From the sequence record OX016465: DNA of 64,000 nucleotides. The stretch is one strand, 5' to 3'. Shown here piece by piece: positions 1 to 64,000 of this stretch. The first letter of the stretch is position 1. Each line of letters opens with the position of its first letter. Position numbers and translations under genes: made by a program. Under the pieces are notes generated by a model, which searched no databases, had not been told where the DNA came from, and saw nothing but the letters and a program-made list of their open reading frames with translations. This DNA is from Escherichia phage vB_Eco_Tribble.

Positions 1-1
1 C

Positions 2-1333
2 TTCAGACTTGCTGATAGATTATTCAACCAACCTTTACTAGCCACTGAATCATTAGCTCACTCAGCAGCAACTTATGTGAATAACAGATTGCTGGGTGAT
101 GTCCAAGCAGCAGTAAACTTTGATAAACCCAAAGGTGAAGCAAGAAGTCTTTTAAAAGTAAAAGATGACATTGCTATTATCCCTATTATGGGTGGTTTAA
201 CCCATCGTATGACATTCATTGATGCAATGTGTACAGGTGGATTAAGCTCTTATGAAGGTTTGCGTAGAGGCTTTGACGAAGCTTTAGCAGATGAGTCAAT
301 CAAGACTATTGTTCTGCACATTGATTCTGGTGGTGGTGAAGCTTCAGGTTGCTTTGAATTAGCACGTCACATTATGGCTTCAAGAGGCCAAAAGAAAATT
401 ATTGCTTATGTAGATGAGTTCGCTTGTTCCGCTGCATACGCTCTTGCATCTTCTGCTGAAGAAATTATTGCATCACCAGATGCAGATGTTGGTTCTATTG
501 GTGTAATTATGGTTCATCAGGAATTAACTAAAGCATTTGAAAAGAATGGCGTGACAATTAACGTCATCAAAGCTGGTGAGTTTAAAGGTATGGGTTCACC
601 ATTCCAAGCACTTTCAGAAGAAAGCAAAGAAAGACTTCAAAAGAGAATTAATGATACCTACGCAACCTTTACAGGTTTTGTAGCCGAATCTCGTAATCTC
701 TCTGAAGAAGCTGTAAAGAATACTGAGGCGAATGTTTATTCTGCTCAGGAAGCTCTTGAACTTGGTTTAATTAACTCAATCATGTCTCAAGATGATTTCT
801 TAAATTACTTACAAGGTTCTGAAGAGGCTCCTGTAAGTTTAAACGTTAACAATTCAGGTGAAGAAATGACTGAACAAGAAAAGCAAGAACTAGAAGCTTT
901 GCGTCTTCAGGTTGCTCAAATGAAAGCTAAAGAACAGGAAGCTGCTTTGTCAGATTTGACTAATAAGATTTCTGCTTCTGCTGAAGCTTTTGGGTTTGAT
1001 GCAAAAGAAGCTGCAACGGCTATTTTAGGTGCTGGTCTTGATAACCCTCTGAGCGTTCTGTTTATGAATGCTATGGAAGGTGCTAACCAGAAACTTAATG
1101 AAACTATCGCGTCCCATGCTTCTGCAATGGAAGAAAAAGAATCAGAAATTACCAAGCTGAAAGAAACTGCTGGTGCTGTTCTTGAACATTCCAACGCTAT
1201 GGAAGAAGTGGGTAATGACGGCGAAGCTGATTTGGTTGAAGAAGAAAAAGAACCAGCTAAGAATGCTTCCGAAGACACCGCTGAACAACGCAAACTGGCT
1301 CTCCAGAATGCTCTAAAATCTCTTATCAAATAA
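2..1333 (+). CDS. Prohead protease / scaffold fusion (S49 SppA/ClpP-like peptidase, lambda gpC-like); 5' end lies outside the window
   Basis: Reading frame is open from position 2 with no upstream stop. S49 motifs DSGGGEASG and ACSAAYALAS (catalytic Ser context). C-terminal half is acidic, Ala/Glu-rich and coiled-coil-like (scaffold-like). Confidence 0.7.
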   Translation, partial: FRLADRLFNQPLLATESLAHSAATYVNNRLLGDVQAAVNFDKPKGEARSLLKVKDDIAIIPIMGGLTHRMTFIDAMCTGGLSSYEGLRRGFDEALADESIKTIVLHIDSGGGEASGCFELARHIMASRGQKKIIAYVDEFACSAAYALASSAEEIIASPDADVGSIGVIMVHQELTKAFEKNGVTINVIKAGEFKGMGSPFQALSEESKERLQKRINDTYATFTGFVAESRNLSEEAVKNTEANVYSAQEALELGLINSIMSQDDFLNYLQGSEEAPVSLNVNNSGEEMTEQEKQELEALRLQVAQMKAKEQEAALSDLTNKISASAEAFGFDAKEAATAILGAGLDNPLSVLFMNAMEGANQKLNETIASHASAMEEKESEITKLKETAGAVLEHSNAMEEVGNDGEADLVEEEKEPAKNASEDTAEQRKLALQNALKSLIK

Positions 1334-1344
1334 GGAACACAATA

Positions 1345-1722
1345 ATGGCATATCAAGGTTTTACTAAGTTAGGTAACAGAGAACCTCTGAATGATATCAT
1401 TCTTTGGGAACAGATTACCCCAACAGGCCACTCTCGTAAAGAGTACACTCCGGTTGCTTCAACAGAATACCGTGTAGGTGAAGTTCTGAAAGCAGATGGT
1501 ACTAAGGTACAAGCTGGAGAAGAAGCCCAAGCAGACTCTGTATGTATCGTTAATTTCTACGCAGACCTGCAACTGTCTTATCATGGTCAGTTGAAAGTGG
1601 TAGGTATCCACCGTGATGCAGAACTAAAAGACCTGCTGACTCTTGAATCAAGCGTTAATGCTGCTGAAGTCAAGAAAGCTCTGGCTGCTAAAGGTATTGA
1701 TTTCGTACCAACTGGCCTGTAA
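1345..1722 (+). CDS. Head decoration protein (lambda gpD-like)
   Basis: 125 aa ORF between protease and capsid genes, the lambda C-D-E order; size and composition typical of gpD family. Confidence 0.45.
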   Translation: MAYQGFTKLGNREPLNDIILWEQITPTGHSRKEYTPVASTEYRVGEVLKADGTKVQAGEEAQADSVCIVNFYADLQLSYHGQLKVVGIHRDAELKDLLTLESSVNAAEVKKALAAKGIDFVPTGL

Positions 1723-1755
1723 TAACAATAATAAGACATTCTGGAGAATTTTACA

Positions 1756-2862
1756 ATGTTGACTAATTCTGAAAAAAGCAGATTTTTACTTGCTGACCTG
1801 ACTCGTGAAGTCCAGTCTATCCCAAACACTTATGGGTATATTTCCAACTTAGGTCTGTTCCGTTCAGCACCACAAACTCAGACAACCTTCCTGATGGACT
1901 TGACAGATTGGGATATCAGCTTGCTTGATGCTGTAGACCGCACTAGCCGTAAAGCTGAAACAAGTGCTCCTGAGCGTGTTCGTCAAATCAGCTTCCCAAT
2001 GATGTACTTCAAGGAAGTTGAAAGCATTACTCCTGATGAGATTCAGGGTGTACGTCAGCCAGGTACTGCAAATGAACTAACCACTGAAGCTATCGTTCGT
2101 GCTAAGAAGCTGATGAAGATTCGCACCAAGTTCGATATTACTCGTGAGTTCTTGTTCATGCAAGCTCTGAAGGGTAAAGTTATCGACGCTAATGGTGTTC
2201 TGTACGCAGACCTGTACAAACAGTTCGATGTAACTAAGAAGACTATCTACTTCGACCTTGACAATCCGAACTCTGATATTGATGCTCACATCGAAGACCT
2301 ACGTATGCACATGGAAGACGAAGCTAAGACTGGTACTGTAATCAACGGTGAAGAGATTCACGTAGTTGTTGACAGAACTTTCTTCAGTAAACTTACCAAG
2401 CATCCGAAGATTCGTGACGCATACCTTGCACAGCAGACTCCGCTGGCATGGCAACAGATTACTGGCTCTCTGAGAACTGGTGGTTCTGATGGTGTTCAGT
2501 CTCATATGAACACGTTCTACTACGGTGGTGTTAAGTTTGTCCAGTACAACGGTAAGTTCAAAGACAAGCGCGGCAAGACCCATACTCTGGTTAGCATCGA
2601 TGGTGTTACTCAGGATGGAACTGTAGGTGTAGGGCACGCTTTCCCTAACGTTTCTATGCTTGGTGAAGCAAACAACATCTTTGAAGTAGCTTACGCTCCA
2701 TGTCCGAAGATGGGCTACGCAAATACTCTGGGGCAGGAGTTGTACGTATTTGAATACGAAAAAGACCGTGATGAAGGTATTGACTTCGAAGCTCACTCTT
2801 ACATGCTGCCATACTGCACACGTCCTCAACTGCTGGTTGACGTTCGCTCAGACTCTGAGTAA
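1756..2862 (+). CDS. Major capsid protein (lambda gpE-like)
   Basis: 368 aa ORF directly after the decoration gene; size and position match lambda E-family major capsid protein. Confidence 0.55.
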   Translation: MLTNSEKSRFLLADLTREVQSIPNTYGYISNLGLFRSAPQTQTTFLMDLTDWDISLLDAVDRTSRKAETSAPERVRQISFPMMYFKEVESITPDEIQGVRQPGTANELTTEAIVRAKKLMKIRTKFDITREFLFMQALKGKVIDANGVLYADLYKQFDVTKKTIYFDLDNPNSDIDAHIEDLRMHMEDEAKTGTVINGEEIHVVVDRTFFSKLTKHPKIRDAYLAQQTPLAWQQITGSLRTGGSDGVQSHMNTFYYGGVKFVQYNGKFKDKRGKTHTLVSIDGVTQDGTVGVGHAFPNVSMLGEANNIFEVAYAPCPKMGYANTLGQELYVFEYEKDRDEGIDFEAHSYMLPYCTRPQLLVDVRSDSE

Positions 2863-2884
2863 TGATAGGTAAGGAGGGTTATGA

Positions 2885-3334
2885 ATGTGTTATACAGGCG
2901 ACCCAGCCAATAACCCTCTTGATAGAGTAAGAATCCTCTGCACAGACACTAATAATGATGAAATTCTTATTGAGCAGTCTGTGCTAGAGTGGTTCTATCT
3001 AGAATCTGGAAAGGATGAAAAGAAAGCAGCCATCAAAGCTCTTAAATATTTACTCTTTCAAGTAGCCAAGATGGGAGATGAGAAGGTTGGTGGTGTTTAT
3101 TTACGTAACTCTTCCAGATTCAAGTCTCTGAAAGCTGTTTATGACGACCTTGTTAAAAGCTCTGTTTCAGGACTACCCTATGCAGGTGGTATTAATCAGT
3201 GTGATATTGACATGCGTCGTCAGAATCCTTGCTCTGTCAAGAAATACACAGAATATGGTGATGCTGCCAGATACGAAGGCAGAGATTACTGCAACCGTGT
3301 TAATGGCGTATTTATTATCGAGCGAGATGAATAA
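2885..3334 (+). CDS. Hypothetical head/neck protein
   Basis: ORF with AAGGAGGG Shine-Dalgarno 6 nt upstream; lies between capsid and tail genes. Confidence 0.3.
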   Translation: MCYTGDPANNPLDRVRILCTDTNNDEILIEQSVLEWFYLESGKDEKKAAIKALKYLLFQVAKMGDEKVGGVYLRNSSRFKSLKAVYDDLVKSSVSGLPYAGGINQCDIDMRRQNPCSVKKYTEYGDAARYEGRDYCNRVNGVFIIERDE

Positions 3335-3816
3335 TGGTTAAAAGGGTTATTCACCCCGCTAGAGCAAAATTAGTCGGGGCTATGAAGAACTTGCAAACGG
3401 CTAATGCTCAAGTTGGGTATTTTCAAGAACAAGGTCAACATAGCTCTGGTTTTTCTTATCCTGCTTTAATGTATTTACAAGAAGTTATTGGGGTTCCTTC
3501 AGCTTCTGGTAAAGTATATCGTAGGTTGTTTGAAATCACTATGATGCTAAACAAACAGACCTTGTTAGAGCAGACTAAGAAGAATCTATATAAGCAACTT
3601 AGCAGTCTCAACACAGACCCTTCAAATACCTTAGAAGCATTTGCAAAGAATGCTCAAAAGGCAATTAAAAGGGGTTTTGGTAATTCTGCTATCCTCCCTC
3701 CTAACGCACCTTCCACAGTCAAGAAAAAAGGCTTTAACGCACCTCTTGTTGAGACAGGTGACTTAAGGGATAACCTTGCTTATAAAATTTCTACTAAGAA
3801 GGGTATTAAGAAATGA
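3334..3816 (+). CDS. Putative head-tail joining / virion morphogenesis protein
   Basis: Start overlaps the upstream stop (ATGA); located in the neck region. Confidence 0.3.
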   Translation: MVKRVIHPARAKLVGAMKNLQTANAQVGYFQEQGQHSSGFSYPALMYLQEVIGVPSASGKVYRRLFEITMMLNKQTLLEQTKKNLYKQLSSLNTDPSNTLEAFAKNAQKAIKRGFGNSAILPPNAPSTVKKKGFNAPLVETGDLRDNLAYKISTKKGIKK

Positions 3817-4214
3817 GACTCTTAAACAGACACAGCTTTGTAGTAAAGCGTAAAGTCTCTGAAGATGGTTATTATAATGATGATGGTGATTGGGTAGCTT
3901 CACAAGATATTGTAGAGGTTAACTGTAAAGGTAATATCCAGCCATATATCAAAGGTTCTGTAAAGAACGGTACACAGATTGCTTTACCGGAAGGTATTAG
4001 ACTTACCGATACAAGAATCCTGTATACCACATATAAGCTTAGAACTTCAGATGATGTAGAGTGGAATGAGTCTGATATTGTTATGATTGATGGTCATGAG
4101 TATGAAGTATTTATGACTATGGATTGGTCACAGCAATTAGCCCATACGTCCCATTATGAATATATCATTATTAGAAGGGATAAAATGAATGCAGTTAGAA
4201 ACAGCAGAACTTGA
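3813..4214 (+). CDS. Putative neck / head completion protein
   Basis: Translationally coupled ORF (4-nt overlap) in the head-tail connector region. Confidence 0.3.
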   Translation: MRLLNRHSFVVKRKVSEDGYYNDDGDWVASQDIVEVNCKGNIQPYIKGSVKNGTQIALPEGIRLTDTRILYTTYKLRTSDDVEWNESDIVMIDGHEYEVFMTMDWSQQLAHTSHYEYIIIRRDKMNAVRNSRT

Positions 4215-4788
4215 AAAAGGTCTAGTTAGAACCTTAGTGGATGTTATTGGTCACAGATTAGCTCGTGATAAAAATAATAGGCCAAACGTAATTAGGGCTT
4301 ACCCTTCTGATAACTCAAATGACAAAGGTTTAAAACCTGACCAGCCATTTATCACCGTATATTGTCAAGATGCTGCAACACCTTATGGTTGGGTTCTTGA
4401 TAAGTTTGTTGAGGATGATGTAGTTTGCTACAGAATTGCTTTTCAGATTCCTGTATTGATTACGGTAAATGGTAAAGGTGCTCACAGTATTATGCTTGAG
4501 CTTAAACAACGATTAGAGATGAGTTCAGTCAGAGATTTAATCCTTGAAGAAACAGGAGCTACAGTACTAGACACTGGAGCTATCCCGAATGACTATACTT
4601 ATCTCAATACAGATTTCGAAAATTCTGCGCCTCTTGTTGTAACTCTTGTAAAAAACTCAGTCCTGAAAGATGAACGCGGAAGTATTATTGAGCGTGTCAT
4701 TGTTGATGGTGAGTTGGTTTATGAAGAAGGACAAGAGCCACCAGAATATACTATCCATCTAGATGTAGACTCCAAAGGGGTAAAATAA
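4189..4788 (+). CDS. Putative tail completion / neck protein
   Basis: ORF immediately upstream of the sheath gene. Confidence 0.3.
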   Translation: MQLETAELEKGLVRTLVDVIGHRLARDKNNRPNVIRAYPSDNSNDKGLKPDQPFITVYCQDAATPYGWVLDKFVEDDVVCYRIAFQIPVLITVNGKGAHSIMLELKQRLEMSSVRDLILEETGATVLDTGAIPNDYTYLNTDFENSAPLVVTLVKNSVLKDERGSIIERVIVDGELVYEEGQEPPEYTIHLDVDSKGVK

Positions 4789-6141
4789 ATGTGGAATCCA
4801 ATTGTTAATGTAGATATTACATTGAACACCGCAGGAACTACAAGAGAAGGTTTTGGTTTGCCACTATTCTTAGCTTCAACAGATAACTTTGAAGAAAGAG
4901 TACGTGGTTACACTTCCTTAACTGAAGTTGCTGAAGATTTCGATGAAAACTCTGCTGCATATAAGGCTGCTAAACAACTTTGGAGTCAGACTCCTAAAGT
5001 AACTCAGCTTTATATTGGTAGACGTGCTATGCAGTACACTGTATCAATTCCTGATGCCGTTACCGAAAGTACAGACTACTCAATTACTGTAGCTGTTGGC
5101 GGTGGAATTTCTCAACCATACCAGTACACAGCACAAGATTCAGACACTGCTGAGGTAGTGTTGCAACAGTTTAAAACACAGATTGAAGCTGACCCAACAA
5201 TCAAAGATAAGGTTTCTGTGAATGTAACTGGTAGCAATGGCTCTGCCACAATGATTATTACCAAAGCTGGTGATAATGACTTTGTGAAAGTAACAACCAC
5301 AGCACAGACTGTATATATTGCAAGTACAACTGCCGATACAGCAGCAACTGCTCTGGCAGCTATCGAAGCTTATTCTACCGACTGGTATTTCATTGCAGCA
5401 GAAGACAGAACTCAACAGTTTGTCTTAGCAATGGCTTCTGAGATTCAGGCTCGCAAGAAAATCTTCTTTACAGCTAACTCGGATGTAACAGCACTGCAAG
5501 GCACAGAACTAGCCAGTGCAAATGATGTTCCAGCACAGCTTGCTAAGAATATGTACACTCGTACAGTTTGCTTGTGGCATCACGCAGCAGCAGAAGATTA
5601 CCCAGAGATGGCATACATTGCTTATGGTGCTCCATATGATGCAGGTTCAATTGCTTGGGGTAATGCTCAGCTAACTGGTGTAGCAGCTTCTCTACAACCA
5701 TCTAATCAGAGACCTCTGACAAGTATTCAGAAGTCTGCTTTAGATGTACGTCACTGTAACTTTATTGACCTTGATGGTGGTGTTCCAGTGGTTCGTAGAG
5801 GGATTACTTCTGGTGGGGAATGGATTGATATCGTCCGTGGTGTTGACTGGTTAGAATCAGACCTGAAAACTTCTCTGAGAGACTTGCTAATTAACCAGAA
5901 GGGTGGTAAGATTACTTATGATGATACTGGTATTACCCGTATTCGTCAAGTCATTGAAACCTCTCTGCAAAGAGCAGTCAACAGAAACTTCCTGTCATCT
6001 TACACAGTTAATGTTCCTAAAGCCTCTCAAGTTGCTTTAGCAGACAAGAAAGCGCGTATCCTAAAAGATGTTACCTTCGCAGGTATCTTAGCAGGGGCTA
6101 TCTTGGATGTTGACTTGAAAGGTACAGTGGCTTACGAATAA
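4789..6141 (+). CDS. Tail sheath protein
   Basis: 450 aa ORF followed by a ~150 aa tube-like ORF, the sheath-tube order of contractile tails. Confidence 0.5.
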   Translation: MWNPIVNVDITLNTAGTTREGFGLPLFLASTDNFEERVRGYTSLTEVAEDFDENSAAYKAAKQLWSQTPKVTQLYIGRRAMQYTVSIPDAVTESTDYSITVAVGGGISQPYQYTAQDSDTAEVVLQQFKTQIEADPTIKDKVSVNVTGSNGSATMIITKAGDNDFVKVTTTAQTVYIASTTADTAATALAAIEAYSTDWYFIAAEDRTQQFVLAMASEIQARKKIFFTANSDVTALQGTELASANDVPAQLAKNMYTRTVCLWHHAAAEDYPEMAYIAYGAPYDAGSIAWGNAQLTGVAASLQPSNQRPLTSIQKSALDVRHCNFIDLDGGVPVVRRGITSGGEWIDIVRGVDWLESDLKTSLRDLLINQKGGKITYDDTGITRIRQVIETSLQRAVNRNFLSSYTVNVPKASQVALADKKARILKDVTFAGILAGAILDVDLKGTVAYE

Positions 6142-6156
6142 TAGAGGTAAATTGGA

Positions 6157-6603
6157 ATGGCTATGTATCAGCAATATTCCCCTAAAGACGTTGTATGTAG
6201 CTGGAACGGCATTGCTATTGAAGGCTTTGCTCCAGACTCATTCTTGCGTCTACAGAGAACATCACCACTTGTGACACCAGTTGTTGGTGCAGGTGGTCAG
6301 GTTGCTCTGACAAGAAATGCAGACAAGACAGGCACTATTGAGATTGAGTTAATGCAGACTTCTCTCTCTAACCAGATGCTTTCTGCAATTCAAGCTAAAC
6401 AAGACAATATGGAACTTGAAGAAGATATCTCTTCTAACTTCGTAATCTACGACCCATCAGGCTCTGTTCTGGCAACTGGTATTAACGCTTGGTTGCAGGA
6501 GTTACCACAGATTGAACTTGGTCGTGACCAGAACTCTAAAACTTGGATTTTTGGTTGTGAGAAGTTAGACTACACTTCTACAATTCCAGCGTCAAGTGTT
6601 TAA
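6157..6603 (+). CDS. Tail tube protein
   Basis: 148 aa ORF after the sheath gene, followed by a terminator-like hairpin. Confidence 0.5.
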   Translation: MAMYQQYSPKDVVCSWNGIAIEGFAPDSFLRLQRTSPLVTPVVGAGGQVALTRNADKTGTIEIELMQTSLSNQMLSAIQAKQDNMELEEDISSNFVIYDPSGSVLATGINAWLQELPQIELGRDQNSKTWIFGCEKLDYTSTIPASSV

Positions 6604-6615
6604 TAAATCCTATAA

Positions 6616-6650
6616 GGGGGAGACTTTAAAAGGTCTTCCCCTTTTTTGTT
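6616..6650 (+). terminator. Intrinsic terminator after the tube gene
   Basis: GGGGGAGAC-loop-GTCTTCCCC stem followed by a T tract. Confidence 0.5.
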
Positions 6651-6676
6651 TCTTTTAAAAGTATTAAGGAATCACA

Positions 6677-7075
6677 ATGAAAACAGAATCTAGAGTAATT
6701 AATGGTAAGAAAGTAAATATCGTTCTGCTTGGGGCAAGAGATGGTATTAAGATGTCTATGAAGTTGGGTAAAATTGTTGTTCCAACCTTTGCACAGATGC
6801 TATCAAGTCTGACTGACAAGGATAAGAAAGAAGCTCCAATGGTTCCATTTAAAGAACTTGTTGAAGCTTGTTTTGACAGAATTGAAGAAATTAACCTTGA
6901 AGAGATGGCAACCCTGTTATTTCAAGGGGCAACTGTTGATGACTTCCCACTTAATATTGATACGTACTTCCAAGCAAACTACGGTGAATTTATTGATTAC
7001 CTAGCATTTGCGCTGGAGGCAAACTTCGGAAGTTTTTTCGAAGCAAGCATTTTCAAAAGCCTAACTTCTCAGTAA
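6677..7075 (+). CDS. Tail assembly chaperone (gpG-like)
   Basis: 132 aa ORF between tube and tape measure genes; candidate slippery heptamer near its 3' end. Confidence 0.5.
   Translation: MKTESRVINGKKVNIVLLGARDGIKMSMKLGKIVVPTFAQMLSSLTDKDKKEAPMVPFKELVEACFDRIEEINLEEMATLLFQGATVDDFPLNIDTYFQANYGEFIDYLAFALEANFGSFFEASIFKSLTSQ
7033..7039 (+). other. Candidate -1 programmed ribosomal frameshift site (T TTT TTC)
   Basis: Heptamer TTTTTTC in X XXY YYZ phasing relative to the 6677 frame; a -1 shift enters the 7078 frame with no intervening stop. Confidence 0.45.
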
Positions 7076-7077
7076 AC

Positions 7078-7316
7078 ATGGGTAATACTCTACAGACACC
7101 ACTGACTGATGCTGCTGTAGAGGCAACCTATGAAGAAGCAGACGAGATGAAATTTGTGCTTGCTATTTATGGTATGGAAGGGTGTAAAGAAACACTTGAC
7201 CAACTCTTTGCTATGACATTCTCTGATTTATTATCATTGAGACAATTTCTTGAGATTCAGAGGTCGTATAAAGAGGAAATTGCTTACAACGAACTTAGAA
7301 GAGCAGGAAAAATGTA

Positions 7317-7317
<1 letters not shown>
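7078..7317 (+). CDS. Frameshift extension of tail chaperone (gpGT-like C-terminal part)
   Basis: 79 aa ORF in the -1 frame relative to 6677..7075, immediately upstream of the tape measure gene. Confidence 0.4.
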
Positions 7318-15333
<8,016 letters not shown>

Positions 15334-15335
15334 TA

Positions 15336-16484
15336 ATGGCAGTAGGTGAAATTCAAATTAGTGCCTTGCCTCAAGCAGCCTTACCAATTGACCTTAGTGA
15401 TATCTTCCATCTTAAACAGGGTATCGAGGATAAGAGATGTACTCTTGAGCAATTACTTGCTCCACACTCAAGCCTAAGAAATAACCCACATGGTGTTACT
15501 AAGACACAAATTGGTTTAGATAACGTTATTAATGCTCTCCAGTTAGTTGCTGAAAATAACTTATCAGATATTGTTAATGTAGCTGAGGCAAGAGCGAATC
15601 TACAGATTATGTCTTCAGAAGAGGTTAATAATCTTATTCAACAGCATATTGATGATAAGAGCAACCCACACAATACTACTAAGGCACAGGTTGGGTTAAG
15701 CAATGTTCAGAACTGGGTGACATCTAACCTTTATAATGAGGATGCAGATAAGTATGCTACAGCAAGAGCAGTAAATAACTTGTACAAGGCTGTTCAGGCT
15801 TCTTATCCAGTAGGTACTATCCATCTCTCTATGAATCCTGCAAACCCTTCTACATATTTAATTTGTGGAGGTACTTGGGAGTTAGTTTCAAAAGGAAGAG
15901 CACTTGTAGGTTATGATAGTGCTTCTAGGCCAGTTGGTTCAACGTTTGGTTCGCAGACTACTGCACTGACAGTTAACAACATTCCTGCACATACTCACTC
16001 AGTATACGTCACTGGTGGTGGTCACACACACGGTGCAACGGCCTCTATCAGTGCTTTTGACTACGGTACTAAAGGGACTACAACGTTTGACTATGGAACA
16101 AAGACTGTATCTACTTATGACTATGGTAACAGAACAACCAGTGCTGCTGGTTTAACACAAACAACATTCATTAATCGTGGTTATGCTGATGGTGGTTGGA
16201 GAGGTTTATCAGTTGAGGGGGCAAGCTATGACCCAAGAGCTACGCTGACAACAGCTAACAACCACACTCACTCTGTAGCAATTGGTGCGCATAATCACAC
16301 AGTGGGGATTGGTGCTCACAGCCATTCTGTTGCAATTGGTTCCCACAACCACTCAGCAACAGTAACAGTAACCGGAGCAGGTGAGCATTCGCACTCTGGC
16401 ACAACTGGCACAACTGGTTCTGGTCAAGCGTTTAGCGTTGAACAGCCATCCTTCGTATTGTATGTATGGCAGAGAACAGCTTAA
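15336..16484 (+). CDS. Tail fibre protein with tail-fibre repeats and His-x-His tip
   Basis: Repeated NPHxxTKxQ(I/V)GLxNV motifs; C-terminal HTHS/AHNHT/AHSHS/SHNHS repeats; C-terminus resembles that of the next gene. Confidence 0.6.
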   Translation: MAVGEIQISALPQAALPIDLSDIFHLKQGIEDKRCTLEQLLAPHSSLRNNPHGVTKTQIGLDNVINALQLVAENNLSDIVNVAEARANLQIMSSEEVNNLIQQHIDDKSNPHNTTKAQVGLSNVQNWVTSNLYNEDADKYATARAVNNLYKAVQASYPVGTIHLSMNPANPSTYLICGGTWELVSKGRALVGYDSASRPVGSTFGSQTTALTVNNIPAHTHSVYVTGGGHTHGATASISAFDYGTKGTTTFDYGTKTVSTYDYGNRTTSAAGLTQTTFINRGYADGGWRGLSVEGASYDPRATLTTANNHTHSVAIGAHNHTVGIGAHSHSVAIGSHNHSATVTVTGAGEHSHSGTTGTTGSGQAFSVEQPSFVLYVWQRTA

Positions 16485-16494
16485 TTTCTTTACA

Positions 16495-16514
16495 GGGGCT
16501 GTATAGCCCCTTTT
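16495..16514 (+). terminator. Intrinsic terminator between the two fibre genes
   Basis: GGGGCT-GTAT-AGCCCC hairpin followed by TTTT. Confidence 0.5.
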
Positions 16515-16530
16515 AAGAGGAAAATTTATA

Positions 16531-18864
16531 ATGGCAGATTACAAGTTGAGTGAATTAAACTCAATTGATACAATTCGTTCAGACGACCTCCTTCATGTCA
16601 GGGTTAAAAAGAGACCTGAAATGCTGGGTGATGAAGACCGTCGAATGACCTATCAAGACTTCTTAGCGTCTTTTAAACTAGAAAGATTTGTTCAGATTGC
16701 TGGTAGCACTATGACGGGTGACTTAGGGATTGTTAAGTTACTTTATGGTGGTAAGGCAGTCTTTGACCCTACAGGCTCTTCTGAGATTACTATGGGGGAT
16801 GTTTTAAAGACTTTTAAAATTAATGCAAATGGTCTTAAACTAACTATTGCAGATGCTTCAAGGTCTGCAACTGTTTATCATACTCTTAATAAGCCAAGCC
16901 CTAATGAACTTGGGATGAGAACTAATGCTGAGAATGATGCTAGATATGCTAGATTAGAAGTACTAAATACTTTTAAGTCTAGGCAGACAATTGTAGCAGA
17001 TGGTCAAGCACTGTTGTTAAGAAGTGCAACTGATAGCCCTTCTCTCTATGTTAGAGGTCAAGACCCATCTGGAACTAATAAATGGTATGTTGGATTTAAT
17101 ACTTCAAATGTTCTTGGATTATCAAATGAAGCCTCTGGCACGACATTGACATTGGATTCAGCAGGTATTAATTCTAATAAGAATTTAAATATCACTGGTC
17201 AGGTTAAACCTTCAGACTGGTCTAACCTAGATGATAGATACTTTACCCAAACATTGGCTAATCAAAGATTTGCACAGTTGGCTGGTAATAACACTTTTAA
17301 CGGCACTAATACATTCAACCAACTGAGTGTTTTCAAAAAAGATGGTGAAGCAATTAGGCTACAGAATGCCAATGCTGCACAACCATTGTACATTAAAGCA
17401 ATTGATAGCACAGGTGTCAACAGATGGTACATTGGTAATAGTAACGAAGGTGATAACGTAGCTCTAGAAAACTACAAAACTAGTGGCAAGATTACTGTAG
17501 GGACAAGTGTTAATATCAATAAAACACTAACTGTAACTGGTCAAGTTCAACCTTCAGATTGGACTAACATTGACTCTAGATATATTCCGGCAGCAACATT
17601 AAGCACTCTTGCAAAAATTAATGCTAAGAATACTTTTTCTCAAGGTCAGATTATTAAGGCTGATGGAGAGGGTATTAGGCTTCAAGGGGTAAATGATACT
17701 GGTGGTTTGTTCTTGCAAGGTTATACTTCTGATGGTGCTAAAAAGTGGTTTATGGGTACTAATGCTTCAGGAAACTTTACTATCAGGGAGATGGTGTTAG
17801 GTACTGAACTGTCTCTTAGAGAGAACTATATCCAGTTTAATAAGAATGTAACAATCACTGGGCAGGTTCAACCATCAGACTGGACTAACCTAGATAAAAG
17901 GTACTATACCGGTTCAGCATCAAACGCCAGATACATGTATGCAGGAAAAACTGGTGAAGGTGATAATGATGCTGCTATTGCTTGGGATGCTAAGACAGGG
18001 CTGTATAATGTCAAGACTGGAGCTACATCATCAAATCTTTTACTTCAGTTATATCAGGGGTCTGAGTCATCTACACCGTCTGCGCAGCTAAGATTTAAAT
18101 GGGCGAATGGTGGTATGTGGTATAGGACATCAAGAGATGGTGATGGCTTTGAGAAAAGTTGGGCTATGGTGTACACAACTGCACAGAAGCCAACCCCTTC
18201 AGATATTGGTGCATACACTAAAGCAGAAACTGACCAGAAGATTGCACAGGCAGTAAGTGATTCAACAGACCTTAATAAAATCTACCCTGTTGGTATTGTA
18301 ACGTGGTTTAACAGTAACGTTAACCCTAATACAGCACTGCCTGGTCTAACTTGGACGTACCTTAACAATGGTGTAGGTAGAACAATCAGGATTGCAGCAG
18401 CTAACGGTTCAGATGTTGCTACAACTGGTGGTTCAGATTCTGTAACGTTATCTGTTGGTAACTTACCTTCACACACACACAGTTTTTCTGCTACTACTTC
18501 GTCTTTTGACTACGGAACAAAAAACACTAACACGACTGGTGCTCACACCCACTCTGTAAGTGGTTCTACTTCATCTGCTGGTAACCACAGCCACTCTATT
18601 TCGTGGATTGGTCAGAACTCACAGCACTATTCCGGTGGTGGTGGTGGTTACATTGGTACAGGGCCGGGTTACACCGATGCTAACGGTGCTCACACCCACT
18701 CTGTAAGTGGTACTGCCGCTTCTGCTGGTAACCATGCTCACAGTGTTGGTATTGGTGCTCACAGTCATACAGTTAGTGGTAACACTGGTGGTACAGGTTC
18801 TGGTTCAGCATTTAGTGTTACTAACCAGTTCTATAAGTTAATGGCTTGGGTGAGGACTGCTTAA
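16531..18864 (+). CDS. Long tail fibre / receptor-binding protein with internal ~100-aa repeats and His-x-His tip
   Basis: Four repeat modules each ending in T(I/V)TGQV(K/Q)PSDW(S/T)N(L/I)D(D/S/K)RY; C-terminal HTHS/NHSHS/AHSHT motifs; C-terminus …SGSAFSV…WVRTA parallels the 15336 gene. Confidence 0.65.
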
Positions 18865-18943
18865 TCCCTTATTGACTGATTGTTAAGATGGTGTTAATAT
18901 TCTTTATAGGTATTCTCACCATCTTGGCTGATGAGGTGATTAA

Positions 18944-19138
18944 ATGCCTACAATCCTAGCAATTCTCCTAAAAAATCTAGGTAGTTTCTTCTGGAAACTC
19001 ATTTTATCTCTTCTAAGTGAATACATGATTGAGAAAGTGTTCTTTAAGCTTGCAAGATACCTTGCGGGTAAGACAGACACCCCTATTGATGATGAATTCG
19101 TAGATAACTTAGAAAAAGCTTTTAAGGGGGAGAAATAA
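18944..19138 (+). CDS. Small hydrophobic protein (possible holin-like)
   Basis: 64 aa with hydrophobic N-terminal segment; at the 3' end of the late operon. Confidence 0.25.
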   Translation: MPTILAILLKNLGSFFWKLILSLLSEYMIEKVFFKLARYLAGKTDTPIDDEFVDNLEKAFKGEK

Positions 19139-19510
19139 ATGAAGTGGATAGAGGAAGCTTTTAAAAATAATATTGGTGCAATTGTTGTTGGTATTTTTAG
19201 TGTTATTGGGATGTATACCACGATGCAAGTTTCAAGTGGTAAGCAAGAGGTGTCTGTCACAACAAAATTACAGCAGCTAGATAATTATAGCAAATCTAAT
19301 TACTCAGCTATTCGTGATTTACAGTCTGACATAAGACTTATTCAGTTAGGGATGGAGAACCAGAAAGTTCAGTTAGAGAATGTTAAGGGTGAGAATGCAA
19401 AACTTACCAAAACTCTTGATAAATTCTCTGACAGTGTGAATAATCTGGCTCAATCAGTATCAGCCCTCCAAGCTATTACTGAAAAGAACACAAAGAATAC
19501 TGAAAAATAA
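19139..19510 (+). CDS. Membrane-anchored coiled-coil protein
   Basis: N-terminal TM-like segment (IGAIVVGIFSVIGMY) followed by a coiled-coil-like region. Confidence 0.3.
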   Translation: MKWIEEAFKNNIGAIVVGIFSVIGMYTTMQVSSGKQEVSVTTKLQQLDNYSKSNYSAIRDLQSDIRLIQLGMENQKVQLENVKGENAKLTKTLDKFSDSVNNLAQSVSALQAITEKNTKNTEK

Positions 19511-19516
19511 AATTTA

Positions 19517-19550
19517 AGGCTCCTTTTTACGGGAGCCTTTTTTTTTTTTG
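19517..19550. terminator. Bidirectional intrinsic terminator between convergent modules
   Basis: AGGCTCC-TTTTTAC-GGGAGCC hairpin followed by 12 T; sits between the end of the plus-strand late operon (19510) and the end of minus-strand thyA (19553). Confidence 0.7.
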
Positions 19551-19552
19551 TT

Positions 19553-20452
19553 TTACTTACCTACTGACAGAGGTGCTTCAATCTTTCCTGCATGTTGGTA
19601 GTTGCTAATACCACCAATAAAATCACTTGCGGTAAGGTGTTTTAGGTCACTTAGCGTGTTAAGCTGCACACCAATCTCAAAAGTAGGCGCATGGAACTCT
19701 TTATTGTTCATCAGTTCATAAACCTGCTTCATATGGTTCTGATAAATCTGAGTATCCCCAAAGACACCTATCAAGTACCGTGGAGTATATCCAGTCATCT
19801 TGCAAAGTACTTCCAGAATAAAACCATAAGATGCAATGTTAAATGGAAGACCTAAAAAGGTGTCTACAGAACGTTGATACCATTGTAAGTCAACCTCACC
19901 TTCGTTAGTGATATAAATCTGAAACAGAACATGACAAGGTGCTAAAGCCATTGAGTTAGCTGCAATATCTGCTGCATTCCAAGCATTAACAAGCATGTAA
20001 CGGTCTGTGATATCACCTTTCATCTTCGTTACTAAGGTCTCTAACTGGTCTACAACACAACCGTTATGACCTTCAAAGTTTCTCCACTGAACCCCGTAGA
20101 TTCTCCCACCTGCATCTTCTAACCAGTCTTGCTCAGAAGAATAGTTAGAGCTTAACCAGCGTTTAAAATCATCTGACCAGATAGTCCAACGTTCCCCATC
20201 ATTTTCACCCCAAGTACGGTAACGGAGTTCACCAAGTTTATTCTCACCATTCAGGAACCATAAAGCTTCCCCAATAACTTGCCGTGTAAACACCTGTTTA
20301 GATGTTAAGAGTGGGAAACCAGTACGCATATCAAAACGAAATTTTGGTGGAGCAAATGCAGAGATAACATCTCCAGTTCGTGTAGTACGCAGTTCACCAA
20401 CGGATAAAACATGGTTCAGGATATTTTTGTAACTCAAATCAGCTTGTGACAT
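19553..20452 (-). CDS. thyA: Thymidylate synthase
   Basis: Conserved ThyA motifs: FPLLTSK, EALWFLNGE, IYGVQWR, ALAPCH, LGLPFNIASY. Confidence 0.9.
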   Translation of the reverse strand: MSQADLSYKNILNHVLSVGELRTTRTGDVISAFAPPKFRFDMRTGFPLLTSKQVFTRQVIGEALWFLNGENKLGELRYRTWGENDGERWTIWSDDFKRWLSSNYSSEQDWLEDAGGRIYGVQWRNFEGHNGCVVDQLETLVTKMKGDITDRYMLVNAWNAADIAANSMALAPCHVLFQIYITNEGEVDLQWYQRSVDTFLGLPFNIASYGFILEVLCKMTGYTPRYLIGVFGDTQIYQNHMKQVYELMNNKEFHAPTFEIGVQLNTLSDLKHLTASDFIGGISNYQHAGKIEAPLSVGK

Positions 20453-20453
20453 A

Positions 20454-20999
20454 TCAAAAGTGTCCTTTTACTTGTGGAACATAGATTTCAAAGGTTGCTT
20501 TACCATCATCTGAAGGTCTCGACTGCACCTTTGCAAATACACGGTTATCATACAGCTTATCAAAGAAGTTTTCAAAAGGTAAATACACAGTGGTCTCTTC
20601 AGTAACTTTATGGAAAACTGTATGGAAAACTACACCAGCATATGGTAAAGCATCGACAAGAACACCTGCACCACCAATTACAAAGACATCTTCATCAATA
20701 GAGCTATCAAGATACTTCAAAAATGCTCCAAAGGACTCTTTGCTGGCCTTAGCATACATTACATCTTCTTTACCAAAATCTATACCATAATAAGGTACAG
20801 AGTTTGTTAAGATAAGGTTTTCACGTTCAGGTAAAGGCTTACTACCCAGAGTCTTAAAAGTCTCATTGCCCATAACTACTAAGTTGTTTTTAGTAAGTCT
20901 CTTAAACTCTTGCATATCTTGCTTATGTCGAGGCCACGGCATACCAGTTGGAGTACCAAACTCCCCATTTTCACCACTTGCAAAGATTAATTTAATCAT
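20454..20999 (-). CDS. folA: Dihydrofolate reductase
   Basis: DHFR-like N-terminus (MIKLIFA…GMPW…) and GG-containing core; adjacent to thyA as in T4 frd-td. Confidence 0.75.
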   Translation of the reverse strand: MIKLIFASGENGEFGTPTGMPWPRHKQDMQEFKRLTKNNLVVMGNETFKTLGSKPLPERENLILTNSVPYYGIDFGKEDVMYAKASKESFGAFLKYLDSSIDEDVFVIGGAGVLVDALPYAGVVFHTVFHKVTEETTVYLPFENFFDKLYDNRVFAKVQSRPSDDGKATFEIYVPQVKGHF

Positions 21000-21256
21000 T
21001 TTGTAAACCCTTTCTTAATAAACCAGTTGATAACATTCTTCACAGCTTTATTGCTATGGTAGATTAAGTGTGGTGTAGGTTGGTATAAACCATAAGCCCA
21101 GAAAGCAATGATTTCATTACATCCTGTACACCTTGTACTCTCTTCAGCAATATGACCGTTGACTATTTCACTTACCTCACCTTGTAAGTCTGTACATCCA
21201 CAATGTGGACATCGGATAGGTGTTCCATCAGACTCATAGCAGTGTTCAATTTTCAT
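20996..21256 (-). CDS. Small zinc-ribbon protein
   Basis: CPHCGC…CTGC motifs. Confidence 0.3.
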   Translation of the reverse strand: MKIEHCYESDGTPIRCPHCGCTDLQGEVSEIVNGHIAEESTRCTGCNEIIAFWAYGLYQPTPHLIYHSNKAVKNVINWFIKKGFTK

Positions 21257-21772
21257 CTATTTAACCTCAAAAACTGGCTCAAGAACCAATATAAAGTCTA
21301 CACAGTCATCTTCTTCATCCAGAATACCATCAAAATTCTTAGGAACGAAGTCGAAGAGGCTCATAACAAAACAGTCAGAAGTGACCCTGATAGTTCCTCC
21401 TATGTTCTCTACAGTTAACACTGTACGACTTTCTTTTACCTCCCTCAGAAGATTACTCACAAAGTCATCTAAGAAGTACTTCATCAGTGACTTGAAACCT
21501 TTAGGATAATCTGTACCAGAGTATGTTTCAATCTGTGGTACAAGCTTAACATTTATACTAGTCTTTGTTAAGAACGTTTTAGAGAACATACTATCAGGTA
21601 ACTTACAAACAGTCTTTCCAGTACCTTCATGCTCAATCTCAACAAAACCAGCTTCATCGCCACATGTAACTATTTTAAAAGATGCTTCATTCTCATACTG
21701 TGAAGCCATAAACTTTTTAAGCATCTCTTTAAGGAAATCTGCATGAGCATCTTGTAAGAAGATATCAATCAT
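21257..21772 (-). CDS. Hypothetical protein
   Basis: 171 aa ORF in the minus-strand gene series, tightly packed. Confidence 0.3.
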   Translation of the reverse strand: MIDIFLQDAHADFLKEMLKKFMASQYENEASFKIVTCGDEAGFVEIEHEGTGKTVCKLPDSMFSKTFLTKTSINVKLVPQIETYSGTDYPKGFKSLMKYFLDDFVSNLLREVKESRTVLTVENIGGTIRVTSDCFVMSLFDFVPKNFDGILDEEDDCVDFILVLEPVFEVK

Positions 21773-21785
21773 AGTTAATCACCTA

Positions 21786-22145
21786 TTATGGGAACAAGCA
21801 CTTAATGTCATCGTTTTTGAAAACAAAACTTGTGTAGTTATGACCATCAACATCCAACCAAACAGCTTGAACATCTACACCATCAAGATTCTGGTAAAGC
21901 TCTTTGATGAAGTGGTCTTTTACAATCTGACTGCTAGTTGTTTCCAACTTAATGTTCGAGATTGCTGAACCTACAGCCATATAACCCATGACACGTTTCT
22001 TCTCAGTATGCTTAATCTTACCATCTTTGTAAGCCATAATGAGATTGGAAAGAATCTTTACACCATAATACTTTTCAAGGTGAGTAGGTACACCATAAAA
22101 CCCTAATGCGAAGTTTTCAGAGTGGATTATGTTTTCACGTTTCAT
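21786..22145 (-). CDS. Hypothetical protein
   Basis: 119 aa ORF in the minus-strand series. Confidence 0.3.
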   Translation of the reverse strand: MKRENIIHSENFALGFYGVPTHLEKYYGVKILSNLIMAYKDGKIKHTEKKRVMGYMAVGSAISNIKLETTSSQIVKDHFIKELYQNLDGVDVQAVWLDVDGHNYTSFVFKNDDIKCLFP

Positions 22146-22146
22146 A

Positions 22147-22476
22147 TTAATCTGCCAACCTTAAATTGAAATTAACACCAAATTTTTCGCATACTTCCAA
22201 CATATACTCAAGGGAGACGTTACCAGTGAGGTGGATTATGTTGGATACACGAGCCTGAGAGATACCACAAATTTTAGCGACTTGCTCTTGAGAAAGACCT
22301 CTGGATTTAATCTCTCTCTTAAAACGATGTGCAACGAAGTCTCTCATTTCGTCTACATCCATTGGACAAATATAACTCTCCATTTCAGCCTCTCTATCAG
22401 CCTCCCAATCATCTTGTGGAGCATAAGGGTCAAAAACCTCATTCATCTTTCTTCTTCCGTTTGCGTGAAGTGTCAA
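22147..22476 (-). CDS. XRE-family helix-turn-helix DNA-binding protein
   Basis: C-terminal HTH signature GLSQEQVAKICGISQARVSNI; acidic N-terminus; true start may be the internal Met at about 22446. Confidence 0.55.
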   Translation of the reverse strand: MTLHANGRRKMNEVFDPYAPQDDWEADREAEMESYICPMDVDEMRDFVAHRFKREIKSRGLSQEQVAKICGISQARVSNIIHLTGNVSLEYMLEVCEKFGVNFNLRLAD

Positions 22477-22651
22477 TCAATGAATCTATGTTTGTAGCCC
22501 TAACCTTTTCACGTTCATCGTTAAGATAATCATCAAGAGCCTTTTCAATCTGTGAATCATCTTGACAGATAACTGTAAAGACTGTAAAGCCGTCTGTATC
22601 GTCAATTATCTTACCATAACCGCTTCTGGGATGTAACTTTTTAAGAGCCAT
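22439..22651 (-). CDS. Hypothetical small protein
   Basis: 70 aa ORF with basic C-terminal tail (RKRKKKDE). Confidence 0.25.
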   Translation of the reverse strand: MALKKLHPRSGYGKIIDDTDGFTVFTVICQDDSQIEKALDDYLNDEREKVRATNIDSLIDTSRKRKKKDE

Positions 22652-22652
22652 A

Positions 22653-23036
22653 TTAGATACCTGTGCAGCTTCTGTTTTCTAAGAAATACTCAACACCATA
22701 CATAGCTTTTTGCATCAAATCTTCTTTAAACTGGATACGGTGGTTGAGCATAGCCTGTATATCAATATCATCACGGTGTTTCTCTTTAATGTTTGCAGAT
22801 TGCAGGAAATACTCTGCAAGAACACGATACTGGTAGTCAGTCACCTTATCAGTCATCTCTGTTAAAGACTCTTCAGAGATTGGTTTAAGTAGCTCACCAT
22901 TCGCTAGAGCAACACCCTTTACAATCTGACAAGTATCCTCTGGGACGCCTGATAAGTTCACATTTGGTAGTTCTGTTGAATGAACTGGTAAACTCATTGT
23001 CATAACCATTGCAGCAGCTAATAAAATCTTTTTCAT
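22653..23036 (-). CDS. Secreted/periplasmic protein with signal peptide
   Basis: N-terminal MKKILLAAAMVMTMSLPVHS signal-peptide-like sequence; first gene downstream of repeat copy A and a candidate promoter. Confidence 0.4.
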   Translation of the reverse strand: MKKILLAAAMVMTMSLPVHSTELPNVNLSGVPEDTCQIVKGVALANGELLKPISEESLTEMTDKVTDYQYRVLAEYFLQSANIKEKHRDDIDIQAMLNHRIQFKEDLMQKAMYGVEYFLENRSCTGI

Positions 23037-23080
23037 AATGACCTCAAAGTTATATTAAATTTTGTATTACGTTGAGTATA

Positions 23081-23109
23081 AAAATAAGCTATAACACCTG
23101 ACTTGTCAA
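23081..23109 (-). promoter_or_regulatory. Candidate sigma70-like promoter (TTGACA-N17-TATTTT) for the 22653..23036 gene
   Basis: Minus-strand reading gives TTGACA, 17-nt spacer, TATTTT about 45 nt upstream of the start codon. Confidence 0.35.
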
Positions 23110-23270
23110 CAGACTTTATAGCTTATTTGGCAGATTTTTTATAAGGCTACTGCCATCCTTCCATACCTTACCTTACCACACCTAACCATACCTAACCAAA
23201 CTACACCATACAATACCTTGTTAAAAGACCCTCTTAAAGACCTTTTAAAAAGGAGCCTCCGAAGAGGCTG
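23101..23270. repeat. Intergenic repeat copy A (G-free YYACC-periodic tract plus conserved AAAAGACCCTCTTAAAGACCTTTTAAAAAGG box plus hairpin)
   Basis: Shares GGCTACT(G/A)CCATCC…CCTAACCAAACT…TTAAAAGACCCT(C/G)TT(T)AAAGACCTTTTAAAAAGG with 24365-24545; plus strand 23153-23219 has no G. Confidence 0.6.
23241..23270 (-). terminator. Intrinsic terminator (minus strand) after the 23281..23721 gene
   Basis: Minus strand reads AGCCTC-TTCG-GAGGCT followed by CCTTTTTAAAAG. Confidence 0.45.
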
Positions 23271-23280
23271 CCTAGTCAAC

Positions 23281-23721
23281 TTAGAAAGGTTTTCTACGTT
23301 GCTTGTTAATGTTAGCTTTCATAGCAGCTAAATGGTTTTGCTGTTCAATTAGTCGTGAACGTTCTTGATGGCTAAGTGCCATAGTGTTCACATTCTCAAT
23401 TGCTTGAGTGGCTTGCTTTAAAGCTCGACCAATCTTACCAGACATTTTACGTTTTGCAATAGTTGCTTGATGCTTAGGTTCAACCACACGATAACCAACA
23501 CCCATTGAAGCAACCAGATAAATCTTCTCTTCTTTAAGAAGCTTCTCAATAAACTTCTCAAGTCGGTTTAGACGTGTAAGCGCATAAGCCTTCATTTCAT
23601 CTTCGTACTTAACAATGTCACCTTGATAAGTTGGCTTCACAATACCTAAGAAGGTGTCCATCTCAGAATGTGATACAGTGTCACCGTAACTAAACTTTGC
23701 TGCTAATGCTTTCGTATTCAT
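23281..23721 (-). CDS. Hypothetical protein
   Basis: 146 aa ORF flanked by the two repeat copies; basic coiled-coil-like C-terminus. Confidence 0.35.
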   Translation of the reverse strand: MNTKALAAKFSYGDTVSHSEMDTFLGIVKPTYQGDIVKYEDEMKAYALTRLNRLEKFIEKLLKEEKIYLVASMGVGYRVVEPKHQATIAKRKMSGKIGRALKQATQAIENVNTMALSHQERSRLIEQQNHLAAMKANINKQRRKPF

Positions 23722-23723
23722 AA

Positions 23724-24329
<606 letters not shown>

Positions 24330-24364
24330 TTAGTTGATTGTTAAGTTGTTTGTAAAGAACCCTC

Positions 24365-24545
24365 AACAGAAGACTCTTTAGAAACTTGGTAGATTTTTAA
24401 CGTGGCTACTACCATCCACCCATACCTCACATCACCATACCATACCTGACCGGACCTAACCAAACTCCACAGCACCATACATCACATCACACAACCTTAT
24501 TAAAAGACCCTGTTTAAAGACCTTTTAAAAAGGTAAGTCTCATTT
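24365..24545. repeat. Intergenic repeat copy B (G-poor CA-rich tract plus conserved box)
   Basis: Homologous to 23101-23270 including GGCTACTACCATCC, CCTAACCAAACT and TTAAAAGACCCTGTTTAAAGACCTTTTAAAAAGG. Confidence 0.6.
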
Positions 24546-24660
24546 TAATGTAGCTGAGACTAACTACCCATACCAAACAGCACCGCACTATGCCTTACCC
24601 CACCTCACCGAGCCTCGCCCCACATCACTTAAAAAACCCTTTTCAAAGACTCTTAAGTGA
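24546..24660. repeat. Partial third repeat copy with inverted repeats
   Basis: G-poor tract CCCATACCAAACAGCACC…CCTTACCCCACCTCACC; 7-bp inverted repeat AGTCTCA/TGAGACT; 11-bp perfect inverted repeat ACATCACTTAA…TTAAGTGATGT. Confidence 0.5.
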
Positions 24661-24877
24661 TGTTGGTGAGTACCCGTTGGTTTATGCTGCTCAGTATACT
24701 CACCAAATTTTCTATGTCAACAACTTTTTATAAAAAAGTTCTGATAGCTATATGTGTCACGAAACAAAAGATTGTAAACAAGACACCTATTGCAAAAGAT
24801 GTGTCCAAAAGCTTACTTGCAACGTATGACAATACAAAGACAACCAGTATAAACAGAATGACTGTACTGAACATAGT

Positions 24878-26014
24878 TTATTCATAATCCCTAATAACTA
24901 GCCCTACAGGGAACTGTAAAGACCCCTTACGAGTCATCTTCTGGAACTGAACCGTTAAAGGTTTCCCGATAAACTCTTCAGGGTGTTCAGCAAGATACTG
25001 TTTCTTCTCGTGACTAGTCTTCCATGAAACATCTACAAAGACGTTAGGAAGAGTCTCTACAACGAACTTACCATGACCACGCTTATCGGTCTTGACACCA
25101 GTCACTTTAAACTCTTCAGTGTGCATCTTCTTGTGCTTAATCAAGAAGTATGAACGGTGACAACACTCATAGAAGGAGTCTTCAGAGATTGAACGGTACA
25201 TTGCACCTTCAAACTTAGATTCAACCCACTTATCATGAGCTTCATCAAACTCTTCCCAAGAATTTACACGGATAGTCTGTACAGGAACAACTCTACAGGT
25301 ATCCCCAAGCTCAACAATAGGTGAGTTATCAATAACTTCACGACGTTCAGGCCAAGATTTTGAATTGTCGCAGATATCATACCAGTAGAATTTAAGAAGG
25401 TGACGGTCTGGATTGTCAGCATTCTTAATCATAGACACAATATCTTCTAAGTCCCAACCATGAGCATAAATCTCACCATCAAAGTCTTCGACTTGTGGAT
25501 GCAATTTAAGCAACAAAAGCAAATCTGGGATTAGTTCTGCTGGGACGTTGTAAATAGTATTCTCACGAGAATAAGCCGTGAAGCTAACTAAATCAGCATC
25601 TCTTGAGATTCTACAACGTACACCATCAAGTTTTGGTTGAGCATCAGCAGGGAACTTCAGATACTTTGCATGACTAACCTTTGCAGCATCATGAGCAAGC
25701 TGTACACCTACCTTCTCAGTATTCTGTGCAGACTCTTTTGTGTAAGCATAACCTTTACGGTCAACTTGCTTTTTATACTTAGCAGCAACTTCAAAGAGAG
25801 CTTGCTGTTCAGCGTTACGCTCATTCTTTTTACCGATGTTCTTAGGCTCTGCTGTATACTCTTCAAACATCATCTTGCCATTTTCTTTACCATAGGTTGT
25901 AATAACTTTGTCACCTATAGCACCGCATGACCAGATGTTGAAGGAACCGTCTTTATTTTGTTTGTACAGTGTTGTCATTTTTAACCTCTGAGTGATACCA
26001 AGAGTTGCAAGCAT
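24878..26014 (-). CDS. ATP-dependent DNA ligase
   Basis: Nucleotidyltransferase motifs: KLDGVR (motif I lysine), FDGEIY (III), EGAMYR (IV), FLIKHKK (V). Confidence 0.8.
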   Translation of the reverse strand: MLATLGITQRLKMTTLYKQNKDGSFNIWSCGAIGDKVITTYGKENGKMMFEEYTAEPKNIGKKNERNAEQQALFEVAAKYKKQVDRKGYAYTKESAQNTEKVGVQLAHDAAKVSHAKYLKFPADAQPKLDGVRCRISRDADLVSFTAYSRENTIYNVPAELIPDLLLLLKLHPQVEDFDGEIYAHGWDLEDIVSMIKNADNPDRHLLKFYWYDICDNSKSWPERREVIDNSPIVELGDTCRVVPVQTIRVNSWEEFDEAHDKWVESKFEGAMYRSISEDSFYECCHRSYFLIKHKKMHTEEFKVTGVKTDKRGHGKFVVETLPNVFVDVSWKTSHEKKQYLAEHPEEFIGKPLTVQFQKMTRKGSLQFPVGLVIRDYE

Positions 26015-26171
26015 TACATGCGTAAAGCTCTAAGTCATTTTTATCCGGTTTATGAAAACAGTTTGCTCCGCAGTGGCAACGAAATGGCTTTCCACCAACT
26101 GTCAGGACGAAGGACTGAATCTTTCCATCAGGAGTTCGTACAGCATTTTTATGCTTATCTTCTTTGTTCAT
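25953..26171 (-). CDS. Small zinc-binding protein
   Basis: CHCGANC…CNACNSWYH cysteine/histidine cluster. Confidence 0.3.
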   Translation of the reverse strand: MNKEDKHKNAVRTPDGKIQSFVLTVGGKPFRCHCGANCFHKPDKNDLELYACNACNSWYHSEVKNDNTVQTK

Positions 26172-26374
26172 TTCCTCTTACCACCAATCTCTACGTCAAT
26201 AACTTGAACATCGCCAGCAACATCAAACTTATGAATGATGCTTTCCACAGTGTAAGTCCAATCCTCAATGCGAACCAACTCACCTTCTCGTGGGACGATT
26301 GGATTACGTTGAGCTACCGTTGTAGTGGAGTGAACAACATCATAACGATAGATATAGTTTACTAATACTTCCAT
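26168..26374 (-). CDS. Hypothetical small protein
   Basis: ORF in the minus-strand series; start placed at an internal Met to avoid overlap with the lipoprotein gene. Confidence 0.25.
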   Translation of the reverse strand: MEVLVNYIYRYDVVHSTTTVAQRNPIVPREGELVRIEDWTYTVESIIHKFDVAGDVQVIDVEIGGKRK

Positions 26375-26384
26375 CGTTAAAACC

Positions 26385-26627
26385 TCACTCAATAACCGTA
26401 GTATGTGATTGACCATTTTTGCCATAGCTATAAGATGTTGTTGTTTGAGAATTTGGACATCTTACAACAACAATATCTCTACTTATAGCATCACCATGTA
26501 ACTTGTACACTCTGCAATCTTGCATCTCTGGTGGGAGGCTGTAAGAAGCATTCTTATCTTCATAAGAAGGGTTGCAGCCAGATAGAAAAATAACACCAAG
26601 TGCAATTACTGCTTTCCACATAATACT
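26385..26627 (-). CDS. Small lipoprotein
   Basis: Signal peptide with lipobox (MSIMWKAVIALGVIFLSGC); about 80 aa mature protein. Confidence 0.45.
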   Translation of the reverse strand, partial: SIMWKAVIALGVIFLSGCNPSYEDKNASYSLPPEMQDCRVYKLHGDAISRDIVVVRCPNSQTTTSYSYGKNGQSHTTVIE

Positions 26628-26634
26628 CATCCTA

Positions 26635-26880
26635 TTACTGTTCACGATGTTCTACTTCTCTGTATGTGCGTCGGTAGTTTATGATAAGAGGTGCTAATTC
26701 ATTGCTTTTAACATTTGAACGTAACAGTTGCCAGTCAAAACCTTTAGCAACCCTCCCATATAAATTAAATAACTTTACTTTACGTTTCATTTTTTGGTAT
26801 CCCCAATATTCAGAAGTTAATATTAATACGTTCGCCCTTAAGGACTCCTGTGCGGTCTCTTGCAATCTTACCGTCAACAA
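26635..26880 (-). CDS. Hypothetical small protein
   Basis: ORF in the early minus-strand series; start uncertain. Confidence 0.2.
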   Translation of the reverse strand: MLTVRLQETAQESLRANVLILTSEYWGYQKMKRKVKLFNLYGRVAKGFDWQLLRSNVKSNELAPLIINYRRTYREVEHREQ

Positions 26881-27037
26881 TAAGAATATGTGCAGACCTT
26901 AAAGAATCATGATTAAAACCTTTTACGAACTTACTAGGCATCACTACAATAAGCATCTCCTGAATCAACTCTGGAGTATAACAATTGTTGTGAAGTTGCT
27001 GAATAACGTCTGCAAGTGTCATTTTTGATGTCTCCAA
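26810..27037 (-). CDS. Hypothetical small protein
   Basis: 75 aa ORF in the minus-strand series. Confidence 0.25.
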   Translation of the reverse strand: METSKMTLADVIQQLHNNCYTPELIQEMLIVVMPSKFVKGFNHDSLRSAHILIVDGKIARDRTGVLKGERININF

Positions 27038-27228
27038 TACTCAATATCAATAAGTTCTTGTGCAATGCTTTTTAGATTACCTTTCAAGAAAACCTTCTCA
27101 GAACCTGAAAGAGATGAATTGTCAATTAACCTGTTCATTCTCTCAAACAACTTCTGCTTACGGTTCTTGATAGTTTCCTTTGAAGCACCTTTCATCATCG
27201 CTGCATGGGTTCTTCCACGGTGGCTCAT
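27019..27228 (-). CDS. Hypothetical small basic protein
   Basis: 69 aa ORF immediately downstream of polymerase exon 2. Confidence 0.25.
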   Translation of the reverse strand: MSHRGRTHAAMMKGASKETIKNRKQKLFERMNRLIDNSSLSGSEKVFLKGNLKSIAQELIDIEYWRHQK

Positions 27229-27289
27229 AAGCCCTCCTATATAAGATATAGTATAAGGTACTCTTCCCTGAGCACCTTGTCAATACTAA

Positions 27290-27846
27290 TCAGTGTACCT
27301 CATACCAGCTTTTACCAACCTTACCAGTACCTGTAACAAGTGTTTCTTTCTTAAGACCTAAGTTCTTAGAAGCTTGTCCATAATACCAGTCAGTAACTGC
27401 CTTCACCTCTGCCGTCATACTTTCTGGGCATTCCCAACTTGTCTCGTCGTGATAGGAGCACAATAAACGAGCACCTATAGCTGGTTTACGACCGTTCAAC
27501 TTCATCAAACCTTCGTCAATCATACGACGGCAAGCAAGGTTAATTGCTTCATTCTGAACCTGCGCCTCACTACCCATAAGTGTGTAATTCAATAACTTAT
27601 GTGGAGATTTACACCATAACCACGCTCCAGCGACCTGAATGTACCCACCCTTAGCGATTGCAGCACTCTTGCCGAAAACCTCTTCTAATGCCTTCTTAGT
27701 GGCCTTAAAATCGGCTTCTAAGTTATCAAGTAGTTTCTTAATCTTTGGTAGACGCATATAGTAGGTCTGCTTAGTCAATGCACCTTCCTCTGTAGAAGCT
27801 GCCTTAATGGTTTTGGCAAACTTCTCATCACCTGCACCGAACAATA
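27290..27846 (-). CDS. DNA polymerase (family A), exon 2
   Basis: Begins with LFGAGDEK, completing T7-type motif B (T7: …IYGFLYGAGDEK…); contains HDE motif C (SYHDET). 5' boundary is a model. Confidence 0.65.
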
Positions 27847-28651
27847 CATCTGGTCAATACACTCGCAAGGTGTACCAGTTCTCTTATGAACTTCTCCGCA
27901 TTTCTACGGAGTGTCGGACTATATCACGTAGTAGTAATACTACCGTTGCACTTGGGAATGGTCATTAGCTTACCACCCTACTCTACTCAGTTCATACATT
28001 AAGTATGCTTTTCGATAGTCTCTGAACGTTTCTCTGTTAGGAACTCTAAAATACTATTATTTACTAAGGTATGCAATTGCTCTCTTCATGTTCTCTATAC
28101 TATCTGAGAACAGCCCAAGACCTCTGTTACAGTTGTGACACAGCATACCTCTTACCTGTCCTGTTTTGTGGTCATGGTCAACAACCAGCTTGGCTTTATG
28201 TCTTGAACCATCCATGATAAAACCTTCACCACCGCAGATTTGACACTTGTGACCACACTTACTTAGTAACTCTTCGACCTCTTCTCTTTCTAAGCCGTAA
28301 GTCCTTAAGTAATAGTTCTTTACCCTTCCCTTTTCTCCACAAGCAGAACTGCAATACGTCTGTCTTGCTGTTCTAGGTGTAAACTGGTTATTGCAACTTG
28401 GACATATTTTCTCTATGACACGACTTGCTGCTCTTCTGTCTACTTCAAGAACGCAGTTTCTACAACGTTTTTGATTGTACTGATATGGCTTAAACTCTTC
28501 GCCACATCTGGAACAAACTCTTTCTTTATAACCTGCCATTGTCTCTCTCCCATTTCTACTATAGGAGTCCTAACAGAGACTTCGCTGCTGATTACCATAT
28601 CTTTTAAGACTTAGGCTTCCAGCAATTCACAACGTTTTACATGCGCCACTG
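27847..28651 (-). mobile_element. Group I intron in the DNA polymerase gene, carrying an HNH endonuclease ORF
   Basis: Interrupts pol at motif B; R-like GTTCAGAGACTATC (plus 28014-28027) and S-like GATATAGTCC (plus 27914-27923); modelled exon 1 ends in U and intron ends in G. Confidence 0.6.
28057..28539 (-). CDS. HNH homing endonuclease (endonuclease VII-like), intron-encoded
   Basis: HNH core LVVDHDHKTGQVRGMLCHNCNRGLG; several CxxC zinc-finger pairs; lies between the two polymerase segments. Confidence 0.8.
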   Translation of the reverse strand: MAGYKERVCSRCGEEFKPYQYNQKRCRNCVLEVDRRAASRVIEKICPSCNNQFTPRTARQTYCSSACGEKGRVKNYYLRTYGLEREEVEELLSKCGHKCQICGGEGFIMDGSRHKAKLVVDHDHKTGQVRGMLCHNCNRGLGLFSDSIENMKRAIAYLSK

Positions 28652-30824
28652 ACGCATAGATACCATTCTTAGCCTTCTTACGGCCTTTAGTTATCTCGTG
28701 AAGGAGTTCCTCATCCTGTGTCTCTCTACAACGGATAATATCTTCTTCTTTGTTCAATGCAAAATAGATACTGTTAAGTGTATGCGCATCAGTACCTGTG
28801 TAGACTTCATACAAATCATTATCAGCATCGTAACGACAATATTTATCAGCCTCTGGATTTAGGTACTTATCAAGATGCTTGCAGTAGTATCGTCCATCAT
28901 CCTGTTTAGTGAACTCTACAAACTCTTTACCTTCAGTTACCGCTTTGGTGAAGTCTTTATCACCCATAAAGTTACACAGTAAAACAAGCTGTGCAGAGTT
29001 CTGGTCAACTGAAACGATATTAGTCCCTTCCTCACAAATCCACACCTCCCTCATAGGTGCTCCATAGACAGCAGCACCAGACGGTACGTTTACAATACCA
29101 TATTGTGTCATACGTCCAGTTGAAGTACCAAACACCATTGCACCAGCACTAAGGCGACCATCTGGACGAATCTGGTTCAACCAACCTTTTTCATCATCCT
29201 TTGAGTTCTCAATAGTTCTGCGTCGGTGCATCAAAGTATAGTACTTAGCAATCTTCTGTCCAAGTTCACCTTCAATCGTATCATAAGATGATTCAGTAAG
29301 TTTTGGTGAAGTACGGATTAAGCAAGGCTCAAGCAAATCTGTGTACTTCTTCACAGACCAGTTATGCTCAATGTACTGTACACCTTCATGTTCAACATAA
29401 CTCAAACCACACCGCTCAACCATTTCCTGCCACTTAGGATGTTTTGTAATCATCTTTTTATTGTCTTTGAAACGACAAACTTTGACAGGGCGACCATCAG
29501 AGTCTTTCTTGTAGTTCCAGTCATCTGGAATCCAACCAACTGATTTCAAGTAGTCTTTAACAACTGCTACCTGAGTCATACGAGAAACTTCAAACTCAAT
29601 TGGTGTATATGGTGCATCAATCAAACCTGTGTAGCGACTTGACTCAAGTTCAAAGTGGTTAACAACGTGGCTGTTATAATACTTCACAGTTTTAACTGTT
29701 TTTACTGGCTTCCAGTCTTTGCATTTCTTACCAATCTTTGCGTTCAACTCATTGCAAATTGCACGAGCATCCTTCATTGCTACAAAGCCTTCCTTGTACT
29801 CTTCACCAGTTACAGTGTTGGTTGGTGTATAGCAATTCCTTTTTTCAATGTTAAAAATCTTTGTAGTTGGCTTACCAAATGGTTTGATTTCGTATGTCTG
29901 CATCTCGCCATTACGTACCTGCTGACGATACTTTGTCTTAGGGTACTTGGTAATTCTTTTCAGTCCATCTGCATGACCAAATGTTTCAACATACTCATTC
30001 CAAGCTTTTGCAAACTCTTCTCCAGTAACTTTACCTTTAGTCTTAATAGTTGGAGGAAGATGTGGTTCAACTTCTGAAGCAAGCTCATTAGTCAACTTGT
30101 CAAGTTCCTTTACATGGAACTCCATAAGCTCTTTATCAGCTTTCCAACCATTGATAGCTTGTTGACTCATCCAGAAAGATGTTTCTTTAGCTCGCATGTA
30201 AGTTTCATAAGTGTCTATACCACACTTCTTAAGCTTGAGATACTCGTTATCAAGTGCCCGTTTAGTTTTGGCGTTAATACGGATATCTTCTACAACACGA
30301 GTGAAGATTTCTGCATTCCACACACCCCAATGTTCAATCTCTGGTTTACGGACACCAACACGAGCACCCCATGCAGCCAAACCATGAGCACCTTTATAAC
30401 CCTTTGGAGTTGGCCTATCCATCCACTGAACACGAGACTGGATAAGAGAATCCTGAAAGAAATTACTCCACGGCTTACATTTTGGATTATCAAAATTCCA
30501 TAAATCAGGTGCAATGTGATTGAAAACCCACCAGTCATATCCGAGACCATTATGGATGCAAAGACGTTTTGCCTTTAACGCAAACTCAATACCTTCTCGT
30601 AAGCCACCCTTAATGTACTTAGTGTACTTGTGACCGAGGATAGGCTCATCTGTAAAGACCCATACAGGTGGCTCTTCATCGTCAGATTTATAGTCTGCAA
30701 AGGCCATTACGTGAACTTTAGTGAACTCAAGGAGTAAACCATCAGTTTCTGTATCACCAACCAAATGTAAGTTTTTAAAATCTACGTTTTCCATTTTTAC
30801 TCCCTCTAAAACCATTAACCTCAT
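28652..30824 (-). CDS. DNA polymerase (family A), exon 1 with 3'-5' exonuclease domain
   Basis: Exo I motif LVGDTETDGL; polymerase motif A region (VSVDQNSAQLVLL); ends inside motif B (…RKKAKNGIY). The annotated ORF runs 14 codons into the intron before a stop at 28611. Confidence 0.75.
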
Positions 30825-31051
30825 ACATTACTGCAAAAAATTATAAAAAGCAAGTTGACAATGCACTTGACAAGGTGTTAATCTTTGCGAAGTGGGTTTT
30901 TACTTAAAAGGTTACTTAACAGTTTAACTATACAGATACTTTAAAACTCTTAAAAGATTATTTAATAGCTTTTAAAAAGCTTTAAAGTATAACGTATAGA
31001 ATACGTTAAGATAAAAGATTAAAACTTAATAGTTACTTAAAAGAGGCTTAC
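30825..31051. promoter_or_regulatory. Divergent intergenic control region between minus-strand and plus-strand modules
   Basis: 227 bp AT-rich; tandem TTGACA hexamers (30855-30860, 30867-30872); inverted repeat AACGTAT-AGA-ATACGTT (30991-31007); AAAGCTTT palindromes. Confidence 0.4.
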
Positions 31052-31474
31052 ATGCAGAAAATGTTTGTTCACCCAGACATAGCTGACTTTGTTAGAGCTT
31101 TGCAGAAGTTGGAAGAACTTGACATTGCTGCTCAACGGGAATATGCTCACCATCACAGGAGAATGGTTGATATACAACATGAAATAGAGTTGTCTGAAAA
31201 CTATGAAGATGACTTGAAATGCTCTGTATTTGAGCATATGAAAGATGTTGCTACAGCTAGACGTAAAGCTAAAGACACAGTTGCTTTACTAGATTCTCTT
31301 AAAAAGAGGTTGCAAAGTGGTACAGACCTGTGTAATCTAGCGTCACTGATTAACGATGTTGAAACTTCTTGGGATAGGCACTATTATCCACGTTCTGAAA
31401 AGACACTTGACTTTTCTTCATCCGAAAACTTAAAATGTTCTAGAAAGAAACTTAACCAACTGAGAGAGAAATAA
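31052..31474 (+). CDS. Hypothetical protein
   Basis: 140 aa ORF, first gene of the plus-strand module. Confidence 0.35.
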   Translation: MQKMFVHPDIADFVRALQKLEELDIAAQREYAHHHRRMVDIQHEIELSENYEDDLKCSVFEHMKDVATARRKAKDTVALLDSLKKRLQSGTDLCNLASLINDVETSWDRHYYPRSEKTLDFSSSENLKCSRKKLNQLREK

Positions 31475-31475
31475 T

Positions 31476-32276
31476 ATGAATATCGATGTAGAAAAGATGC
31501 TTGAAGAAAAAGGTATTGACGAAGCATTTTTAATCAATGCCGTAGAAAGCATGGCTATGATTCTTCGTGGGAACAACTACACAGAACAGTTTATGCCTGC
31601 AAGCTATAATCTGCCTAAAGACAAGTCTGATAACGGTGCTTTTGCAGAACAGGTCAACATGATGCTGACAGACACTACACTTGCTTTGGCATCTATAGTC
31701 GTAGGTGTTGATGCTCTTGCAGAGTTCATTTTTAAGGAGATGCAGAAAAATGATTATATCTCCCTTAACTCTGAAGAAAAGGACTTGTTACTGTCATTAG
31801 GTAATAATGAGTTAATTTCCATGATAATTTCATCAACAAGTGCTGTTATGGCTGCTCTTGAGAAGCGAATGGAAGAGAAGCTGTCACGATATGAAAAACT
31901 TGATTGGGGGGTAGAAGAACTAAACCCACGAATCCAAGAAATTATCCAGCAAACTAAAGATTCTTTGGAAGAAGCTGTTGAGAATGACTCTGTAGCTGAC
32001 ATCGAACCACTTCAGGTGAAAGTTGCACTGATGATTCCAGCTATCTCTACGATGATGAATATCGTTGCGCTAGTCCAACTGTCACAGATGATGAGTGTGA
32101 GTATTGAGTTCATTGAGGAGATGACTGGTGGTGTCAGTATGCAAGCAATCAATGATGTTTTGGTGAACATTGGTGCTTCCATCATTGAAGAGAAACTACG
32201 CATTAACTTCGGTGATGATTTTGTGAAGCAACTCTCAGCTATGGCTGAAAAAGAGTCTGCTGAGCAACTGCACTAA
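31476..32276 (+). CDS. Hypothetical protein
   Basis: 266 aa ORF followed by a terminator hairpin. Confidence 0.35.
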   Translation: MNIDVEKMLEEKGIDEAFLINAVESMAMILRGNNYTEQFMPASYNLPKDKSDNGAFAEQVNMMLTDTTLALASIVVGVDALAEFIFKEMQKNDYISLNSEEKDLLLSLGNNELISMIISSTSAVMAALEKRMEEKLSRYEKLDWGVEELNPRIQEIIQQTKDSLEEAVENDSVADIEPLQVKVALMIPAISTMMNIVALVQLSQMMSVSIEFIEEMTGGVSMQAINDVLVNIGASIIEEKLRINFGDDFVKQLSAMAEKESAEQLH

Positions 32277-32293
32277 GTCTTTATAAATTTTAC

Positions 32294-32320
32294 AAGCCTC
32301 CTTAGTTGGGGGCTTTTTAG
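32294..32320 (+). terminator. Intrinsic terminator
   Basis: AAGCCTCC-TTAGTT-GGGGGCTT followed by TTTTAG. Confidence 0.45.
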
Positions 32321-32337
32321 TAATTAAGGAAGTTAAA

Positions 32338-33081
32338 ATGAGTAATATTATTGCATTTACTGGAAAGGCACGTTCTGGAAAAGACACCTCGTGTTCTATT
32401 GTGAAGAATATCTTAGAGGATGAGTACGGCTACAATGTTGCAGTAATGGCCTATGCGGACAACCTTAAGCTATCTGCATCAAGGATATTTGACCTGACTT
32501 GGAATGACCTGTATGGTGAAACTAAAGAGACTCCGCAGGTTTTTGACTTATCATATCCTGAACTGTTGTTCAAAGTTACAGAAGCTATGGAGTTTACCTT
32601 CAAAGGTGAACGTTACCATATGGATTTTAAGCTTATGTCAGAACTAACCGGACGATTAATCATGGAGCTTAAGAAGGTTGCTAAACCGACTCTATTGACA
32701 CGCCTGGGATTTAGCAACAAGTATAAATTCTCATCAAGACAAATTCAACAGATTTGGGGCACTGAAGTTATCCGTAAAGTTATGGGTGACAAGTTCTGGG
32801 CTAAAGACCTCGAAAAACGAATGGTAAACTTCTTTGATATTTGTTCACTTAGAAATCAAGAGGGTGTTGTTTTAATCAGTGATTTAAGATTTGACTCTGA
32901 AGCTGAATGGCTGAGTAGATTTGCACACCAAACTATTGAAGTAAAAAGAAACAATATGGATAAAGTTTCATCACATGTTTCAGAAAATGGGATTTCTACC
33001 AAATATGCGCGTGACATTATTCATAATAATGGTACTCTTGAAGACCTTGAGAGCAAACTAAGAGCCATCCTGAAGATTTAA
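32338..33081 (+). CDS. Deoxynucleoside monophosphate kinase (T4 gp1-like)
   Basis: P-loop FTGKARSGKDT matches T4 gp1 SGVKRSGKDT; C-terminus NNGTLEDLESKLRAILKI resembles the T4 gp1 C-terminus as recalled. Confidence 0.7.
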   Translation: MSNIIAFTGKARSGKDTSCSIVKNILEDEYGYNVAVMAYADNLKLSASRIFDLTWNDLYGETKETPQVFDLSYPELLFKVTEAMEFTFKGERYHMDFKLMSELTGRLIMELKKVAKPTLLTRLGFSNKYKFSSRQIQQIWGTEVIRKVMGDKFWAKDLEKRMVNFFDICSLRNQEGVVLISDLRFDSEAEWLSRFAHQTIEVKRNNMDKVSSHVSENGISTKYARDIIHNNGTLEDLESKLRAILKI

Positions 33082-33089
33082 AAGAGAGA

Positions 33090-33290
33090 ATGAAGATGAG
33101 AGTAAAAGACAATTTTAAAGTTATTGACCACCGTTTAGTGGAACTCTCATCTCTTTCCAATGAGGTAATGATTGAACGTCTTAAGAGAGTTGAATCACGA
33201 AGGAAAGAGATTGCAGATGAAATTCATGAACTGGACAAGATTGAAAATGGATTAAAAGCAGAACTACAACGAAGAGGTGCTAATGTCTAA
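33090..33290 (+). CDS. Hypothetical small coiled-coil protein
   Basis: 66 aa charged helical ORF upstream of the primase-helicase gene. Confidence 0.3.
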   Translation: MKMRVKDNFKVIDHRLVELSSLSNEVMIERLKRVESRRKEIADEIHELDKIENGLKAELQRRGANV

Positions 33291-35268
33291 AGGTCGTAAA
33301 TTGAAAGAGGCTGGTCAGTTTATTGGTCATTGTGCATGTCCACGTTGTGGTTCATCAGATGCTGGTTCAATCTATCATCATGACGATGATTCTTATTCGA
33401 TGACTTGCTTTAGTTGTAACAAAGGTTTCCCAGAGTGGGACTTTGATAAAGGACAAATCGTGAGCACTTATTCTACTGGTTCAGACAATAAAAACCGTAC
33501 TTTCCGTGGAATGGATTTAGACGATGTAAAAGAAAACCTTGAAGCAATGGACTTAAAAGACAGGAAGATTCCTGCAAAAGTTCTTGAGCGTTTAGGTATC
33601 AAGGTAGACATTGACAGTGATGGTGAAATTGACGCACATTTCTACCCAACTTACAAACGCAATGAAGATGGTAAGTTAGAACATGTTGGCTACCGTGTTC
33701 GTCACCGTTATCCAGAAGACCATCCAAAAGAGCACCTACGTGGTAAGTTAAAAGACTTCTCAGGTGGTGTTGGAGACATTAAAGGTGAACTGGCAATGTT
33801 CGGTTCATGGATTGCTCCAGAAGGTGGTAACCGTCTATTCATCTGGGAAGGTGAGATGGAATGTGCGACAGCAATCTATATGACTTCTCTTGCGATTAAG
33901 GACAAATCTCGTCGTAAGAATTACTGTCACGTATCTGTTCCATCGGGTGCAAACATTAAGTCTATCAAAGACAACTATCAGTACATCACATCATTTGATG
34001 AGATTTACTTGTGCTTTGATAACGATGAAGCAGGTGCTAAAGCTACCAAAGAAGCTGCTGGTATCCTACCTATTGAGAAGGTTCGTTTATTCCAGTATCC
34101 AGAAGGTGTAAAAGACCTTAATGAATGGTGGACAAAGTTCTATAAAGAGAAAGATACAGTTCTGGAAGGATTTAAGCAGCGTATCTACAATGCACCTCGT
34201 TACTGTCCTGCTGGTATCAAGAACTTCGCAGATGGTTTTGAGGCAATGAAGAATCGTGGTCAGATTCCATTGATTCCTTTCCCAGAATCTTTCGGAGATT
34301 TGAACAGGCTGACTTATGGCGGTTACGGTTTAGGTGAGATTACAACGCTGGCAGCACCATCTTCAGTGGGTAAATCAGCATACACTCGTGAAATGATTTA
34401 TACTGCTTGGAAAGATACCGATTACAATATTGGTGTAATTCCTGTAGAGGATACCTATGAAGAGCTGATGGAGATGCTCTGCGCAATCCACCTGAGCAAG
34501 CAGATTTCTGAGATTCCTTATGACGAACGTGATTGGGATGAATTGAAGGAAGCACACGCAGAACTATCTAAAGGTCGTCGTATCCACATCGTTGACCATC
34601 AAGGGGCAATTGACCAAGATAACTTGCTGGAGTTTGTTGACTATCTTGTTAATAGTTTAGACTGTAAGATTATTATTCTTGACCCTATTACGTTGGCTCT
34701 GTCACGTTCAGATACGGATGAAGAGGAAGTTTTGTCTGAGCTATTGCGTCGTTGCAAACGCTACCAGTATGCACAGGTGAACGTCTGTCACGTTCGTAAG
34801 AGTGCAGGTGGTCAGAAGGCTAACTCTGAAGGTGGGGATATCTCTGAAGAGGATATTAAAGGTTCTGGTGCGTATTTCCAGATTTCTATGAACAACATCC
34901 TGTTGATGCGTAACAAGGTTGACCCAGACCCTGTTAAGAAAAACTTGACAAAAATCAAGTTAACTAAATGCCGTCGGCATGGTAAGTCAACTGGTATTGC
35001 TGGTCATACTTGGTACAATCCAGATACAGGACGCCTCATCAAAGCATCTGGTTGTGGGGTTGACATTGATGGTGCAGCAGAAAATATTCGCCAACAGTTT
35101 GGTATTGGTGAAGCTGAAGACCATTACGATGACTCTTTACCGCATTATGAGGATGAAGTGTTTGACCGTGAGACTGGTGAAGTCTATACTGAAGAGCAGC
35201 GTCAAAGCTCAACGATTCCACCTGTATTAAGTGAGGATGCAGATGACTGCCCATTCGAAACTGAGTGA
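33277..35268 (+). CDS. DNA primase-helicase (T7 gp4-like)
   Basis: N-terminal zinc ribbon (CPRCGSSD…CFSCN), TOPRIM-like region (…YLCFDNDEAG…), DnaB-type helicase Walker A (AAPSSVGKSAYT). Confidence 0.8.
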   Translation: MLMSKGRKLKEAGQFIGHCACPRCGSSDAGSIYHHDDDSYSMTCFSCNKGFPEWDFDKGQIVSTYSTGSDNKNRTFRGMDLDDVKENLEAMDLKDRKIPAKVLERLGIKVDIDSDGEIDAHFYPTYKRNEDGKLEHVGYRVRHRYPEDHPKEHLRGKLKDFSGGVGDIKGELAMFGSWIAPEGGNRLFIWEGEMECATAIYMTSLAIKDKSRRKNYCHVSVPSGANIKSIKDNYQYITSFDEIYLCFDNDEAGAKATKEAAGILPIEKVRLFQYPEGVKDLNEWWTKFYKEKDTVLEGFKQRIYNAPRYCPAGIKNFADGFEAMKNRGQIPLIPFPESFGDLNRLTYGGYGLGEITTLAAPSSVGKSAYTREMIYTAWKDTDYNIGVIPVEDTYEELMEMLCAIHLSKQISEIPYDERDWDELKEAHAELSKGRRIHIVDHQGAIDQDNLLEFVDYLVNSLDCKIIILDPITLALSRSDTDEEEVLSELLRRCKRYQYAQVNVCHVRKSAGGQKANSEGGDISEEDIKGSGAYFQISMNNILLMRNKVDPDPVKKNLTKIKLTKCRRHGKSTGIAGHTWYNPDTGRLIKASGCGVDIDGAAENIRQQFGIGEAEDHYDDSLPHYEDEVFDRETGEVYTEEQRQSSTIPPVLSEDADDCPFETE

Positions 35269-35524
35269 TAGTTATAAAAGAGAGGGTTTCACACCCTTCT
35301 TTGAAGAAAAAAGTTTAAATAAATTTCAGGAAGAGTGTTTGACAAAGATTGATAGGTTCTATAGAATGCTCTACATGAAATGTGATGGTGGTGTTGAGGT
35401 AGAAGAAAAGTTCCATCACAATATTATCACAGTCACTATTACTATACCTGAACATAATATTGGTTGGCTGTTTATAATGAAAGAAAATGTGTTTGAATAT
35501 CAAGTATATCGGAGAATATCATGA
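35231..35524 (+). CDS. Hypothetical protein
   Basis: 97 aa ORF overlapping the primase-helicase 3' end; start uncertain. Confidence 0.2.
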   Translation: MRMQMTAHSKLSDSYKREGFTPFFEEKSLNKFQEECLTKIDRFYRMLYMKCDGGVEVEEKFHHNIITVTITIPEHNIGWLFIMKENVFEYQVYRRIS

Positions 35525-35670
35525 AACACTCTAAAGCATTTGAAAAAGTTTTTGGGGATTCCTTAAAAGCCACTGCTGGAAAACCAGCAAAATACTATGA
35601 AGAAAAACGTGTAAGAACTGGAAAAACTGCACGTAAAGCAGCTTCTAAAGATAAGCACAACTTCCAGTAA
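35521..35670 (+). CDS. Small basic protein (49 aa), not in the ORF track
   Basis: ATG at 35521 overlapping the upstream stop (ATGA), GGAGA Shine-Dalgarno; translation MKHSKAFEKVFGDSLKATAGKPAKYYEEKRVRTGKTARKAASKDKHNFQ. Confidence 0.35.
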   Translation: MKHSKAFEKVFGDSLKATAGKPAKYYEEKRVRTGKTARKAASKDKHNFQ

Positions 35671-35677
35671 TTAGTAT

Positions 35678-35706
35678 TTGACAATAGAGTATCAACAAAT
35701 TAGAAT
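35678..35706 (+). promoter_or_regulatory. Candidate sigma70-type promoter (TTGACA-N17-TAGAAT) upstream of the SSB-like gene
   Basis: Perfect -35 TTGACA at 35678-35683, 17-nt spacer, TAGAAT at 35701-35706; start codon at 35743. Confidence 0.55.
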
Positions 35707-35742
35707 TGGTACTCTTCATAAATTGAGATAGAGGTTTAAATA

Positions 35743-36600
35743 ATGTCTAAAGTTGTTAAAATGAAAGCTCCGGTAGAGAAATACAATGGTACTGAACGCC
35801 AAACTCTGCGATACCTGCTGAAAGATGTCTGGTTTTATTACCTGAACACTTCACCACGTCCGGGAAAAGGTAAGTCTATTGATAAGAAATTCCCAGGAAA
35901 AGATTGTAACTACAGCGTATCAATTCTGGCAGAAGACGGTAACAAACTGTTTAAAGAGTTTACTAAGTCTAAGAAAAATCCAGAAGGTTGGGATAAAGTT
36001 ACTACTGAAGCAGTTGATGCAGATGACTTCGAAGAGAAGTTTGGTTGTAAACCACCTTTTGAAGCAGACACTTACTACATCTTGAAAGTAAGTCGTGCAG
36101 CAGCTTATAAAGATGGTGCTGTGTGGACAGCTAAACAGTCATTCCCTGTTATGCTTATTGAAGAAGTAAATGGTAAGCGTGTAGCTGTTAAGCAGCCGAT
36201 GAAGAAAATCAAAGCTCAAGCATCTGATAAACATGAAGATGACAAGAACTATGACGTAATTCATCCAGATATCGCAGTTGGTAACGGTTCTTTTGGTAGT
36301 GTGATTCTTTCTACTCACTTCTACACTTTTGAGAACAATGTTCTGACAAAACCTATTCAGGAACAGTTTATCATTGATACTCTTGTACCTTACACTGGTG
36401 GTAACGGTGCTAATGGCGAACCTGAACTGGATGAAGATGAACTGGCTATGCTTGGTCTTGATGGTGTTGAAGATAACGGTGAAATCACTGAAGAAGACGC
36501 AACAGACCATAAATCTTCGAATGATTCTGATGATGGTGATGATGAAGATTTGCCAGACCCAGATGACGAAGAAGATGAAGACTTCGATACAGAAGATTAA
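35743..36600 (+). CDS. Putative single-stranded DNA-binding protein (T7 gp2.5-like)
   Basis: Highly acidic C-terminal tail (…DEDLPDPDDEEDEDFDTED) with a near-terminal Phe; positioned between primase-helicase and exonuclease. Confidence 0.4.
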   Translation: MSKVVKMKAPVEKYNGTERQTLRYLLKDVWFYYLNTSPRPGKGKSIDKKFPGKDCNYSVSILAEDGNKLFKEFTKSKKNPEGWDKVTTEAVDADDFEEKFGCKPPFEADTYYILKVSRAAAYKDGAVWTAKQSFPVMLIEEVNGKRVAVKQPMKKIKAQASDKHEDDKNYDVIHPDIAVGNGSFGSVILSTHFYTFENNVLTKPIQEQFIIDTLVPYTGGNGANGEPELDEDELAMLGLDGVEDNGEITEEDATDHKSSNDSDDGDDEDLPDPDDEEDEDFDTED

Positions 36601-36619
36601 TCTCTAAAAGTTACTTTAA

Positions 36620-36646
36620 AGCCCTGTACTCAGTATGGGGCTTTTT
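36620..36646 (+). terminator. Intrinsic terminator
   Basis: AGCCC(T)-loop-GGGGCT hairpin followed by TTTTCAT. Confidence 0.4.
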
Positions 36647-36662
36647 CATATGGAGAGCCATA

Positions 36663-37703
36663 ATGGAGAAGTACACATTAACAAAACTTCCCGATTCAGT
36701 TACACATGTCTTTATTGACTCTGACAGTATTGCCTATAAAGGTGCTTGTGTAGTTGAGAAAGCAAAGTATAAATATGTCAATAAACTCACAGCAGAAGAG
36801 TCTGAGCCATTTGATAATGCGAAAGATGCCGCAAGATGGTTAGCAGACCAGAGAATCTTTGTGGAAGAGCTTGGTCTGACATTTGATGAAGATGAATGGG
36901 AAAGACAGACTTGGAAAGAAGCTAAGAGTGAAAAAGAAGCTATCATGGCTACTCAACAGGTTCTTCAGGAATGGCTTAAGGTTGTTGGTAAAGATAGAAC
37001 TTGGGTGGGTTATTTAACAGAGAAAGGTGTGCATAAACATAAAGACATTAAAGGTCTTGAGCACCAATATCAAGGTAACCGCAAAGATGCTGTCACACCA
37101 ACACACTTAGTTGCTTGTCGTGAATATCTTTTATCCAGACCAGAGTTCAAACTCTTAAGGGGTGGCTTCGAAGCCGATTCAATCGTAATTGCTAAAGCTG
37201 AAAAGATGGGTAAGAAAGCTGCTCTTATGAGTATTGACAAAGACCTTCGACAAGCTGAAGGAACTTATTGTATTGATATGACTTATGAAAAGTCACCACT
37301 AATTTTTATCGCTGATAATAATGTTGGTGATATCTGGGATTGCCCTATCAAATCAAAACCAAAAGCTGCAAAAACAGTTGGTGTAGGTTTTAAATTCTTG
37401 TGTTATCAGGCTGTTGCTGGAGATAATGCAGACAACTACTTTGGCCTTAAAGGTGCTGGTAAAGTAGCTGTGATGAATGCTTTAGAGGGTAAAGAAACCT
37501 ACAAAGAGTGTCTTGACGCTATCTATGAACTTTATGCTAAAAAAGACTCTTATACCTATGTGTCATGGGATGGTCAGACTGTTACAAAGACACCGTTAGA
37601 GTTAATGGAACAGCATTTCTGGGTGGCATATCAAGAGAGAAATCCAAAAGATAATTTCTCTTTTAAGAAATATAATTGGGAGCCGTGTATGAATGAAGAT
37701 TAA
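36663..37703 (+). CDS. 5'-3' exonuclease (T7 gene 6 / FEN-like)
   Basis: Acidic clusters resembling T7 gp6 as recalled: HVFIDSDSIAY, SIDKDLRQ, GDNADNYFGLKGAG. Confidence 0.6.
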   Translation: MEKYTLTKLPDSVTHVFIDSDSIAYKGACVVEKAKYKYVNKLTAEESEPFDNAKDAARWLADQRIFVEELGLTFDEDEWERQTWKEAKSEKEAIMATQQVLQEWLKVVGKDRTWVGYLTEKGVHKHKDIKGLEHQYQGNRKDAVTPTHLVACREYLLSRPEFKLLRGGFEADSIVIAKAEKMGKKAALMSIDKDLRQAEGTYCIDMTYEKSPLIFIADNNVGDIWDCPIKSKPKAAKTVGVGFKFLCYQAVAGDNADNYFGLKGAGKVAVMNALEGKETYKECLDAIYELYAKKDSYTYVSWDGQTVTKTPLELMEQHFWVAYQERNPKDNFSFKKYNWEPCMNED

Positions 37704-38190
37704 AGGATTTGGCAATTGCCCCACCTATGGCCATTGGGTATCTTTATGTGGGGAGGTTGACCCCACTAAACATTTTGGCTTTGTCTATTTAGTACACTGT
37801 AAGAAGACTGGACAATACTATATAGGAAAGAAACAGCTTAACAGTGTGACCAAAAGAAAAGTTGCTGGGAAGACTCGGAAGAAGGTAGTCACTAAGGAAA
37901 GTGATTGGATGACTTACGAGACTTCTTCTGAGTATATTAAAAAAGATATTGAAAGCTTTGGAAAGGAATCTTTTGACTTTTACATTATCCAAACCTACTA
38001 CACAAAAGGTGGCCTAGTTTATGGAGAAGCAAACCTTCAACATAAGTTCGATGTAATGACAAAAAGGATTGACTCGAAGCTCAGACTCTTCTACAATGCC
38101 AATATTGCAGCAATTAAGTTTATTACTAAAGAAACTTATGAAGATGCTGAAAAAAGAATCCATAAGGTAATGAAAGCAAATTGTGCTTGA
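37693..38190 (+). CDS. Hypothetical protein with possible GIY-YIG-like nuclease motif
   Basis: GFVY-x10-YIGKK spacing resembles GIY-x(9-11)-YIG; otherwise unassigned. Confidence 0.25.
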   Translation: MKIKGFGNCPTYGHWVSLCGEVDPTKHFGFVYLVHCKKTGQYYIGKKQLNSVTKRKVAGKTRKKVVTKESDWMTYETSSEYIKKDIESFGKESFDFYIIQTYYTKGGLVYGEANLQHKFDVMTKRIDSKLRLFYNANIAAIKFITKETYEDAEKRIHKVMKANCA

Positions 38191-38211
38191 TAACTATTGA
38201 GAGAGAATAAA

Positions 38212-38460
38212 ATGTTTAACAAAAGTAAAGCTGTGAGCCATGTAGCAAAAGTTGACAGCAAGATTGAAGAACTTGAGCGCATCCTTGCAAATGCTAGAGA
38301 GTCAATAATTAAAGAAGTTGAATCTGTTGAATCTCAAATGCAGCACCTAATGCTTAAACGTCAAGAGCTACGTGAGCATCTAGAATATATTGAAACACGA
38401 GAGCTAAAGGTTAACAAATATTTTAAGGAGTCCGAATGTTTAACTCAAGAGAATCAGTAA
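38212..38460 (+). CDS. Hypothetical small coiled-coil protein
   Basis: Start placed at ATG preceded by GAGAGAA; helical charged protein. Confidence 0.3.
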   Translation: MFNKSKAVSHVAKVDSKIEELERILANARESIIKEVESVESQMQHLMLKRQELREHLEYIETRELKVNKYFKESECLTQENQ

Positions 38461-39191
38461 AAAACTGGAACCTTCGTTGTGGAAACACTCAAAAGCAACC
38501 TTACAGTGATGAGTATTGGGAATCTTTAAAATCTCAATCTCTGTGTATGCTTGAAGAAGCAAAAGAGCTTGTAAAAGCAATTGAAGAGAAAGACCCCATT
38601 GAAACACTGGATGCTCAGGCAGATTTACAATATGTTCTTGACGGCTTGATTTATCTGTCACAACATGACCATAACGGTGCTATGAAAGCTGTTTGCCATA
38701 ATAATGACCTGAAGTACACAGATGACTATGAAGAAGCTTTAAAACGTCTTGCAGACATTGAAAAGCGTACTGGTCAAGAGTGTATTATCAGAATGTCAGT
38801 AGTTGATGGTAAAGAGTGGTATGCGATTGTTCGTGCAGCCGATGGGAAGATTATGAAGCAATCAAATCTCCCTAAAGTACAGCTTGGTGAATACATTGTA
38901 GAACTTGAAAGCCAAGAACTTTTTGTGGTAGTATCTGAGACATGCGTTATCTGCAAAGGTATTGTAGGTAGCTTAAAGGATTTGGGTGTAGATGGTTTTG
39001 TAGAAGTTAATCCAATTACCTCTAAAGCAGATAAAGACTTCTGTAAAGAGAATGGACTATGGATTGCAGATATTGTCTATTATGATGGTGAGCAGTTCCA
39101 TGTAACCTCATACCCGAAACTGAATTATGATGCTAATAACCTGAAGTGCTGGTTAAAAGGGGTTGGTTATAATGGATTCACAGAACATTAA
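38436..39191 (+). CDS. Hypothetical protein with possible MazG-like pyrophosphohydrolase N-terminus
   Basis: N-terminal EExxE…D…D pattern (MLEEAKELVKAIEE…DAQADLQYVLDGLIY). Confidence 0.3.
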   Translation: MFNSRESVKNWNLRCGNTQKQPYSDEYWESLKSQSLCMLEEAKELVKAIEEKDPIETLDAQADLQYVLDGLIYLSQHDHNGAMKAVCHNNDLKYTDDYEEALKRLADIEKRTGQECIIRMSVVDGKEWYAIVRAADGKIMKQSNLPKVQLGEYIVELESQELFVVVSETCVICKGIVGSLKDLGVDGFVEVNPITSKADKDFCKENGLWIADIVYYDGEQFHVTSYPKLNYDANNLKCWLKGVGYNGFTEH

Positions 39192-39495
39192 TAAAGAGGG
39201 TGTGGCTCAGAAGAGCCACTTCTCAAACTACAATATTTCTATGACGGTGTTTATGAATGACCCGTTACTTGAAAAGTATGGTGAGACTCCAGATACACTT
39301 CTGGATAATGAACAAGTTTTAAAAGCAGTCCTGTACAAATACGGGATTGACATTGAGAAAGAGTATTCTTTTGAAATCTGCCAACACAGAAATACTTTCG
39401 GTAAAGTTGTGATGGCTCCACTCTTTATGGGTGTAGAAAGGACTGATTATGGTTGGTTGTATCTAAAAAGAAACTTGGAGAAATACCGTGTCTAA
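39163..39495 (+). CDS. Hypothetical protein
   Basis: 110 aa ORF in the plus-strand series. Confidence 0.25.
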   Translation: MVIMDSQNINKEGVAQKSHFSNYNISMTVFMNDPLLEKYGETPDTLLDNEQVLKAVLYKYGIDIEKEYSFEICQHRNTFGKVVMAPLFMGVERTDYGWLYLKRNLEKYRV

Positions 39496-39824
39496 AACAA
39501 AAAAAGCTATCTTATGATGACATCATCTCAGGTGCTAAGTTAGGTGTTGACAGTATCGGACAAGATATCAAGCACGGGGACACAGTTATGTACTGTGATG
39601 ACCGAAGAGGAAGAAGCGCAATCTTGTTTGGGAGAATTGTTTGCAAGATGCGAGGTAATTATGTTGTTGCAGACATGGATGTGAACGTTACACAAAAACT
39701 TGAAACGATTATGGGTGATAATACACCGTCATGGCTCCTGAATTGTATGCACACTTCTTCAGTCACAAAAGTAAGTGATAAGTTTTACGATATGTGGCAG
39801 AATGAGCAAATTTTCAAGATTTAA
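39453..39824 (+). CDS. Hypothetical protein
   Basis: 123 aa ORF followed by a terminator. Confidence 0.25.
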   Translation: MVVSKKKLGEIPCLKQKKLSYDDIISGAKLGVDSIGQDIKHGDTVMYCDDRRGRSAILFGRIVCKMRGNYVVADMDVNVTQKLETIMGDNTPSWLLNCMHTSSVTKVSDKFYDMWQNEQIFKI

Positions 39825-39828
39825 ACTA

Positions 39829-39853
39829 TGGAGCCTCTTCGGAGGCTCTTTTC
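39829..39853 (+). terminator. Intrinsic terminator upstream of nrdA
   Basis: GGAGCCTC-TTCG-GAGGCTC followed by TTTTC. Confidence 0.55.
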
Positions 39854-39870
39854 ATCTGTAGGACTCAAAA

Positions 39871-42105
39871 ATGATTAAGACAATTAAAAAATCAAACGGT
39901 ACAGTAGTCAGCTTTGACCCAGAAAGACTGAATAAATGGGCATCATGGGCAGATAAACGTGGAATTATCTGGTCAGAAGTCACTATGGAAGCTATGAAAC
40001 GTGTCTATGAGGGTTGCACTACAAAAGAGATGCACCAAGCCATGATTGATGTTTGTGTTGATAAACAAACTCAAGAGTACTCAGACATGGCTGGACGACT
40101 GCTTTTGGGTATTATCTACAAAGAAGCCTTTGGAGGCTTTACTAAGGTTCCTACGCTGGTCACCTTCGTTAAAAATATGGAGAGAGCAGGACTTTGGGAG
40201 AAGATGGATTATTCACAGGAAGAGCTTGAATACCTGCAAGGTTACATCGTACACTCAAAAGATATCTCTTACGGTTATGCAGTCTTGAAACAGTTCAGAG
40301 ACAAGTATGGTATCCGTGATATTAAAACGGGAAGACTTTTTGAGTCACCACAATTTATGTTTATGGGTATGGCTATGAAAGCTTTTGAGAAGCAACCAAA
40401 GCACCGTAGACTGCAAGATGTTATCAAGCTGTACACTTATCTATCTGACCTGAAGATTAACGCCCCTACGCCTTATTTAAATGGCTTAAGAGCAACTAAA
40501 TCAGGTTATGCGTCATGCTGTTTGATTAAGGCAAATGATACTGCTGAGTCTCTCGGTATTGCTGCAAAGGTTGCTTATGATATGACCACAAAGCAAGCTG
40601 GTATTGGTATGCTGATGGAGACACGTACTATTGGTGATGGTATCCGTCAAAATACGATTGAGCACATGGGTAAGCTGCCTTATTACAAGCTTGTACGTTC
40701 ATCTGTAGAGGCAAACAAACAGAAGAGCCGTGGTGGTTCAGCTAATAACTTCTACACTGCTCTAGACCCGCAGATTGAAGATTTACTGCGTTTGAAGCAC
40801 CCTACAACGGTTCCTTCTAAACGTATTAATGAGATGGACTACTCATTCGGCACAAACGATTATTTCTGGCAGTGTGTTCAGTATGATACAGATTGGTTGC
40901 TATTCTCTTACAAAGATGCACCAAAACTCTATGACATGTTCTACACAGCATCTGCTGATGAGTTTGCTATGGCAGTTGGTCACGCAGTACATTCAGGAGT
41001 TAAGCACAGACGAGTAAAGGCTCGTGAAATTGCTAAGCTGTTTATTCAACAGCGTTATGCTACAGGTCGTGTGTATCCATTCTTCACTAACAATGCAAAC
41101 ACACATACACCATTTAAAGAGCCTTTGAAGATGTCAAATCTTTGTATGGAAATTGTGTTGCCAGTGTATGGTTTTGAGAAAGAGACAGACCTTTACAGAG
41201 ACGATGCTGTGAAAGAGGATGGTGAGGTGGCTCTTTGCTTCCTAGCTAGTTTGGTTGCAGGGAGAATTTCAGAAGATGAATACGCTGACGTTGCTTATTA
41301 TGCTCTTGCAATGGTTGATTCCGTTATTGACCTTATGGATTATCCGTATCCGTCGATGCATAACCATGTTCAGAAGCGTCGTTCTGTTGGGATTGGCCTT
41401 ACAAATGTGGCTCATTACCTTGCGAAGAACTACGTGAACTACTCTTCACGAGCAGGTAAGACGAAGCTTCATGAACTTGCAGAGATGCACTCTTACTATC
41501 TGCATGAAGCCTCTCTGAGACTTGCTAAAGAGCGTGGTGTTCCAGAGTACATGAAGTTCACTAAGTATCCTGAAGGCTGGGTTCCTCCAAAGACAGCTAA
41601 CAAGAAGATTGATGAAAAGCATGATGCAAAACTAAGATATGATTGGGATGACTTAGCACAACGTATCAAAGAGAATGGTGGAATCCGAAACTCTGTATTA
41701 GAAGCTTACATGCCTAATGAGAGTTCTTCACTAGCAACTAATACGACAAATGGCTTGTACCCAATTCGTGACTTTATTTTAACTAAAAAGTCTGCAACTG
41801 GTAACGTACTGTTTATTGTTCCAGATTATGAAGAGTTGAAGTATGTTTATGAAATTGCTTGGGGTATTGACACCTTTGATATAATTGATTGTTATGCAAT
41901 TGTTCAAAAGTTCACTGGTCAAGCTATTTCTTCAGACTTCTATGTTGACTATGCAAAGTCTAAGAAGGTATCATTGGCTCAAGCTCTGAAGTACATGATT
42001 TATGCCAACTCGGTAGGTATGAAAACCATGTACTACCTTAACAGTCGCATTGGTGTAGGTAAATCTGCACTGCAAGATGCTTATTGCGAGGGCTGTGGTG
42101 TTTAG
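39871..42105 (+). CDS. nrdA: Ribonucleoside-diphosphate reductase large subunit (class Ia)
   Basis: N-terminal ATP-cone-like segment; active-site region SNLCMEIVLP; 744 aa. Confidence 0.85.
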   Translation: MIKTIKKSNGTVVSFDPERLNKWASWADKRGIIWSEVTMEAMKRVYEGCTTKEMHQAMIDVCVDKQTQEYSDMAGRLLLGIIYKEAFGGFTKVPTLVTFVKNMERAGLWEKMDYSQEELEYLQGYIVHSKDISYGYAVLKQFRDKYGIRDIKTGRLFESPQFMFMGMAMKAFEKQPKHRRLQDVIKLYTYLSDLKINAPTPYLNGLRATKSGYASCCLIKANDTAESLGIAAKVAYDMTTKQAGIGMLMETRTIGDGIRQNTIEHMGKLPYYKLVRSSVEANKQKSRGGSANNFYTALDPQIEDLLRLKHPTTVPSKRINEMDYSFGTNDYFWQCVQYDTDWLLFSYKDAPKLYDMFYTASADEFAMAVGHAVHSGVKHRRVKAREIAKLFIQQRYATGRVYPFFTNNANTHTPFKEPLKMSNLCMEIVLPVYGFEKETDLYRDDAVKEDGEVALCFLASLVAGRISEDEYADVAYYALAMVDSVIDLMDYPYPSMHNHVQKRRSVGIGLTNVAHYLAKNYVNYSSRAGKTKLHELAEMHSYYLHEASLRLAKERGVPEYMKFTKYPEGWVPPKTANKKIDEKHDAKLRYDWDDLAQRIKENGGIRNSVLEAYMPNESSSLATNTTNGLYPIRDFILTKKSATGNVLFIVPDYEELKYVYEIAWGIDTFDIIDCYAIVQKFTGQAISSDFYVDYAKSKKVSLAQALKYMIYANSVGMKTMYYLNSRIGVGKSALQDAYCEGCGV

Positions 42106-42160
42106 TTTTAATAACTATGAGGGTCGTAAAAGACCCTCTAAAAATAACTTTGGAGAGACC

Positions 42161-42418
42161 ATGAAAGATTTAATAGAAAAACATGAGCGACCTATATACT
42201 TGCTCCACAAGCCTCGGAAAACGATGTACTATGTGAGTAGCACAGATATGATGATAAAACAAAAGGATGACTCATGGGTTGCTGGTATCTCTTACATCTC
42301 TACAGCAGATGGTAAAATCTACGCAAGACCTTATGAGATGTTCAACAAAGAAAATTGGGAAGTTTTAGACAGAAAACAAGCCTCAGAAATGATAAAGAAA
42401 GGAGAAATCACACTATGA
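42161..42418 (+). CDS. Hypothetical small protein between nrdA and nrdB
   Basis: ATG at 42161 preceded by GGAGAGA; ends at the nrdB start (ATGA overlap). Confidence 0.3.
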   Translation: MKDLIEKHERPIYLLHKPRKTMYYVSSTDMMIKQKDDSWVAGISYISTADGKIYARPYEMFNKENWEVLDRKQASEMIKKGEITL

Positions 42419-43488
42419 TTAACCAGCATCCAATCTTTTTAGGTGGTGAGAGAAAAACTTTTGACTCACTCAATAAGCACTACCCAAAAATCTTTGAACT
42501 TTATAAACAACAAAAAGCACAAGATTGGTCAGAAGATGAGTTCCCTTTTGAACAATCACGTCTTGATTTTGAGAGTGTCCCAGCATCAATGTCAGGTGTA
42601 ATGCTTGAGATTCTTAAGTGGCAATGGGAAGCAGACACTCAAGTTGCTAAGAGCTTGGCATTTGCCTTTGCACCCTTTATCTCTGACGACATCTATGCAA
42701 CTGCAATTATGAAGCAGTCTGAGATTGAAAACCTACATGCTCTTACTTACTCAGAGATTGTAAGACAATGTATTAAAAACCCTGAAACAATCTTAGATGA
42801 GATTAACCAGAATGTTGCTGTGCAAGACCGATTAAAAACTGTGAATCGTGTTCTTGAAGAATTACTGGATGAGGGTATAAACTATCGGCTGAGTTATGTG
42901 CGTGACTCACTTTTGGACAAAGACCCTTTACACTTCCATAAAGTGATTCTAAAAGGTCTGTTTGCAGTGACTGCACTTGAAGGTATATCTTTTATGGCAT
43001 CCTTTGCATGTACCTTTGCACTTGATGCTCAAGATAAATTTCAGGGTATTGCTCAAGCTGTCCAGAAAATTATGCTTGACGAAATTCTTCACACTAAAAT
43101 TGATATTGAAGTTTTAAAAGAAACTTTAAGAGATGATGAGTGGCAGAAAGCTTTTCAACAAATTCTTCCAGAGATTAAAGTAATCTTAGATGAAGTAGTT
43201 GAAAGTGAAGAAAAATGGTCGTATTATATCTTCTCTGAAGGGCGTGCTGTAGTTGGCTTAAATACAAAGCTTCTTCATGAGTGGGTTTACTATAATGCTG
43301 CCCCACTGTATGATATGTTTGGCATTCCAAGAGATTTTGTAGCTCCCAAAGAACCACCTTTGAAGTACATGATTAAGAAGATGGAAATTGATAAAGAGCA
43401 GAATGCTAATCAGGAGCAACAGAACGGTGCGTACCTATTGAATACTGTTGTAGATGATTTGAATAGTGGATTTTTAGAGGTTCCTTAA
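42415..43488 (+). CDS. nrdB: Ribonucleoside-diphosphate reductase small subunit
   Basis: Start reassigned to ATG 42415 with AAGGAG Shine-Dalgarno; NrdB-like ferritin-type helices with conserved Glu/His positions. Confidence 0.75.
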   Translation: MINQHPIFLGGERKTFDSLNKHYPKIFELYKQQKAQDWSEDEFPFEQSRLDFESVPASMSGVMLEILKWQWEADTQVAKSLAFAFAPFISDDIYATAIMKQSEIENLHALTYSEIVRQCIKNPETILDEINQNVAVQDRLKTVNRVLEELLDEGINYRLSYVRDSLLDKDPLHFHKVILKGLFAVTALEGISFMASFACTFALDAQDKFQGIAQAVQKIMLDEILHTKIDIEVLKETLRDDEWQKAFQQILPEIKVILDEVVESEEKWSYYIFSEGRAVVGLNTKLLHEWVYYNAAPLYDMFGIPRDFVAPKEPPLKYMIKKMEIDKEQNANQEQQNGAYLLNTVVDDLNSGFLEVP

Positions 43489-43730
43489 TGACTTATGTAA
43501 TTTACTCCAAAACTGGATGCCCTCAGTGTGAGACTGCAAAGAATTTTGCAAAAGCTCGCGGTATTGACCATGTTGTGAGGATGTTAGGGCAGGATTATGA
43601 GCTATCAGAACTAATGGATATTGCACAGATGCCAGTTCGTCAGATGCCATTCATCATGAAAACTGATGGACAAAACCTAAAACCTGTTGGGACGCTACAG
43701 AATTTTATGGCAGAGGTGAATAATGCTTAA
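43488..43730 (+). CDS. Glutaredoxin-like protein (NrdH/NrdC-type)
   Basis: 80 aa with CPQC redox motif near N-terminus; directly follows nrdB. Confidence 0.6.
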   Translation: MTYVIYSKTGCPQCETAKNFAKARGIDHVVRMLGQDYELSELMDIAQMPVRQMPFIMKTDGQNLKPVGTLQNFMAEVNNA

Positions 43731-43929
43731 ACGCCTTTGGGAAGGTTTGGTTATTGATGCACCAGTTATTGTAATTGGTATGCTTATTGCTAACCTATTT
43801 ACTGACTTTAAACAAGGTTTGTTGTTTGGAGCCATGTTACTATGGGTTATCTTTGAGATATTAGAGATACAGTTAGGTATCACTGAAAAACTAAGAGAAC
43901 TCTTTGCGAAGTTTTCTAAAAAGATTTAA
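43723..43929 (+). CDS. Small membrane protein
   Basis: 68 aa with two hydrophobic segments. Confidence 0.3.
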   Translation: MLKRLWEGLVIDAPVIVIGMLIANLFTDFKQGLLFGAMLLWVIFEILEIQLGITEKLRELFAKFSKKI

Positions 43930-43936
43930 AATGAAA

Positions 43937-43958
43937 GGGTCTCTTCGGAGACCTTTTT
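43937..43958 (+). terminator. Intrinsic terminator
   Basis: GGTCTC-TTCG-GAGACC followed by TTTTT. Confidence 0.55.
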
Positions 43959-43977
43959 AGCATATAAAGGGGCAATA

Positions 43978-45174
43978 ATGAACAAAGTACAGATTATTAA
44001 AAAGAACGGCTCACTCGAAGAACCAGATATCAAAAAAGTTTTAGCAGCAGTCACTAAGTCAGCTAATAGGGTTGGGTATAAAGAACTACCACCAGATGTT
44101 ACCCAAGCTCTTGAGTCAGCATTTATGAGGATTCTGGTAAAATCCACTAAGCAGAATAATTTACTCATTTCAGTAAATGATATTCACAGTATTGTTGAGG
44201 GTGCTTTGGCAGAAGTCAATCACGAGATTTATGAGTCTTACTCAACATATAGAAATTACCGTAAAGAAGTTGCTCAAAATTGGGATGAACTCTACCAGAA
44301 GACCAAAGATACACTCTTCTTAGGCGACAGAGAGAATGCTAACTTTGACAGCAGTTTAATTTCTACAAAAGGCTCAATTATTCGTGGTTACCTGACTAAA
44401 GAAATCTTTAAACAGTACCATTTAACACCAGAGGAACTTGAAGCCATTGAAAAAGGGTTTATCTATATCCATGATTTAAGAGACCTAATTTTTGGTGGTA
44501 TCAACTGTTGCCTGTTTGACATTGGTAAAGTGCTGAAAGGTGGCTTTGAAATGTCTGGCATTGAATACTGTGAACCGAAGTCTGTGCTGTCAGCCTTACA
44601 GGTTATTGGTGATGTAGTTCTTTCAGCAACTGCACAGCAATTTGGTGGCTTTACTTTAGCAGAGATTGATAAGGTACTTGTACCGTATGCTAAGAAGTCT
44701 TTAGTGTACCACTCAGAGAAAGCTGAAGAGTACGGAATCCCTAAAGAGCAACACTATAATTACGTAATGGAGCAATTACAGAATGAGTTAACACAAGGTT
44801 TCCAATCTCTTGAAATGAAACTTAACACTGTTCCTTGCAGTCGCGGTGATTTTGCATTTACTACTCTGACATTTGGTCTGTTGGAACCAGATATGCACAA
44901 TGAAGATAACCGTCTTCAGTTTATGATTGCCAATACAATCCTTAACGTAAGGATGAACGGGCAAGGAAAAAGCAAAAAACCTGTTGTGTTCCCTAAACTT
45001 GTGTATATCTATGAAGAAACGAGACATAAGCTTGATGTATGCCAAGCAAGGTTGTTTGAAAAAGCTATTGAGTGTTGCTCTAAAGCTATGTATCCAGATT
45101 TCTTAAGTGTAACTGGACATGGTGCTGTAGCAGAGGCTTTTGAGCGTTCTGGTAAGGTAATTTCCCCGATGGGT
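43978..45174 (+). CDS. nrdD: Anaerobic ribonucleoside-triphosphate reductase (class III), exon 1
   Basis: N-terminal ATP-cone; ends …VISPMG, matching E. coli NrdD …TPMG|CRSFL…; annotated ORF stops one codon later inside the intron. Confidence 0.75.
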
Positions 45175-45916
45175 TAACAAGCTCTATAGCTCATCTAAAA
45201 CGTGCCTAAACAGGGAAACTCTACAGATGTAGACAATCCTGTGCTAAATGATGTACGATGTAAGAAACTATACAACATAGGAGTCTTACATGCCAAACTA
45301 TCACGTCACTGAAGATGGAAAAGTCTTTAGGGAAAATGGTGTAGAGCTTACGCAGTGGAAATCCAACACTGGGTATATGAAAGTGAGGTTTTACGGTAAG
45401 AAGAATCGTGACATGTATGTCCACAGGTTAGTTGCTGAGAAATATGTACCTAACCCGAACAATCTTCCAATTGTAAAACATAAGGACGATAACAAACTAA
45501 ATAACCACGTATCTAACTTAGAATGGGGTACTCATTCTGAGAATGCTAAAGAAGGTTATGAGAATGGATGTTACAAGTTCCACAAGCGTTCATATGCCGT
45601 GAAAGCCACACACAAAGTGACAAAGGAAGTTATTGTTACTAAGTCAATACGAGAGTTATCCAATATACTTGGATACAATCGCAAGACCATCTCTTCAATA
45701 TTGAAGGGTGTAAAAGAGCATAATAACTTCGAATATGAGTTTGAATACATCTAAATGCCGAACGACTAACCGTGATGAATGTAGCGGTGTAGGGTCAAGC
45801 GACTCGAAATGGTACGCTACTTAGAAATAAGTAGAAGATATAGTCTGGACTTACTGGCGACAGTAAGCAGCTTGAATAAAGCGGGGTAAGCTTAGCGAAC
45901 TTACCTGAACAATAAG
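45175..45916 (+). mobile_element. Group I intron in nrdD carrying an HNH endonuclease ORF
   Basis: Exon 1 ends in U (…ATG GGT), intron ends in G (…AATAAG); P-like AACAGGGAAA (45209-45218), Q-like AATCCTGTG (45235-45243), R-like GTAAGAAACTATACA (45260-45274), S-like AAGATATAGTCT (45835-45846). Confidence 0.7.
45290..45754 (+). CDS. HNH homing endonuclease, intron-encoded
   Basis: HNH motif VHRLVAEKYVPNPNNLPIVKHKDDNKLNNHVSNLEWGTHSEN; AGGAG Shine-Dalgarno before ATG. Confidence 0.8.
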   Translation: MPNYHVTEDGKVFRENGVELTQWKSNTGYMKVRFYGKKNRDMYVHRLVAEKYVPNPNNLPIVKHKDDNKLNNHVSNLEWGTHSENAKEGYENGCYKFHKRSYAVKATHKVTKEVIVTKSIRELSNILGYNRKTISSILKGVKEHNNFEYEFEYI

Positions 45917-46864
45917 TGTAGAGCATTTTTATCATCATACCATAACGAATATGGTGAAGAGTTTTATGTAGGTCGTGCTAACATTGGTGCTGTATCTTTG
46001 AACTTACCAATGATTTACCAGTATTCTAAAGAGAATGGCTTAGATTTCTGGAAAGAGCTTGATAAGTACCTAGAAATGATTCGCAGCTTCCACAAGAAAC
46101 GTTACGAAATGATTGCTAATATGTCAGCAAGTTCTAACCCTCTTGCGTTCACACAAGGTGGTCTGTACAAAGGGAATAAGAAACCTACTGACAAGGTTGG
46201 CTGGGATATCGTGAAGTCCTTCACAGCTTCTTTTGGGGTTACTGCGCTTGATGAGCTATCTGTTCTTGCTGAAGGTAAACGACTTCATGAAGTTGGAAGC
46301 TGTAGTTTTGCATATGATGTTCTGGAATATATCAACATGAAGACTGAAGAGTTTAAAAATGAAGATGGCTTCTTATATGCAGTCTATGGCACTCCAGCAG
46401 AATCACTTTGTGGAACTCAGCTAAAACAGTTCAGAGATATGTTTGGCGTTATCAAAGGCGTTTCTGACAAGGAATACTTTACAAACAGTTTCCATATGAA
46501 TGTTGCAGCAGATATTACACCATTTGAGAAGCAGGACTTAGAAGAACCCTTCTTCCATATCTGTAGAGGCGGCAGAATCCAGTATGTAAGAGTGGCTAAC
46601 CCAGAAAACTTATCAGCACTTAAGAGTTGTATTACAAGAGGGATGTTGAAAGGTTTCTATCAGGGACTTAACTTTGACTTAGCAATCTGTGAACATTGTG
46701 GTAACAGACCAAAGGCTGATGCTGAAGAATGTGAGGTTTGTCATTCACACGATATCTCTGTGATTAACAGGGTGTGCGGATATTTGGGATGGACTAAGAT
46801 TAAAGGTGAATCCCGAATGAATGATGCAAAAATCGCTGAGATTCGCGACAGAATTTCTATGTAA
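45917..46864 (+). CDS. nrdD: Anaerobic ribonucleoside-triphosphate reductase, exon 2
   Basis: Frame open from 45917: CRAFLSSYHNEYGEEFYVGRANIGAVSLNLP aligns with E. coli CRSFLGVWENENGEQIHDGRNNLGVISLNLP; C-terminal zinc ribbon and glycyl-radical loop RVCGYLG. Confidence 0.75.
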   Translation, partial: CRAFLSSYHNEYGEEFYVGRANIGAVSLNLPMIYQYSKENGLDFWKELDKYLEMIRSFHKKRYEMIANMSASSNPLAFTQGGLYKGNKKPTDKVGWDIVKSFTASFGVTALDELSVLAEGKRLHEVGSCSFAYDVLEYINMKTEEFKNEDGFLYAVYGTPAESLCGTQLKQFRDMFGVIKGVSDKEYFTNSFHMNVAADITPFEKQDLEEPFFHICRGGRIQYVRVANPENLSALKSCITRGMLKGFYQGLNFDLAICEHCGNRPKADAEECEVCHSHDISVINRVCGYLGWTKIKGESRMNDAKIAEIRDRISM

Positions 46865-46880
46865 AACTTGACAAGGTGAT

Positions 46881-47261
46881 GTGGGTCTTGATAGGCTTAC
46901 ACCACCTTTTATTTGGAGTTACATTATGGACTTGTGGCTTTATGTAGCAGTTTGTGGGATTGTATGTCTGATAATCTTATTTATTCTTGGAATAATGCGA
47001 TTTAGAGACATCATACAGTCAGATTTTTTGCCTGAGTTTGCCATGATGGTTGGAGTTATTGCACTTTGTGTCTTGGCGGTGTTCTATTCATACAAAACTG
47101 TGATACGGATGAAGGCAAACAATTGTGTAAAAACTCATCAACATCGTGAGGTTACTTATTTTGTGAGTGTACTTAGTGGGAACACCACTGTACTTGTCCC
47201 ACAAACTTCTGTAGAGTATCTTTACACATGTGATAATGGTAAAACTATATGGTGGAATTAA
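46881..47261 (+). CDS. Membrane protein
   Basis: Two hydrophobic helices (LYVAVCGIVCLIILFILGI; MMVGVIALCVLAVFY); true start may be Met at about 46926. Confidence 0.3.
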   Translation: MGLDRLTPPFIWSYIMDLWLYVAVCGIVCLIILFILGIMRFRDIIQSDFLPEFAMMVGVIALCVLAVFYSYKTVIRMKANNCVKTHQHREVTYFVSVLSGNTTVLVPQTSVEYLYTCDNGKTIWWN

Positions 47262-47464
47262 CAATGACAACAATCTTAAAGGTATTGACACCCATACTAC
47301 ACATAGTAATCTTCTTCTTTGGTGTTAGTGTTATGGTATGGGGTTTTTCAGACCCACAATGGAATTTCTCATATCATGGTAAGATGGATTTATGGTCATG
47401 CTTCAAACCATTTTTAGGGTTAGCTATAGCATTCAGTGCATTACCAACCAAGGTGAAATTATGA
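47249..47464 (+). CDS. Small membrane protein
   Basis: 71 aa with two hydrophobic segments. Confidence 0.3.
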   Translation: MVELTMTTILKVLTPILHIVIFFFGVSVMVWGFSDPQWNFSYHGKMDLWSCFKPFLGLAIAFSALPTKVKL

Positions 47465-47856
47465 TTAAGTTGAACCAAAAACAGTTAGAGTGGATTAAAG
47501 ATTACGCCTCAGAGTGTGGCTCTTGCGAAAAGAACCACGTAAGATACTCAACATTCCATACGGCCTTCACATTGTATATTGGTGACAATGTTCTAAGTGA
47601 TTCTGTAGAAGATGGTGTAGCATTGCCTAATGAATTACTTGATAAACTAGCTGTAGTCTCTGGAACTTGGTCTGAAGAAGATGGTCACGAACTGTCTGAT
47701 GATGTTGTCTTCTACACCCTTGAAAGCATCATGAACCCAGAGTACGTTATGCTAATGACTTGCGCACAAGATTGTGTACCTTTACAAAACTTCATTAAAG
47801 AGCACTGTGAAGAATTTATTACTAAACAGGTTCCTTGTCAGGTGGTATTTGAATGA
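47461..47856 (+). CDS. Hypothetical protein
   Basis: Start placed at ATG 47461 overlapping the upstream stop; acidic protein. Confidence 0.3.
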   Translation: MIKLNQKQLEWIKDYASECGSCEKNHVRYSTFHTAFTLYIGDNVLSDSVEDGVALPNELLDKLAVVSGTWSEEDGHELSDDVVFYTLESIMNPEYVMLMTCAQDCVPLQNFIKEHCEEFITKQVPCQVVFE

Positions 47857-48152
47857 GTAAAACAATTCGAAGAAAAGGTTTAAAGAACGTTCATGGACTT
47901 TATGAGTGGAGAAATGAGGTACGTAACAGAGAAAATGCTTCAGAGGTCTACTACCACTCTGATATGATGTCTAGAAAAGGTGGCTCTTACGACTTTACAA
48001 GTCAGCCTTGCAGAGAGATTAAGAAGGCTACTAAACGTCTTACAAGAACACAAATAAGGCAGCTTTCTAAGACATCCTTCTTAGATGAGGACTTCGACAT
48101 TGATAGTAAGTCCCCAAAGAAAGCTGCTAAGAACACTTATATGTATTGGTGA
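47853..48152 (+). CDS. Hypothetical basic protein
   Basis: 99 aa ORF overlapping the upstream stop. Confidence 0.3.
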   Translation: MSKTIRRKGLKNVHGLYEWRNEVRNRENASEVYYHSDMMSRKGGSYDFTSQPCREIKKATKRLTRTQIRQLSKTSFLDEDFDIDSKSPKKAAKNTYMYW

Positions 48153-48161
48153 GGTAACTAG

Positions 48162-48647
48162 ATGAATTACATGGAGATTAGACCATTTGATACAGCTAAT
48201 GGTGAAGGGGTTCGTGTAAGCCTCTTCGTAGCTGGTTGTAAGCATCACTGTGAAGGCTGCTTTAACAGAGAGTCTTGGAAGTTTAATGCTGGTAAAGAGT
48301 TTACTTATGCAAACCTCTACGGAATCATCCAGCTAATGTGCGATAATGCCGTCAGTGGGTTGTCGATACTTGGTGGAGAACCTCTGGATGATAGAAATAT
48401 TCAAGAGGTCACCAATATATGTAAACGTATTAAAACTGTTTACCCAGAGAAATCTATCTGGCTCTGGACAGGTTTTCAGTTACACGAAAAAATTCACCTA
48501 GATGTGATGAAATATGTTGACGTGGTGATTGATGGTAAGTATGATTCATCTAAACCAACAGTTAAACCATATCGTGGTTCTGATAACCAAAACCTCTGGA
48601 GAAAAGAGTATGGGTGGCAAGGCGATTGCCAATGGCGAACAGAATGA
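48162..48647 (+). CDS. nrdG: Anaerobic ribonucleotide reductase activating protein (radical SAM)
   Basis: CKHHCEGC radical-SAM-type cysteine cluster near N-terminus; size about 160 aa; downstream of nrdD. Confidence 0.75.
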   Translation: MNYMEIRPFDTANGEGVRVSLFVAGCKHHCEGCFNRESWKFNAGKEFTYANLYGIIQLMCDNAVSGLSILGGEPLDDRNIQEVTNICKRIKTVYPEKSIWLWTGFQLHEKIHLDVMKYVDVVIDGKYDSSKPTVKPYRGSDNQNLWRKEYGWQGDCQWRTE

Positions 48648-48885
48648 TTATTCTGGTAAGTGGACTTATGACATCAACAAGTTAGATGCCTGGATGATTT
48701 ATACGAGAGAAAAATTTGGTGAGCGTTCATTATGTGCTCTTGCAACGATGGTGAAGAACGTTACCTTTGAAATTCATGAATCAGATAAGTTTGGAGACTT
48801 CTACAGGATTCAAAACATCAGGGAAGGTATAACTCCAATCGGTATCACTGAAGAAGAACTTCATAAGTTCTGTATTAAACTTTAA
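48610..48885 (+). CDS. Hypothetical protein
   Basis: Start placed at internal ATG 48610 (MGGKAIANG…), overlapping the nrdG 3' end in another frame. Confidence 0.25.
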   Translation: MGGKAIANGEQNDYSGKWTYDINKLDAWMIYTREKFGERSLCALATMVKNVTFEIHESDKFGDFYRIQNIREGITPIGITEEELHKFCIKL

Positions 48886-49166
48886 TGAGAGAGACTAAAA
48901 TGGGAATTTTAGGCAATATGAAAGCTGGCTTCTTGAAGGCACTGGCAAAAGCAGCAGCAATCATTTCTATGACTGGAAAACAGGTTGGTGTAGATGCTTC
49001 AGCAATTGCACAGGTTCTTGCAAGCCAAATTGAACATCAGCCTTACATCCACGTTGGACGTGGTAAAGGTGGTAAAAAACAAGCACATCGACCAACTGGT
49101 GCAGCAGCAATTAAACGTGCAGCTAAGAAAGCTCGTAACCGTAAACGTAATAAGAAGGCTAAATAA
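48885..49166 (+). CDS. Hypothetical protein with highly basic C-terminus
   Basis: C-terminal KRAAKKARNRKRNKKAK tail. Confidence 0.3.
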   Translation: MRETKMGILGNMKAGFLKALAKAAAIISMTGKQVGVDASAIAQVLASQIEHQPYIHVGRGKGGKKQAHRPTGAAAIKRAAKKARNRKRNKKAK

Positions 49167-49168
49167 TC

Positions 49169-49489
49169 ATGAGCAAAGTTTATAACACTCGCAAATTACA
49201 GATTTTCGTACTGTGCCAGTTTATGGCTAAAGAATACAACTTCTACTATTGCGGCACAGGTTTTATTAGCGATGATGATGGTTCATACCTCCCATTCAAA
49301 GAAGCTGTAAAGCTCTTTAATGAAGAGAAAAGCTCTAAGAAAGATATTGAAAAGGTGAAACTAACCTACAGCAAGAAAGATAAGAAGATTATCTGCCTAG
49401 ATAACTTTGTAAAAGTTACTGGAGAAGCAAAAGAGTTTATGGATGAGGGTGAGATTTCATTCACAAGCATCTTGAAAGTAGCTCAGTAA
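49169..49489 (+). CDS. Hypothetical protein
   Basis: 106 aa ORF followed by a terminator. Confidence 0.3.
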   Translation: MSKVYNTRKLQIFVLCQFMAKEYNFYYCGTGFISDDDGSYLPFKEAVKLFNEEKSSKKDIEKVKLTYSKKDKKIICLDNFVKVTGEAKEFMDEGEISFTSILKVAQ

Positions 49490-49502
49490 ACAGATACTAT
49501 AG

Positions 49503-49532
49503 GGGAACTGTAAAGGTTCCCTTTTTATTTTG
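49503..49532 (+). terminator. Intrinsic terminator
   Basis: GGGAAC-TGTAAAG-GTTCCC followed by TTTTTATTTT. Confidence 0.55.
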
Positions 49533-49540
49533 GAGATAAT

Positions 49541-50056
49541 ATGTACCTGTCAAATCTGAAACGTTCGGCTGCAATGTCAGTGTTAAGGCTCAGCTTTGAG
49601 GAACGTCAAGAGTTCATTGACTCCCACCAATACGACCCCTCCAACTCCAATCACATGATTCTCTGGAATCGTGAGAGTGCTCGTGAAAGAGCATTATTCC
49701 GATATTATCCACACTACACCATAGATAACCTGTATGAATGTTTTGTTGTGAAGAACACCATTACAGTACTCAATAAACTTTGCAGATACACAGGTAGTCA
49801 ATCCTTCACATTAGGACACCACAAACCTGTTACAAAGGGTGGTGAGCATCACTGTGCAAACTGGTTTATCCAGACTAAACTTGATAACCAGAAGCAAGGG
49901 GATAGTCTTTTAAGCACCCCTAAGATGACCTACGAAGAGCAAGAGAAATATATCAAAAATAATATGCCAGATGTGCTTGACAACAACTATACAGATTTGG
50001 CAATATCTCTCCTGTTGAAGTTCGAGACAGTTTATAGGGCAACTTACAATGGCTAA
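49541..50056 (+). CDS. Free-standing HNH endonuclease
   Basis: HNH core LGHHKPVTKGGEHHCANWFIQTKLDNQ. Confidence 0.6.
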   Translation: MYLSNLKRSAAMSVLRLSFEERQEFIDSHQYDPSNSNHMILWNRESARERALFRYYPHYTIDNLYECFVVKNTITVLNKLCRYTGSQSFTLGHHKPVTKGGEHHCANWFIQTKLDNQKQGDSLLSTPKMTYEEQEKYIKNNMPDVLDNNYTDLAISLLLKFETVYRATYNG

Positions 50057-50327
50057 AGAGAAGTGGGAGATTTTACCATTAGTCAGTGAAGGCGGTAATG
50101 GTTGTGAAATGTACATGATACGTGGTCATGTTCCAGAACCAATTGCACTTGAGATGGTAAACAACTTTACAGATGGCTCTTACAAAGACTTAGGGGAGCC
50201 AACTATAAAGCAGCAATGGGTAAAGCCTGTACCAGACAGCACAGGTAACTGTAGTGTACTTTATCACGTTGTAGACCCTGCAAAATGCAAATCTGCAATG
50301 GCAGTAACAAACGTAACTTTTGATTGA
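50049..50327 (+). CDS. Hypothetical protein
   Basis: 92 aa ORF immediately upstream of the Prs-like gene. Confidence 0.3.
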   Translation: MAKEKWEILPLVSEGGNGCEMYMIRGHVPEPIALEMVNNFTDGSYKDLGEPTIKQQWVKPVPDSTGNCSVLYHVVDPAKCKSAMAVTNVTFD

Positions 50328-51220
50328 GAGAGAAAACTATGAAAACTGTTATTGAAGCCGTCGTCACCGCACAAGAGAAATTCTTCCACACAGAAAAATT
50401 CAATATCATTCAATTTCCATCTGGAGAAATTGGTGGAAACTTCTCTGAAGATTTTGTTAAGTTTGCTGAGCGTAATGCTGGTAAGATTGATAATGTTATA
50501 TTTACTGTACAGGGGTATGACAAAGATACACTGTTTGCATTAGCTTTGGCTAAGGATGCCGTTGACAGTCTTGTTCCCCAGAAATCAGCGATGAAAACCG
50601 TTGTTTTCGGGTTCTTACCAAATGCTCGATATGACCGCCACATGTTCAAAGGTGATGCAGCAGCACTGAAAGTCTTTGCCAACCTAGTTAATGCAATGGG
50701 CTTTGATGCAGTATGTGCTCTTGACCCTCACAGTAATGTTGCAGAAAACTTATTTAAGTGCTTTCAGAGCATGAAGCAAAAAGATGTGGCAGTACACTTT
50801 GCAAGCGACCCACGCATTGATTACTTAGTAGCCCCAGATGCAGGTGCTTCTAAGAAGATTGCAGAGACTGCTAAAGAGGTGGATAAACCATATATCACAA
50901 TGTCTAAAGTGCGTAACCTTAAGACTGGTGAAATTACTGGTATGCGAATCCTTGATGATGTTGATTTGACAGATAAAACCGTCATGATTCTGGATGATAT
51001 CTGTGATGGTGGTCGAACCTTCGTAGAGGCAGCTAAACACCTACGTGAAGCGGGTGCAAAACGTGTGGAACTCTATGTAACTCATGGTATTTTCTCTAAA
51101 GGTGTTGAAAACTTACTTGACAATGGTATTGACCATATCTACACTACAAACACTTTAGGTGAAGCTAAAGACCGTGGCTTAACACATTACGCCCAAGTTA
51201 CTGTAGCAACCATTGATTGA
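50324..51220 (+). CDS. Ribose-phosphate pyrophosphokinase family protein (PRPP synthetase-like; possibly ADPR-PP synthetase of NARP1)
   Basis: Phosphoribosyltransferase-type motif VMILDDICDGGRTF; about 300 aa; immediately upstream of the NAMPT-like gene. Confidence 0.7.
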   Translation: MREKTMKTVIEAVVTAQEKFFHTEKFNIIQFPSGEIGGNFSEDFVKFAERNAGKIDNVIFTVQGYDKDTLFALALAKDAVDSLVPQKSAMKTVVFGFLPNARYDRHMFKGDAAALKVFANLVNAMGFDAVCALDPHSNVAENLFKCFQSMKQKDVAVHFASDPRIDYLVAPDAGASKKIAETAKEVDKPYITMSKVRNLKTGEITGMRILDDVDLTDKTVMILDDICDGGRTFVEAAKHLREAGAKRVELYVTHGIFSKGVENLLDNGIDHIYTTNTLGEAKDRGLTHYAQVTVATID

Positions 51221-51229
51221 AACTTTATA

Positions 51230-51250
51230 GGGGCTTGAAAGCCCCATTTT
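51230..51250 (+). terminator. Hairpin / weak terminator between the Prs-like and NAMPT-like genes
   Basis: GGGGCT-TGAA-AGCCCC followed by ATTTT. Confidence 0.35.
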
Positions 51251-51265
51251 GAGAGAGATTAAAAG

Positions 51266-53047
51266 ATGACTAAATCACTTTATGCAGTACCAGCAGGTTT
51301 AAACGCGGACGCTTACAAATCTGGCCATGTTTACCAGTACCCTAGTGCAACAGAATACTTAATGTTCAACCTGACACCACGTAGTGACAAATGGTTTAAC
51401 AGCCCCTTAGCAATTGATGGTGTAGTGGCTTTTGGTATTCAACGTTTTGTTAAAGATTACTTGATAGACCACTGGAACGCCACTTTCTTTGAACGTGATA
51501 AAAAAGAAGCAATTGACGAAATCTTAGAAGTCATGAATGGTGTTCTGGGTAAAGATGCTATCGGTCGAGAGCATTGGGAAGCACTTCACGACTTAGGTTA
51601 TCTACCAGTTGAAGTATACTCTGTAGAAGAAGGCACAGTTGTCCCGATGCGTGTCCCAATGATTGTCTTCCAGAACACTGTTTCAGGTTTCCATTGGGTA
51701 GCAGGTTATCTGGAAGACGCTTTCTCTGCTGAGATTTGGAAGGCTTGCACCATTGCAACTATTGCATTGCACTACAAACGTATCTGTAAGAAGTGGGCTG
51801 ACCTTACTTGCGACAACGACTTTCATTTACCTTATCAGTGCCATGACTTTGCTATGCGTGGTATGTCCGGCTTTACTGATGACGCATTTAATGCTGTAGG
51901 CCACTTAACCAGTTTTAAAGGGACTGACAGCTTCCCTGCTGTATACACAGCTAAACGAATCTATGGACAGTCTTACCCAATCTCTGATATTGGTAGTTCT
52001 GTACCAGCCACTGAACACTCTGTAATGTGTGCAAACATTGCTTGGGAAGGTGGTAATGAATTGATTGAAGAAGAAAGACGCTTTAAAGGTGAGTTACAAA
52101 CCTTCCGTCGCTTCTTAACAGAAACTTACCCAACTGGTATTGCAAGTATTGTTTCAGATACTTATAACTTCTGGAGAACTGTGTCAGAAATCTTACCAGC
52201 ACTTCGTAAAGAAATTATGGAACGTGATGGTAAGCTGGTAATTCGCCCTGACTCTGGAGACCCTGTACATATTGTCACGGGTTATAAAGCAATCCACTTA
52301 GAGTGTGCTAAGAAGGCTTATTACGAGCACCTAAGCAAGCTGGAAGCTAGTGACACAATGTTGAATGCTGTTATGAACATGAAGCTTGAAAACATCAACT
52401 ATGGAATTGCTGGATGGCTACTGTCAGAAGGCTACGAAATGGTTGTTGACAGAGAAGACTTTGAAGCTGCTGATACGGTGATGTTGAAAGATGCTTATAT
52501 GGTTGGTTCTGCAAACGTTGTAACACGTCCTGTAGCTGAAATTGATGGAGCTATTAAGACACTGTACAACATCTTTGGTGGAACTATTAACTCTAAAGGG
52601 TTTAAGGTACTGGATGAGCATATCGGCCTTATCTATGGTGACTCTATCACACTGGAACGTGCAAACGAAATACTGAAGCGTCTGTATGAAATGGGTTTTG
52701 CAAGCTCTAACGTAGTGTTTGGCGTAGGCTCTTACACTTACCAGTACATGACTCGTGACACCTTTGCATTTGCTGTTAAAGCAACTCTTGCAAGCATTGG
52801 TGGTAAAGAGATTATGCTTGCAAAAGACCCTAAAACAGATAGTGGTGTTAAGAAGTCTGCTTTTGGTGGTGTAGCACCTATGTGGGATGGTGATAAGTTG
52901 AAAGCTGTAGATGGCTATGGATTCCAGAGCTTTGCAGATGCACTTGAACATCCAGCTTGTGCTTTACGTTTAGTCTTTAGTGACTCTGAGCAGTTCGGTT
53001 ACACAACTCTTGGTGATATTCGAAACAATATTGACAAGCAGCTTTAA
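51266..53047 (+). CDS. Nicotinamide phosphoribosyltransferase family protein (NadV/NAMPT-like; possibly Namat of NARP1)
   Basis: 593 aa; N-terminal …NADAYKSGHVYQYP… resembles the NAMPT TDSYK-type region; adjacent to the Prs-like gene. Confidence 0.7.
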   Translation: MTKSLYAVPAGLNADAYKSGHVYQYPSATEYLMFNLTPRSDKWFNSPLAIDGVVAFGIQRFVKDYLIDHWNATFFERDKKEAIDEILEVMNGVLGKDAIGREHWEALHDLGYLPVEVYSVEEGTVVPMRVPMIVFQNTVSGFHWVAGYLEDAFSAEIWKACTIATIALHYKRICKKWADLTCDNDFHLPYQCHDFAMRGMSGFTDDAFNAVGHLTSFKGTDSFPAVYTAKRIYGQSYPISDIGSSVPATEHSVMCANIAWEGGNELIEEERRFKGELQTFRRFLTETYPTGIASIVSDTYNFWRTVSEILPALRKEIMERDGKLVIRPDSGDPVHIVTGYKAIHLECAKKAYYEHLSKLEASDTMLNAVMNMKLENINYGIAGWLLSEGYEMVVDREDFEAADTVMLKDAYMVGSANVVTRPVAEIDGAIKTLYNIFGGTINSKGFKVLDEHIGLIYGDSITLERANEILKRLYEMGFASSNVVFGVGSYTYQYMTRDTFAFAVKATLASIGGKEIMLAKDPKTDSGVKKSAFGGVAPMWDGDKLKAVDGYGFQSFADALEHPACALRLVFSDSEQFGYTTLGDIRNNIDKQL

Positions 53048-53060
53048 AAGTATATGATAA

Positions 53061-53088
53061 GAGGCTCCTACGGGAGCCTTTTTAATTT
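53061..53088 (+). terminator. Intrinsic terminator
   Basis: AGGCTCC-TACG-GGAGCCT followed by TTTTAATTT. Confidence 0.6.
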
Positions 53089-53100
53089 CTGGAGAAGATT

Positions 53101-53445
53101 ATGGATAGCCTTTCTATATGGTTTAACAAGAAACCTGTACAACCTAAATACTTACAAGTTGCCTATACAGACATCCTTGAAGTTCTCGGTAAGGAAAAGT
53201 TTGAAAAGTTCTGTGAAGGTATCTATAATCACCATTGTCAGTTTGCTACGAAAGAGGGTATGTTTGTCATAGAACAGTTCTTTGGCAGAGACCCAGATGA
53301 CTATGAAGAGATTAGCTTTGTAATGAAATACATGATAGAGTATATTGAGAATCGTGGATTCGAAGTTAATCCTGAATTTTATGAACATGAGGGTGTACCT
53401 TTAGCAAAAGGTTTTGATGGTATACTTGTTAACTGGACTTGGTAA
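53101..53445 (+). CDS. Hypothetical protein
   Basis: 114 aa acidic ORF. Confidence 0.3.
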   Translation: MDSLSIWFNKKPVQPKYLQVAYTDILEVLGKEKFEKFCEGIYNHHCQFATKEGMFVIEQFFGRDPDDYEEISFVMKYMIEYIENRGFEVNPEFYEHEGVPLAKGFDGILVNWTW

Positions 53446-53786
53446 AAGTTATGAAAATCAAAGAGATGAACATCAACGTTGTCCTAGAAGAACGTTGGGA
53501 AAACATTAAGAAACCTGAAGATGGTAAAAAGTTTCTTAACAAAATTTTAGTAGCAGCTAAAGAAGAACTTACGGGTAAGGTTGCAGCAGCAATCACAATA
53601 AAAGTCTGTGTAAAAGGTCTTCCACAACATCACCAATTTGCTCTTGATGAGTTTAAAGAAAACTTCTACAATCCAAATAAACAGATGCTTGAAAGTAACT
53701 TTGCAGTGTCTACAAGTATCGTCCATGACAGAAGCTTTATCCTTTACAAAAATATGAGAGGTGAGTCATGCAAGCATATTGGATAG
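53439..53786 (+). CDS. Hypothetical protein
   Basis: 115 aa ORF; start uncertain. Confidence 0.25.
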   Translation: MVKVMKIKEMNINVVLEERWENIKKPEDGKKFLNKILVAAKEELTGKVAAAITIKVCVKGLPQHHQFALDEFKENFYNPNKQMLESNFAVSTSIVHDRSFILYKNMRGESCKHIG

Positions 53787-53944
53787 AAATTTTACTGTCA
53801 CTTGGTAGTGTAGCAGTGTTCGTTTACCTTCTTTGCAAGTACTATGCAGAGTACAAGAAGTGTGATTACTGCAATGGGGAAGGGTATACAAGAGCAGGTT
53901 GTTGCCCTATGTGTGGCGGTTCTGGTAAAATGTTTAATAAGTGA
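53768..53944 (+). CDS. Small membrane-anchored zinc-finger protein (58 aa), not in the ORF track
   Basis: ATG 53768; N-terminal hydrophobic helix (WIEILLSLGSVAVFVYLL) and CxxCxGxG…CxxCxGxG motif (CDYCNGEG…CPMCGGSG). Confidence 0.35.
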   Translation: MQAYWIEILLSLGSVAVFVYLLCKYYAEYKKCDYCNGEGYTRAGCCPMCGGSGKMFNK

Positions 53945-53972
53945 TTTAACAGTAAACTAAGAGGAAAGTATT

Positions 53973-56339
53973 ATGCGCATGGTAAACGACCACGCAGAAG
54001 TGATTAAGAGTTCAACTTCTTTGGAGACATCTCAAGCACAGATTACAATGACACCTGAAATGTTCAGCCTTCTGAGTTCTGGTGTATACACATTCAAAGA
54101 AAGGGCAGTGATTCGTGAACTGTCATGTAATGCAGTAGATGCTCAGAAAGAAGCTGGAAAAGAGAACATCCCATTCCATGTGCATTTACCTACTCGATTT
54201 GAGCCTTACTTTGAAGTCCGTGACTTTGGAACTGGTTTAACCCATGACAAAGTAATGAGTTTGTACCTGAACTACGGGGCTTCTACGAAGAACGACTCTA
54301 ATGATTACATTGGTGCAATGGGTATCGGCTCAAAGTCACCGTTTGCAATTGCTCAGTCATTCACGGTGTCTAGCTATGTTGATGGTGTTGTTAATAAATA
54401 CTCTGTTTACCTTGAGAATGGCATCCCTCAAGTGACTAAGCTTACTACTAACCCAACAAATGAACCTAATGGCTTAGCTGTACGTGTGGCAGTTGCTGAC
54501 CACCGTATTTCAAAGTTCTTTGAAGAGGCTGGTCACGTATACTCATACTTTGCTGTAAAGCCAGAAAGTAATATTGTATATGATGACGTGTTAGCAGATA
54601 TGAACGTCATTGCTCGTGAAGAAGGTGTTTATGACGCTATGATTCATAAGCAAAGCTGGCGTTCTAGTGGTAACAGGACAGAGTTTAATGTGGTGATGGG
54701 TAATATTGCCTATCCAGTCAATATGGAAGCATTACTTGGTGATGATTTCTTCAAAGTCTTGCCAGAGTTTTTCCGTAGGAGCGTAGACCTTGTAAACATC
54801 TACATGCCTATTGGTTCAGTTGCTATTGCAGCTTCTCGTGAAGCATTGCAGATGAATGACACGACAAAAAATGTTATCATTGAGGCTACCAAAAAGATAA
54901 CTGAAGCAATTACAAAGGATGTTATCAAGAAAGTTAATAGCCAACCTACACTCATGGATGCTGCACAGGCTTACGCAGAGTTACGTTTGAACTCACGAGA
55001 AATGTTTAATGCTGTGTGTCCAAAGCTAGAGTGGGGAGGTGTTAAGCTTGATTCTCTGGAAGAAGAATTGCTAAACATTCGTCGTGGAATTATCTACGCA
55101 GAAGACGGCTCAGTCATTTATGAACGTGACGGTAAAGGTAATATTAAGGTTGATAGGAACGGGGACAATATCCCTAAAGTGGACTACCTATACAATCCAG
55201 TTGCTTATGTCAAGTTCAACTCTTTAGAGAGTAAGATTCGTGCAACAGCACTTTCCTACACTCAAGAGGCAAGTATGTTCAATATCTTTGGTGCAATGCG
55301 TAAAAGCCAAATTGAACAGTTTTTGTTCGTGATTAATGACCGTCGCAATAAAAACGGTACTGAGAAGACTGTAGGACGCAATCAGATTCTGCGTGGTGCA
55401 TGTCGAGACTATGCCAGCGAGTCAAGTCTGTTTCACAGATACAATGGTATTGTCTTTGTATTCCCTAATGAGAAAGAGCTAGATGATTTAATCAATCTGC
55501 ACAAACTTGATAAAAGCTTGTTAAAGATTGTGAAAATGTCTGATAAGGAACATCATTATCAGCGTAAAGAAGCTGTAAGAGGTGTTGTAAAACTTTGGAA
55601 AGCTGTTCCAGCAGAAGGTGTAGCTTCCTATAAAGAGGTTTCAGAGGACTTTGATACAATTGAAGAACCTCAGCTTTATATTAAGGCAGTCGGTGACACA
55701 GTTGATGGTGAATGTTTTTGCTCATCTCCAGAAGATGTAGCTAAGTCAGTTGCCAATGTCATTGGAAAGACAGTCTATGTTTTCCGAAAAGCAAATTGGA
55801 AAAAGATACCAGAAGACTGGATTGAAGTAGATGAGAAGCTCTTGAACGACAGCTTAACTGATGTTCACTGGATTAATCATAACAGGTATATGACACGTAT
55901 CTATATGAATGGTGTCCTCGACCTTACAAGCAGTTGGATTATTGCCAGAAACTTTACATTCAATAACAGGAAGATTTCTCGTGGCTATTGCTATTCACGA
56001 GACACAAACAAAACTATCTTCTTAGAAGGTAATGAAGATGCTGTTGAGGCAATGTTTGGTAAAATCCAATACGTTGCTGCACCGTTTGCATACACTTACA
56101 CTATTAGTAGATTGCAAACTTTGAAAGAATGCCTTGACAATGATACAAAGCTGTACAAGAAAATTAAGAAAGCTGGTGACCGCATGGTCATTAAGGTGAC
56201 AAACTACCTTTCAAAAAGAAAACAAGAAAACTTCTTGCTTTCTCATTTAGATTGGAATAAAGTGTCCCCCATCGAAGTGAGTAAGTTCTTAGGCTTTGAT
56301 GTAAAATGTGTTCCAGAAGGTACAACAGTTTACGATTAA
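53973..56339 (+). CDS. rIIA: rIIA-like protein (N-terminal GHKL ATPase domain)
   Basis: Bergerat-fold motifs: ELSCNAVDA, DFGTGLT, GAMGIGSKS; 788 aa; followed by an rIIB-like gene. Confidence 0.6.
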   Translation: MRMVNDHAEVIKSSTSLETSQAQITMTPEMFSLLSSGVYTFKERAVIRELSCNAVDAQKEAGKENIPFHVHLPTRFEPYFEVRDFGTGLTHDKVMSLYLNYGASTKNDSNDYIGAMGIGSKSPFAIAQSFTVSSYVDGVVNKYSVYLENGIPQVTKLTTNPTNEPNGLAVRVAVADHRISKFFEEAGHVYSYFAVKPESNIVYDDVLADMNVIAREEGVYDAMIHKQSWRSSGNRTEFNVVMGNIAYPVNMEALLGDDFFKVLPEFFRRSVDLVNIYMPIGSVAIAASREALQMNDTTKNVIIEATKKITEAITKDVIKKVNSQPTLMDAAQAYAELRLNSREMFNAVCPKLEWGGVKLDSLEEELLNIRRGIIYAEDGSVIYERDGKGNIKVDRNGDNIPKVDYLYNPVAYVKFNSLESKIRATALSYTQEASMFNIFGAMRKSQIEQFLFVINDRRNKNGTEKTVGRNQILRGACRDYASESSLFHRYNGIVFVFPNEKELDDLINLHKLDKSLLKIVKMSDKEHHYQRKEAVRGVVKLWKAVPAEGVASYKEVSEDFDTIEEPQLYIKAVGDTVDGECFCSSPEDVAKSVANVIGKTVYVFRKANWKKIPEDWIEVDEKLLNDSLTDVHWINHNRYMTRIYMNGVLDLTSSWIIARNFTFNNRKISRGYCYSRDTNKTIFLEGNEDAVEAMFGKIQYVAAPFAYTYTISRLQTLKECLDNDTKLYKKIKKAGDRMVIKVTNYLSKRKQENFLLSHLDWNKVSPIEVSKFLGFDVKCVPEGTTVYD

Positions 56340-56344
56340 AGTGT

Positions 56345-56374
56345 TTGACAAGGGGCTTTGAAGCCCCTTAGAAT
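56345..56374 (+). promoter_or_regulatory. Candidate promoter TTGACA-N18-TAGAAT with a GC hairpin in the spacer, upstream of the rIIB-like gene
   Basis: TTGACA 56345-56350; spacer AGGGGCTTTGAAGCCCC is a perfect hairpin; TAGAAT 56369-56374. May alternatively be a terminator for rIIA. Confidence 0.35.
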
Positions 56375-56418
56375 AACCTCACAAAATGATTTATTAACTA
56401 ACAAGAGAGAGTAATAAG

Positions 56419-57528
56419 ATGACTACTAAAACTAAAGCACAGATTGACGCAGAAATTTACAAACTGGTTAAAGAAGGTAAGCTGACTAAAACAGCTATTG
56501 CACAGAAATTTAATACTTCAACCCGTTCAGTTGGTCGTGCTGTAGAGCGTCATGAAGCAACCTTAAAAGGTAATAAGAAGGCGACTTCTACACCAGCTAC
56601 GAAGACTTTGAAACAAGTTGCTAAGACTTTTAAAAAGAAATCTGGCAAACAAGTTGAAAAGGTCGTTAAAGAGTCTGTACAGAAAGCTCCAGTAAATAAA
56701 CTGCATGAAGCTATGCAGAAAGATGACAAGATAGAGTACATGATTACTGGTGACTCTGTAATTATGACTTACGGTTCAGAATCTGAAATTGTTGAGTCTA
56801 CTCATCCGAACTATCAAGAGATTGTAGTTCATGTTGTGAAAGGTGAGTTTAAGAAAGCCTTTGAACTGATGAACATTCGTAAGTCTATCGAGAACTTCAC
56901 TCAGGGTGCTATCACAATCAAAGGTGACAAGCTGTTCTACGGTGCTGTTGAGATGCGTTCTACTCTGGTTGACCGTATTCTTCACATGATGAAGACTGGG
57001 GATAAAGGCTTTGAACGCCTTGTGATGTTCTTCGAAAAACTGATGGAAAACCCATCTAAAGACTCTGTAGAACAACTTTGGGGCTTCGTATCTCACCTTG
57101 ATGTTGAAATTGATGAAGAAGGCTACATCATTGGTTGGAAGAAAGTCTCTACTCGTGAAGGCAAGCTGGTTGATTCTCACACCTACAGAGTGCCTAATGA
57201 TTTGGGCAACGTTGTAGAAATGCCACGTTGGATGGTTGATAATAACCGTAACGTGACTTGCTCTCAAGGTCTTCACGTTGGTGCTTGGGATTATGTTCGT
57301 TGTTTCTCAGGTGATACAATTCTGAAGGTTCGTGTCCATCCACGAGATGTTGTATCTGTTCCAACTGATTACAACGATATGAAGATGCGCTCATCTCGTT
57401 ATGAAGTTGCAGCAATCGTTGATAATCAACGTAAAGTGTTGAAAGCATGGGATGGCAAGACTGAAGCTTTACATGTCATCGTTGGTACTGCTGGTGAACT
57501 CATCTCTCAGCGTAAACGTGAAATCTAA
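56419..57528 (+). CDS. rIIB: rIIB-like protein
   Basis: C-terminal region (…CSQGLHVGAWDYVRCFSGDTILKVRVHPRDVVSVPTDYNDMKMRSSRYEV…) resembles the T4 rIIB C-terminus as recalled. Confidence 0.65.
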   Translation: MTTKTKAQIDAEIYKLVKEGKLTKTAIAQKFNTSTRSVGRAVERHEATLKGNKKATSTPATKTLKQVAKTFKKKSGKQVEKVVKESVQKAPVNKLHEAMQKDDKIEYMITGDSVIMTYGSESEIVESTHPNYQEIVVHVVKGEFKKAFELMNIRKSIENFTQGAITIKGDKLFYGAVEMRSTLVDRILHMMKTGDKGFERLVMFFEKLMENPSKDSVEQLWGFVSHLDVEIDEEGYIIGWKKVSTREGKLVDSHTYRVPNDLGNVVEMPRWMVDNNRNVTCSQGLHVGAWDYVRCFSGDTILKVRVHPRDVVSVPTDYNDMKMRSSRYEVAAIVDNQRKVLKAWDGKTEALHVIVGTAGELISQRKREI

Positions 57529-57544
57529 TAAGTAATTTCTTAAA

Positions 57545-57570
57545 AGGCTGCTTCGGCGGCCTTTTTTATT
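57545..57570 (+). terminator. Intrinsic terminator after the rIIB-like gene
   Basis: GGCTGC-TTCG-GCGGCC hairpin (one G-U pair) followed by TTTTTTATTT. Confidence 0.55.
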
Positions 57571-57597
57571 TGTATTTTGTGCAGAGTGCTGTATAAT
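57569..57597 (+). promoter_or_regulatory. Candidate promoter with perfect TATAAT upstream of the transglycosylase gene
   Basis: TATAAT at 57592-57597 with weak -35 TTTGTA 17 nt upstream; contains TTGTGCAGAG, related to the iteron core at 61.7-61.9 kb. Confidence 0.35.
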
Positions 57598-57628
57598 TGT
57601 TGTCACGATAAACTAAACAGGAGAACCA

Positions 57629-58177
57629 ATGAAGAAATTGATTCTAGGTTTGTGCTTAATGTTTACAGCACACTTATCTTATGCAGTTGACTGCCCAGAG
57701 CTATCAATTAGCCAAAAAGTAAACATGTTAAAAGCTTACCAGTATGGTGAGAACAACATGGGTAAAGGTTGGGGTATCACTCTAGCTGCTATAGCCTTAC
57801 AAGAGTCAGAGTTAGGTCTGAAGGTAGAGAATAAAAAGACACATGATTATGGTATTTTCCAGAATCACTTGAAGACTGTTGTAAAGCGTAACAAAATTAG
57901 TCCTAATGTGGCTAAAAAGAAACTCTTAAAAGACTTTAACTATGCTGCGAAGGAAACGCACAAAGAACTTGAGTTTTGGACAAAGGTGCATGGTCAGCCA
58001 AAGTCAAAGAAGACTTTACAAAAAGTTTTAGCATCATATAATGCTGGGTATTCGTACAGAATCCCTAAAGCTAAGAAATATTCTCAAGATGTCTATAACA
58101 ACATGAAAGTTATTGCTCAATGTGAATTTGCAACAAACATTTCTAAGGTAAACCATGAAAAAATTAAAAAAGTCTGA
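57629..58177 (+). CDS. Secreted lytic transglycosylase-like protein (SLT domain; candidate endolysin)
   Basis: Signal peptide MKKLILGLCLMFTAHLSYA; SLT-type motifs AIALQESELG (Glu-Ser), GIFQ, SYNAGYS. Confidence 0.5.
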   Translation: MKKLILGLCLMFTAHLSYAVDCPELSISQKVNMLKAYQYGENNMGKGWGITLAAIALQESELGLKVENKKTHDYGIFQNHLKTVVKRNKISPNVAKKKLLKDFNYAAKETHKELEFWTKVHGQPKSKKTLQKVLASYNAGYSYRIPKAKKYSQDVYNNMKVIAQCEFATNISKVNHEKIKKV

Positions 58178-58730
58178 TGAAGTACTGTGTCATGCTTACG
58201 ACTTACATCCTCATGAGTTAGGTCTTGATTCCTGTGTATGTACTCCAGAACAGTGTAGGGATTTTGAAGACACCGCAAGAGAAGTCGTATGTTCACTCGA
58301 AGAGTTCCACACATCAGAGCCAATTGTGAATGTTGTAGATAAAGAGACTGGACAAACTATAGGTGTAAGTCGTGATAGCTTAGTCATAGTCAATAAAGAC
58401 CTTGTAGAAAAAGGTAACCTTATCTTAGCAGACATTGATGGTGTTCTTACAAATTTTAATCACGAAGATTGCTCAACGGAATTGATTGATGGGTCATTTT
58501 CACAGTACACTAATTTGCTTGACTCTGTAAGAGCAAAACCAACGTATGTTTTCAACATCATTGACGCAATTGCTAATCATGCCGCCATTGGACTCTTGAC
58601 AGCGAGAGGTGAATCTCAGAGAATACCTACTGAGATGTTTTTAAGGCATTACATAGAGCATGATTACATGCTTTTTATGCGTGGTTTTGGGACTAACTCT
58701 ATAAGTGCAGAAAGTTTGAAAGTGAGATGA
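58155..58730 (+). CDS. Hypothetical protein with possible HAD-like DxDG motif
   Basis: LILADIDGVLTNF resembles HAD motif I; start uncertain. Confidence 0.25.
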   Translation: MKKLKKSDEVLCHAYDLHPHELGLDSCVCTPEQCRDFEDTAREVVCSLEEFHTSEPIVNVVDKETGQTIGVSRDSLVIVNKDLVEKGNLILADIDGVLTNFNHEDCSTELIDGSFSQYTNLLDSVRAKPTYVFNIIDAIANHAAIGLLTARGESQRIPTEMFLRHYIEHDYMLFMRGFGTNSISAESLKVR

Positions 58731-58859
58731 TTCAGTCTTGCATTCTGCCTTACTTTGATATAGTATGTTTTATAGAAGATACAGAGAAGAATGTGCAGAA
58801 GGTGAACAGAATCCTTCCACACATTAAAACTATGTTAGTAAAACATTGAGAGAAAACTT

Positions 58860-59324
58860 ATGAACAATATCATTACGGTAGCACTGGACGTTACAGCAAA
58901 CAAATCTGAAGTAGTTCGTAACATTATCAAAAGCAACTTTGAGGGTAAAATCTTCCGTGCTGTCAATGTAAAAGCAGACGGTAACATCCGAGAGTATCGT
59001 GCTCTTCTGAATGTTAAGAAACACGTCAAAGGTGCTGGTTCAACGACTGCACACAAAGAAAACCTGATGACTATCTATGATATGGGTATGGCTTCAGAGT
59101 TAGGTGCTGAAGGTATCGTTAAAGAAGGTGCTCCGTATCGCTCTTTCAATCTGGAAACTGCTCTTATGCTTTCCTTCACAAGTGGTTCTAAAACAACTAC
59201 TTACCTCTTTACTGATGCTGCAACGGTATCTGCTATCAAGGATAGCACTGTCAAAGCTGGGGTAGCTGCTGCTGCAAAAGCTTCTTCGATGGCTGCAAAT
59301 GTCCTTGCTAAAGTCCTCGGTTAA
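58860..59324 (+). CDS. Hypothetical protein
   Basis: 154 aa; Ala-rich C-terminus; followed by a terminator. Confidence 0.3.
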   Translation: MNNIITVALDVTANKSEVVRNIIKSNFEGKIFRAVNVKADGNIREYRALLNVKKHVKGAGSTTAHKENLMTIYDMGMASELGAEGIVKEGAPYRSFNLETALMLSFTSGSKTTTYLFTDAATVSAIKDSTVKAGVAAAAKASSMAANVLAKVLG

Positions 59325-59335
59325 GGTTAAGATAC

Positions 59336-59358
59336 AGGCTCCTTCGGGAGCCTTTTTC
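59336..59358 (+). terminator. Intrinsic terminator
   Basis: AGGCTCC-TTCG-GGAGCCT followed by TTTTCATTT. Confidence 0.6.
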
Positions 59359-59376
59359 ATTTCAGGAGATTGTTAA

Positions 59377-59724
59377 ATGACATTTAAAGAGTTCTGTCAA
59401 GCTACTTTCATAATTGTTTTCTTAGTTGGGGCAGGTGTCTGGGGAGGATACTCTTACAGAGACTATCAAGTTGCTGAAACTGAGCTAAACAATCAAAAGC
59501 TCATAAGTGTTGCTAAAGATGCTTATCAGGAAGGATTAGTAACATTGAGCACCAATTACAAAAATGATTTGAAGGATGTGCTTGCTAAGAATAAGCATAC
59601 AAAAGAGGTACTAACATATGAAAAAACTAAGCCAGAGTTTTATAATGTTTGTGTTACTGATAACTATGTCAGGGTGTTCAACGAACAAAGTGAGCAGTAC
59701 ATTCAAAAACTCCCAAGTAAGTGA
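59377..59724 (+). CDS. Putative i-spanin (Rz-like)
   Basis: N-terminal TM helix (FIIVFLVGAGVWGGY) followed by a coiled-coil-like periplasmic domain; overlapping lipoprotein ORF in another frame. Confidence 0.45.
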   Translation: MTFKEFCQATFIIVFLVGAGVWGGYSYRDYQVAETELNNQKLISVAKDAYQEGLVTLSTNYKNDLKDVLAKNKHTKEVLTYEKTKPEFYNVCVTDNYVRVFNEQSEQYIQKLPSK

Positions 59725-59887
59725 GAGTGATAAGTACACTCAAGAAGAATCACGGTATATCATCAAAGGCAACACAGGCAGTGATGTAGCAGCAGCCCTT
59801 GAGTTCTATCGTGACGGCTTTTACCAGTGCACAATCAAAGCTAACAACCTTATTGACATGATTTTATTAGGGAATAAGCAGCAATGA
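59618..59887 (+). CDS. Putative o-spanin (Rz1-like outer-membrane lipoprotein)
   Basis: Lipoprotein signal MKKLSQSFIMFVLLITMSGC with lipobox Cys; starts inside the Rz-like gene in a different frame. Confidence 0.45.
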   Translation: MKKLSQSFIMFVLLITMSGCSTNKVSSTFKNSQVSESDKYTQEESRYIIKGNTGSDVAAALEFYRDGFYQCTIKANNLIDMILLGNKQQ

Positions 59888-60153
59888 CAGAGAATGAAGA
59901 TACTTTCTATGTAGAAGGTTACTTACTGTTACCACGACCAAAAGAAACTTATATGCGAATTGACTTCATACCAACCATTATGGATAATGTGATGTGTCAT
60001 ATCTTTATGCAAGGTGTCACAGCACAGCTTAAGCATGTCGGTAAAGACTGCAAAATAAAGGTTGACACTCATCCAGAAATCAAAGAGAATCACTACACAT
60101 GGTTCTTACCAGACTCTAAAGAAATCTTAGCAGTTCTCAAAACGAGGAAGTAA
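59884..60153 (+). CDS. Hypothetical protein
   Basis: 89 aa ORF translationally coupled to the upstream gene. Confidence 0.3.
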   Translation: MTENEDTFYVEGYLLLPRPKETYMRIDFIPTIMDNVMCHIFMQGVTAQLKHVGKDCKIKVDTHPEIKENHYTWFLPDSKEILAVLKTRK

Positions 60154-60155
60154 CT

Positions 60156-60482
60156 ATGCAGATTAATGGAAGAGACTTTGTAGCCGTTTACTACGAGAAA
60201 GGTAAAGAGGTTGGTGTAGCACAAGTAACTTATGGCAATGGTAAGTGGCTGTATGGAACAATCGCAGTAGTAGGAACAAGAAGTGATACAAAAACTTTTA
60301 AAGATTGTGTTGACCTTCTTGAAGAATCCATCCAGAATCATTGGTGTCTGATATGGATGACTGATAACGAAGTGATAGAACGTTTCAAAAAGATTAATAT
60401 CAACATTGACAGTATTGAGCATGTTGATTTATATGAGCTAACTGAGAAGGTAAACTATGAAAGTAATACTAGCCAGAGATAA
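60156..60482 (+). CDS. Hypothetical protein
   Basis: 108 aa ORF. Confidence 0.3.
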   Translation: MQINGRDFVAVYYEKGKEVGVAQVTYGNGKWLYGTIAVVGTRSDTKTFKDCVDLLEESIQNHWCLIWMTDNEVIERFKKININIDSIEHVDLYELTEKVNYESNTSQR

Positions 60483-60684
60483 AAAGACACGAAAACTTAT
60501 CAGGTCAGCAGTGTTCATTGGACGAAATGAGGTCATCCCATTTACAGCAAATGATGTGATAGCTTACAGGAAAAACTTAGTATTCACTGACTGCTTACGT
60601 GGCTTCATCTCTGAACCATTGGAAGACTTTAAAAGTCGTTGTGGTAAAGGTATTATCATTCAAGAGGCAATTATTCATGGCTGA
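60457..60684 (+). CDS. Hypothetical protein
   Basis: 75 aa ORF. Confidence 0.25.
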   Translation: MKVILARDKKTRKLIRSAVFIGRNEVIPFTANDVIAYRKNLVFTDCLRGFISEPLEDFKSRCGKGIIIQEAIIHG

Positions 60685-60877
60685 CTTCTGCAAAGATTGT
60701 TCTATCGAAATGTTCGGACGTGATACAGGTGACTTAAAAGGTCTCATCACTGAAGATGACTTTAAGGCTGGCTATGCAATGCCAGTAATCTGTGAAGGTT
60801 GTGGGTGCATCTGGGTAGACCACGAAGGACAGCGTGTAAAACCTTCAGAAGATAAAGAATCTTGGGAGAGATGTTAA
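60677..60877 (+). CDS. Small Cys-rich protein
   Basis: Start at ATG 60677; CKDC…CEGCGC cysteine cluster. Confidence 0.3.
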   Translation: MADFCKDCSIEMFGRDTGDLKGLITEDDFKAGYAMPVICEGCGCIWVDHEGQRVKPSEDKESWERC

Positions 60878-61663
60878 ATGGGTATTGTAAAAATCATCAA
60901 AGGTGATATCTTTGAAGCATTTGATAAAGGTAAATTTGATATCATTGGTCATGGTTGCAACTGTATGAATTTCATGGGTGCAGGTATTGCAGCAACTATT
61001 TCTAAGCGTTATCCAAAAGTGTATGATACTGACACAGAAGTTTACCTGTTTGCAGGTGGCATTCGTCACAAACCCTGTGAAAATTTACTAGGTAATTTAT
61101 CTGTAGCACGTTTAAAACAAGGTCGTATAGCTAACCTTTACACCCAACTTCATACTGGTAAAGATGCACGATACAGTGCTTTAGAGTCATCTTTGAAACA
61201 GCTTAACAGATACTGTGAAGTCAATCAGTTGAAGAAAGTTGGTTTTCCTATGATTGGTGCAGGTATTGGTGGACTTGACCCTCAAGCTGTCACAGTTATC
61301 ATCAATCAGGTGATGAAGAGTGTGGATGTTTATCTGTATGTCTATGAAGGAGAGATGTACCACAAGTTACGCTCAGGTTGGAAGAACTACTGTGAACCAG
61401 AATACTTTGCAGGTGTAGTTGTGTTCACGGATAATGCAGTTACCCTCTTCAGACGAAGAAAAGGTAAGATACATCAAAGTAACCCTCCGGTTGAAAAGAT
61501 GTCTCTAAGTAACGCTCTAGTTACCCACCTGTCGAAGAGCAATCATAGAATTGCCGTGACATTTGGTAGTGATGCAGACACCTACATCTATGCAAGAACT
61601 GATGAGGATATCGAGACAGTTTTCTCTTCGCCAGAAGTTACCTTCTTAGACGCAAAGAACTAA
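60878..61663 (+). CDS. Macrodomain protein (TARG1/DarG-like ADP-ribosyl hydrolase fold) with C-terminal extension
   Basis: GDIFEAFDKGKFDIIGHGCNCMNFMGAGIAATISKRYP resembles the TARG1-type motif …AHCISEDCRMGAGIA… as recalled; second Gly-rich loop FPMIGAGIGGLDP. Confidence 0.55.
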   Translation: MGIVKIIKGDIFEAFDKGKFDIIGHGCNCMNFMGAGIAATISKRYPKVYDTDTEVYLFAGGIRHKPCENLLGNLSVARLKQGRIANLYTQLHTGKDARYSALESSLKQLNRYCEVNQLKKVGFPMIGAGIGGLDPQAVTVIINQVMKSVDVYLYVYEGEMYHKLRSGWKNYCEPEYFAGVVVFTDNAVTLFRRRKGKIHQSNPPVEKMSLSNALVTHLSKSNHRIAVTFGSDADTYIYARTDEDIETVFSSPEVTFLDAKN

Positions 61664-61710
61664 GAAACTTCGTAGGATATTCACAATAGACTAAGCCTTT
61701 CTTATCTGGT

Positions 61711-61915
61711 AAATTTTTCAGGTAAGGAGGGCTTTTTCATTTCAGAATTGTGCAGGTATATTTCTATAGAGAAATCTGTAGAGTGAATTTTGAACTCCAA
61801 AGAGAAAATTCATTTTCAAACTGTGCAGGTAATCTCCAAAGAGCTTTTTCATTTTCAAAACGTGCAGAGAAAAATCAGGTCGGGCAAGAAAAATCATTTG
61901 AGAATTGTGCAGGTA
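61711..61915. repeat. Array of 4-5 direct repeats (iteron-like), core TTTTCATTTTCA(A/G)AANTGTGCAGGTA
   Basis: Copies at 61733-61758, 61805-61832, 61845-61870, 61889-61915 and a partial at 61711-61727, in a 510-bp noncoding region. Confidence 0.6.
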
Positions 61916-62092
61916 GGTGGGTGTAGGTGGGGCTGTCGCCATTTCTCACAAGGCTACCACATCTGAAAATAAAAGTCAAAAGAAAAATTTGTAGCGGATT
62001 GAAAAATAATTCTTGATTGTAGTTCTGTTTTGTGGTAATCGCGCGCACCCGTTTCATTACATTTTTGCCAAAAATATTTTTAAAAATTTTCA

Positions 62093-62121
62093 TTGACTCC
62101 TTGAACGGGTTTTTATAGTAT
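62093..62121 (+). promoter_or_regulatory. Candidate sigma70-type promoter TTGACT-N17-TAGTAT upstream of the small-gene cassette
   Basis: TTGACT 62093-62098, 17-nt spacer, TAGTAT 62116-62121; about 55 nt upstream of ATG 62175. Confidence 0.45.
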
Positions 62122-62174
62122 TTGCATCAGACGGGGCGACAAGCCCGACAGCCTTAAACTAGGAGAACTTAAAA

Positions 62175-62381
62175 ATGCTATACGGTCGTGAATTGATGGT
62201 TACAACTAACGTTAACACAAAGGTAAAACGTTTTTACATGCAAATCTGTGGCGTATGGTCTAGAATATCAGAAGCTGACTATTGCAACTATGTAGAAACA
62301 GCAATCAACTCTGATTGCTACCTTACAAGAAATACAAGAAAGCACATAAGACAGACAGCAGTTTATTACTACGATATCTAA
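62175..62381 (+). CDS. Hypothetical small protein (cassette gene 1)
   Basis: 68 aa; GGAGAACTTAAAA leader before ATG. Confidence 0.4.
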   Translation: MLYGRELMVTTNVNTKVKRFYMQICGVWSRISEADYCNYVETAINSDCYLTRNTRKHIRQTAVYYYDI

Positions 62382-62472
62382 TAAAGTACTTTACAGGGGG
62401 CTTAAAAGTTGATATCTTAAGCCCCAGATAAAGAGCTTTACCACATTAACCCTTAAACTAGGAGATTCAGAA
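62379..62472 (+). repeat. Conserved intergenic repeat A (stop codon - TTTACA - GC hairpin - AGATAAAGAGCTTTACC - RBS)
   Basis: TAATAAAGTACTTTACAGGGGGCTTAAAAGTTGATATCTTAAGCCCCAGATAAAGAGCTTTACCAC…GGAGA; 9-bp stem GGGGCTTAA/TTAAGCCCC. Confidence 0.6.
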
Positions 62473-62856
62473 ATGGCTTATCGTGCACCGAAATTCATCA
62501 ACAAAGACAACTTTCGCAACGTACTGGAGAAGTCACTTGATGAGAATTTCAAAGGCAATAAAATTGTTGTTCACTCATTTAATTTTAAATATGACATCAA
62601 CGGGAATAAAATCAACCATTACACGGCAACCATGATAGATGGTACACTCTCAAGCGAAAAAACCATACTGAATGCACTTGCAGGACGTGGAAAAAACCTG
62701 ATAAAATGCAATAAGAGACGTTATCAGGGTGGCGCATATGGTTATGATGATGCCATTTATCATCTTGAAAATATGGGCTATTCAGTAGAAAAAGTTGGAG
62801 TGCCGCAAATCATTGGTAGCGATGGTTATATAACTATCTTCAAAATTAACAAATAA
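62473..62856 (+). CDS. Hypothetical protein (cassette gene 2)
   Basis: 127 aa; preceded by repeat A and a GGAGA Shine-Dalgarno. Confidence 0.4.
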   Translation: MAYRAPKFINKDNFRNVLEKSLDENFKGNKIVVHSFNFKYDINGNKINHYTATMIDGTLSSEKTILNALAGRGKNLIKCNKRRYQGGAYGYDDAIYHLENMGYSVEKVGVPQIIGSDGYITIFKINK

Positions 62857-62942
62857 AGTACTTTACAGGGGGCTTAAAAGTTGATATCTTAAGCCCCAGA
62901 TAAAGAGCTTTACCACTAAATCCTAAATTGGAGAACTTAAAA
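62854..62942 (+). repeat. Conserved intergenic repeat B
   Basis: Near-identical to repeat A (same hairpin and flanks). Confidence 0.6.
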
Positions 62943-63233
62943 ATGGCTATTATCAAAAACGTTGTAATTACTGCAAAAACTCGTGATGATGCTCGCATTA
63001 TGGCTAAAAAGTTATGCGGTAAAGTTGTTGACAACGGAAAACAGTCTGCTGTAAGGTGGGGCGTGAAGGTTGATAAACAGTTGAAGTTAAAAAATTCACC
63101 AATAAACCTTTTTACATGTGTAAACACTATCGGGAAGACAAATATATACACGAAAAAGGCATATATTAGACGCGTAGCCTTAACCTCCCCCATTCGTACA
63201 ATGAGAGGTCATGCAAAGCTGAAAATTAACTAA
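62943..63233 (+). CDS. Hypothetical basic protein (cassette gene 3)
   Basis: Start reassigned to ATG 62943 (MAIIKNVV…) downstream of GGAGA; 96 aa. Confidence 0.4.
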   Translation: MAIIKNVVITAKTRDDARIMAKKLCGKVVDNGKQSAVRWGVKVDKQLKLKNSPINLFTCVNTIGKTNIYTKKAYIRRVALTSPIRTMRGHAKLKIN

Positions 63234-63321
63234 TAAAGTACTTTACAGGGGGCTTATAGTTCGATAAAGTAAGCCCCAGATAAAGAGCTTTACCACTAAA
63301 TCCTAAATTGGAGATTCTAAA
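63231..63321 (+). repeat. Conserved intergenic repeat C (same stem, different loop)
   Basis: Flanks identical to repeat B; hairpin GGGGCTTA-TAGTTCGATAAAG-TAAGCCCC keeps the stem while the loop differs. Confidence 0.6.
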
Positions 63322-63618
63322 ATGAAATTATCAAATAAAGTTCGTGAAAATCTGAGCAAGTTACTTAATAAAATTGATTTCATTGAAACATCAAGAAATA
63401 GCCACGACGTTATGGAATGGTTACACGGAAAAATTAAAGGACGTCGTGTAGTGATTTGCTTGTGGAATAGTTGCAGGGAGTATAAAAACCCTGTATTGCA
63501 AGTCAATATTTACGATGATACTTTTAAAAGTCCAGTAAAGTCTAAAAGTGACTTATTAGAATCCTATGAGATAACTGTAAGCGGCAAAGTATCACGTAAA
63601 GAGGAATCACCATGCTAA
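63322..63618 (+). CDS. Hypothetical protein (cassette gene 4)
   Basis: 98 aa; preceded by repeat C. Confidence 0.4.
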   Translation: MKLSNKVRENLSKLLNKIDFIETSRNSHDVMEWLHGKIKGRRVVICLWNSCREYKNPVLQVNIYDDTFKSPVKSKSDLLESYEITVSGKVSRKEESPC

Positions 63619-63944
63619 TGACTGGCATCACTGCAATTATTGCCATTTTCGCGCTCTATAAGGCATATAAAGCCTATAACCTAGCAAATAAGGCAATCAC
63701 GCAACAGGTCAATAATAGCCTTGTAATGAGCTTTCTGGAGCGTTTAAGTGATGAACAAATAAAACGGTTAGAAATGAGTTTCAGATTTCAATCGAGAACT
63801 TATCAAATCAGCGACATCTTTAAAGATGATTTTCAGTTAGTCGATGATTATAACTCTCTGATAAATGCTTTAAATATCAGTGACTTAAAAGACTACTACG
63901 CTGTAATTGTTCAAGAACTGAGCAAACGAAAAAATTTATCTTGA
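63612..63944 (+). CDS. Hypothetical protein with N-terminal hydrophobic segment (cassette gene 5)
   Basis: 110 aa; N-terminal ITAIIAIFALY hydrophobic stretch; overlaps the upstream stop. Confidence 0.35.
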   Translation: MLMTGITAIIAIFALYKAYKAYNLANKAITQQVNNSLVMSFLERLSDEQIKRLEMSFRFQSRTYQISDIFKDDFQLVDDYNSLINALNISDLKDYYAVIVQELSKRKNLS

Positions 63945-64000
63945 TTTTGATTTTAAAAACAAGTAAATTACTAATCAACGGGGAGGGAATGACCTTCCCC

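Follow-up and report, generated by a model that had tools for sequence, protein, structure and literature searches.

The DNA analysed here (OX016465, Escherichia phage vB_Eco_Tribble; 64,000 nt, hereafter the window) is by its sequence that of a Felixounavirus, i.e. a Felix O1-like myovirus, and the locus under study is 88–95% identical to Felixounavirus genomes. Positions 62175–63944, which lie downstream of rIIA/rIIB and a macro-domain gene, form the start of a ~6-kb array of about 17 small-gene modules and carry five of these small genes. The features of the locus are as follows, with type A and type B denoting the two kinds of repeated element in the array.

61693–61734, plus strand: intrinsic terminator (17-pair stem and T-run) at the end of the upstream rII...macro-domain operon
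62070–62121, plus strand: predicted main early promoter and its AT-rich upstream tract (sequence and consensus scan)
62130–62149, plus strand: short weak GC hairpin GACGGGGCGACAAGCCCGAC in the 5' leader (direct sequence reading and comparison with type B)
62175–62381, plus strand: gene 1, 68 aa, pI 8.9 (phrog_5293; 180 tblastn records)
62379–62472, plus strand: type A cassette 1 (repeat search, promoter scan, alignment and folding)
62473–62856, plus strand: gene 2, 127 aa, pI 9.5 (phrog_4495)
62854–62942, plus strand: type A cassette 2 (hairpin 62854–62912, −35 at 62862–62867, −10 TATCTT at 62885–62890)
62943–63233, plus strand: gene 3, 96 aa, pI 10.8 (phrog_5089; 206 tblastn records)
63231–63321, plus strand: type A cassette 3, with a differing loop (hairpin 63234–63292, −35 at 63242–63247, −10 TAAAGT at 63265–63270)
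63322–63618, plus strand: gene 4, 98 aa (phrog_4401; 257 tblastn records)
63612–63944, plus strand: gene 5, 110 aa (phrog_4375)
63941–64000, plus strand: type B cassette, incomplete at the window end (sequence and comparison with the copies of relatives)

An earlier note on this DNA had called five ORFs of 68–127 aa with good Shine-Dalgarno (SD) sequences, and both points were confirmed: the ORFs stand at the coordinates listed above, and each ATG is preceded at 7–10 nt by GGAG or GAGG. All five are true protein-coding genes. Variable sites clustered at third codon positions in every gene when 6–8 orthologues of each were compared (by codon position 1/2/3, 8/3/41 for gene 4 and 22/11/55 for gene 2), all five proteins matched a PHROG family from end to end (E 1e-37 to 1e-70), and tblastn placed each gene in 180–257 phage records. 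Because this codon-position conservation belongs to the plus-strand genes, minus-strand ORFs such as 62846–63193 were judged spurious. The start of gene 3, given as TTG 62928 in the mechanical ORF list, is indicated by its SD sequence and by all orthologues to be ATG 62943, and the encoded protein is very basic, with 22 K+R vs 4 D+E. Gene 2 ends in a TAA that forms the first 3 nt of the following repeat, while genes 4 and 5 overlap by 7 nt (ATGCTAA), with gene 5 probably translationally coupled to gene 4. Considering its hydrophobic N-terminus (Kyte-Doolittle 19-residue mean of 1.64 at residue 1), the gene 5 protein is probably membrane-anchored. Gene 4 is the most widely conserved of the five, its 257 records including Erwinia and Hafnia phages of the genus Kolesnikvirus at 33–39% identity.

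The unit is bounded on the left by the terminator at 61693–61734, the sole terminator-like site in a scan of 61500–64000, which corresponds to 't13' in a published Felix O1 list (PMC3185647). The iteron region and candidate promoter placed upstream of the genes by the earlier note were both found, the 'iteron' repeats at 61728–61912 and a sigma70-like promoter at 62093–62121 with −35 TTGACT (62093–62098), a 17-nt spacer and −10 TAGTAT (62116–62121). In wV8 and KhF3 the corresponding promoter site is followed by a canonical type B hairpin, and in the window the hairpin GACGGGGCGACAAGCCCGAC occupies the place where type B elements have their stem-loop. An Rfam search of 61500–64000 with E up to 1 matched no family, and the 64-kb window contains no tRNA genes. 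As a side observation, UAB_Phi87 has a 608-bp terminal repeat and its record begins in the tRNA region.

On the right, the unit ends at 63941 with a type B element, in which a promoter is followed by a 5' hairpin and then by a ribosome-binding site (RBS). Its −35 TTGATT (63941–63946) includes the gene 5 stop codon TGA and is separated by a 17-nt spacer from −10 TAAATT (63964–63969), with the hairpin GGGGAGGGAATGACCTTCCCC at 63980–64000. The same junction is present in Felix O1, wV8, NBEco004 and KhF3 as TTGACA-N17-TAAATT.

The earlier note had also described a conserved hairpin repeat before three of the genes, and copies of the ~92-nt type A element do precede genes 2, 3 and 4, the repeated stretches of ~100 nt lying at 62370–62470, 62842–62942 and 63222–63322. 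Its phrase that the genes are individually framed by these repeats suits genes 2 and 3; strictly speaking it does not apply to gene 1, which stands between the main promoter and a type A element, or to genes 4 and 5, which form one overlapping pair with a type A element before it and the type B element from 63941 after it. The two repeat arms occurred 3 times in 64 kb vs 0.00 expected from shuffles, and outside the array no type A or type B element was found elsewhere in the window. The view of the repeats as mere hairpin frames was not borne out by their anatomy, which is that of a composite of promoter, stem-loop and RBS, and this composite organisation is what makes the repeats the more informative component of the locus. 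The order in type A is upstream stop codon, promoter interwoven with a hairpin, SD leader and ATG: the repeat opens with the upstream stop TAA or directly follows it, and at the 3' end a conserved leader, CCTTAAACTAGGAGA or CCTAAATTGGAGA, runs into the ATG. The promoter spacer is formed by the hairpin's 5' arm, and the −10 by bases of its loop and 3' arm. In cassette 1 the hairpin spans 62382–62440 (lower stem 62382–62393/62429–62440, upper stem 62397–62405/62417–62425), with −35 TTTACA at 62390–62395, −10 TATCTT at 62413–62418, a predicted start at about 62426–62427 and SD GGAG at 62462–62465.

Our alignment comprised 43 distinct copies of type A, drawn from the Ounavirinae genera Felixounavirus, Mooglevirus and Kolesnikvirus. 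TTTACA was invariant in 43/43 copies. Exactly 17 nt after it comes a TAnnnT hexamer whose T, A and final T were likewise invariant, in a loop and 3' arm of the hairpin whose other positions vary. Part of this invariance could be structural, since stem pairing also involves TTTA of the −35 and the final T of the −10. An independent scan of viral metagenomes (IMG/VR), which left the downstream hexamer unconstrained, found TAnnnT at 17 nt in 45 of 47 distinct hairpin-bearing copies, in the form of 11 different hexamers, and at 18 nt in one further hairpin-bearing copy; among chance matches without the hairpin it was present in only 2/43. All three type A copies of the window scored as promoter-like in a consensus scan, in which such matches are common in the AT-rich DNA of this region (13 vs 7.9 ± 2.6 in shuffles), and the hexamers reach only 9/12 of the consensus, with a GC-rich spacer and discriminator. 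By sequence the type A −35 is T4-early-like, the T4 early −35 consensus being GTTTAC (PMC1524935). A reading of TGCTTTA/AGCTTTA as MotA boxes of T4 middle promoters was rejected, because the first box is wrongly spaced to the −10 and the second would start transcription past the SD sequence.

The minimum free energy fold of type A coincided with the proposed hairpin at −21.9 to −22.4 kcal/mol, an interrupted stem of 20 pairs in which a 3x3 internal loop separates 11 lower from 9 upper pairs. Across the aligned copies, pairing was present in 95.7% of cells vs 56% or less with a slid partner. Compensatory and wobble changes included G-C to U-A in 8 copies and C-G to U-G in 20, with one pair showing four pair types, and these counts are not independent events because the copies share descent and recombination. 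The plus-strand fold was the more stable in 32/43 copies, as expected for a structure in sense RNA; for copies 1 and 2 of the window, stability was equal or favoured the minus strand. The internal-loop bases (CA / GA) were invariant. Scanning 61500–64000 revealed no T-run or U-tract after the upper or the full type A stem, which is followed by AGATAAAG or CCACTAAA, and a reading of type A as a rho-independent terminator was therefore rejected.

Comparison of eight Felixounavirus and Mooglevirus arrays showed that they are collinear and differ by whole modules. The closest relative is Alf5, whose gene 1 is 99% identical. It is devoid of genes 2 and 3, and at its junction stands one chimeric element whose 5' part equals cassette 1 of the window and whose 3' part equals cassette 3. 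Genes 2 and 3 are also absent from Felix O1, and gene 1 from wV8; record counts are 180 for gene 1 and 206 for gene 3 vs 257 for gene 4. Judged by these genome comparisons, several of the five genes are dispensable accessory genes. Further rearrangements include two tandem type A elements in Barry that enclose a non-coding remnant, differing array positions of family F25 in KhF3 vs Mordin, relocation of the gene 4 homologue in Kolesnikvirus and duplication of family F17 within the array. The elements were 78–88% identical vs 67–75% or no detectable match for the genes they flank (Mordin, Prophecy and SPARTY), and the flanked genes are mutually unrelated, falling into separate BLAST clusters and PHROGs. 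The near-perfect collinearity within Felixounavirus is more readily reconciled with deletion or allelic exchange than with free mobility of the cassettes. Blastn with the type A element returned only Ounavirinae records and two records named for other hosts, which we take to be mislabelled.

As the earlier note had stated, the five proteins have no recognisable domain: Pfam gave no significant match for any of them, all five PHROG families are annotated as 'unknown function', and sequence searches of the PDB returned nothing with E < 0.1. Large-database searches with genes 2 and 3 recovered only 38–44 clusters, all of them close Ounavirinae 'hypothetical' proteins. The structure prediction and structure-based search suggested in the same note for each protein was run on genes 2 and 3; the AlphaFold2 models, built on shallow alignments, were of low confidence (pLDDT 59 for gene 3 and 54 for gene 2), and Foldseek found no match to either in the PDB below E = 0.1. 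Homology to characterised anti-defence or takeover families was thus found neither by sequence for the five proteins nor by fold for genes 2 and 3. Since sigma70-type promoters are those of the host RNA polymerase, the genes would be of early type, and we infer from sequence that the five products are early, mostly dispensable accessory proteins. Host-takeover and counter-defence genes typically have such a profile. The role in host takeover or anti-defence that had been proposed for them may be plausible: the sigma70-type promoters and the accessory distribution agree with it, and neither a homologue of established function nor any other link of the five to such a role was found. The only expression data that we located come from end-point RT-PCR of Felix O1, a coarse assay in which the homologue of gene 4 (ORF17) was maximal at 25 min and the neighbouring array genes ORF16, 20, 21 and 22 peaked at 5 min (PMC3185647); its list omits the homologues of genes 1 and 5.

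The reading that we favour, and regard as fairly probable, is that types A and B are portable expression cassettes resembling the promoter-early stem-loop (PeSL) cassettes of T4-type phages, and that the array consists of autonomous, recombining modules. Host sigma70 RNA polymerase would start at the strong promoter 62093–62121, and in DNA each type A element would offer its own promoter and ribosome site to the gene downstream, with genes 2 and 3 and the gene 4–5 pair each served by a cassette of their own. In read-through RNA from upstream the whole hairpin would fold and act via attenuation, processing or 3' protection, so that each gene would be insulated from its neighbours. Given that the same 60–90 nt of near-identical sequence flanks unrelated genes, recombination between cassettes is expected to move whole modules; homologous recombination of this kind would allow deletion, insertion and occasional relocation of modules with expression undamaged, and would account for the presence/absence mosaic among relatives. 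We infer the promoter activity of type A, the RNA role of its hairpin and the mechanism of recombination from the anatomy, conservation pattern, covariation and indel junctions observed in the aligned copies.

One alternative, which we consider unlikely, is that the type A hairpins serve for processing by RNase III, like those between T7 early genes. A long transcript from 62093 would then be cut in the internal loops to yield monocistronic mRNAs, each protected by a stem at its 3' end, and the promoter-like hexamers would be incidental; such processing could also coexist with promoter function. RNase III cleavage is proven for the five T7 early sites, which fold into a like arrangement of two stems and an internal loop at −20 to −25 kcal/mol. 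A stem of about two helical turns at −22 kcal/mol, invariant CA / GA in the internal loop and an intercistronic position without a terminator tail all speak for such a site, and the G·U pairs and plus-strand bias indicate a structure in sense RNA. The processing view leaves unexplained why the T, A and T of TAnnnT in the apical loop are held at exactly 17 nt from TTTACA across 11 loop variants in which the loop bases next to them vary, given that apical loops play no part in recognition by the enzyme. In addition, no Rfam family matched, and we found no literature linking Felix O1 to RNase III processing.

A bolder proposal is that type A is the recognition site of a dedicated phage-encoded factor (for instance a regulator, an RNA-processing enzyme or a helper of recombination) and the array a managed, integron-like platform. 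Several invariant bases go beyond pairing, namely the internal-loop CA and GA, GATAAAGA at the predicted start and two AAAGnnCTTT boxes, and we rate this proposal as decidedly unlikely. If true, one 64-nt sequence would act as DNA promoter, RNA processing or insulation signal and recombination site, and the type A array would be an actively managed cassette platform in a virulent phage.

The two near-palindromic AAAGnnCTTT boxes flank the GC hairpin, one over the −35 and the other at ~+4 to +13, and raise the very improbable alternative that type A is an operator for a phage or host DNA-binding protein, with a dimeric regulator switching the array promoters off (or on) jointly. Each box is an inverted repeat, TAAAGTACTTTA being a perfect palindrome, and both are almost invariant across genera, including T10-A13, T49-A54 and T57-T59, which could covary if pairing alone mattered; the authors of the PeSL work brought up a similar possibility for the GGGG...CCCC motif (PMC2839356). 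However, no candidate regulator was found, the type B elements of the same array are devoid of the boxes, and the boxes pair as the lower stem, with G·U in variants, which already accounts for much of their conservation. That the repeats are plain rho-independent terminators or passive leftovers of tandem duplication, with no role in promotion or recombination, has hardly any likelihood: terminators are marked in this array in some GenBank records, the stems are GC-rich and the array holds the F17 duplication, but neither the upper nor the full stem has a U-tract and the scan gave no terminator in the elements, the genes between them come from unrelated families, element identity across three genera exceeds that of these genes, and true array terminators differ, e.g. 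GCCCCTCACAGGGGCTTTT after a 180-aa gene.

Felix O1-like phages are in widespread use in Salmonella typing, biocontrol and therapy, and to our knowledge their early programme is essentially unmapped; in the literature on these phages we found no transcriptome, TSS map, mention of PeSLs, RNase III work or anti-defence screen. Under the cassette model, each small early gene would apparently have a portable promoter, an insulator hairpin and a ribosome site, which amounts to a map of candidate starts, and the cassettes would explain why the ~6-kb array differs in content between otherwise near-identical isolates. The about 17 cassette genes, including the five described here, form a natural set for screening for host-takeover or counter-defence activities, and the cassettes could serve as short conserved homology arms for engineering Felix O1-like phages.

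The repeats themselves appear in existing records. The Felix O1 record (Whichard et al. 2010) contains a 57-bp repeat, CTTTACATGGGGCTTAAAAGTCTGTAAAGTAAGCCCCAGATAAAGAGCTTTACCACT, which equals type A, and a 39-bp repeat, TTGACACTGG...CATCAAC, which equals type B, and the wV8 record annotates type A and type B repeats as DR_1 to DR_9. Both records give them as direct repeats only, with no reading as promoter, hairpin or recombination site, and the paper on wV8 contains no discussion of those annotated in its record. Among other known systems, the T7 sites R0.3, R0.5, R1, R1.1 and R1.3 are likewise intercistronic two-stem hairpins with an internal loop and of similar stability; they too separate small early genes, and several adjoin promoters. 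They differ in having 4–5-nt apical loops, asymmetric internal loops and no embedded sigma70 −35/−10. [quoted passage not shown] 2015, PMC4309531). These share with the present array near-perfect intergenic sigma70 motifs (TTGACA-N17-TAgAAT) in a variable, presumed early region of ~11 kb, whereas they number 2–6 copies per genome, are unrelated in sequence and have no described stem-loop or shared RBS module.

The closest parallel to the cassette model is the PeSL cassettes of the T4-type phages RB49/phi1, PST and nt-1 (Arbiol et al. 2010, PMC2839356; Comeau et al. 2014, PMC4122927). A PeSL consists of a stop codon in AT-rich DNA, a sigma70 −35/−10, a GGGG...CCCC stem-loop, an SD sequence and an ATG, with the stem-loop mostly between −35 and −10 or overlapping the −10 and containing G-T pairs, and PeSLs are associated with ORFan indels (PMC2839356); their promoter activity, terminator activity and mini-circles have been shown experimentally (PMC2839356, PMC4122927). 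The array described here belongs to another phage subfamily, the Ounavirinae, its type A adds an 11-pair lower stem made from two near-palindromic boxes, two fixed types alternate in place of five loosely defined PeSL subclasses, and its order is largely collinear. The likeness is one of anatomy, as read from the sequence of the Ounavirinae elements, and it extends over the ~100-nt intergenic composite with an upstream stop in AT-rich DNA and a sigma70-type −35/−10, the GGGG...CCCC stem-loop with G-T pairs between −35 and −10 or over the −10 (type A) or just past it (type B), the SD sequence and ATG at the 3' end, the clustering among small ORFans in a variable early region and the indels between close relatives that leave a single chimeric junction element. 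The PeSL principle of modular shuffling would thereby extend from T4-type phages to a second myovirus lineage, and the analogy suggests that the two lineages reached convergent solutions for hosting accessory genes.

By sequence comparison, the window comes from a Felix O1-like myovirus of the genus Felixounavirus (Ounavirinae): positions 61600-64000 aligned over their full length with Barry, LinBro, Meda and other phages at 88-91% identity, and with Alf5 at 95% identity over 73% of the query. In annotated relatives the region follows rIIA, rIIB and a gene for a macro-domain 'phosphatase'; its counterpart in Felix O1 is ORF15-ORF18 with the adjoining ORFs, every one of which is labelled hypothetical. 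By analogy, we read the five-gene region as a segment of a modular early-gene array (a ~6-kb run of small genes) resembling the promoter-early stem-loop (PeSL) cassettes of T4-type phages. T4-type phages already provide examples of this kind of system, and the repeats themselves had been catalogued before. The features discussed are as follows.

60878-61663: macro-domain gene directly upstream of the array (Pfam Macro E = 9.7e-8; PHROG 335 'phosphatase')
61693-61734: terminator 3' of the macro-domain gene, the sole terminator-like site in 61500-64000
62093-62121: main promoter
62175-62381, +: gene 1 (68 aa)
62473-62856, +: gene 2 (127 aa)
62943-63233, +: gene 3 (96 aa)
63322-63618, +: gene 4 (98 aa)
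63612-63944, +: gene 5 (110 aa)
63941-63969, +: type B promoter after gene 5, TTGATT-N17-TAAATT, with the gene 5 stop codon inside the -35
63980-64000: type B hairpin GGGGAGGGAATGACCTTCCCC, ending at the window end

Beyond the terminator, 510 nt of non-coding sequence carry short direct repeats; this stretch is 82-97.5% identical in relatives. Five such repeats, ~28-34 nt long with a spacing of 26-47 nt and a consensus of about TTTTCATTTTCAAAnnGTGCAGGTA, occupy 61728-61912, between the terminator and the main promoter.

All five ORFs with Shine-Dalgarno (SD) sequences reported in the earlier note were present as described, with GGAG or GAGG 7-10 nt 5' of each ATG; gene 3 starts at ATG 62943, as opposed to the TTG of the mechanical ORF list. 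Among 6-8 orthologues, variable sites at the three codon positions numbered 9/9/33, 22/11/55, 11/8/26, 8/3/41 and 24/13/52 for genes 1-5, a pattern indicating purifying selection at the protein level in all five. Because the plus-strand genes show this codon-position conservation, the minus-strand ORFs at 62846-63193 (115 aa, opposite gene 3) and 63303-63506 (67 aa, opposite gene 4) are probably spurious. The minus strand has promoter-like hexamers too, at 63506-63479 and 63874-63847.

Each gene matched one PHROG family end to end, all five of 'unknown function', and tblastn found genes 1-5 in 180, 249, 206, 257 and 240 phage records, annotated 'hypothetical protein' in essentially every case. 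Searches of Pfam and of PDB sequences and the PHROG annotations were all empty, which bears out the reported lack of known domains; for genes 2 and 3, AlphaFold produced low-confidence models for which Foldseek returned no significant match. The gene 2 and gene 3 families were confined to Ounavirinae, bar a few weak partial gene 2 matches in ~147-kb enterobacterial phages. In clustering, the gene 2 family groups with a 221-aa Kolesnikvirus protein (Erwinia phage Prophecy, locus L009 5398-6063), which suggests that the 127-aa protein corresponds to a single domain within a larger ancestor or fusion. The gene 3 product is strongly basic (pI 10.8), gene 4 is the array's most conserved member across genera, and gene 5, whose product has a hydrophobic N-terminus, overlaps gene 4 by 7 nt and is probably translationally coupled to it. 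In Felix O1, RT-PCR detected transcripts of array ORF16, 20, 21 and 22 at 5 min, with the gene 4 homologue reaching its maximum at 25 min; the list omits the gene 1 and gene 5 homologues (PMC3185647). The host-takeover or anti-defence role proposed earlier would be compatible with the location and dispensability of these genes.

The intergenic repeat termed type A occurs as three ~100-nt copies in the window (cassettes 1-3, preceding genes 2, 3 and 4). The reported framing by repeats is confirmed with a refinement: strictly, only genes 2 and 3 are individually framed, the five genes form four modules, and the element after gene 5 is of a different type. From stop codon to next ATG, type A reads TAAAGTACTTTACAgGGGGCTTA-loop-TAAGCCCCAGATAAAGAGCTTTACCAC-leader-GGAGA-N-ATG; its arms gave 3 matches in 64 kb, with 0.00 expected by chance. 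ViennaRNA predicted a single structure common to all three copies (-21.9 to -22.4 kcal/mol), in which an 11-pair lower stem containing one A·A mismatch is joined through a 3x3 internal loop to a 9-pair upper stem capped by a loop of 11 nt. When one copy was used as a blastn query, it matched 1429 places in 287 phage records, ~5 per genome, within Ounavirinae (Felixounavirus, Mooglevirus, Kolesnikvirus and relatives on Erwinia, Hafnia and Cronobacter); the only two other records, whose names give Staphylococcus and Campylobacter as hosts, are taken to be mislabelled.

In an alignment of 43 distinct copies from ten loci and three genera, the structure paired 95.7% of cells, compared with 33-56% when the 3' partners were slid by 1-3 columns. 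A compensatory G-C to U-A change was present in all eight Kolesnikvirus copies and the top pair of the upper stem showed four pair types. Changes on one side only, giving G·U, were frequent (C-G to U-G in 20 copies), and the sense strand gave the more stable fold in 32 of the 43. Given this pairing, covariation and strand bias, the hairpin is being kept, in the simplest reading as a structure of the sense transcript; because the copies are related by descent, none of these counts represents independent events.

The extended two-stem hairpin resembles the early RNase III sites of T7 in geometry and stability, and because of this likeness RNase III processing is the main rival for its role at the RNA level, either alone or as an added function. 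Processing by itself, however, fails to explain a conserved -10 in the apical loop. The macro-domain protein is annotated in Meda as a 'possible RNase III inhibitor' by analogy with YmdB, which would be interesting if type A hairpins were RNase III sites.

Invariant columns of the alignment were not confined to the stem. TTTACA was fixed in 43/43 copies, and exactly 17 nt past it a T, an A and, five positions on, a T were fixed, while the three bases between and the remaining loop varied. In an independent IMG/VR scan, whose pattern constrained nothing but CTTTACA and, at the appropriate distance, GATAAAGAG, TAnnnT lay at 17 nt in 45 of 47 distinct hairpin-forming matches, comprising eleven hexamers (TATCTT, TAGTAT, TAAAGT, TACCTT, TACAGT, TACCAT, TAATCT, TAAGAT, TAACTT, TATAGT and TAGAGT); one more hairpin-forming copy had TAGTAT at 18 nt, and chance matches without a hairpin had TAnnnT at 17 nt in 2/43. 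Fixed -12T, -11A and -7T around a free middle, at a set spacing from a -35-like hexamer, are the signature of a sigma70 -10, as opposed to that of an RNA loop.

The -35 is similar to the GTTTAC consensus of T4 early promoters (PMC1524935), and a consensus promoter scan called all three window copies, two with a TG extension. None of the three has a U-tract, and the terminator scan called none there. Starts are predicted at about 62426, 62898 and 63278, just beyond the upper stem; because they fall past it, transcripts from type A promoters would lack the hairpin, and read-through transcripts would carry it.

Type B, the second kind of element (promoter, 5' hairpin and ribosome-binding site), is cut by the window end and in relatives runs on into the same conserved leader and SD. 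There are 4-7 copies per array, with TTGACA, TTGATT or TTGCAA as -35 and covarying stems (GGGGAGGG/CCTTCCCC, GGGAGGT/ACCTCCC, GGGGC/GCCCC). The main promoter is a type B variant, and at its site in wV8 and KhF3 the canonical type B hairpin follows. Whichard et al. gave both elements in Felix O1 merely as 57-bp and 39-bp direct repeats (PMC3185647), and the wV8 record labels type A and B elements DR_1 to DR_9.

Calling SD-preceded ORFs in the loci and clustering their products revealed that the macro-domain gene is followed by one array of ~17 gene families. Seven Felixounavirus genomes, the window and Mooglevirus Mordin are collinear across it, with whole modules present or absent. Genes 2 and 3 are missing from Alf5 and from Felix O1, which has a 170-aa gene between genes 1 and 4, and gene 1 is missing from wV8; Meda, NBEco004, KhF3 and Mordin possess every one of these genes. 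Junctions were always type A or type B, except for one true terminator. In Alf5, the closest relative (gene 1 99% and the intergenic region 97.5% identical), the single element between genes 1 and 4 combines the cassette 1 loop of the window with the cassette 3 leader, which places the crossover inside the shared TAAGCCCCAGATAAAGAGCTTTACCAC. Barry carries a tandem type A pair, 99% identical, around a ~60-nt non-coding remnant (L001 10344-10562), suggestive of the scar left by a lost cassette or of an unoccupied insertion site. Identities form a mosaic along the segments, with gene 5 nearest Barry (95.5%) and gene 1 nearest Alf5. One family (F25, 62-65 aa) lies before gene 1 in KhF3 (L007 5818-6006) and after a 76-aa gene in Mordin (L008 6493-6690; 40% identity, E = 3e-9), and the gene 4 homologue lies far further downstream in Erwinia/Hafnia Kolesnikvirus arrays (L009 9928-10239; 39% identity, E = 1e-16), so modules have moved within the array in addition to being lost. 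The elements are more conserved than the genes they flank in Mordin and the Kolesnikvirus phages. Another family, F17, occurs twice in the same array (90-aa and 65-83-aa genes; L001-L008), a duplication within the cassette array. Outside the window, Barry has a dense field of short repeats in several overlapping families (CTGTTAAG, CTGTAAAG and CTATAAAG motifs; L001 14400-15020), downstream of the array and ahead of divergently transcribed genes.

The testable content lies in where transcription is predicted to start internally, in what becomes of the hairpins in RNA and in a proposed use of the cassettes for recombination. Among the papers searched, none ties Felix O1-like phages to PeSLs, RNase III or transcript mapping. 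Repeated early promoters, without the other cassette parts, are present in Pseudomonas relatives of Felix O1 (PMC4309531). The anatomy matched the PeSL cassettes of T4-type RB49 and phi1 feature for feature: an upstream stop codon in AT-rich DNA, sigma70-like -35 and -10 hexamers, SD and ATG on the 3' side, and a GGGG...CCCC stem-loop with G-T pairs, mostly lying between the hexamers or across the -10, or else following the -10 (PMC2839356). PeSLs likewise cluster among ORFans in variable regions and are associated with indels that leave one chimeric element (PMC2839356). Experiments on PeSLs demonstrated promoter activity, terminator activity and excised mini-circles; the Felix O1-like elements share the anatomy, and we treat the two as analogous families.
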